A DNA stretch of 32,000 nt from Pirellula staleyi DSM 6068 (GTDB lineage Bacteria; Planctomycetota; Planctomycetia; Pirellulales; Pirellulaceae), in the NCBI GenBank assembly GCA_000025185.1, contig CP001848.1, positions 4,050,001-4,082,000 of the forward strand, given 5' to 3'. Made by a program: the position numbers and the translations under genes. Numbering within the stretch: the first letter of the stretch is position 1; each line of letters starts with the position of its first letter. This document shows positions 1-32,000 of the stretch, in pieces. The notes under the pieces are model-generated. The model was not told the DNA's origin, ran no database searches, and saw only the letters and a list, made by a program, of their open reading frames with translations.

Positions 1-498
1 ATTTGGTACGAGAAGTGGGATGTCGCCGGACGGATCGGTCCTGACGCTACGAACGAAGAGATCCTGGCCGCTTATGCCCCAGAGATCGAGCGGCTGAAGG
101 TGGCCGGAAATTTTGTGACAGCCGACGTCATCAACGTCAATCCTGGTACGCCCGGGCTCGATGGGATGCTCGCCAAATTCTGCAAAGAACATACCCACAG
201 CGAAGACGAAGTTCGCTTCACGGTGAAGGGGAGTGGTGTGTTTCACATTCATCCCGAAGGTGGGCCGGTTTTTGCCGTCCAAGTCGAAGCGGGGGATTTG
301 ATTAACGTTCCGATGGGGACCAAGCATTGGTTCGATCTCTGCAGCGACAAAACGATTCGCTGCATTCGCCTGTTCCAGGACATGTCGGGCTGGGCGCCGC
401 ACTACGTTGAATCGGGTGTGCACGAGCGCTATCAGCCGCTCTGCATGGGACCTGCCTATTTGCCAGCCGCCGGTATCGATTCGGTCGTCAAGCTGTAG
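1..498 (+). CDS. mtnD: Acireductone dioxygenase (ARD, methionine salvage); 5' end lies outside the window
   Basis: Frame 1 is open from nt 1 ([11 protein letters not shown]...), so the tracked ORF 100..498 is only the C-terminal part. It has a cupin core with metal-ligand motifs '[11 protein letters not shown]' and 'GTKHWFD', as in the ARD/MtnD family. mtnC follows immediately. Confidence 0.85.
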
Positions 499-549
499 TC
501 TCCTTAGACTCTCATAGTCCTGTGATCGAAGTGGGAAAGTCGGCCGAAT

Positions 550-1242
550 ATGGCGTCTAGTGTCCGTGGAATTTTGCTCGATATCGAAGGGACCACCTCT
601 TCGATTTCGTTCGTCGTGGATGTGATGTTTCCACTGGCACGCCGCGACGTGCGAGCACTGCTCGACCAGCATTTCACGCGCGAAGATGTCGCAAAAGCAG
701 TGCAGCTGATGGAGTCAGATGCCGGGCGAAAGTTGCCAACTCCCGAAGAAGTGGCTGCTGAGGCCTATCGGCTGATGGATGGCGACGTGAAGTCGACCGG
801 TCTCAAGCAACTGCAAGGTATTGTGTGGGACGATGCCTTCGTCCGAGGTCAGTTGGTGGCCCATTTGTACGACGATGTTGCCCCAGCACTTCGCCGCTGG
901 AATCAGTCTGGACTGGATTGCCGCATCTATTCGTCGGGAAGCATTCAGGCTCAGAAAAAGTTCTTCGGCTACAGTGTCGCGGGAGATCTGTTGTCGCTCT
1001 TGCGGGGGCATTACGACACAACAACTGGCGGCAAGAAGGAAGCCGCGAGCTACACAAAAATTGCCTCCGCTATGAGCTTGCCCCCGGGCGAAATTTTGTT
1101 CGTCAGCGACGTGGTGGCAGAACTTGATGCCGCACGTGCCGCCGGAATGCAAACGCGGCTGAGCCTTCGCCCCGGCAACCCGTCACAGCCCCCCAATGAT
1201 CACACCCCGATCAGCTCTTTCGAACAAATCCTGGTCGCATAA
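550..1242 (+). CDS. mtnC: Enolase-phosphatase E1 (2,3-diketo-5-methylthio-1-phosphopentane phosphatase), HAD superfamily
   Basis: N-terminal HAD motif I in the E1-specific form 'ILLDIEGTTSSISFV'. 'IYSSGS' and 'FVSDV..ELDAAR.AG' match HAD motifs II-IV. It sits next to mtnD. Confidence 0.85.
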   Translation: MASSVRGILLDIEGTTSSISFVVDVMFPLARRDVRALLDQHFTREDVAKAVQLMESDAGRKLPTPEEVAAEAYRLMDGDVKSTGLKQLQGIVWDDAFVRGQLVAHLYDDVAPALRRWNQSGLDCRIYSSGSIQAQKKFFGYSVAGDLLSLLRGHYDTTTGGKKEAASYTKIASAMSLPPGEILFVSDVVAELDAARAAGMQTRLSLRPGNPSQPPNDHTPISSFEQILVA

Positions 1243-1443
1243 ATCGCGGGATCCCTTGGTCCGTAAATTTCTTTCGAACTCACGTCAATCTGGTCGCGTA
1301 GCAAGCAAGTGAATCGTTGGGATTCTAGCTTGGTAGTTGGCAACGACGGTAATGCTAGAACTTCCTTGCTAGCGGCCGGTTTTCACGAAAATCTTCGGAA
1401 AACTTGACGACGGCGAGGATGCCTCTACGATTCGCTTGGCTGA

Positions 1444-1728
1444 TCACATCGCTGTGCTCAGTGGAACTTGGTGGAACCAAAAATCGCCTGCCTGACGCAA
1501 GTTGCGAGAGATTTCGCACAAGCCGTTTTGGTGTCGCGAATTGAAGAGTTTGGCCAGCAGGTGGGCCGCAAAGTGGCTCCCAGTTGTCCCGGCTCCTTTC
1601 TTTGAGCGCTTCAGGAAGAAGCGACCGTCGAGCTGCGATTGTTCTTCGCGCTCGTGTGACGAGCCCACGATGGGAAAGTCTGTCGCCATCGATCGGTTAG
1701 CTCGCGATCTTTTCGCCCGCATGATCAT
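1444..1728 (-). CDS. Hypothetical small basic protein (94 aa); weak call
   Basis: ATG at 1728 is preceded on the minus strand by a strong SD (caAGGAGtcgccATG). Codon choice (CTG, GCC, CGC, no AGG) looks more gene-like than the overlapping + ORF 1502..1741, which uses AGG and TGT. I recognise no family. Confidence 0.3.
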   Translation of the reverse strand: MIMRAKRSRANRSMATDFPIVGSSHEREEQSQLDGRFFLKRSKKGAGTTGSHFAAHLLAKLFNSRHQNGLCEISRNLRQAGDFWFHQVPLSTAM

Positions 1729-1761
1729 GGCGACTCCTTGAACTTTCCAGGAGTTCGTTCG

Positions 1762-3081
1762 ATGTCTCGTGTGACTGCCCCAGCGATGATTTCCCCCGCG
1801 CTATCGTCTCGTGATATTGGTCTTGTTTCCGAAGTGAAAGAAGTTGCCTCGGGTGCCGGCTCCGACAGCAAGCTCAAGCGTCAGCGATCGCTGGCAATTT
1901 GGCTGCAGCGTGTGTCGATGGTTTCGCTGCGAAAGTTGCTTCGCAGTGGCGCGTCGTCGCTCCTGGGAACGCCACTGCTGCCTGCGCTTGCCGCCGTGAT
2001 TTGTTCACTCGGATGCGCGTCGCTCGCAACCGCCAGCGAGCCGCGTGTGCAGTTCGATCTCCCCTATCAAATTGTTTGCGTCGACGTCACGAGCCCCGAG
2101 TTTGCCGAGCGCAATCCGGGGCAGCGTTTGATTGAAGCACGGCTCCCGTTTTCGATGCTCCTGACGAGCGGACGGGCCAAGGATGTTTCGCAAGTCACCC
2201 TGCGTGCCAGCAGTCCCCACGCCACAATGCTCGTCGCCGACTACCTCCCCAAAACCTTGCACGAAGAGCAGACGATCGGAGGGGTTGAGGTCCACAAGGA
2301 TCACGAGCTCACCACGTCGCTTGGTGTGAATCTCAGTGGCAAATACACCGGAGCTGGCGTCGGTGCTGAGACCGGCATTGGCGAGAAACGGACCAGCGGT
2401 ACGAAATACCAATTGCTTCCGCCGCGCGAAACGGTGGTCGCTGCTGGCAAAGTCGGTCGTGGTGCCGGGGTGTACTTCAAGCTGGTCGCGTCCGATCGCA
2501 ATCCCTGGGAAGGGGAACGCGAAATCGTGCTCATCCTGCAAGTTCCCGCCGCATGGCGAGCGGATTATTTACACGTTCGCTGCGAGGCAACCGGTGTGCG
2601 GCACGGACTCGTGAAATCGATGGACGAGACGATTCGCGTTGCTCAGCGCGACTTTTTGGTGGCACTCTGTCACGTAGGCGACGAACAGGCGCGACTCGCG
2701 GCCGACGAACTGGCTCGCAGCGAATCGCAGCTCCGCCGGGCGGTGATGGCGGCCGGAAATCCCGAGCGGGACTCGATTTCGCTCCTCGGAGGCGCCATTT
2801 CGATTCCCACCGGTGGTTCTCAGCCGGTTGCTCCTCAGGCCTGGCTCGGGGAATTCCTGTTTGCCAGCGTCGGGCGGGGCAAAATCCCGAATTCGCTCCC
2901 TGGCGAGGTCAAAGCGGCTGCTGTCAGGTTTCAGGACGCTCGCACCGCAATTTGGCAACTTACAGGCTGGGGAAACTCATCGGCGACACGTGTCGAGGTT
3001 TTGCGACCGGTTTCGACCACCCCCGCATCGAACGCCAGTAGCGCAACCACCGGCTGGACCAGCCAATCGGCCACTCCTTAG
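1762..3081 (+). CDS. Hypothetical exported or membrane-anchored protein, no recognisable domain
   Basis: Long ORF opening at TTG 1738. ATG 1762 has an AGGAG 7 nt upstream. An internal ATG at 1918 would begin a classical signal peptide (MVSLRKLLRSGASSLLGTPLLPALAAVICSLGCASLATA|SEP, possible lipobox SLGC). The start is therefore ambiguous (1762 or 1918); the stop is firm. The C-terminal tail is Ser/Thr/Ala-rich. Confidence 0.6.
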   Translation: MSRVTAPAMISPALSSRDIGLVSEVKEVASGAGSDSKLKRQRSLAIWLQRVSMVSLRKLLRSGASSLLGTPLLPALAAVICSLGCASLATASEPRVQFDLPYQIVCVDVTSPEFAERNPGQRLIEARLPFSMLLTSGRAKDVSQVTLRASSPHATMLVADYLPKTLHEEQTIGGVEVHKDHELTTSLGVNLSGKYTGAGVGAETGIGEKRTSGTKYQLLPPRETVVAAGKVGRGAGVYFKLVASDRNPWEGEREIVLILQVPAAWRADYLHVRCEATGVRHGLVKSMDETIRVAQRDFLVALCHVGDEQARLAADELARSESQLRRAVMAAGNPERDSISLLGGAISIPTGGSQPVAPQAWLGEFLFASVGRGKIPNSLPGEVKAAAVRFQDARTAIWQLTGWGNSSATRVEVLRPVSTTPASNASSATTGWTSQSATP

Positions 3082-3244
3082 GGGCCGGTTATCACCCCAC
3101 ACTTAAAAGTTTTGCGGAAATTGTGTGTGCCATAAAGGCCATCAAACCCGCGAAAATCGTGCTTTAATTGCTGTCGCTGCAAGCTGTTAGCGAGCTTCAT
3201 CCCCCGGGAACTCCGGAAGGGGACATGTCGAGCACTGGCAAGCA

Positions 3245-3253
3245 CTCTATAAT
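3245..3253 (+). promoter_or_regulatory. Candidate -10-like element CTCTATAAT, 273 nt upstream of nuoH
   Basis: Perfect TATAAT at 3248..3253 in a 440-nt non-coding region. There is no convincing -35 at 16-18 nt. The same 9-mer recurs upstream of trxB and, with one change, upstream of argC. Confidence 0.2.
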
Positions 3254-3525
3254 CGTCGCGTTCGCGGCAGTCAGAGTCTGGCAGAATCGTGAAAATGACG
3301 CTCCCATCGACCGGATGGAAGTCGGGGCGGCAGAAAATCTTCGGGCAAAAATCCCTGGTCGGGGGCTTGCCCGCCCGTCGCACCTTGTGCCATATTTCAC
3401 GATCTTTCCAGGCCAGCGAGGAGCCAGCTCACGATGAGAGGGCCTTCGCACTGCGTTTGCCGCGGAATTTCTCACCTTTTCGGTGAGTTAGTGATGCGGT
3501 TTGGCCCCGGCGAGGCGTAAAAGCA

Positions 3526-4893
3526 GTGGCAGAGTTCATCAACGTTGAGTTCCTCTCACGAGTCTTCGCACCACTCGGATGGTCGTTTGCGCCTGGCTCC
3601 ATCTGGGGTTACGTGCTGGCGGCTGCCATCCACATCGGCCTACTGATTCAAGTAGTCGCCGTCGGTGCCCTCGTCTTCATCTGGATGGAACGTAAGATCG
3701 CCGGTCGTATCCAAGACCGCCTCGGTCCTACTCGCGTCGGTGGTAAGTTCGGCTGGCTGCAGACTTTAGCCGACGGTCTGAAGCTGATTGCCAAGGAAGA
3801 CGTGACCCCCAAGGACGCCGATCGGCTCCTCTTCAAACTGGCTCCCTACGTCAGCTTCGCGGCCAGTTTCACCGCCTACATGGCTCTCCCATTCTCGAGC
3901 GGCTGGGTCGCTCAAGATGTAAACATTGGCGTGTTCTTTATCGTGGCTGTCCTTGGACTTGAAGTGTTTGGCGTGATTCTCGCCGGATACGCTTCGGGGT
4001 CAAAATGGTCCCTCTTCGGTGGCATGCGTGAAGCAGCCCAAGTGGTGAGCTACGAAGTTCCAATCGGCATGTGCATCGTGATCCCCGTGGTGATCCTCGG
4101 AACGATGAACCTGGTAACGATTGGCGATATGCAAGCTGGCTGGTTCACGAACTGGCTCATCTTCAACGATCCCTTTACCTTCGCAGTCTTTTTTGTCTAC
4201 TTCACCTGTGCTACGGCCAGCGTGAATCGTGCCCCGTTTGACTTGGCGGAAGCTGAAAGCGAACTTGTGGCCGGTTTCCATACGGAATACTCCGGTCTTC
4301 GCTGGAGCTTCTTCTTCATGGCCGAATACGGCTCGATGTTCCTCGTCAGCGGCCTCGCTGCGATTCTGTTCTTCGGCGGTTGGAACGGCCCGATTCCCCT
4401 GTTTGGCCCCGAGATGCTCGGCTGGGCCTACACCCCCGAGTCGACCAGTTGGTCGATCCTCGGCTACATCGCGACCCTCGCAGGTTGCGTCAACTTCATT
4501 GGCAAAACCGTGCTGTTTGTCACCGTCATGATGTGGGTTCGCTGGACACTGCCACGCCTCCGCATCGACCAAGTGATGACCGTCTGTCTTAAATACTGCG
4601 TTCCACTGGCTGCTTTCTGCTTCATCGGAGCTGTGGCTTGGCGTTTGCTGGAACTGCCGACCCCATCAGACATTGCGTTTCTGAAGCATCATCCCCAAGG
4701 GCGTGCCGCCATCCGCGAAGGTTGGATCATGGAGCAAGCCCGAATTGATGCAACGAAAGCAGCCGCTGCTAAGCCCGAAGAACCTGCCGAGAAACCTGCG
4801 GAAGCTCCTGCCGCTGAAGCTGAAAAAGCTGCTGCCGCCACCGAGCCTGCTGCTCGCGAAGCTGCTGTGCTGGTGAAGGAGGTGGCCCGATGA
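3526..4893 (+). CDS. nuoH: NADH-quinone oxidoreductase subunit H (complex I membrane arm) with a ~77-aa C-terminal Ala/Glu/Pro/Lys-rich tail
   Basis: GTG start. Motifs 'MERKIAGRIQDRLGPTRVG', 'GWLQTLADGLKLI', 'APFDLAEAESELVAGFHTEYSG' and 'LPRLRIDQVM' are diagnostic for NuoH/ND1. The stop overlaps the nuoJ start (ATGA at 4890-4893). Confidence 0.93.
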   Translation: MAEFINVEFLSRVFAPLGWSFAPGSIWGYVLAAAIHIGLLIQVVAVGALVFIWMERKIAGRIQDRLGPTRVGGKFGWLQTLADGLKLIAKEDVTPKDADRLLFKLAPYVSFAASFTAYMALPFSSGWVAQDVNIGVFFIVAVLGLEVFGVILAGYASGSKWSLFGGMREAAQVVSYEVPIGMCIVIPVVILGTMNLVTIGDMQAGWFTNWLIFNDPFTFAVFFVYFTCATASVNRAPFDLAEAESELVAGFHTEYSGLRWSFFFMAEYGSMFLVSGLAAILFFGGWNGPIPLFGPEMLGWAYTPESTSWSILGYIATLAGCVNFIGKTVLFVTVMMWVRWTLPRLRIDQVMTVCLKYCVPLAAFCFIGAVAWRLLELPTPSDIAFLKHHPQGRAAIREGWIMEQARIDATKAAAAKPEEPAEKPAEAPAAEAEKAAAATEPAAREAAVLVKEVAR

Positions 4894-6002
4894 ACCTCGC
4901 CGCTCAATCGATCTCCTCCATGATTCCGCTCGACTCGCTTCTGCTCGCCTCGGTCAACTGGCACAGCACACTGTTTGTTCTGTTCGCGCTCCTGGCGTGT
5001 GGCTTCGCCATCGCTGTGGCAGCCAGCAGCAACATTGTGCGGATGGCTTTTTACCTCACACTTTCGCTCGGCGCTACCTCGGGGCTCTTCTTCCTCGCTG
5101 GAGCAGAATTCGTCGGCGCGATGCAGCTGATGATCTACGTCGGCGGAACCCTCGTTCTGCTGATCTTCGGCGTCATGCTCACCGCACAAGCTCGCTTCGT
5201 CTCGATGCAAACATCGGCTGGCGAATGGGTTCTGGCAGCAGTACTCGGCAGCTCACTCTTGCTGCTCCTGTTCCGCTCAGCCCTGGGCGTCCCATCTTGG
5301 ACCACTCCCCGCCCCGATCCTGAGAACGTCGTCCTGGCCGATGCCCACACCAGTACCGAAATCGGCACTGCCCTCGCTGGTGTTCGCGTCGACAAGCTCG
5401 AGCAAGCTAACGAAGCTTTGATACCCGGCATGGCTGGCTACCTGATGCCCTTCGTAGTCATCTCGATGCACCTGCTCGTCGTTTTGATCGGTGCCGGTTA
5501 CATGGCCCGTACGAAGCGTGCTCGCTCGAAGTCTTCCTATCTTTACTCGCCTGCCCATCCGCAAGCTTCCTTGCGGAAGTGGAGTTTCCCGATTCTCGGG
5601 GGACTCGCTTCGGCTGGACTCGTAAATGCAGCCCTCGCAGTCGTTGCCTTTTCGCTCGCTTCGGGATCAGTTTCAGCCTCCGCTGACGACCCCTCAGCGC
5701 CAGCCAAGGCGATTGCTGCCGTTAACGGAATTTTTGCTTCGTCTCCCGCTTGGCTGTTGCCAATTCTCGGACTTCTGTTCGCCCTCAACGTACTCCTCGC
5801 CATTGTCACTTATTTGTGGCAAAAGTGGGGCGCTGTGGGACTAGTAGTGGTTCCCGTACTGATTGGCGTCCTGCTCGTAAGTGGTGGTGTGGTGAGCTGG
5901 GTTGCTGCGGCTATTGCCGTCGCACTGCTGGCTCCCGCCGCAATGCTGGTGGCACTCCTCTGTGCGACTGGCAAACCAACCGCTTGGGAATTGATGGAAT
6001 AA
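4890..6002 (+). CDS. nuoJ: NADH-quinone oxidoreductase subunit J with a ~160-aa C-terminal membrane extension
   Basis: The first ~210 aa align by eye with NuoJ/ND6: 'NIVRMAFYLTLSLGATSGLFFLAGAEFVGAMQLMIYVGGTLVLLIFGVML' and 'YLMPFVVISMHLLVVLIGAGYMAR'. The remainder is four hydrophobic segments with no NuoJ counterpart. Confidence 0.85.
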   Translation: MNLAAQSISSMIPLDSLLLASVNWHSTLFVLFALLACGFAIAVAASSNIVRMAFYLTLSLGATSGLFFLAGAEFVGAMQLMIYVGGTLVLLIFGVMLTAQARFVSMQTSAGEWVLAAVLGSSLLLLLFRSALGVPSWTTPRPDPENVVLADAHTSTEIGTALAGVRVDKLEQANEALIPGMAGYLMPFVVISMHLLVVLIGAGYMARTKRARSKSSYLYSPAHPQASLRKWSFPILGGLASAGLVNAALAVVAFSLASGSVSASADDPSAPAKAIAAVNGIFASSPAWLLPILGLLFALNVLLAIVTYLWQKWGAVGLVVVPVLIGVLLVSGGVVSWVAAAIAVALLAPAAMLVALLCATGKPTAWELME

Positions 6003-6076
6003 GGTGTAGACCAAACCTGCATGCGGAAGTGAATCGCACGATTCTCCTCCGCCAGGCTTTTGAGTAACGACGAATC

Positions 6077-6412
6077 ATGAATCCATTCACGCAACCACTC
6101 ACTGTGTCGCACTACTTGCTAGTCGGCGCGGTGCTATTTGTCACGGGCGTGATCTGCATGGCCACCAAGCGCAACGCGCTCGGGGTGCTGATGGGGATCG
6201 AGCTTGTGCTCAACGGCGCGAACATTAACTTCGTCGCCTTTGGTAGTCGATTTTTTCGCAGCGAATCGCTCGGCCTCGATGGCGAGCTGATGGCATTGTT
6301 TGTCATCGTTTTGGCTGCAGCTGAGGCCGCCGTCGCACTTGCGATTGCCCTCAACTTCTACAACAACCATTCCACGATCGACGTGGATCAAGCCGACGAG
6401 TTGAAGGGCTGA
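6077..6412 (+). CDS. nuoK: NADH-quinone oxidoreductase subunit K
   Basis: 111 aa, three TM segments. 'LMGIELVLNGANINFVAF' and 'VIVLAAAEAAVALAIAL' with the C-terminal '...DELKG' match NuoK/ND4L. The stop overlaps the nuoL start by 1 nt (TGATG). Confidence 0.9.
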   Translation: MNPFTQPLTVSHYLLVGAVLFVTGVICMATKRNALGVLMGIELVLNGANINFVAFGSRFFRSESLGLDGELMALFVIVLAAAEAAVALAIALNFYNNHSTIDVDQADELKG

Positions 6413-9400
6413 TGGAACCGTCACTGCTTCCGTACATCCTGCTGCTCGCGGTAGTCCTGCCGCTGGCGTCATTCTTCACCATCCTGCTATTTGCCAACCA
6501 ACTTGGCAAAATGGCGGCCTGGATCGCTACCGGTGCGATCGCGAGTGCGGCAATCTTGTCGTTCTTGGCGATGTTCGGCATCTGGCTACCGAACCACTGG
6601 CCCGCCAGCAGTTCGCACCATGGCCATGCCGAGCATGGTGAAGCCGATCACCATGACGAGCATCATGGCGAAGGTGAACATGGCGACGAACATCACGGCG
6701 AAAAGCCACACGGCGATGCCAAGCCTGCAGGCGAAAAACATGCTGCCACCGAGGGGCTTGTGGTTCGCCCAGCCGCTTACTTGGTCGAAGAAGCCAAGCC
6801 TGCTGAAGCCAAAGCCGACGCTCACAAGGCTGAAGAGCACAAAACCGAGCACGCCGCCGCAGGTCACACTCATAGCGAGCATGGCGACGAGGACCACAGT
6901 CATGACAATCACGCGCACGCCGAAGGTCCAATCACTTACTCAGGCGAATACTACCTGCTCGGTAAGTTTGGCAATCTGCGGATGTCGATCAGCTACTACA
7001 TCGACGCTCTGACGATCAGCATGTTCTGCATGGTTACGCTCATTGCCACCTGTATCCATTTCTACGCGATGGGATACATGCACGATGAACTCGCCCCCAT
7101 CACCGATAAAGAAGTCACCCTCAGCAATGGCAAGACGCTCCGTCGTCCTGGCCGCTTTCCACGATTCTTCCAAGCTCTGTCGCTCTTCTGCTTCAGCATG
7201 CTTGGGCTCGTGCTCTCCGGCAACATTGCGATGGTCTTCTGCTTCTGGGAACTGGTCGGCATCTGCTCGTGGTTCCTGATCGGGTTCTACATCGAACGCA
7301 ACAGTGCCTCGACAGCCGCGAACAAAGCATTCATCGCCAACCGCGTTGGCGACTTCGGCATGATCATCGGTCTGATGGCTCTCTGGGCCAGCCTTGGCAC
7401 CTTTGCCTTCGGTGACATCGATCTCGATGGAGACAAAACGGTCACCTCGATCGAACAAGGGATCTTCAGCAAGGTTCGTCCTGCGTCGACCGGACATACT
7501 CTCGAAGTTCCAGCCGCTATGGTCGAGTTTTCGGCCCGCGATAAAGTGGCTGCGATTGTTCTCGATCACGTCAAATCGGGCGGATCCGTGGAAGATAGCT
7601 CTTCCGAAGTAGCGGCTCAGGTTCCTCTGTGGCGAAGCGAAGGTTTTGGCTACGGCCTGCTAGTCGTCGCTGGACTCGGTATCTTCTGCGGTTGTGTGGG
7701 TAAATCGGCCCAGTTCCCGCTGCATGTCTGGCTCCCCGACGCGATGGAAGGTCCCACCCCGGTTTCAGCCCTCGTGCACTCGGCGACGATGGTGGCTGCT
7801 GGCGTCTATTTGGTCGGCCGCTTCTATCCCGTCTTTCCACCAGAAACCCTCCTGGTGATCGCTTCGGTTGGTTGCATCACGCTCTTCATTGGAGCCACGA
7901 TTGCCATCACCGCCACCGATATTAAGCGGGTCCTTGCGTACTCGACGATCAGCCAACTGGGCTACATGATGCTCGCGCTCGGTGTTGGTGGTTGGGCTGC
8001 TGGCCTGGCTCACTTGGTCACCCACGCGTTCTTCAAGAGCCTCCTCTTCATGTGCTCAGGTTCGGTGATTCACGCCGTTCACACCAACGACATGCGTCGC
8101 ATGGGTGGCCTGATTAAGAAAATGCCGATCACCGCCCTGACGATGCTCATCGGCTGCCTCGCCATCGCTGGCTGCGGCGTCCCCTTCATCATCGGCTTCA
8201 GCGGCTACTATTCGAAGGATGCGATCCTCGAGCAGGCCTATTCGCTGGCGACAGTCAACGGAACCGCCTCTTCGAGCATCTTCTTCCTAGCTGCCACTGG
8301 CGGTGCCGCAATCACAGCGTTCTACATGTTCCGCATGTGGTTCCTGACTTTTGTCGGCAAGCCTCGCGATCAAGAAGCGTACGATCACGCCCATGAATCT
8401 CCCCCTGTGATGTTCATGCCGCTGGTGATCCTCTCGGTCTTCGCGATCAGCATCGCGTGGAACATCAACCTCATCGGCTTCGGACTCGTCGCTGCCGCCT
8501 TCTTCATCGTGAAGGGTGTGCAAGATGGCTGGTTCAAATCGCTCTCGGCACAACTGGCTGCTGCGGGGCACGACGATCATGCCCATGGCGATCATGGAAA
8601 CGATTCGCATGCTGATCATGGTCACGACAATCACGGTCATGGCGAACATGGCCACGATGAGCACTCGCATGATGACCACGGTCATGCAGCGAGCCACGCT
8701 CATCACGATGATCACGGCCATCAGGAACATGGGCATGGTGATCACGGTCATGATGCACACGACGATCACGGCCATGATCATGCCCACGCTGGCCATCATG
8801 GCGGCGGAGAGTGGCAAGGTCTTTCGTGGGCCTGGGTCGGTACGATGCTCGCTTGCTCGGTGATCGGCGGTCTCCTGATCCAGCCGCTAGTTCCCAGCAC
8901 AAAGCTCGACACGCTCAACCTCACCGACCTGCTCGAACAAGCTCGCCCAGCAGGTACCTTGTCGGCGATGAAGGGACAGTGGATCGGCTGGACTTGGCCC
9001 AACGAACACGACAGCCACGTCGCTGCCATTAAGGTTCCTGTCACGTTGATGGCTACCGGCACCTGGATTGGCGGCATCCTGCTCGCCTCGATGATCTACT
9101 GGTTTGGTTACCTCAAGGCTGAAGATGCTCGCCGTCAGTTTGCTTACCTCTATTCACTCCTGGTGAACAAGTGGTACTTCGACGAGCTCTACGCTTTCAT
9201 TTTTGTTAAACCGACGCTGGTGTTGTCGAAGGTATTCTCGGGACTCGACAAAAACTACATCGATAAATTCCTCGACGGCGTCGCCACGACGACTGTCGGG
9301 TTCTCGAAGCGTTTTGAATTTGTAGCCGATCGCACCATCGTCGACGGCCTGGTGAATGTGCTGGCGGGGTGGTGCTATGCCACAGGTCTCTCGCTCAAGA

Positions 9401-9519
9401 GCGTGCAGACTGGAAAGCTCCGTCAGTACGTGATGTTCATCGTGGTCGGAGCGGTGGCTGTGTTCGTCGTGATCAGCTTTTTCTGGAGCCCCAGCATCGC
9501 GGGTGTGACCGGAAAGTAG
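6412..9519 (+). CDS. nuoL: NADH-quinone oxidoreductase subunit L (1035 aa) with two His-rich insertions
   Basis: Antiporter-like core 'HVWLPDAMEGPTPVSALVHSATMVAAGVYL', 'AYSTISQLGYMMLALG' and 'HLVTHAFFKSLLFMCSG'. The C-terminal lateral-helix region 'NKWYFDELYAFIFVKP...IVDGLVNVLA...LQTGKLRQYV' plus a final TM is typical of NuoL. Confidence 0.9.
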   Translation: MEPSLLPYILLLAVVLPLASFFTILLFANQLGKMAAWIATGAIASAAILSFLAMFGIWLPNHWPASSSHHGHAEHGEADHHDEHHGEGEHGDEHHGEKPHGDAKPAGEKHAATEGLVVRPAAYLVEEAKPAEAKADAHKAEEHKTEHAAAGHTHSEHGDEDHSHDNHAHAEGPITYSGEYYLLGKFGNLRMSISYYIDALTISMFCMVTLIATCIHFYAMGYMHDELAPITDKEVTLSNGKTLRRPGRFPRFFQALSLFCFSMLGLVLSGNIAMVFCFWELVGICSWFLIGFYIERNSASTAANKAFIANRVGDFGMIIGLMALWASLGTFAFGDIDLDGDKTVTSIEQGIFSKVRPASTGHTLEVPAAMVEFSARDKVAAIVLDHVKSGGSVEDSSSEVAAQVPLWRSEGFGYGLLVVAGLGIFCGCVGKSAQFPLHVWLPDAMEGPTPVSALVHSATMVAAGVYLVGRFYPVFPPETLLVIASVGCITLFIGATIAITATDIKRVLAYSTISQLGYMMLALGVGGWAAGLAHLVTHAFFKSLLFMCSGSVIHAVHTNDMRRMGGLIKKMPITALTMLIGCLAIAGCGVPFIIGFSGYYSKDAILEQAYSLATVNGTASSSIFFLAATGGAAITAFYMFRMWFLTFVGKPRDQEAYDHAHESPPVMFMPLVILSVFAISIAWNINLIGFGLVAAAFFIVKGVQDGWFKSLSAQLAAAGHDDHAHGDHGNDSHADHGHDNHGHGEHGHDEHSHDDHGHAASHAHHDDHGHQEHGHGDHGHDAHDDHGHDHAHAGHHGGGEWQGLSWAWVGTMLACSVIGGLLIQPLVPSTKLDTLNLTDLLEQARPAGTLSAMKGQWIGWTWPNEHDSHVAAIKVPVTLMATGTWIGGILLASMIYWFGYLKAEDARRQFAYLYSLLVNKWYFDELYAFIFVKPTLVLSKVFSGLDKNYIDKFLDGVATTTVGFSKRFEFVADRTIVDGLVNVLAGWCYATGLSLKSVQTGKLRQYVMFIVVGAVAVFVVISFFWSPSIAGVTGK
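6616..6918 (+). repeat. Low-complexity His/Glu/Asp/Gly coding region (NuoL insertion 1)
   Basis: aa 69-100 'HHGHAEHGEADHHDEHHGEGEHGDEHHGEKPH' has 12 His in 32 residues. aa 137-169 'HKAEEHKTEHAAAGHTHSEHGDEDHSHDNHAHA' has 10 His in 33. The DNA shows iterated CAY-GGN / GAR-CAY units. Confidence 0.7.
8569..8799 (+). repeat. Cryptic short-period coding repeat (GAY-CAY-GGN-CAY) encoding a 77-aa block with 31 His (NuoL insertion 2)
   Basis: Translation is 'HDDHAHGDHGNDSHADHGHDNHGHGEHGHDEHSHDDHGHAASHAHHDDHGHQEHGHGDHGHDAHDDHGHDHAHAGHH'. Repeated gatcacggtcat / gatcatggc strings are visible in the DNA. Confidence 0.75.
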
Positions 9520-9647
9520 TGATCGCAAACGATTCGCTGGTCGGAGGACGAGCGGATCGAGATTGAGTCGTACAACCAGATTGAGAACGGGTGTCGCACG
9601 GTGAACCATCGGCGACACGTTAGTCTATCGACGGGAACTTGGTCATC

Positions 9648-11759
9648 ATGTCCGATCCTTCAGTGCTGCTGCTCACCGCAATCGTGTTTCTGCCGGCTCT
9701 TTCGGCGATCCTGATTGCTTTGCTCCCCAGCAACAAGCCCGACCTCATCCGTTTCGTCACGCTCGGTGTCACCATTGCGGTGCTCATCCTGACCGTGCTC
9801 GGATTGATGGATCCGCTGGGGTGGCAGGCTTCGACAAAGTTCGATGTTGCTCAGGCCGAGATGCAAAGCGCGTTTAACGTCGCCTGGATCCCATCGTTCG
9901 ACATCGAGTATTTCATGGGTATGGACGGCATCAGCTTTCCGCTGGTGATGCTCACTGCCTTTGTCAGCGTGCTGGCGATGGGAGCTAGTTGGTCGATCAC
10001 CAAGGCCGTGAAGGGCTACTGCATTCTCTTCCTGCTGCTCGAAACCGGCATGCTCGGCGTGTTCCTCGCGCTCGACTTTTTCCTGTTCTACGTGTTCTGG
10101 GAAGTGATGCTCCTCCCGATGTACTTTCTCATCGGCGTCTGGGGTGGTCCTCGCAAGGAATACGCAGCTATCAAGTTTTTCCTCTACACTTTGGCTGGTA
10201 GCGTGCTGATGCTCGTCGCCATCCTGATGCTTTACTTCAGCAGCGATCTCCGGGTTCTGTCGGATGAATATCTGGCCGGTTCGCCCGCCGATCGTCCGAT
10301 CCGCTGGTCCGAAATGAAACTGGGTGATTCGGTCAATGCAAAACTCGGTGCTGCTCCCTACGTCGCTTCCGACAGCACAACTCCTTCGCTGCTGGTGTTC
10401 CGTCGTGGTGCCGAAAGCACCTTGCCACTCACGGTGAAGTTTGCCGCTGGTCCTTCAGCCGCTGCTTACGACCAAGCCAACTCAACGGTCACCATCACGG
10501 TCCCCGCTGAGACCAGCACCGCCAAAGCTGCTGCCGAAGCAGTCGCCGCCGCTGGCGACTCGCTAAAGGAAGTGATCGCGGTCCGTCCCACGGCTGACGA
10601 TGCCCCGATCGCGGCTGGTGATTCGCTTGAAATCGCCCCTTATAACCCAGCGACTCCGGTCCACTCGTTCAATTTGCTCGCCCTCGCCGCCATGGGGCAG
10701 CACACCACGCTGTTCGACGGCGAGATCCTCGGTCAGTCGTTGCAATGGTGGGCGTTCATCCTGCTGTTCATCGGCTTCATCATCAAAGTCCCCTCGGTAC
10801 CGTTTCACACGTGGCTTCCTGATGCTCACGTGGAAGCTCCCACACCGATCTCGATGATCCTGGCTGGCGTGCTGCTGAAGATGGGTGGCTACGGCATCAT
10901 TCGCATCTGCTACCCCATCTGTCCCGCTGGTGGCTACGAGCTCATGTATCTCGTCTGCACGCTCGGCGTCGTCAGCATGGTGTACGGCGCGTTCGCGGCC
11001 CTGGCCCAAAAAGACTTCAAGCGAATGGTGGCCTATTCGTCGGTCAGCCACATGGGCTACGTCACGCTTGGTCTGGGTGTTTGGTCGGCAACGGCTGGCA
11101 ACTACTACAACGCCGACTACTGGAACATGGGTGTTCAAGGGGCGATGTTCCAGATGATTGGCCACGGCGTCAGCTCGGCCGGTATGTTCTTTATGGTCGG
11201 TATCATCTACGACCGCGTGCATCACCGTAACCTCGAAGAATTCGGTGGCCTGTTCGGCAAAATGCCGGTCTACACCGCGATGGCAATGGGGCTCTTCTTT
11301 GCTGCACTCGGTCTTCCCGGTCTCTGCGGATTCCCCGGCGAAGTGTTCGTCGTGTTGTCGGTGTGGAAGTTCAGCATGGTGCTGGCTGTGTTCTCGGCTA
11401 GTGTGGTGATCCTGACAGCCGCCTACATCCTGTGGGCGATGCAGCGGGTTTATCTTGGTGCCGAATACAAGGGTCCGCATGGCGACCACCTGCATCCCAC
11501 AAACCTTCGCGAAAACATGATCGGCTTCACGCTGCTAGTGTTCGCGATCATCTTCGGTGTGTTTCCTTACACCGTGCTGCAGTACATGGAAAAGACGATC
11601 ACGCGTCAGGTGAATGATTTGGCCGCCTGGACCCGCGATGTGAAAGAAAAAGATCTCGTTCCACCAGCTACGACCGAGGAACCAGCAGCCACTTCGCAAG
11701 TCATCCCCACTCCAGCTGGAGTCGAGGAAAAGGCTTCGGCCGAAGTTGCTGGTGGCTAG
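9648..11759 (+). CDS. nuoM: NADH-quinone oxidoreductase subunit M with a ~135-aa loop insertion
   Basis: The ORF opens at TTG 9639; ATG 9648 (MSDPSVLLL...) is preferred. Motifs 'FHTWLPDAHVEAPTPISMILAGVLLKMGGYG', 'AYSSVSHMGYVTLG' and 'MFQMIGHGVSSAGMFF' are diagnostic for NuoM/ND4. Confidence 0.9.
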   Translation: MSDPSVLLLTAIVFLPALSAILIALLPSNKPDLIRFVTLGVTIAVLILTVLGLMDPLGWQASTKFDVAQAEMQSAFNVAWIPSFDIEYFMGMDGISFPLVMLTAFVSVLAMGASWSITKAVKGYCILFLLLETGMLGVFLALDFFLFYVFWEVMLLPMYFLIGVWGGPRKEYAAIKFFLYTLAGSVLMLVAILMLYFSSDLRVLSDEYLAGSPADRPIRWSEMKLGDSVNAKLGAAPYVASDSTTPSLLVFRRGAESTLPLTVKFAAGPSAAAYDQANSTVTITVPAETSTAKAAAEAVAAAGDSLKEVIAVRPTADDAPIAAGDSLEIAPYNPATPVHSFNLLALAAMGQHTTLFDGEILGQSLQWWAFILLFIGFIIKVPSVPFHTWLPDAHVEAPTPISMILAGVLLKMGGYGIIRICYPICPAGGYELMYLVCTLGVVSMVYGAFAALAQKDFKRMVAYSSVSHMGYVTLGLGVWSATAGNYYNADYWNMGVQGAMFQMIGHGVSSAGMFFMVGIIYDRVHHRNLEEFGGLFGKMPVYTAMAMGLFFAALGLPGLCGFPGEVFVVLSVWKFSMVLAVFSASVVILTAAYILWAMQRVYLGAEYKGPHGDHLHPTNLRENMIGFTLLVFAIIFGVFPYTVLQYMEKTITRQVNDLAAWTRDVKEKDLVPPATTEEPAATSQVIPTPAGVEEKASAEVAGG

Positions 11760-11867
11760 TTTGGGCAGCCTAGTTTTTGCGAGTGGATCCTCAGCGACTC
11801 ACTCTTCCTCAAACTGCCCCGAGCATCGAGAACAAGCGTAGCCAGAAATAGTCAGAAAGAGTTTGCC

Positions 11868-13826
11868 GTGAACCTAAACGACCTTATTAGCCAGTTGGTG
11901 ATCGACACCAAGGGCTCGCCCGAAGCGAGCTTCTTCTCGATCGCTGCTGACTCCAGCTTGAGGCCGTTCTTTCCCGAGCTGATCCTCTGCCTCACCGTGC
12001 TGCTGATGCTTTTGGTGCGGCTGTTCAAGGTGGGGCGTTCGGTCAATGCCTCGTGGATCGCCATCGCTGGCTCCGCTGCTGCGCTCTATTTTTGTGCTCC
12101 TTGGGAACACCTCGGCGCGGCACTTTCGGTGGAAGCAGCGGCTGATCCTGCCGCGATCACCCGGATGGAACTCTTCACCGGCATGCTCGTGGTCGACACC
12201 TTCTCGGTTTACGTCCGCAGCTTGCTCCTGCTCTTCTCGGTCCTGTTTGTGATCTTCACGATGCTCTCGGGCATTCCGGATCACGAAGATGGCCCCGACG
12301 TTTACGCCCTGATCCTCGGTAGCACGATTGGTATGTGCCTGATGGCATCGGCCAATCACTTGCTCACGGTCTTTATGGCCGTCGAAATGGCGTCGGTCCC
12401 TTCCTACGTCTTGGCAGGGCTGATGAAGGGGCGCAAGACCGCCAGCGAAGCAGCTTTGAAATACTCCGTCTATGGTGCCGGCGCCGCAGGCGTGATGCTC
12501 TACGGCATCAGCCTCCTGGCGGGGCTGTTGCACACCGCTCATCTCCCCACGATGGCCACGCAGCTGGCTGCCAAACTTCCTACCATGACCGGTTCGGAAG
12601 TGGTGGTGCTCGCTCTCGCAGGCTTGATGGTGGGAGTTGGTTTGGCTTTCAAATTGTCGGCAGTTCCGTTCCACTTCTGGGCTCCCGACGTGTTCGATGG
12701 TGCGACGGCTGAAGTTAACGCCTTCCTCAGCATTGCCTCAAAGGCAGCTGCTCTCGCGCTTCTGGTTCGCGTTACACTCGGCATTGGCATGGAAGCTCCT
12801 GAATCGGTTCGCCCTGGCGAGCGGACAGCGGCTCTAGCTGCTGCTCCTGCCGAGGATGCCGTCGCGAAGGTTGCGCTTTTCCGCGTCGAAGACGAAGCCC
12901 CTTCGGCCGAAACCAAGCCAGCTGCGGTAGAAGCCGAGCCAGCTCCTCCTGCTGTGGAAACTAAGTCAGCAGAAGAGAAGCCAGAAGCTGCTCCTGCTGC
13001 CGCTGAAGCATCAGCAACTGAAGCACCAGCCGCCGAAACTGCTCCGGAAACATCGTCAGCCGAAATTCCTCACGAAGCGCCAGCAGCACCTGCTGTAAGC
13101 CCGCTTGTGGGTGTGCGAAGCTTTGCCGCCAAGTTGATCGCACTCTTTGCTGTTCTCAGTTGCACGTTTGGTAACTTGGCAGCCTACGGTCAAACGAGCA
13201 TCAAGCGACTGCTGGCCTACTCCACGATTGCCCACGCCGGCTACATGATGATGCCTGTCGCAGCGATGTTGATGATGGCCGACATCAATAATCCCGGTGC
13301 CGAACGAGCCGCTGCATCGCTCGCCGTGTACATGGCCGTTTATATGTTCATGAATCTCGGTGCCTTCGCTGTGATCGCCACGCTCCGCAACGCGATGCGA
13401 AGCGAACAGATCGCCGACTACGCTGGCCTCATTCGCCGCTGCCCTCTCACCGTGATTTGCTTCTCGCTGATCCTGTTCAGCTTGATCGGTTTGCCTCCGC
13501 TGTCGGGCTTCATCGGTAAGTTTGCGATTTTCGCCTCGCTGGCCGAAGGATATCAGTCGGCAGGTCCTGTCGATGGATTCTTCCTCCTCGTGCTGCTGCT
13601 AGTCGGCGGTTTGAACACGGCGATCAGCCTGTTCTATTACCTCCGCCTCGTGAAAATCATGACGATCGACGAAGAGCCGAAAGATCGTCGTCCATTCACC
13701 TTCTCCGACGTGTCGATCTCGGGTGCCTACCTTTGGCTCCTGACGCTTCCCACCGTCGGGCTGATCATTAACTGGAACGGTCTCAACGAGATGGCGTTGG
13801 CTGCTGCCCGCTACTTGTTCAACTAA
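11868..13826 (+). CDS. nuoN: NADH-quinone oxidoreductase subunit N with a ~110-aa Ala/Glu/Pro-rich insertion
   Basis: GTG start. 'FMAVEMASVPSYVLAG', 'PFHFWAPDVFDGATAEVNAFLSIASKAAA' and 'LLAYSTIAHAGYMM' match NuoN/ND2. It is the last gene of the block. Confidence 0.9.
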   Translation: MNLNDLISQLVIDTKGSPEASFFSIAADSSLRPFFPELILCLTVLLMLLVRLFKVGRSVNASWIAIAGSAAALYFCAPWEHLGAALSVEAAADPAAITRMELFTGMLVVDTFSVYVRSLLLLFSVLFVIFTMLSGIPDHEDGPDVYALILGSTIGMCLMASANHLLTVFMAVEMASVPSYVLAGLMKGRKTASEAALKYSVYGAGAAGVMLYGISLLAGLLHTAHLPTMATQLAAKLPTMTGSEVVVLALAGLMVGVGLAFKLSAVPFHFWAPDVFDGATAEVNAFLSIASKAAALALLVRVTLGIGMEAPESVRPGERTAALAAAPAEDAVAKVALFRVEDEAPSAETKPAAVEAEPAPPAVETKSAEEKPEAAPAAAEASATEAPAAETAPETSSAEIPHEAPAAPAVSPLVGVRSFAAKLIALFAVLSCTFGNLAAYGQTSIKRLLAYSTIAHAGYMMMPVAAMLMMADINNPGAERAAASLAVYMAVYMFMNLGAFAVIATLRNAMRSEQIADYAGLIRRCPLTVICFSLILFSLIGLPPLSGFIGKFAIFASLAEGYQSAGPVDGFFLLVLLLVGGLNTAISLFYYLRLVKIMTIDEEPKDRRPFTFSDVSISGAYLWLLTLPTVGLIINWNGLNEMALAAARYLFN

Positions 13827-13915
13827 GCCCCAATTTTCGAGTCACCTTCGCTGGTGCAAGTGCGACGCGACTACGCCGCAAACTGCACGTCACCTGCAAA
13901 TTGAAGAACCCTGCG

Positions 13916-14353
13916 ATGACTACCAGCACGAACGATCTTCTGAACCGCCTGCAGATTCTGCTGGAGCGTTCGCTCCCGATGTATCTCAGCTACGCTCCTC
14001 CGCACACACTCAAGTCGCAATCGGGTGTGCTCAGCGTCCTTTCGCAAATGGTGGAAGATCAAAAGCGGGCTGTAGATCGCATCTCGCTGCTGATCGCCGA
14101 AAACGGTGGTGTAGTCGATCATGGCGAGTTTCCAATCACATTCACTTCTCTCCACGATTTGTCGGCGGAGTATCTTGTGAAGATGACGATCGAGCGTCAA
14201 AAGCGGACGATCACAGCGATCGAAAAAATCGCCGACCAGCTGACGTTTGCTCCCTTCGCACAGGGCCTGGCCCGCGAAGTGATTGGTGAAGCAAAAGGTC
14301 ATCTTGAGAATCTGGAAGAACTCGAACGCGATCTTGCTGCCACTCCTGCTTAG
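13916..14353 (+). CDS. Hypothetical protein, apparently all-helical, ~145 aa
   Basis: The ORF opens at TTG 13901, with the first ATG at 13916. It is on the same strand as nuoN, 90 nt downstream. The composition is heptad-like and helical (…LNRLQILLERSLPMYL…, …AKGHLENLEELERDL). I recognise no family. The antisense ORF 13871..14356 is treated as its shadow. Confidence 0.6.
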   Translation: MTTSTNDLLNRLQILLERSLPMYLSYAPPHTLKSQSGVLSVLSQMVEDQKRAVDRISLLIAENGGVVDHGEFPITFTSLHDLSAEYLVKMTIERQKRTITAIEKIADQLTFAPFAQGLAREVIGEAKGHLENLEELERDLAATPA

Positions 14354-14397
14354 CATGCCAGAGCAGCTTCGCTTGAGAAGCCCGCAGAACCAGTGCC

Positions 14398-15192
14398 ATG
14401 ACGAAGATTCACTGGTTCGATACCCACTGCCATCTCGCCGATGAGCAACTCGCGAGTCAAGCCGACGATGTTATCGCGCGGGCTAGTTCCGCAGGAGTTG
14501 CTGAGCTCCTCTCGGTAGCGACCGATGTACGGAGCACTCTCGCCTGCATCGCTTTGGCCAATCGCTATTCGGGAGTCTTTGCCTCGGCTGGCATCCATCC
14601 CAATCACGTGCTGGAAGCAGCACCGGGTGATTGGGACGAGATCGTGAAACTTGCCAGTCACCCGCGCGTCGTAGCGCTTGGTGAAACGGGGCTCGACTGT
14701 TACTGGAAAGATGTGCCCCTCGCGCAGCAGATCGACTACTTCGACCGCCATCTCGAGCTTTCGCGGCAGACCGGTTTGCCGGTGATCATTCATATGCGCG
14801 AGAGTGGCCAGCCGATTCTCGAGCAGCTCGAGCGCAACAGCGCACTGGGACCGATACGAGGGGTGATGCACTCGTTCACCGGCGATGCACAGATGGCCGA
14901 AACGGTGCTTTCGCTCGGACTCCATATCAGTTTTGCTGGTATGCTGACCTATAAAAAATCGGACGAACTGCGGGATGTCGCCAAGATCATTCCGCTCGAT
15001 CGTTTACTGGTCGAGACCGATTCGCCCTACCTTTCACCCCACCCGCATCGCTCGGTCCGTCCCAATGAACCGGCGATGGTGATTCACACGGCAGCATGTT
15101 TGGCGGAAGCACGTGGCATGTCGCCAGCCGACTTATCAAGTGTCACGCTCGCCAATTCTCGTCGCCTATTTGCCTTGCGGGAAAGCACTTAG
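14398..15192 (+). CDS. tatD: TatD-family metal-dependent hydrolase/deoxyribonuclease
   Basis: 'WFDTHCHL' N-terminal His motif, 'GETGLDCYW', 'IIHMRES', 'GVMHSFTG' and 'LLVETDSPYLSP' are the canonical TatD/YcfH motifs. Confidence 0.9.
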   Translation: MTKIHWFDTHCHLADEQLASQADDVIARASSAGVAELLSVATDVRSTLACIALANRYSGVFASAGIHPNHVLEAAPGDWDEIVKLASHPRVVALGETGLDCYWKDVPLAQQIDYFDRHLELSRQTGLPVIIHMRESGQPILEQLERNSALGPIRGVMHSFTGDAQMAETVLSLGLHISFAGMLTYKKSDELRDVAKIIPLDRLLVETDSPYLSPHPHRSVRPNEPAMVIHTAACLAEARGMSPADLSSVTLANSRRLFALREST

Positions 15193-15218
15193 CAGCGGTT
15201 TTCCGGGCTTTGCTCTGG

Positions 15219-15246
15219 TTTACGCAGCGTGTGTCCGCTCTATAAT
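15219..15246 (+). promoter_or_regulatory. Candidate sigma70-type promoter for trxB (TTTACG-N16-TATAAT)
   Basis: -35-like TTTACG at 15219..15224, a 16-nt spacer, then a perfect TATAAT at 15241..15246. It lies 125 nt upstream of the trxB GTG. It is part of the recurring CTCTATAAT motif. Confidence 0.3.
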
Positions 15247-15370
15247 TTCAGGCTTCAGCGACAAGCGAGCAGGACGCAAGTTAGCTGCCCAGATCATTCA
15301 TTATTTGTCGGGTCGAACGTTAAGTGAGTCGCCCTGACAGCGTCAACTTAGACAACAAGGAAGCTTAGCC

Positions 15371-16429
15371 GTGGCAGAGCATGTGGTGATTATCGGTAGT
15401 GGACCAGCAGGCTGGGCAGCAGCCATTTATGCCTCGCGCGCGAACTTGCATCCCCTCGTGTTCGAAGGTGCCGAGACCGAAGAAAACCGAGTTGCCGGTA
15501 CACTTCCTCTGGGGCAGCTGAACCTGACGACCGAAGTCGAGAATTATCCTGGTTTTCCTTCGGGTAAGCTCGATGGCTATATCTCGTCGGCTTTGCCGAA
15601 GGATCGCATCGATACTTATTTGGCACCGCTCGAAGAGCATCCCCATGCGGTGACAGGTCCGGAGCTGATGAACCTGATGCGTCAGCAAGCGGTGAATTTC
15701 GGCGCGCGGATCATCACCGACGATGTGGTCGATATCGACTTCAGCAGCCGACCCTTCAAGCTCACCTCGCTCGAAGGTCAGAAGGTCGAAGCCGAGACGC
15801 TGATCATCGCCACCGGAGCGCGAGCCAACTATCTTGGTCTCCCCTCGGAAGACAAGTTCAAGAACCGTGGTGTGAGTGCCTGCGCCGTTTGCGATGGTGC
15901 ACTTCCCCGCTTCCGCAACAAGCCGATGGTGGTGGTGGGTGGTGGCGACTCCGCTGTCGAAGAGGCGACGTACCTCACCAAGTATGCCTCGACTGTGCAC
16001 ATGATTTTGCGTCGCGATCAGTTCCGCGCATCCAAGATCATGGCTCAGCGGGCACTCACCAATCCGAAGATCCAAACGCACTACTTCCGTGAAGTCGTGG
16101 AAGTTCTGGGCAACGACAAGGAAGGGGTGACGGGCGTGAAGCTGGCGAGCACCCAAGGAGATGGAGTGACTGAAGAGCTCGACGCTCGCGGCCTGTTTCT
16201 CGCGATTGGCCACACGCCCAACACGGCGTTTTTGAAGGGGGCTCTTGAGCTAACCGACAAGGGCTACATTCGCTGGACACAAATGTATCGCACCATCACC
16301 AGCGTCGAAGGTGTGTTCGCTGCAGGTGACGTGGCCGACGACTACTATCGTCAGGCGATCACCTCGGCTGGAACAGGCTGTATGGCAGCGCTCGATGCCG
16401 AACGCTATCTCGCTGCCAAGGGGCTGTAA
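15371..16429 (+). CDS. trxB: Thioredoxin-disulfide reductase
   Basis: FAD motif '[16 protein letters not shown]', redox-active 'CAVCDG', NADPH motif '[15 protein letters not shown]...RRD', and C-terminal 'VFAAGDV...[22 protein letters not shown]'. GTG start. Confidence 0.9.
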
Positions 16430-16482
16430 GCAACTGCAATCTCGCGGCGGATTTTCACGTCCGCTTGATCAAGAAAACTACG

Positions 16483-16529
16483 ATGGCCGTGATTCTCGCT
16501 GCGAGGCGAAGAGTCGCGGCCATTTTTTT
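16483..16529. terminator. Rho-independent terminator between convergent trxB and dedA
   Basis: 10-bp stem ATGGCCGTGA (16483-16492) pairs with TCGCGGCCAT (16514-16523), with one G-U pair. It is followed by T7 (16523-16529) on the + strand. The complement is followed by a weaker TTTTCTT. Confidence 0.6.
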
Positions 16530-16558
16530 AGGCGCGGTACGAAGTGGATTCACGAAGA

Positions 16559-17233
16559 CTACGATGCGGTCGCGCCGTTTTCGTCGGACTTCTTCTCGGG
16601 TTTGGCAAAACGGTGCCTGACAAACTCGTAGATCGCCGGCAATATTGAGATCGCGATTATCCCGAGTACAACCAGGCTAAACCGTTCCTCAACGATCGGG
16701 ATCTTCCCGAAGAAGAAGCCGAGCATCACGAAGCTGACTACCCACACGATGGCGCCGATGACGTTGAAGGCGAGAAAGCGGGGGTAGTTCATGTTTCCAA
16801 CACCCGCGACGAAGGGGGCAAAGGTTCGCACGAACGGCAGAAAGCGAGCGAGGATGATGGTCTTGCCACCATGCTTTTCGAAAAAAGCTTCAGTCGCCGC
16901 AAGATGCTTGAGGTTGATCCAGCGCGAGAATTTTCCGGCGAGAACGCGTGGCCCCAGGTAGCGACCAATGTGATAGTTCACCGTGTCCCCCAGCACGCCG
17001 GCAATAATCAAAAGGCCAATCAAGTAGCCAATGTTCAGGCCACTTTCGGGGTTCGCGGCAATCGCTCCAGCTGCGAATAGCAGCGAGTCGCCGGGTAGAA
17101 ACGGCATGATCACGAGTCCCGTTTCGCAAAAAATAATTGCAAACAGGATCACGTAGGTCCATGTGCCGTAGGTGGCTACCAGCGTCTTCAGGTGCTCGTC
17201 GATGTGAAGGATAAAGTCGATCGGATTGAACAT
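16559..17233 (-). CDS. dedA: DedA-family inner-membrane protein
   Basis: 'IMPFLPGDSLLFAAGAIAA', 'GRYLG' and 'GGKTIILARFLPFVRTFAPFVAGV' are hallmark DedA/SNARE-associated motifs. The ORF opens at TTG 17263, but ATG 17233 (MFNPIDFIL...) is preferred. Confidence 0.85.
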   Translation of the reverse strand: MFNPIDFILHIDEHLKTLVATYGTWTYVILFAIIFCETGLVIMPFLPGDSLLFAAGAIAANPESGLNIGYLIGLLIIAGVLGDTVNYHIGRYLGPRVLAGKFSRWINLKHLAATEAFFEKHGGKTIILARFLPFVRTFAPFVAGVGNMNYPRFLAFNVIGAIVWVVSFVMLGFFFGKIPIVEERFSLVVLGIIAISILPAIYEFVRHRFAKPEKKSDENGATAS

Positions 17234-17311
17234 CGAACGGGCTCGCGGTCGCTGTGGGCTCAAGAGAACTTGCCATACGCTGGCCAGATCGGTGCGGCGC
17301 TGGCTGGGCGA

Positions 17312-17340
17312 AGTATAGGGCTTAGGCGTTTTTCTGCGAA
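17312..17340 (-). promoter_or_regulatory. Candidate promoter for dedA (TTCGCA-N17-TATACT on the minus strand)
   Basis: The reverse complement of 17335..17340 is TTCGCA and that of 17312..17317 is TATACT, with a 17-nt spacer. It lies about 50-80 nt upstream of the possible dedA starts. Confidence 0.25.
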
Positions 17341-17466
17341 CAGCGAAACGGCAATACGAAGCCGCGCTTGCTGCTCGGGTAAATCGCCTAGAGATTCTAG
17401 GTTACGCTTCCTGGCCACGCTGTTTGCGATCGGACTGCTAGGTTCCGCTTAGACCGAAGCTATCGA

Positions 17467-19149
17467 TTATTCGGGGAGTGGTTTACCACGCGTTTCGGGG
17501 GCAAACCAAATGAGCACCATGCCGACGAGATAAACCGTCGTGATGATCGTGCAAGCGGCTGGATGACCGGCCGGGATGGTGATGAATCCGAGGTCGATGT
17601 TGCTGCTGAATTGCTTCAGCAAGTTGCCGACTTGCAGCACGCCGATAGCGGCGAGGATTCGCCCGAAATTAAAGCTAAAACCTTGCCCTGTCGCCCGCAC
17701 GCTCGTGCGAAACAACTCGGGCAAGTAGAGTGGCAACCAGCCATAAAAAGATGCTGTGCAGGTGCCGTTGATGAACGCGCAGGTGAGGAGCCAAGGGCCA
17801 TACTCGGTGTTGCCTAGGAACAGCAGATAGGCGCTGGCGACCGACAGGCCACAGAGCAGAAAGTAGGCCAATCGGCGCCCGAACCAGTCTCCCATAAAGG
17901 CCGCCCCAATCGTGCCGACGATCGCCCCAATCGAGAGCCAAATGAGGGTGTATTCTTTAGCGCGCGGCTTCACGAGCGCTTCGGCTTCAGTGGTTTTACC
18001 GGCATCGATCAGGGCCTGCTTTTCGGCGCTGAACTTGGCTTCGGTGATTTTGTCGACCCACGAAGGTGCTTGTTGCGTCGAACCCCAAGTGCCCAGCAGC
18101 GCGACACCGCTGAGGCAAGCAGCCAGCACCATCCGCTGCAGTGTGAGTTTATACGGAACAGCATCGGTTCCCGCTGCGAAATGTTGACGCTGCAAAAAAC
18201 GCACGACCGGGTAGATATAGCCGAGCGAGGCAATAACGAGTCCGACGAGCGTGGCTACGATTCGAACAGCAATCGAATGGTCAATGGAGCCTGACTTATC
18301 AAACGCCCAGAAGTACACAATCAGGGCTGGCCCCACCATACCCACGAGCACGGCGAGCAAGTCGACGGTAGCCCAGTTCGAGGTCGATCCTTTTTCGTTT
18401 TCGTGTTCCCACTTTTCGGACTCGGGTACAAACACGCGAATGAAAAATGTTAGTAGCGCGGGTAGCGTGCCAGCGATCATCATCAGTCGCCAGCCGCTGT
18501 TTGCGACGAGCATATCGACCCAGCTACCGGGGAGCCCCATGCCGCGCATGCCGCCCTCCATCGAGGCCAGGAATTGCAGCAGTCCAATGCCGAGGAAACC
18601 GACGAGCAAATAGCCGACGTTGGCCGCTGCACCGATGAGCCCCGCCATGAACGCCCGCGATTTGTTGGGCCAAACTTCCATGACCAGCGCCACCCCGAGC
18701 GACCATTCGCCCCCCATGCCGAGCGCCGCGATGAATCGCAACACACCAACTTGGATCGGATTAAAAGCAACACCGCACAGCCCAGTGAAGACAGCATAGG
18801 TGAAGACGCTGAGGGTCATGGCCCGCACGCGCCCGATACGGTCTCCGAGCCAGCCGAACAGAACGCCACCGGTGGCCGCGCCGACGAGAAATCCTGCTGT
18901 GATGACGTTGAACCAAAGTCCCACTTGGGCTTCGTCGTTGGTGTCGAGCAAATCCTTGACCGCTTGACGTCCCACGAGCGAAAACACCCCCATTTCAGCT
19001 CCGTCGAACATCCAGCCGAGCAAGGCGGCTGCAAGTGCCATCCAGGCGCCCCGACCGGTCGACTCTCCCCCCGAACTCGACGCCAATTTGCTCGTTTCCT
19101 GCGATCCGGCAGGGGATCGTCCCCAGTGCTTGGTGGCGTGGAGTTTCAT
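17467..19149 (-). CDS. MFS transporter (substrate unknown) with a long central loop
   Basis: About 12 hydrophobic segments. MFS motif A appears in both halves ('GWLGDRIGRVRAM' and 'MGDWFGRRLAY'). The central hydrophilic loop is ~60 aa. Confidence 0.85.
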   Translation of the reverse strand: MKLHATKHWGRSPAGSQETSKLASSSGGESTGRGAWMALAAALLGWMFDGAEMGVFSLVGRQAVKDLLDTNDEAQVGLWFNVITAGFLVGAATGGVLFGWLGDRIGRVRAMTLSVFTYAVFTGLCGVAFNPIQVGVLRFIAALGMGGEWSLGVALVMEVWPNKSRAFMAGLIGAAANVGYLLVGFLGIGLLQFLASMEGGMRGMGLPGSWVDMLVANSGWRLMMIAGTLPALLTFFIRVFVPESEKWEHENEKGSTSNWATVDLLAVLVGMVGPALIVYFWAFDKSGSIDHSIAVRIVATLVGLVIASLGYIYPVVRFLQRQHFAAGTDAVPYKLTLQRMVLAACLSGVALLGTWGSTQQAPSWVDKITEAKFSAEKQALIDAGKTTEAEALVKPRAKEYTLIWLSIGAIVGTIGAAFMGDWFGRRLAYFLLCGLSVASAYLLFLGNTEYGPWLLTCAFINGTCTASFYGWLPLYLPELFRTSVRATGQGFSFNFGRILAAIGVLQVGNLLKQFSSNIDLGFITIPAGHPAACTIITTVYLVGMVLIWFAPETRGKPLPE

Positions 19150-19373
19150 GCGACGGGTTCTTCTCGACGGATGGTGGCGGGTGTGAGAGGATCAGCAGCG
19201 GTGCCGCAGCGGTCGTGGGGAATCTTTGTCGCCGCTATTGTACGAACTATGCCGGACTTTTCACACCGTCGTGAAACTGCGAAAATCATCTGTATTGGTA
19301 CAAGAGTCAGGCACCACTACTTCTTCCTCGCAAAAAACTTTAACGCACTGGTTCAGCACCACGGAAGGCATCT

Positions 19374-20762
19374 ATGCGTATCTCGGTTCACGACGCACGT
19401 CATCCCGATTCCATTGGCAAGCAAGCAATCATTCGAGGCTGGGTCCGGACGCGGCGCGACTCGAAGGGGGGCTTCAGCTTTATCGAAGTGAACGACGGTA
19501 GTTCGCTGGGTGGTCTGCAAGTGATTGCCGATGCCACGCTGGCCAACTACGAATCGGAAGTCAAAAAACTGACAACCGGTTCGAGCGTGACGATTGCTGG
19601 CGAGATCAAGCCAAGCGGTGGCAAAGGCCAAGCGACCGAACTGTTGGCCTCGAGTGTGGAAGTGCATGGCTGGGCCGATGCCGAGGCCTATCCCCTGCAA
19701 AAGAAGCAGCATTCGCTCGAGAAGCTTCGCGAGTGGGCTCATTTGCGCCCCCGCACTAACACGTTTGGCGCTGTTGCGCGGCTGAGGAATTGCATCAGCC
19801 GATCGATCCACAATTTTTTCCAAGAAGATGGATTTCTGTACGTCAACACGCCAATCATCACCGCCAGCGACTGTGAAGGAGCCGGCGCGATGTTTCGCGT
19901 CACCACGCTCGATCTCGAGAAGCTGCCGAAGGTGGATGGCAAGGTCGACAACTCGCAAGACTTCTTTCAAAAGCCTGCCTACCTGACGGTGAGCGGTCAA
20001 TTGGAAGGGGAGATCTTTGCCTGTGCTCTCGGGAAGATTTACACCTTTGGTCCGACGTTTCGTGCCGAGAACTCCAACACCTCGCGGCACCTGGCCGAGT
20101 TTTGGATGGTCGAGCCCGAGGTAGCGTTCAACGATCTCGACGACAACATGACCCTCGCCGAACGTTTCTTGAAGCGCATGTTCAGCGACGCGCTCAGTCA
20201 GTGTGGCGAGGATCTGAAATTCTTCAACGAACATGTCGACACGACGACGATCGCGACGCTTGAAAAACTGGCGACGAGTGAGTTTCGCCGCATCAGCTAT
20301 ACCGAAGCGATTTCGATCCTCGAAACGTGTGGCGAAAAGTTCGATTACCCAGTGAGCTGGGGCTGCGATCTGCAGTCGGAACACGAACGCTACTTGACCG
20401 AGAAAAAGTTCGACGGACCGGTGATCCTGTACGACTACCCGCGCTCGCTGAAGCCGTTTTATATGCGCGTGAATGACGACGGCAAAACGGTCCGCGCGAT
20501 GGATGTGCTGGTGCCGAAAGTTGGCGAGATCATCGGTGGCAGCCAGCGTGAGGAGCGGCTCGAGGTGATTGAGGGACGGATGGCCGAGCAGCACCTGAAT
20601 CCTGCCGACTACTGGTGGTATCTCGATCTGCGTCGCTTCGGCACGGTTCCCCACGCTGGTTTTGGACTCGGGCTCGAGCGAGCGGTGCAGTTCATCTCAG
20701 GTATGGCGAACATTCGCGACGTGATCCCGTTCCCCCGTACTCCCGGAAGTGCCGAGTTCTAA
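19374..20762 (+). CDS. asnS: Asparagine--tRNA ligase
   Basis: 462 aa. OB-fold N-terminus '[24 protein letters not shown]'. Class II motifs '[21 protein letters not shown]', 'GGSQREER' and '[25 protein letters not shown]' are AsnRS-specific. GGAAGG lies 5 nt before the ATG. Confidence 0.93.
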
Positions 20763-20918
20763 TCACCGGCGATTCTTTTCGCGTTCACTCTCTCAATCGT
20801 TCACAATGAGTGCTTCTCAGCGTGCTTTGTGCTGCTGAATGTTTGTTGTTCGTCGCGTAGCGAAAATAGGACTGCACGCGAGCAACAAATCACTCTCCTC
20901 TAGTAGAAGGAAAACCTG

Positions 20919-21350
20919 ATGTTGCGATCGATCTTGGCGACGATGCTGTTGGCTTGCTTAACAGTATCGGCGGTGGCCGATGAGCCCCTGACCCACACCA
21001 CCGATTCGCTCGAAACGGTGAAGGAAAACGTGAAAGCGGGTAAGGCAGTGATCGTCGATGTTCGCGAGCAAGCGGAGTGGGATGAAAAGCATGTCGCAGG
21101 TGCGATTCACTTACCCAAGAGCAAGCTCGAGCTTTCGAGTGGGCTCGAGGAATTAGTGAAGCAGCTCGACAAGAGCAAGACGATCTATACTCACTGCGGA
21201 GCTGGTAAGCGGGCACTTGCTTGCGGTGAGATCCTCAAGAAAGCGGGCTTTGATGTGAAGCCGCTGAAACCCGGCATCAATCAGTTGCTCGAGGCTGGGT
21301 TTGAGAAGGGGAAAACGCCTGCCAGTGAAAAGCCGGCTACCCCGAACTAA
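20919..21350 (+). CDS. Secreted single-domain rhodanese-like sulfurtransferase
   Basis: Signal peptide MLRSILATMLLACLTVSAVA|DEP. Rhodanese fold motifs 'VIVDVREQAEWDEKHVAGAIHLP' and the active-site loop 'YTHCGAGKRA'. GAAGGA lies upstream of the ATG. Confidence 0.8.
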   Translation: MLRSILATMLLACLTVSAVADEPLTHTTDSLETVKENVKAGKAVIVDVREQAEWDEKHVAGAIHLPKSKLELSSGLEELVKQLDKSKTIYTHCGAGKRALACGEILKKAGFDVKPLKPGINQLLEAGFEKGKTPASEKPATPN

Positions 21351-21430
21351 AGCCCAAAATAATCGCGCCAGAGCTTGGCGAGCTACGTCGCGCTCGCAAA
21401 CTGGCGTGACGCTTGTGAGAACGGAAGACC

Positions 21431-21484
21431 AAAAAACAAACGGACACTCGGTCGCTATGATCGAATGTCCGTTTTTTCGTTTTC
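21431..21484. terminator. Bidirectional Rho-independent terminator between the convergent rhodanese gene and prpC
   Basis: 9-bp stem AAACGGACA (21438-21446) pairs with TGTCCGTTT (21466-21474). It is flanked by an A-run (AAAAAACAAA) on the left and a T-run (TTTTTTCGTTTTC) on the right, so it reads as hairpin plus U-tract on both strands. Confidence 0.65.
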
Positions 21485-21519
21485 TTGCGAGCTGCGACTC
21501 GCTGCCTGATAGTGTTCTG

Positions 21520-22635
21520 TTACCGCTCGCCAATCGGAAGAACATTGCGTGTCGCGGGACCGGTGTAGATCGCATCGGGGCGAATGATTCGGTTGTTGGC
21601 CAGCTGCTCGATCACATGAGCCGACCAGCCTGCGGTGCGTGCCATCACAAACAGAGGAGTGAAAACATCGCGAGGCAGTCCGAGATAGGTGTAGAGTCGC
21701 GCACAGGGCCAATCGACGTTGGGTGGGAGTTTCTTGGCATTACGAACGGTCGTTTCGATCGCGTCGGCAATCGCTTCCAGTTCGTTGTGCCCCCGCTCGG
21801 CGGCAACTTCGGCGGTGAGTTTCTTCAGCAGCACTGCGCGAGGGTCGCCATCTTTATAGACGCGATGGCCAAATCCCATGATTCGGACTTTGCGAGCGAG
21901 CGCTGCTTCGACCCACGTTTGGGCTTCTTCGACGCTATGCACACTTTCGAGGACATCGAGCGCCTTCTCGTTGGCACCACCATGCAGAGGACCTTTGAGG
22001 GCTCCGATAGCCGCCGTAATTCCGCTATGGAGATCTGAAAGGGTGGAGACGACGCAGCGTGCTGAAAATGTCGACGCGTTGAATTCGTGCTCGGCATAAG
22101 CGATGAGCGAAACATCGAGCGCTCGCGTTTCGCGCAAACTAGGGGACTCGCCACGGAGCATCCACAAAAAGTTCGCGGCAAACGAGAAACTCGGGTCGCT
22201 AGCCACTACCGAGAGCTTTTGCTTCATCCGGGTGCGCGCTGCAATCACCACGGGAATTTTTGCCAGCAAACGGATTGCTTTGCGCTGATTGGCAGCGGTG
22301 GAATTGTCGTCGGCATCGGCATCAAAATGCGCAAGCACGCTCACCGCAGTCCGCAGCACATCCATTGCAGGAACATCGGCCGGGATGTTGGTGAGTAGTT
22401 CGGCCAGCACCGGTGGAATCGATGCTTCGGCCCGCAGTGTTTCGCGAAATTCGCGCAGCTGCTGGATATTGGGTAAGTCGCCGAGCAGCAGTAGATGGGC
22501 AACCTCTTCGAACGCACAACGCTCGGTGAGTTGCTCGATCGGATAGCCGCGATAGGCGAGCCCACCTTCGAGTGTGCTGATCGCCGTCTCGCCTCCGACG
22601 ACACCTTCGAGACCTGGATGATACGTCGTGCTCAC
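21520..22635 (-). CDS. prpC: 2-methylcitrate synthase / citrate synthase family
   Basis: 371 aa of the short-type citrate synthase family ('GLEGVVGGETAIS', 'EHEFNASTF', 'GPLHGGANE', 'GFGHRVYK..DPRA'). The GTG start overlaps the prpB stop (GTGA). The prpC call comes from this coupling to prpB. Confidence 0.78.
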   Translation of the reverse strand: MSTTYHPGLEGVVGGETAISTLEGGLAYRGYPIEQLTERCAFEEVAHLLLLGDLPNIQQLREFRETLRAEASIPPVLAELLTNIPADVPAMDVLRTAVSVLAHFDADADDNSTAANQRKAIRLLAKIPVVIAARTRMKQKLSVVASDPSFSFAANFLWMLRGESPSLRETRALDVSLIAYAEHEFNASTFSARCVVSTLSDLHSGITAAIGALKGPLHGGANEKALDVLESVHSVEEAQTWVEAALARKVRIMGFGHRVYKDGDPRAVLLKKLTAEVAAERGHNELEAIADAIETTVRNAKKLPPNVDWPCARLYTYLGLPRDVFTPLFVMARTAGWSAHVIEQLANNRIIRPDAIYTGPATRNVLPIGER

Positions 22636-23513
22636 GTTGGTTCTTCTCCGCTGAAGTAGGCCTCGTCGCGCTGCTCGAACTGCCTGTATTCGAGCAAATC
22701 GTAAAGTTCGTCGCGTGTTTGCATCAGGTCGAGCAATTCGTGCTGCGTACCGTCGCTGCCGAGAACGGCAAGCGCTGTTTCCATCGCCTTCATCGCCACA
22801 CGCTGCAAGGTGACGGGGTAAAGGACAGCGGAGTAGCCTAGTTCGGCGAGCTCGTGAATCGTTAGGAGAGGACCTTTGCCAAACTCGGTCATGTTGGCAA
22901 TCAGCGGAGCATCGACTTCGCGCGCGAAGGCTTCAAATTCTTCTCGCGAAGTGAGCGCTTCGGGAAAAATCCAGTCCGCACCCGCTTCCAGGTAGCGATG
23001 AGCACGAGCAATCGCATCGGCCATTCCGGTCACGCCACGGGCGTCGGTGCGGGCGATGATCACGGTGCTGTCGTCGCTACGGGCATTCACAGCGGCGTGG
23101 ATTTTGGCCACCATGGCGCGTGGTTCAACGAGCGCTTTTCCCGAGAGATGTCCACATTTTTTAGGTAGCTGCTGATCTTCCAGCTGAATGGCGGCGGCAC
23201 CGGCTGCTTCGAGTTCGACCACCGTGCGCTCGACATTCACCACGTCCCCAAATCCGGTATCGGCATCGACAATGATCGGGATTTCGACGCTGCGTGACAG
23301 GTAGGTCAGCTGCTGCGTCAACTCGGTGAGTGTCAGGAGTCCCACGTCGGGCAGAGCGAGCACATTCGACGAGAGGGACGCGCCACTCAAATACACGGCA
23401 TCAAAACCCATGCGTTCGACGAGGCGTCCTGCCAGCGCACTGGGAGCGCCTGGAATTTGAATCGTGGACTCGGCGACCAATTGCCGCAGCCGCTCTCCGG
23501 GCGTGTCAGTCAT
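22632..23513 (-). CDS. prpB: Methylisocitrate lyase (ICL/PEP-mutase superfamily)
   Basis: 'IPGAPSALAGRL', 'YLSGA', 'DADTGFG' and the signature 'EDQQLPKKCGHLSGK'. The ORF opens at TTG 23528, but ATG 23513 with AGGAA just upstream is preferred. Confidence 0.88.
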   Translation of the reverse strand: MTDTPGERLRQLVAESTIQIPGAPSALAGRLVERMGFDAVYLSGASLSSNVLALPDVGLLTLTELTQQLTYLSRSVEIPIIVDADTGFGDVVNVERTVVELEAAGAAAIQLEDQQLPKKCGHLSGKALVEPRAMVAKIHAAVNARSDDSTVIIARTDARGVTGMADAIARAHRYLEAGADWIFPEALTSREEFEAFAREVDAPLIANMTEFGKGPLLTIHELAELGYSAVLYPVTLQRVAMKAMETALAVLGSDGTQHELLDLMQTRDELYDLLEYRQFEQRDEAYFSGEEPT

Positions 23514-23766
23514 GGTTCCTACTTTCAAAGCGATGGGGGGCTCGCGACGATCGCGCCTACTGAATCTTAGGCCTGCGCATGTCGCATGAGCAAGCCGACG
23601 AGCAGGTTCAGCGCTCGCCAGTGGTTCCCGGCGAACGAACTAGACTGGTGAGAAGCGGCTAGTGACGCTAGTTTGACAGTCCCACCGTAACGCATCACGA
23701 ACAAAATCCTGCGAACGAGCATTTTTTGGTCGATCGCGCCATGCTACTTGCCGCAGCTAACCTCGC

Positions 23767-25464
23767 ATGATTCAAGCATCGCTCGCCAACCACAACTCGA
23801 CCGAAAAAAAAGAATCTTCGCGATGGCTGGTGATCGTCGAAGTGCTGTTCATTTTTTGCCTCTTCTTTTTGTTTGCTGGCAACGCTCCGCCGAGTGAAGG
23901 GGAGTCGCATTATCTGGCCAAAGCCAAGCACTACTGGAATCCCAGCTGGTGCGCCGGGGATCTGTTTTTGGAATCCGCCGACGCGCACTACGCGTTCTAC
24001 TGGGTGTTTGGCTGGGTCACCAAGTTCTTCTCGCTCGACAGCAGCACTTGGATCTTACGCATCGTGCTGTGGGGACTGCTGGCAATCAGCTGGCAGCGAC
24101 TGAGTTCGTCGATCATCGCGCGGCCACTTTGGTCGATCTTCACTGCAGCACTATTTCTGGTGGCCCTGCAAACAGCCCCCATGGCTGGCGAATGGGTGGT
24201 AGGTGGTGTCGAGGGAAAAGTGGCTGCCTATGCGGCCCTTTTCATGGCGATCGCTGCGGCCATCGAGGGACGCTGGAATCGGGCCTGGATCTGGATTGGC
24301 GTGGCGAGTGCCTTTCACGTACTTGTCGGCGGCTGGGGCGGGGTGATCCTCGGTGGCGCTTGGTGTTTTACCCCCGAAAATCGCGTTTCCCTTCGTTCGA
24401 TGCTACCGGGGTTGGCCGCAGGTCTTGGCGTAGCGCTCGTCGGACTACTCCCGGCGATTTGGCTCACGCTGGGAACCCCCGCAGAGATCACTGAAGAAGC
24501 CAATCGCATCTACGTGTTCGAGCGATTGCCCCATCACTTGGTGATCCACGCCTTCAAACGCGACCCCTTCATTCAATTTGTGGTGTGTCTGGTGCTGGGC
24601 GCTTGGCTTGCTTGGACGCTGCGTGCTGATCGTCGGCTCCGCTTGCTTTGGCTCGTAGTGACTGGCGCGCTCGTGATTGCCGTAGCGGGGCTTGTGATCG
24701 ATCAGCTTCTTTGGTCGCACCCAGCGCTGGCAGCAAAGCTACTCAAGTATTACTGGTACCGCATGAGCGATTCGATGCTTTCGGTCGGACTGGCGATGGC
24801 AGTGGCGGTGAAGATTATTTCGCTGGAATCGACGCGGCCCAAGCTGGCGCAAGGCCTCCTCGGAGGACTGGTGCTCGTTTGCACGCTGCTGATGATCGAC
24901 CATCGCCAAAAGCGTGTTGCGATGCCTCTTCCGCCGTCGATTGTGCAGTCGAAGCCTACTCCCGATACCCGGTCGATATCGTTTCGGCAGCGTTGGGGCT
25001 TGGCTCCACGCAAAACGATGACACTCGCAAACTACGATTCCATCACGTACGACGAGCACTACTATCACTGGGTGAAAGTGTGCGAGTGGATCGATCAGAA
25101 TACCCCTGCGGAGAGTCGCTTTCTGGTTCCTCGCTCGCAGCAAACATTCAAGTGGTATGCCCAGCGGAGCGACGTTGCGAACTGGAAAGATATTCCGCAA
25201 GATGCGGCGTCGATTGTGAAGTGGCAAAAAACGATCGATGCAATCTACCCGCCGATTTCACGCCGCGCGGACTTGCTTTACTGGAACGATCGCTCGCTCG
25301 AGCGTCTCGGAAAAGAGTTTAACGCGCAGTACATCGTGGTCGATCGCACACGCTCCCAGCGCGTGGTGAAGTTCAAACGGATCTACCCCCGCTTGCTCAA
25401 CGAAAGTGCCGTGTTCGAGGTCTATGAACTGCCTCCTGCGCCGCGCAGCAAGAGTGCGCCATGA
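23767..25464 (+). CDS. Polytopic membrane protein with GT-C-like architecture (about 11-12 TM plus a ~170-aa C-terminal soluble domain); function unknown
   Basis: The hydrophobicity pattern was read by eye. The first extracytoplasmic loop is 'PPSEGESHYLAKAKHYWNPSWCAGDLFLES', an acidic-aromatic loop like the one in ArnT/PMT-type glycosyltransferases. The stop overlaps the Nudix start (ATGA at 25461-25464). Confidence 0.65.
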   Translation: MIQASLANHNSTEKKESSRWLVIVEVLFIFCLFFLFAGNAPPSEGESHYLAKAKHYWNPSWCAGDLFLESADAHYAFYWVFGWVTKFFSLDSSTWILRIVLWGLLAISWQRLSSSIIARPLWSIFTAALFLVALQTAPMAGEWVVGGVEGKVAAYAALFMAIAAAIEGRWNRAWIWIGVASAFHVLVGGWGGVILGGAWCFTPENRVSLRSMLPGLAAGLGVALVGLLPAIWLTLGTPAEITEEANRIYVFERLPHHLVIHAFKRDPFIQFVVCLVLGAWLAWTLRADRRLRLLWLVVTGALVIAVAGLVIDQLLWSHPALAAKLLKYYWYRMSDSMLSVGLAMAVAVKIISLESTRPKLAQGLLGGLVLVCTLLMIDHRQKRVAMPLPPSIVQSKPTPDTRSISFRQRWGLAPRKTMTLANYDSITYDEHYYHWVKVCEWIDQNTPAESRFLVPRSQQTFKWYAQRSDVANWKDIPQDAASIVKWQKTIDAIYPPISRRADLLYWNDRSLERLGKEFNAQYIVVDRTRSQRVVKFKRIYPRLLNESAVFEVYELPPAPRSKSAP

Positions 25465-26111
25465 AGCATCTCCAGCAGCTTAATCCGGAGCAACTCCGGT
25501 CGCGCCTTGCCGAGCGTCTGTCGCTCGCCAAACCGGGCCGCTTGGCCCAGCGCGCGATGGCTCCAGCGCTCGCTTATGGTCGTCATCACGGACCAGCCAC
25601 CGCCACGGCCCGCGAGTCGGCTGTGCTGGCGGCACTGGTGCCAACCGCAGAGGGGTGGCGCATTCCGGTCGTCACCCGCGCAGCAAGTTTGCGAGCCCAC
25701 GCCGGTCAGGTGAGCTTGCCAGGAGGGAGCCTCGAACCGGGAGAATCCCCCAGCGAAGCGGCGCTACGCGAGTTTGCCGAAGAGATGGGACCCGAATTGC
25801 CGTTCGCCACGATCGCTGGCGAACTTTCGAGCATCTTTGTGTTTGTCAGCGGCTTTGTCATTCGCCCCATCGTCGCTGTCGCCGATTCGCCGCTGCAGTT
25901 TCAGCCGAGCGCGGCGGAAGTCGATCGCATCTTGCTCGTCCCCCCCGAATCGCTCGAATCGCCCCAATTTCGTGGCATGCATTTGGTTCAGCGCCGCGGA
26001 TTGCAGTTTTCCGCTCCCTGCTATCTGGTTGAAGAGCAAAAAATTTGGGGGGCAACTTGCATGATTCTGGCCGAACTAGCAGCCGCGCTCGACGACATAG
26101 CCCGGCCGTAG
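25461..26111 (+). CDS. Nudix hydrolase, CoA-pyrophosphatase subfamily
   Basis: Nudix box 'GGSLEPGESPSEAALREFAEEMG' is preceded by 'VVTRAASLRAHAGQVSLPGG'. That pairing resembles the CoA-pyrophosphatase (NudL/PCD1) signature LLTxR..LR...G.v.FPGG. Confidence 0.78.
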   Translation: MKHLQQLNPEQLRSRLAERLSLAKPGRLAQRAMAPALAYGRHHGPATATARESAVLAALVPTAEGWRIPVVTRAASLRAHAGQVSLPGGSLEPGESPSEAALREFAEEMGPELPFATIAGELSSIFVFVSGFVIRPIVAVADSPLQFQPSAAEVDRILLVPPESLESPQFRGMHLVQRRGLQFSAPCYLVEEQKIWGATCMILAELAAALDDIARP

Positions 26112-26153
26112 CGCCCCGAGTCTTGGTACGACACTCTCTCGTGGCCTACTCCC

Positions 26154-26183
26154 TTGGCTAGAAAAGCCAGAACGCTCTATATT
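26154..26183 (+). promoter_or_regulatory. Candidate promoter for argC (TTGGCT-N18-TATATT)
   Basis: TTGGCT at 26154..26159, an 18-nt spacer, then TATATT at 26178..26183 within CTCTATATT. It lies ~130 nt upstream of the argC ATG. Confidence 0.3.
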
Positions 26184-26314
26184 ACCAAGCCCCCAGCCGC
26201 GAAATTCGCTGACGGATGCCCAGGGTGAACCCGGCCCCTCGCGGACGTGTCACTCACCAGAATTGCGCGCGTGGGAGTTTGGTTTCAACGGTTTACCTAC
26301 TGAAAGTTCGGTCC

Positions 26315-27322
26315 ATGGTACGAGTTGGCATTTTAGGCGCCACTGGTTACACCGCTTTGGAAGCGATGAAGCTGCTTCTGCGTCATCCCGGCGCTCAGAT
26401 CACGGCCGTGACCAGCCGCACTGACAAATCGCCACTCGCTGCTGTGCATCCTCAACTAGCGCGTCGTTTGGAGCTGTCGCTCGAAGACCTTTCCATTGCC
26501 CAGCTGCAAGAGCGCTGCGACTGCGTGTTTAGCTGCTTGCCACACGCCGCTTCTGCTGAGATTGCCAAGCAACTGGTGGAGGTCGGCGTTCGGGTGGTCG
26601 ATTTTAGTGCCGACTATCGCCTGAACGATCCGGTGAGCTACAAAAAATGGTACGAGCACGAACACCCCGACCCAGCGCGACTCGGCAACACCGTTTACGG
26701 TTTGCCGGAACTCTTTCGGGAGCAGATTCCTGCCGCTAATCTGGTCGCTAATCCGGGTTGCTATCCCACCTCGGCGATCCTGCCACTAGCGCCGCTGCTG
26801 AAGGCGGGACTTGTCGAACCCGGCGATATTATTGTCGACAGCAAAAGCGGTGTTTCGGGAGCTGGACGAACCCCCAAACTCGGCACGCTCTACCCCGAAT
26901 GCAACGAAAGCATCTCGGCCTACAGCGTGGGGAAGCATCGGCATCAGCCCGAGATCGAACAGATTTTGGGACGCGTTTCGAGCGCTACGCCCCAGATCAT
27001 CTTCACGCCCCATCTCACTCCGATGGATCGCGGCATCCTTTCAGTGTCGTACTCCAAACCGACACGCTCGGTCACAGAGGCCGAACTGCTCGAAATCCTC
27101 AGCGATTTCTACAAGAACGAGCCTTTCGTCCGAGTCAGCAAAACATTGCCCACCACGAAAGATGTCGCTCATACAAACTTTTGCGACATCACCGCGCGCG
27201 TTAATGGTGGACGCGTGCTGCTGATCAGTGTGATCGATAACCTGATCAAAGGTGCGTCGGGTGCAGCGGTGCAGAACTTCAACTTGATGTACGGTTTCGA
27301 CGAAACCACCGCGCTGCTGTAG
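26315..27322 (+). CDS. argC: N-acetyl-gamma-glutamyl-phosphate reductase
   Basis: The true start is taken as ATG 26315, giving 'MVRVGILGATGYTALE' (Rossmann N-terminus). Catalytic 'NPGCYPTSAILPLAPL' and C-terminal 'DNLIKGASGAAVQNFNLMYG'. The tracked ORF start at 26216 is an upstream extension. Confidence 0.92.
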   Translation: MVRVGILGATGYTALEAMKLLLRHPGAQITAVTSRTDKSPLAAVHPQLARRLELSLEDLSIAQLQERCDCVFSCLPHAASAEIAKQLVEVGVRVVDFSADYRLNDPVSYKKWYEHEHPDPARLGNTVYGLPELFREQIPAANLVANPGCYPTSAILPLAPLLKAGLVEPGDIIVDSKSGVSGAGRTPKLGTLYPECNESISAYSVGKHRHQPEIEQILGRVSSATPQIIFTPHLTPMDRGILSVSYSKPTRSVTEAELLEILSDFYKNEPFVRVSKTLPTTKDVAHTNFCDITARVNGGRVLLISVIDNLIKGASGAAVQNFNLMYGFDETTALL

Positions 27323-27435
27323 TCAGTTGCTGCAAGGCACTCGCAGGCAACTAGGCTCCCGAAATCGCCGGTGAATCGCTCGCAGTGCGAGTTGGACTAA
27401 AGTGAAATCGATGGACACGTAGTAACTTCGAAAGA

Positions 27436-28635
27436 ATGGGCTCCATGACGTACGTCGTACCACGCGGATTCGAAATGGCAGGGGTTGCTTGCGGCATCAA
27501 GAAGTCGGGTAAAGACGACCTGACATTGATCCATATTCCAAGCGGTGGCGTAGCTGCCGGGGTTTACACCACCAACCTCGTCCACGCTGCTCCTGTAACG
27601 ATCGATCGAGCACGCACTCCATCGGCTAACTTCCGAGCGCTCGTGGTGAACTCCGGCAATGCAAACGCCTGCACTGGCGAGCGTGGCATGCGCGACGCAC
27701 TGGAAATGTGTCGTTTGGCGGGAGAAGCTGTCGGCGCTACCGCTGAACAAACGCTCGTGATGAGCACCGGCATCATTGGCGTGTTCCTGCCGATGGAAAA
27801 AATCGCCTCGGGCATCGCTGCTGCCACAGCGCGACTCGCGAGCGATGAAGCTGCGTTCATCGCCGCTGCCAAAGGGATCATGACGACCGACGCGTTCATG
27901 AAGGTAGTGAGCAAACAGGTGGAAGTGGCTGGCTCGACCGTCACCCTTTCCGGCATGTGCAAAGGGGCGGGGATGATCGGTCCGCAGATGGCGACGATGC
28001 TCGCCGTGATGATGACCGATGCCAATATCACACCCGCTGATGCTCGCGCTTTGCTACAGCGTGTCGCCGATCAAAGCTTCAACTGCATCAGTGTCGAAGG
28101 GCACATGAGCACCAACGATACGCTGCTGCTGCTGGCCAGTGGCGCTGCTTCGAGTGCGCCGCTCGCGGGCGACGACCTGCTGGCCTTCGAGAAGGCGCTG
28201 CTGGACGCTTGTATCGAACTCGCCACGCAAATTCCCGACGACGGCGAAGGGGCCACCCATCTCATCGAAATCGAAGTGCGCGGCACTAAGTCCCCCAAAG
28301 AGGCACGCACGATTGCTCAAACGATTGCCAACAGCGCCCTGGTGAAAACGGCCATCACCGGAGGGGATCCGAACTGGGGACGGATTGTCTCTGCTGCAGG
28401 ATACGCCGGTGTTCCTTTCGATCCCGCCGGGGTCGACCTGACGATTAATGGCCATCCTGTCTATGCCCAGGGCTCTCCCCTGCCGTTCGACCCCAAGACG
28501 GTTTCGACCTCAATGAAAGAGAATCGCAAAACCCATCTGCTGCTGACGCTGCGTGAAGGGGAGGAGTCGATTCGCTTCTGGACGAGCGATCTAACAGTCG
28601 ACTACGTCCGCTTCAACGCCGACTACACGACCTAG
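27436..28635 (+). CDS. argJ: Bifunctional glutamate N-acetyltransferase / amino-acid acetyltransferase
   Basis: 'GFEMAGVACGIKKSGKDDL', the autoprocessing site 'KGAGMIGPQMATMLAVMMTDA', 'STNDT', 'DGEGATH' and 'GGDPNWGRI' are all canonical ArgJ motifs. Confidence 0.92.
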   Translation: MGSMTYVVPRGFEMAGVACGIKKSGKDDLTLIHIPSGGVAAGVYTTNLVHAAPVTIDRARTPSANFRALVVNSGNANACTGERGMRDALEMCRLAGEAVGATAEQTLVMSTGIIGVFLPMEKIASGIAAATARLASDEAAFIAAAKGIMTTDAFMKVVSKQVEVAGSTVTLSGMCKGAGMIGPQMATMLAVMMTDANITPADARALLQRVADQSFNCISVEGHMSTNDTLLLLASGAASSAPLAGDDLLAFEKALLDACIELATQIPDDGEGATHLIEIEVRGTKSPKEARTIAQTIANSALVKTAITGGDPNWGRIVSAAGYAGVPFDPAGVDLTINGHPVYAQGSPLPFDPKTVSTSMKENRKTHLLLTLREGEESIRFWTSDLTVDYVRFNADYTT

Positions 28636-28878
28636 TTTGGTCTCGCTCGGCTGTCAAACTCCCCGGTTACGAGCGTGATTTCGTCGAGAACGAGAGGCGG
28701 CAAGGTCGGTTGTGCGAGCAAAATGGCAATTTCGCATAACTCTTGAGGCGAACGAGCACTCTCGGCTTGCAATTTTGTCCCCTCTACGAGAGATTCTTTC
28801 AAGAGTTCGAGCGTTTCAGCGAACTACGTGCCGAGCGATTTTCCTAATCTCTTAGAACACATCCTTATAAAGCCCGCT

Positions 28879-29781
28879 ATGCTCAACGCTTTGATGACGG
28901 AATTTGTCGCACTCTTCGCACTCACTGCCATGGAGATTGTGCTCGGGATCGACAACATCGTTTTCATCTCGGTAGCCTCGGCCCGATTGCCTCTCGAGCA
29001 GCAAGCCAGAGCGCGCTGGATTGGTCTACTCGCAGCGATGGGAACCCGTCTATTGCTGCTGCTATGCATCAGCTGGATCATGGGACTCACTGTCGCTGCG
29101 TTTCAGTGGGATCAGATTCTGCCCGCATCGTGGATCGATGCCATGAAGTCCAAACCCACAGCACAAGTTGTCAGTGGCGAGCCCGGAACTGTTCCTGCTA
29201 CGACGGATGCCGCGACCGAGGAAAAACATGCGGACGAAGAACATAAACACAGTGCTCACGACGAAGAAGCCTTCCAAGAATTCAATGTGGTTTCGTGGAA
29301 AGATTTGATTTTGCTCTTCGGTGGGCTCTTCCTGATTCGAAGCAGCGTGATTGAGATCCATCATAAGATGGAGGGAGCGCATGCCGATCCGAAAGCGAAG
29401 GGTCGCGCGACGTTTGGGCAGGTGATCTTTCAGATCGCGATGCTCGACATCATCTTCTCGCTCGACAGCGTGATTACTGCCGTCGGTATGGCAGAAAGTA
29501 TCTACGTGATGATGACAGCGGTGGTTATCGCGGTCGGAGTGATGATGATCTTTGCCGGAACGATTTCTGAGTTCGTCGAGCGGCACCCCACGGTGAAAAT
29601 GCTCGCCCTCTCGTTCCTGCTGCTCATTGGTGTGATGCTGGTGGCTGAAGGTGCTGGAACGCACATCAACAAAGGCTACATCTACTTCGCGATGGCATTC
29701 TCGCTCGGTGTTGAAATCCTCAACCTGCGCATGAAAGCAGCTGCGGCCCGCAAGCTCGCAGCTGCTGAGAAAAGTCACTAG
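28879..29781 (+). CDS. TerC-family integral membrane protein
   Basis: Paired TerC motifs 'LTAMEIVLGIDNIVFISV' and 'MLDIIFSLDSVITAVG'. The ORF opens at GTG 28828 and ATG 28879 (MLNALMTEF...) is preferred, but the start is uncertain. A hydrophilic central loop carries a few His and acidic residues. Confidence 0.82.
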   Translation: MLNALMTEFVALFALTAMEIVLGIDNIVFISVASARLPLEQQARARWIGLLAAMGTRLLLLLCISWIMGLTVAAFQWDQILPASWIDAMKSKPTAQVVSGEPGTVPATTDAATEEKHADEEHKHSAHDEEAFQEFNVVSWKDLILLFGGLFLIRSSVIEIHHKMEGAHADPKAKGRATFGQVIFQIAMLDIIFSLDSVITAVGMAESIYVMMTAVVIAVGVMMIFAGTISEFVERHPTVKMLALSFLLLIGVMLVAEGAGTHINKGYIYFAMAFSLGVEILNLRMKAAAARKLAAAEKSH

Positions 29782-29824
29782 TTCGCCTGAAAAAGCGAGC
29801 TTTTGTCGTGGAGTCGCAGCGATC

Positions 29825-30718
29825 TTACTTCGACGCTGCGGCCAAATAGTCATCAAATAGCTTGCGCTGTTTGGTGAGGGCGGAGATACGATCTTCCTGC
29901 TTGCTGGCCGCTTCGAGCAAGACCCAACCTTCGTACTTGCTCGTCACCAGCAGTTTGACGAGTTCAGCAAACGGATAGTCGGCTGTATCGAGTTCGCGAA
30001 CATGCACAGTGCTGCCAAACCGCGAACGCACGAGATCGAAGTTGGCTTTCAGCCCCTCTCCTTTCAGGTCGGTGGCGTTGCTGTTCCAGCAGACGTACAC
30101 GTTCTCGTCGGTGGCGATCTCCATGATGGCTTTGATCGTCGGGAGTTCACTGCATTGTCCGTGAACTTCCAGCCGCACTTGCTGACCAAATCCTGCAGCG
30201 TACTCTCCTAGTTCGTTGAGCGCCTTGCCAATCTGCTCAATGGTTTTTTCGCGCGGCACGTTATCGTAAAACCGATCTGGTTTCACCTTCACGCCACTCC
30301 CGCCAATGTCGTGGCTGAGGCGAATGAAGTCCTTGGTCTTCTCGATTGCAGCTTTCACTTTTTCAGGATCGGGGTTATCGAAACGTTCATCGCTCCCGAT
30401 ACCGACAAGCGTGATCCCGGCCTCGGCAAATTGCGAAGCGACTGCCTGGCGTTGTTCGTCGTTTAAGCTCGGCTCGACCATGTGCTTGTGGGTCGTCCGT
30501 AGCTCGACACCTTGCACGCCGGTCGCTTTGCAGTTTTTCAGGAGCGTGGGGAGATCCCAATCTGCGCCCCACATGTATGTAACCAGACCAAACGCGATGG
30601 CACTTGGTTCAGCTTCCTGCGCTTGTGCTAGGGAGGTCAAAAACGTAGGTGCGGCAAGTGCGGCGAGCGATACTCCCGCCAGGCTTTTCAGGGCATCGCG
30701 ACGATTGGTGCGAGTCAT
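29825..30718 (-). CDS. Tat-exported sugar-phosphate isomerase/epimerase-like protein (xylose-isomerase-like TIM barrel)
   Basis: Twin-arginine signal 'MTRTNRRDALKSLAGVSLAALAAPTFLTSLAQA'. Its ~260-aa body has the alternating pattern and 'VELR...H', 'LEVHG', 'D..H' residues typical of AP-endonuclease-2/xylose-isomerase-like TIM barrels. The family call is from memory only. Confidence 0.7.
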   Translation of the reverse strand: MTRTNRRDALKSLAGVSLAALAAPTFLTSLAQAQEAEPSAIAFGLVTYMWGADWDLPTLLKNCKATGVQGVELRTTHKHMVEPSLNDEQRQAVASQFAEAGITLVGIGSDERFDNPDPEKVKAAIEKTKDFIRLSHDIGGSGVKVKPDRFYDNVPREKTIEQIGKALNELGEYAAGFGQQVRLEVHGQCSELPTIKAIMEIATDENVYVCWNSNATDLKGEGLKANFDLVRSRFGSTVHVRELDTADYPFAELVKLLVTSKYEGWVLLEAASKQEDRISALTKQRKLFDDYLAAASK

Positions 30719-30877
30719 CGAGTCGTTCCTTGTGCGTTACGTGAGAAGAGAGCGCGCGATGCGGCCCGTGACGGCGTCGCGACGTTGGGTTTGGCGATCC
30801 GGAAAGTCTACCACGCTGCGCAGCAGATCGCGCCAGGATGCCGAAAATCGGGATAAACCTCTGCAATTCGCGAGGAT

Positions 30878-31969
30878 TTATCGATTCAGGATAGCGACCC
30901 GTGGAGGTCGCTCGGCGTGGGCCGAATGAATCGCCTGAGGGAGCTGGTCGAGCGAGAATTCGAGGGGAACGAGCGACTCGAATGGAAATCGCGAACTAGC
31001 CCGCGCGAGAAACGTAATTGCACTTTGCAAATCGGCAGGGGTGTAGTTGTGCATCCCTCGAATGGTCAGGCATTTGCGAACGATTTGCTCCGCAAAAAGT
31101 GCGACAGCTGGTTGCGGAAAAACACTTCCCACTAAGATCAAACGGCCACCAGGGCGGAGCATCGCCACACTGCGCTCGATGGCACTATTGCTCCCCGACA
31201 TTTCGAGTACTACGTCGCAGCCGCGACCAGCGGTGAGTACGAGGACTTCATCGGTGAGTGCTTGCGGGTCCGCTGTCGACTGCAGTGTGTGAGTAGCGCC
31301 AAAGGCTCGGGCCTGCGCGAGACGCCCGTGATCGATATCGATTCCGATCGTGCTCGCGGCATCTTCCATCGCGCACCAAGCAAGCGCCGTGAGCCCCAGC
31401 ATGCCGCACCCTTGCACTACCACATGCTCGCCAGCACGCAGATCAGCGGCGCGGATGGCAGCGGCCACAGTCGACGTGGCGCAGCTGGCAGGTGTGGCCA
31501 CCTTAAACGACATCGTGTCGGGCACGATAGCGATGGCGGTTCCTGCGGTTAGGTGGCATGTTTCAGCAAGTCCACCCGAAAGTTTCGGCATCTTTGCGAG
31601 CGATTCGTGGCCATACTTAAACAGCGACTCGCATTTTTGCGGCAGATCGTGGGTGCAGTAAAAGCAGGTTTTGCAACTCGCCGCGACACCCCAGGTGATG
31701 CGCGAACCGATCGTTAAGGGTTCGCCGCTGAGGGAGAGAATCGTTTCGCTGCGAGGAAGCTCGACAACCCGGCCAAGCATTTCGTGCCCCAGCACCGTGG
31801 GAAGTGGAGTGCTGCGCCGACCTTCGATCGTGTGGAGATCGCTGCCACAGAGGGTGCAACATTCGATGGCGACACGCACTTCCCCCTGGCGAAGTGGTTC
31901 GACCGGAAGCGATTCGAGCTGGAGTGGATGATTGCTTCCGCGAAAGACCCAAGCGCGCGAGGTCGTCAT
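30878..31969 (-). CDS. Zinc-dependent alcohol dehydrogenase family (MDR) oxidoreductase
   Basis: Catalytic Zn ligands 'CTLCGSDLH' and 'LGHEMLGRV'. Structural Zn motif 'CKTCFYCTHDLPQKC'. NAD(P) fold 'VVVQGCGMLGL'. Confidence 0.85.
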   Translation of the reverse strand: MTTSRAWVFRGSNHPLQLESLPVEPLRQGEVRVAIECCTLCGSDLHTIEGRRSTPLPTVLGHEMLGRVVELPRSETILSLSGEPLTIGSRITWGVAASCKTCFYCTHDLPQKCESLFKYGHESLAKMPKLSGGLAETCHLTAGTAIAIVPDTMSFKVATPASCATSTVAAAIRAADLRAGEHVVVQGCGMLGLTALAWCAMEDAASTIGIDIDHGRLAQARAFGATHTLQSTADPQALTDEVLVLTAGRGCDVVLEMSGSNSAIERSVAMLRPGGRLILVGSVFPQPAVALFAEQIVRKCLTIRGMHNYTPADLQSAITFLARASSRFPFESLVPLEFSLDQLPQAIHSAHAERPPRVAILNR

Positions 31970-32000
31970 GGCAGGCAGACTGGGGAGCGTTTGGGGAAGG

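Follow-up and report, generated by a model that had tools for sequence, protein, structure and literature searches.

Complex I subunit L (NuoL) is among the most conserved membrane proteins known. Among the closest described counterparts of the variant reported here is the Paracoccus denitrificans Nqo12/ND5 subunit, which carries a mildly His/Glu-rich insertion between TMH14 and TMH15 (PDB 8QBY; PMC11522691), and the loop between these helices is periplasmic in the solved Paracoccus complex I (PMC11522691). Loops of the (HX)n type, with histidines spaced by Asp, Glu, Gly or Ser, are found in CDF/ZnT and ZIP metal transporters, where they are disordered and cytosolic and lie between two TM helices, as between TM4 and TM5 of hZnT7 and in AtMTP1 (PMC10409766). 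The loops of ZnT7 and AtMTP1 bind Zn2+, and loops of this type take up several Zn2+ ions, vary in length between homologues and tune transport up or down (PMC10409766). Low-complexity segments with a comparable His fraction, often on an abundant housekeeping protein, are also known from Hpn, the HypB N-terminus, the UreE, SlyD and CooJ tails and the mycobacterial GroEL1 tail (PMC5312948, PMC10170517); these are soluble termini, often tied to Ni-enzyme maturation. Proton antennae form a further group, with surface clusters of His and carboxylates on proton-translocating proteins such as cytochrome c oxidase and reaction centres and a His cluster in carbonic anhydrase II (PMC5986270), and they consist of ordered residues round a defined channel entrance.

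The window analysed is a stretch of 32,000 nucleotides from Pirellula staleyi DSM 6068. Translation of positions 6412-9519 (+) gives a NuoL of 1035 aa that is 100% identical to the annotated protein. The segment under study, insertion 2, lies between the equivalents of TM14 and TM15:

6412..9519, + strand: nuoL, the distal antiporter-like subunit of complex I, with Pfam Proton_antipo_N and Proton_antipo_M
6604..6936, + strand: insertion 1 (aa 65-175) in the TM2-TM3 loop, with 23 His and AlphaFold2 pLDDT below 50 for aa 72-166
8386..8403, + strand: HAHESP motif (aa 659-664), conserved, where TM14 begins on the cytoplasmic side
8404..8460, + strand: TM14 equivalent (aa 665-683), AlphaFold2 helix 665-680, through which PDB NuoL alignments run; W683 is its periplasmic end
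8464..8523, + strand: extra helix 1 (aa 685-704, hydrophobic core 685-700), AlphaFold2 pLDDT ~88, predicted to run from periplasm to cytoplasm
8530..8565, + strand: short amphipathic helix with a G-W-F-K start (aa 707-718, an AlphaFold2 helix over the same residues)
8569..8799, + strand: His/Asp/Gly block (aa 720-796, HDDHAHGD...HAHAGHH), 77 aa with 31 His, disordered and predicted to be cytoplasmic
8821..8889, + strand: extra helix 2 (aa 804-826), AlphaFold2 helix 806-826 with pLDDT 77-92, predicted to run from cytoplasm to periplasm
8914..9039, + strand: conserved periplasmic loop before TM15 (aa 835-876; LxLxxLLEQARPxGT...WxWPNEHDSH), with L837, E865 and H869 invariant
9040..9105, + strand: TM15 equivalent (aa 877-898), AlphaFold2 helix 871-897, aligning to residues 541-594 of the T. 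elongatus NdhF chain
9172..9483, + strand: lateral helix HL (aa 921-999) and TM16 (aa 1006-1024), in AlphaFold2 a 79-residue helix and then a terminal TM helix

Insertion 2 shares its subunit and loop with the Paracoccus insertion, and the alignment reaches into the latter. The Paracoccus insertion has no extra TM helices, is periplasmic and is far less His-rich, whereas the Pirellula hairpin would shift the loop to the cytoplasmic side. The block matches the (HX)n sequence pattern in its HxH runs and spacings of 2 and 3, with a predicted cytoplasmic location, and is both denser in His (40%) and longer than most CDF/ZIP loops; as a metal binder it is putative. CDF and ZIP hosts are metal transporters with a TM metal site, while NuoL is a proton-pump subunit without a ZIP or CDF domain. 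A cytosolic His-rich loop that is likened to those of CDF and ZIP proteins also occurs in E. coli RcnA. Unlike the Hpn- and HypB-type termini, the Pirellula block sits within the chain of a membrane subunit, as a loop on what appears to be its own TM hairpin, and no genes for hydrogenase or urease lie close by. It resembles the proton antennae in bringing His and carboxylates together on a proton-translocating protein, but is disordered and of variable length. Another parallel is found in Krumholzibacteria and Poribacteria, whose NuoL carries in the same loop a segment rich in His, acidic residues and Ala/Gly, with 7-27 His, that is conserved across the 68 homologues with a delimitable region and is missing from the neighbouring NuoM. 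These loops have no extra TM helices and are therefore periplasmic by canonical topology; the outgroup position of their hosts indicates an independent origin. In the literature searched, there is no description of these His-rich TM14-15 loops, nor of insertion 2 or an 18-TM His-loop NuoL.

The P. staleyi protein is a variant NuoL and not a separate family, with 18 predicted TMs in place of the canonical 16. Its Pfam matches are PF00662 at 4.3e-12 and PF00361 at 2.7e-67, it scores 562.5 bits with the NCBIfam NuoL equivalog NF005141 (cut-off 556) and 536 with TIGR01974 (cut-off 407.5), and Foldseek comparison with NuoL/ND5 chains yields target-normalised TM-scores of 0.70-0.79. Residues E280 (FWELVG), K431 (GKSAQFPLH), H456 (ALVHSATM), K542 (HAFFKSL) and K602-D603 (YSKDAIL) are invariant in 120 homologues. 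By comparison with E. coli NuoL, we take these to be the central proton axis, namely the TM5 Glu, TM7 Lys, TM8 His, TM11 Lys and TM12 Lys-Asp. The cluster order nuoH, nuoJ, nuoK, nuoL, nuoM, nuoN is identical in relatives, and the flanking genes have housekeeping roles (TatD, a thioredoxin-reductase-like protein, an MFS transporter, an aminoacyl-tRNA synthetase, citrate synthase, ArgJ and a distant TerC); genes for metal homeostasis, hydrogenase or urease were not found in this neighbourhood, which offers no hint of what the loop does. Lineage-specific insertions are present in every membrane subunit H, J, L, M and N of P. staleyi complex I. An antisense ORF at 8287-8817 was discarded as an artefact that mirrors the His, Asp and Gly codons.

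Upstream of insertion 2, residues A660, H661, E662, S663 and P664 of the HAHESP motif are invariant across the 120 homologues and H659 is nearly so; W683 is also invariant, at the end of a stretch (VMFMPLVILSVFAISIAW, aa 666-683, nt 8407-8460) within the TM14 equivalent. Downstream, the motifs of the loop before TM15 occur too in relatives without the hairpin, and the TM15 equivalent is VTLMATGTWIGGILLASMIYWF (aa 877-898, nt 9040-9105). The first-pass annotation had described two extra hydrophobic helices around a His-rich block at 8464-8883. This interval encodes aa 685-824, and all of the strings quoted for it were found, with INLIGFGLVAAAFFIV (aa 685-700, nt 8464-8511) as the core of helix 1 and LSWAWVGTMLACSVIGGLLI (aa 804-823, nt 8821-8880) in helix 2. 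The structure prediction that it had called for, run here with AlphaFold2, places helices on both sides of a disordered block, with pLDDT of 77-92 for the two helices. The best 17-residue Hessa sums are +1.1 for helix 1 and +0.4 for helix 2, compared with -2.6 to +4.6 for the canonical TMs of the same protein; the non-hydrophobic helices of insertion 3 score 15-18. Lys and Arg reach a density of 2.06 per 10 aa just after helix 1, against 0.44 in the turn between TM14 and helix 1 and 0.74 after helix 2. Both helices have conserved positions, with G689 in 108, F697 in 91 and K/R701 in 89 of 115 homologues for helix 1, which ends at the conserved K/R701-G702, and W808 in 93, M812 in 88 and G820 in 111 of 115 for helix 2. 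G706, W707 and F708 each recur in 105-106 of the 115 homologues, and the amphipathic helix that they begin (aa 707-718) is probably an interfacial anchor at the cytoplasmic membrane surface. In 5-6 loci, nothing but a short basic linker containing 0-7 His joins the two helices, as in L019 ('FFFVRSGRTGEQRPKVLRTSLAV').

These features make it likely that helix 1 and helix 2 cross the membrane as a hairpin and hold the disordered loop on the cytoplasmic side. We favor this topology because of the TM-like hydrophobicity, the Lys/Arg after helix 1, the relatives with short basic loops and the confident AlphaFold2 helices, and also because the orientation of TM15 must be kept and the whole module is cleanly present or absent. 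The cytoplasmic side of the His loop is suggested by the positive-inside bias, the parity of the TM count and the short-loop variants. The same topology had been proposed in the first-pass annotation, and it is upheld as a structural reading by these indirect sequence and AlphaFold2 lines. In such an arrangement, a tight Asn/Asp/Ser turn after TM14 would lead into transmembrane helix 1, followed on the cytoplasmic face by the interfacial G-W-F-K helix and the strongly acidic His-rich loop, and helix 2 would return the chain to the conserved periplasmic loop ahead of TM15. The hairpin would thus add two TMs and leave the canonical 16-TM topology intact, giving the total of 18 predicted from AlphaFold2 secondary structure and hydrophobicity. 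Its only apparent job would be to present a loop of 40% His to the cytoplasm, which makes this a so far undescribed variant of a known subunit.

The block at aa 720-796 is composed of 31 His, 16 Asp, 13 Gly, 8 Ala, 3 Ser, 3 Glu, 2 Asn and 1 Gln, with neither Lys nor Arg, and pLDDT is below 50 over aa 722-799. Its calculated charge is near -16 at pH 7.5 and near +5 at pH 6.0. The exact count agrees with the 77 residues and 31 histidines noted before. Across the remaining 20 genes of the window, His makes up 1.9% of residues and reaches at most 4 in any 30-aa window, compared with 13 in NuoL, and the probability of at least 31 His in 77 aa is ~8e-33, so chance is excluded as the origin of the block. 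The reported DHGH/HGHD periodicity is also real, with His spacings that alternate between 2 and 3 residues, 13 times each; the pattern is that of a decayed HxHxx pentapeptide. Tandem Repeats Finder detected no DNA tandem repeat of score >=30 in nt 8569-8799, and the His codons are mixed (CAT/CAC 18:13). A search of a 5.8-billion-protein database with the block alone as query returned 668 word-sharing candidates, none of which scored after composition correction.

An architecture of helix 1, His-rich block and helix 2 is common to 115 of the 120 closest NuoL homologues. The whole module is cleanly absent from the other 5 and from about 49 of 80 GTDB loci. It has been lost several times among relatives and some hairpins lack His, so the module must be dispensable. 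Among homologues, the block ranges from 27 to 122 aa and from 7 to 45 His, and hairpins with 0-7 His sit in the basal hairpin-bearing lineages. Two relatives have 15-bp tandem arrays that are always in frame (12.9 copies in L014 and 13.2 in L002, 93% match). Compared with its closest relative, P. staleyi keeps His at 27 of 27 aligned positions, 13 of them by synonymous change. In two species pairs together, 47 of 48 His are kept, 23 via CAT<->CAC exchange, and 23 of 74 spacer residues (31%) are replaced (Fisher p = 3.7e-5). The many synonymous His-codon changes, with a single replacement in 48 against 31% of the spacers, show purifying selection on His rather than neutrality. Slippage-like variation in length with no conservation had been named as grounds for abandoning a functional reading; the length does vary freely, with 15-bp arrays in some lineages, but His identity is strongly conserved. 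A plausible history would begin with the hairpin and a short basic loop, which later lengthened by slippage of a 15-bp (HxHxx) unit, with selection afterwards keeping the histidines and not the spacers or the length.

In structural terms, insertion 2 is probably an accessory module of NuoL that is specific to this lineage. Our preferred reading of its function, to which we assign a probability of only about 0.4, is that the loop serves as a tethered multivalent binder of divalent transition metals (Zn2+, Ni2+, Co2+ and Cu2+), comparable to the His-rich loops of CDF/ZnT, ZIP and RcnA proteins. From the cytoplasmic face of the distal pump module, the loop may take up metal or buffer it, and thereby either protect or modulate the cytoplasm-side proton entry of NuoL, which can be blocked by His/Asp-seeking metals. 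Zn2+ is reported by Sharpley and Hirst in 2006 to inhibit complex I. Neither ZIP nor CDF Pfam matches were found on P. staleyi NuoL; a faint precomputed ZIP match on homologue P0012 speaks for the analogy with ZIP loops but may reflect His-rich composition. NuoL lacks a ZIP/CDF transport site, which means that its loop cannot supply a metal pathway in the way of the ZnT7 loop. Further points against metal binding are the lack of metal-homeostasis genes at the flanks of the nuo cluster, the similar His-rich segment on the periplasmic side in Krumholzibacteria and Poribacteria, and the dispensability of the module. Because the cytoplasm usually keeps free Zn and Ni at very low levels, a loop of low affinity might carry no metal. 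A generic metal sink also leaves unexplained why His richness is limited to NuoL, and not shared by NuoM or NuoN, in the genomes covered from three phyla. The metal site and the proton-buffering antenna of the first-pass annotation are both chemically reasonable, and the present data do not discriminate between them.

As a proton-collecting antenna or local pH buffer, the main alternative and a possible but doubtful role, some 31 imidazoles and 19 carboxylates would form a cloud of a few nanometres that feeds the cytoplasm-side uptake path of NuoL, with the periplasmic His-rich insertion 1 playing the matching part close to the exit. The combination of His and Asp/Glu with few Lys or Arg is that of the classical proton-collecting surface antennae of cytochrome oxidase and reaction-centre work. 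The block has this composition, with almost no Lys/Arg, and the swing of its charge between pH 7.5 and 6.0 fits buffering. His-rich loops are found in NuoL of Planctomycetota, Krumholzibacteria and Poribacteria, on both membrane faces, and are absent from the NuoM and NuoN sequences of the loci examined. NuoL/ND5 has the only clearly hydrated exit cavity, and exit of all four protons there has been proposed (PMC10396290), which also favors an antenna. The known antennae are nonetheless ordered clusters round a channel mouth and not variable disordered loops of 30-120 residues, cytoplasmic proton uptake is thought to be common to all three antiporter-like subunits although the loop is on NuoL only, and hairpins with 0-7 His together with module losses imply that pumping does not require the loop. 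It is unlikely that the hairpin alone has a functional or structural role, for instance in stabilising the distal tip or TM15/HL or in contacts with lipid or a partner, and that the His block is a largely neutral, slippage-driven expansion. The ranges of 27-122 aa and 7-45 His, the arrays of ~13 copies in L014 and L002, the short, His-poor loops of the basal lineages, conserved Gly and aromatic helix positions as expected for specific packing, and insertions in all of the membrane subunits would suit such an origin. It does not explain 40% His in P. staleyi where no DNA repeat is left, the selection on His over spacers, the insertions of NuoM, NuoN and NuoJ, which are not His-rich, or the independent rise of His-rich NuoL loops in other phyla.

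We consider it quite unlikely that His/acid-rich disordered loops are a recurrent NuoL-specific adaptation, acquired independently in Krumholzibacteria, in Poribacteria and in Planctomycetota, there as periplasmic insertion 1 and as insertion 2 brought to the cytoplasm by its hairpin, for proton handling at the terminal pump module, with collection on the cytoplasmic side and exit acceptance or surface retention on the periplasmic side. A pH- or metal-responsive switch is very unlikely. Here the anionic membrane would repel the loop as long as cytoplasmic pH is normal, and acidification or metal would make the loop collapse on the membrane, the start of HL or HAHESP and so tune complex I activity. 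The calculated charge does reverse between pH 7.5 and 6.0, the loop would emerge beside the invariant HAHESP, where TM14 meets the cytoplasm, and on the same face as HL, and the AtMTP1 His loop is a brake on transport (PMC10409766). This proposal is purely inferential, free length variation argues against precise docking, and comparison of homologues found no conserved docking motif within the block. Finally, the extra segments might not span the membrane, leaving the block periplasmic like insertion 1 and the TM14-15 loops of Krumholzibacteria and Poribacteria. Those phyla do have a His-rich segment in this loop without extra helices, and a G-W-F-(S/K) motif follows TM14 in Krumholzibacteria as it follows helix 1 in Pirellula. 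We regard this as highly improbable, as two uniformly hydrophobic helices of 17-23 residues cannot sit in the periplasm, the short-loop variants allow only a helical hairpin, and basic residues cluster on the loop side. A periplasmic His segment also needs no helices, but here the helices and the block come and go as one unit.

If the loop binds metals, as in our preferred reading, it would tie respiration to metal homeostasis or guard the proton channels against Zn-type inhibition. If it handles protons instead, His loops limited to NuoL and not NuoM/N in several phyla would bear on the sites of proton uptake and release in complex I. Should the recurrent form of that idea prove true, the restriction to NuoL would be comparative evidence that this subunit has a particular part in proton exit, for which Pirellula complex I would offer a natural test system. 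Thanks to its native His blocks, planctomycetal complex I should be open to IMAC purification for cryo-EM with no added tag. The natural series of NuoL with no hairpin, with hairpin and short basic loop, and with hairpin and 10-45 His provides ready control constructs.

An origin of the hairpin by internal duplication was tried and rejected, as both helices gave only noise in BLASTP searches against NuoH/J/K/L/M/N (best E = 0.07 in a tiny database). Insertion 1 is a second His-rich segment, predicted to be disordered, in the TM2-TM3 loop that is periplasmic in canonical NuoL. It is found in nearly all Pirellulales-type NuoL, including those without insertion 2.

The nuoL reading frame (window 6412-9519, forward strand) lies in the gene order nuoH-J-K-L-M-N and encodes a protein with 100% identity to the annotated P. 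staleyi DSM 6068 NuoL. Pfam and NCBIfam both assign it to NuoL, with the equivalog model score exceeding its cut-off, and database annotations name the insertion-bearing protein plain NuoL. Across 120 homologues there is no variation in the central-axis residues, namely TM5 Glu, TM7 Lys, TM8 His, TM11 Lys and the Lys-Asp pair of TM12. An AlphaFold2 model built from the 120-sequence alignment (mean pLDDT 76.7, pTM 0.76) contains the canonical TM1-TM14, TM15, a lateral helix of 79 residues and TM16, and Foldseek comparison with solved NuoL/ND5 chains gave target-normalised TM-scores of 0.70-0.79. PDB sequence alignments stop exactly past TM14 and restart at TM15, so insertion 2 sits in the TM14-TM15 connection. 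No description of it was found in the literature searched; the subunit is a known one in a new form, and the system is not of a new kind.

Parts of insertion 2 in the AlphaFold2 model of NuoL (forward strand)
aa 685-704, helix 1, pLDDT about 88
aa 707-718, short amphipathic helix, pLDDT about 69-81
aa 722-799, disordered block, pLDDT below 50
aa 806-826, helix 2, pLDDT 77-92

The first-pass annotation reasoned that the His block would face the cytoplasm if the two hydrophobic segments form a transmembrane hairpin, and we accept this topology on several indirect grounds. The best-17 Hessa sums of helices 1 and 2 (+1.1 and +0.4) match those of canonical TMs of the same protein (-2.6 to +4.6), while the non-hydrophobic helices of insertion 3 in the TM6-TM7 loop score 15-18 by the same measure. 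TM14 and helix 1 are linked by an Asn/Asp/Ser turn of 2-4 residues, which suits a tight helical hairpin. Lys+Arg per 10 residues reaches 2.06 just after helix 1, compared with 0.44 in the turn and 0.74 after helix 2, a peak that reads as the positive-inside signature of a predicted cytoplasmic loop. The spacer between the helices is merely short and basic in some relatives ('FFFVRSGRTGEQRPKVLRTSLAV' in L019, 'MGRFSWS' in L021), and two predicted helices joined in this way can only be compatible with a transmembrane hairpin. Sequences free of the module pass from the invariant Trp closing TM14 directly into the conserved LLEQARPxGT loop: it comes and goes as one unit. TM15 keeps its correct orientation only if the added spans are even in number, as they are here. 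With these lines of sequence and model evidence in agreement, the extra helices probably present the His block to the cytoplasm. In the solved structure from Paracoccus the TM14-TM15 loop itself lies in the periplasm and has its own disordered insertion of 44 residues (PMC11522691). A periplasmic His block in P. staleyi is highly improbable.

All strings quoted in the first-pass annotation occur in NuoL at the positions it gave, and its count of 31 histidines in 77 residues is exact (aa 720-796, nt 8569-8799). The block also holds 16 Asp and 13 Gly, with zero Lys or Arg. The other 20 genes of the window average 1.9% His with at most 4 His per 30-residue window, and a block of this composition has a binomial probability of ~8e-33. 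His-His spacing alternates between 2 and 3 residues, a decayed HxHxx pentapeptide. A search of the P. staleyi block DNA for a tandem repeat found none, and its His codons are mixed (CAT:CAC 18:13). Two long alternative-frame ORFs over the block, 8287-8817 on the reverse strand and 8516-8863 on the forward strand in another frame, were rejected as mirror artefacts. Synonymous-site changes fit the nuoL frame only; the antisense ORF is Met/Val/Ile-rich, being the complement of CAY, GAY and GGY codons.

The 120 closest database homologues are all Pirellulales-type proteins of 737-1061 aa, and 115 carry the module, with blocks of 27-122 aa, 7-45 His and a median of 32% His. The five without it keep the His-rich insertion 1 of the TM2-TM3 loop. 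A GTDB scan with one genome per species provided 80 loci, the top-ranking ones among at least 593 matches and so a biased sample. About 18 have the hairpin with a His block, 5-6 a hairpin whose loop is short, basic and poor in His, and about 49 no hairpin; two are outgroup loci, taken up below, and six could not be delimited. Among the hairpin-free loci are Blastopirellula marina and MAGs that bear the labels Bythopirellula, Aeoliella, Lacipirellulaceae and Thermoguttaceae. On a neighbour-joining tree of 593 core columns, which is without support values, the hairpin is limited to one clade and one small pair apart from it. Forms with a short loop and few histidines are basal branches of that clade, and the top His counts fall in a crown group of Pirellula and Anatilimnocola. 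Hairpin-free sequences nested within the clade indicate several losses of the module. The separate pair (L013 and L054) has both hairpin and His block, and its placement could reflect independent gain, transfer, module recombination or a tree artefact.

Two relatives (L014 and L002) have a block made of some 13 tandem copies of a 15-bp unit at 93% identity, making slippage the likely mechanism of block growth. In L014, positions 74-159 hold another 15-bp array (5.7 copies, 95% match) close to the start of nuoL, roughly where insertion 1 would be; if it is insertion 1, both His-rich insertions would extend by slippage with the same unit length. Between P. staleyi and its closest relative (P0002, DNA in L081), 27 of 27 aligned block histidines are kept, 13 through synonymous CAT<->CAC changes, while spacers are replaced at 13 of 40 positions and gaps occur at 10. 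In a second, independent comparison, Anatilimnocola floriformis (P0012) and a related ENA-assembly genome (P0015) share 20 of 21 histidines (10 synonymous), with 10 of 34 spacers replaced. The pooled difference between His and spacers (Fisher's exact test, p = 3.7e-5) has to be read knowing that low-complexity alignment tends to pair His with His. Even with this bias, histidine identity is constrained with block length and spacers free, which contradicts a purely neutral repeat. The first-pass annotation would have taken a block varying freely in length without conservation as a refutation; only half of this applies, since the length is indeed free but the histidines are retained.

Sequence evidence gives the structural account good support, and a natural series of constructs follows from it; the function of the His loop is conjecture. 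Zn2+ inhibits complex I, and to our knowledge every characterised bacterial His-rich low-complexity segment binds divalent metal. Block chemistry, (HX)n with Asp, Glu, Gly and Ser spacers, and predicted placement, disordered and cytosolic between two TM helices, correspond to those of His loops in ZnT/CDF and ZIP transporters; such loops bind several Zn2+ and tune transport (PMC10409766). On the strength of this likeness and of the metal binding of such segments, we tentatively choose a putative divalent-metal-binding loop with a buffering or decoy role (probability roughly 0.4). The loop would be a tethered binder where the distal pump module faces the cytoplasm, buffering metal or serving as a decoy that keeps metals from binding to His/Asp residues of the proton entry.

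The main rival, a proton-collecting or pH-buffering antenna, would account for NuoL specificity better than metal binding does. The calculated block charge reverses from -16 at pH 7.5 to +5 at pH 6.0, and an antenna fits the proton exit proposed through the ND5 cavity (PMC10396290); known antennae, however, are ordered structures, and we consider this reading unlikely. A structural hairpin whose loop is merely a tolerated expansion is somewhat less likely still, and a regulatory switch sensing pH or metal is improbable. Against all functional readings stand the dispensability of the module in evolution, the hairpins without histidines in some relatives and an uninformative gene neighbourhood.

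His-rich NuoL loops also occur in other lineages. Krumholzibacteria NuoL (L067, L040, P0121-P0240) has a TM14-15 loop rich in His, Glu and Ala (7-27 His) and no extra helices, an arrangement conserved in 68 of 68 homologues where the region is delimitable; its G-W-F-(S/A)-(K/R) motif straight after TM14 resembles the Pirellula G-W-F-K after helix 1. Candidatus Poribacteria NuoL (L065 1618-3843) has His-rich segments in the TM14-15 and TM11-TM12 loops, the latter being HNGSHDDEHEHESEHHETEHHDHG in a loop that should be cytoplasmic; the adjacent NuoM is not His-rich. Nor are the available NuoM, and NuoN where present, in the loci examined. From this, His-rich loops seem to be a NuoL-specific feature that recurs and can lie on either membrane face, an unexplained pattern worth testing.

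Insertion 1 (window 6604-6936, aa 65-175) is disordered and holds 23 His, has pLDDT below 50 for aa 72-166 in AlphaFold2, and lies in a loop on the periplasmic side of canonical NuoL. Almost all Pirellulales-type NuoL carry it, hairpin-free relatives included, and it predates insertion 2 and has a wider distribution; 17 of 21 aligned His are kept in the closest relative. Insertion 3 (window 7420-7647, aa ~337-412) is lineage-specific and not His-rich, with short helices at 376-388 and 393-409. All membrane subunits of P. staleyi complex I are enlarged (window 3526-13826), and NuoM, NuoN and NuoJ have large insertions quite unlike the His-rich loops in composition. The 455-aa NuoH has a C-terminal tail rich in Ala, Glu, Pro and Lys, NuoJ (370 aa) several added hydrophobic segments beyond about aa 230, NuoM (706 aa) an insertion of about 140 aa and NuoN (652 aa) one rich in Ala, Pro and Glu at about aa 310-405; His-rich sequence is absent from all of them. 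The nuoH and nuoJ genes overlap by 4 nt (window 4890-4893) with nuoI not between them, and the closest relative (L081) shares the H-J-K-L-M-N order without nuoI. At the cytoplasmic start of TM14, an HAHESP motif (window 8386-8403, aa 659-664) forms a conserved His cluster adjoining the exit point of the His loop; it is almost invariant in all examined Pirellulales-type, Krumholzibacteria and Poribacteria NuoL, and the equivalent position in T. elongatus NdhF reads 'EHHDHHSHH...PHESP'.
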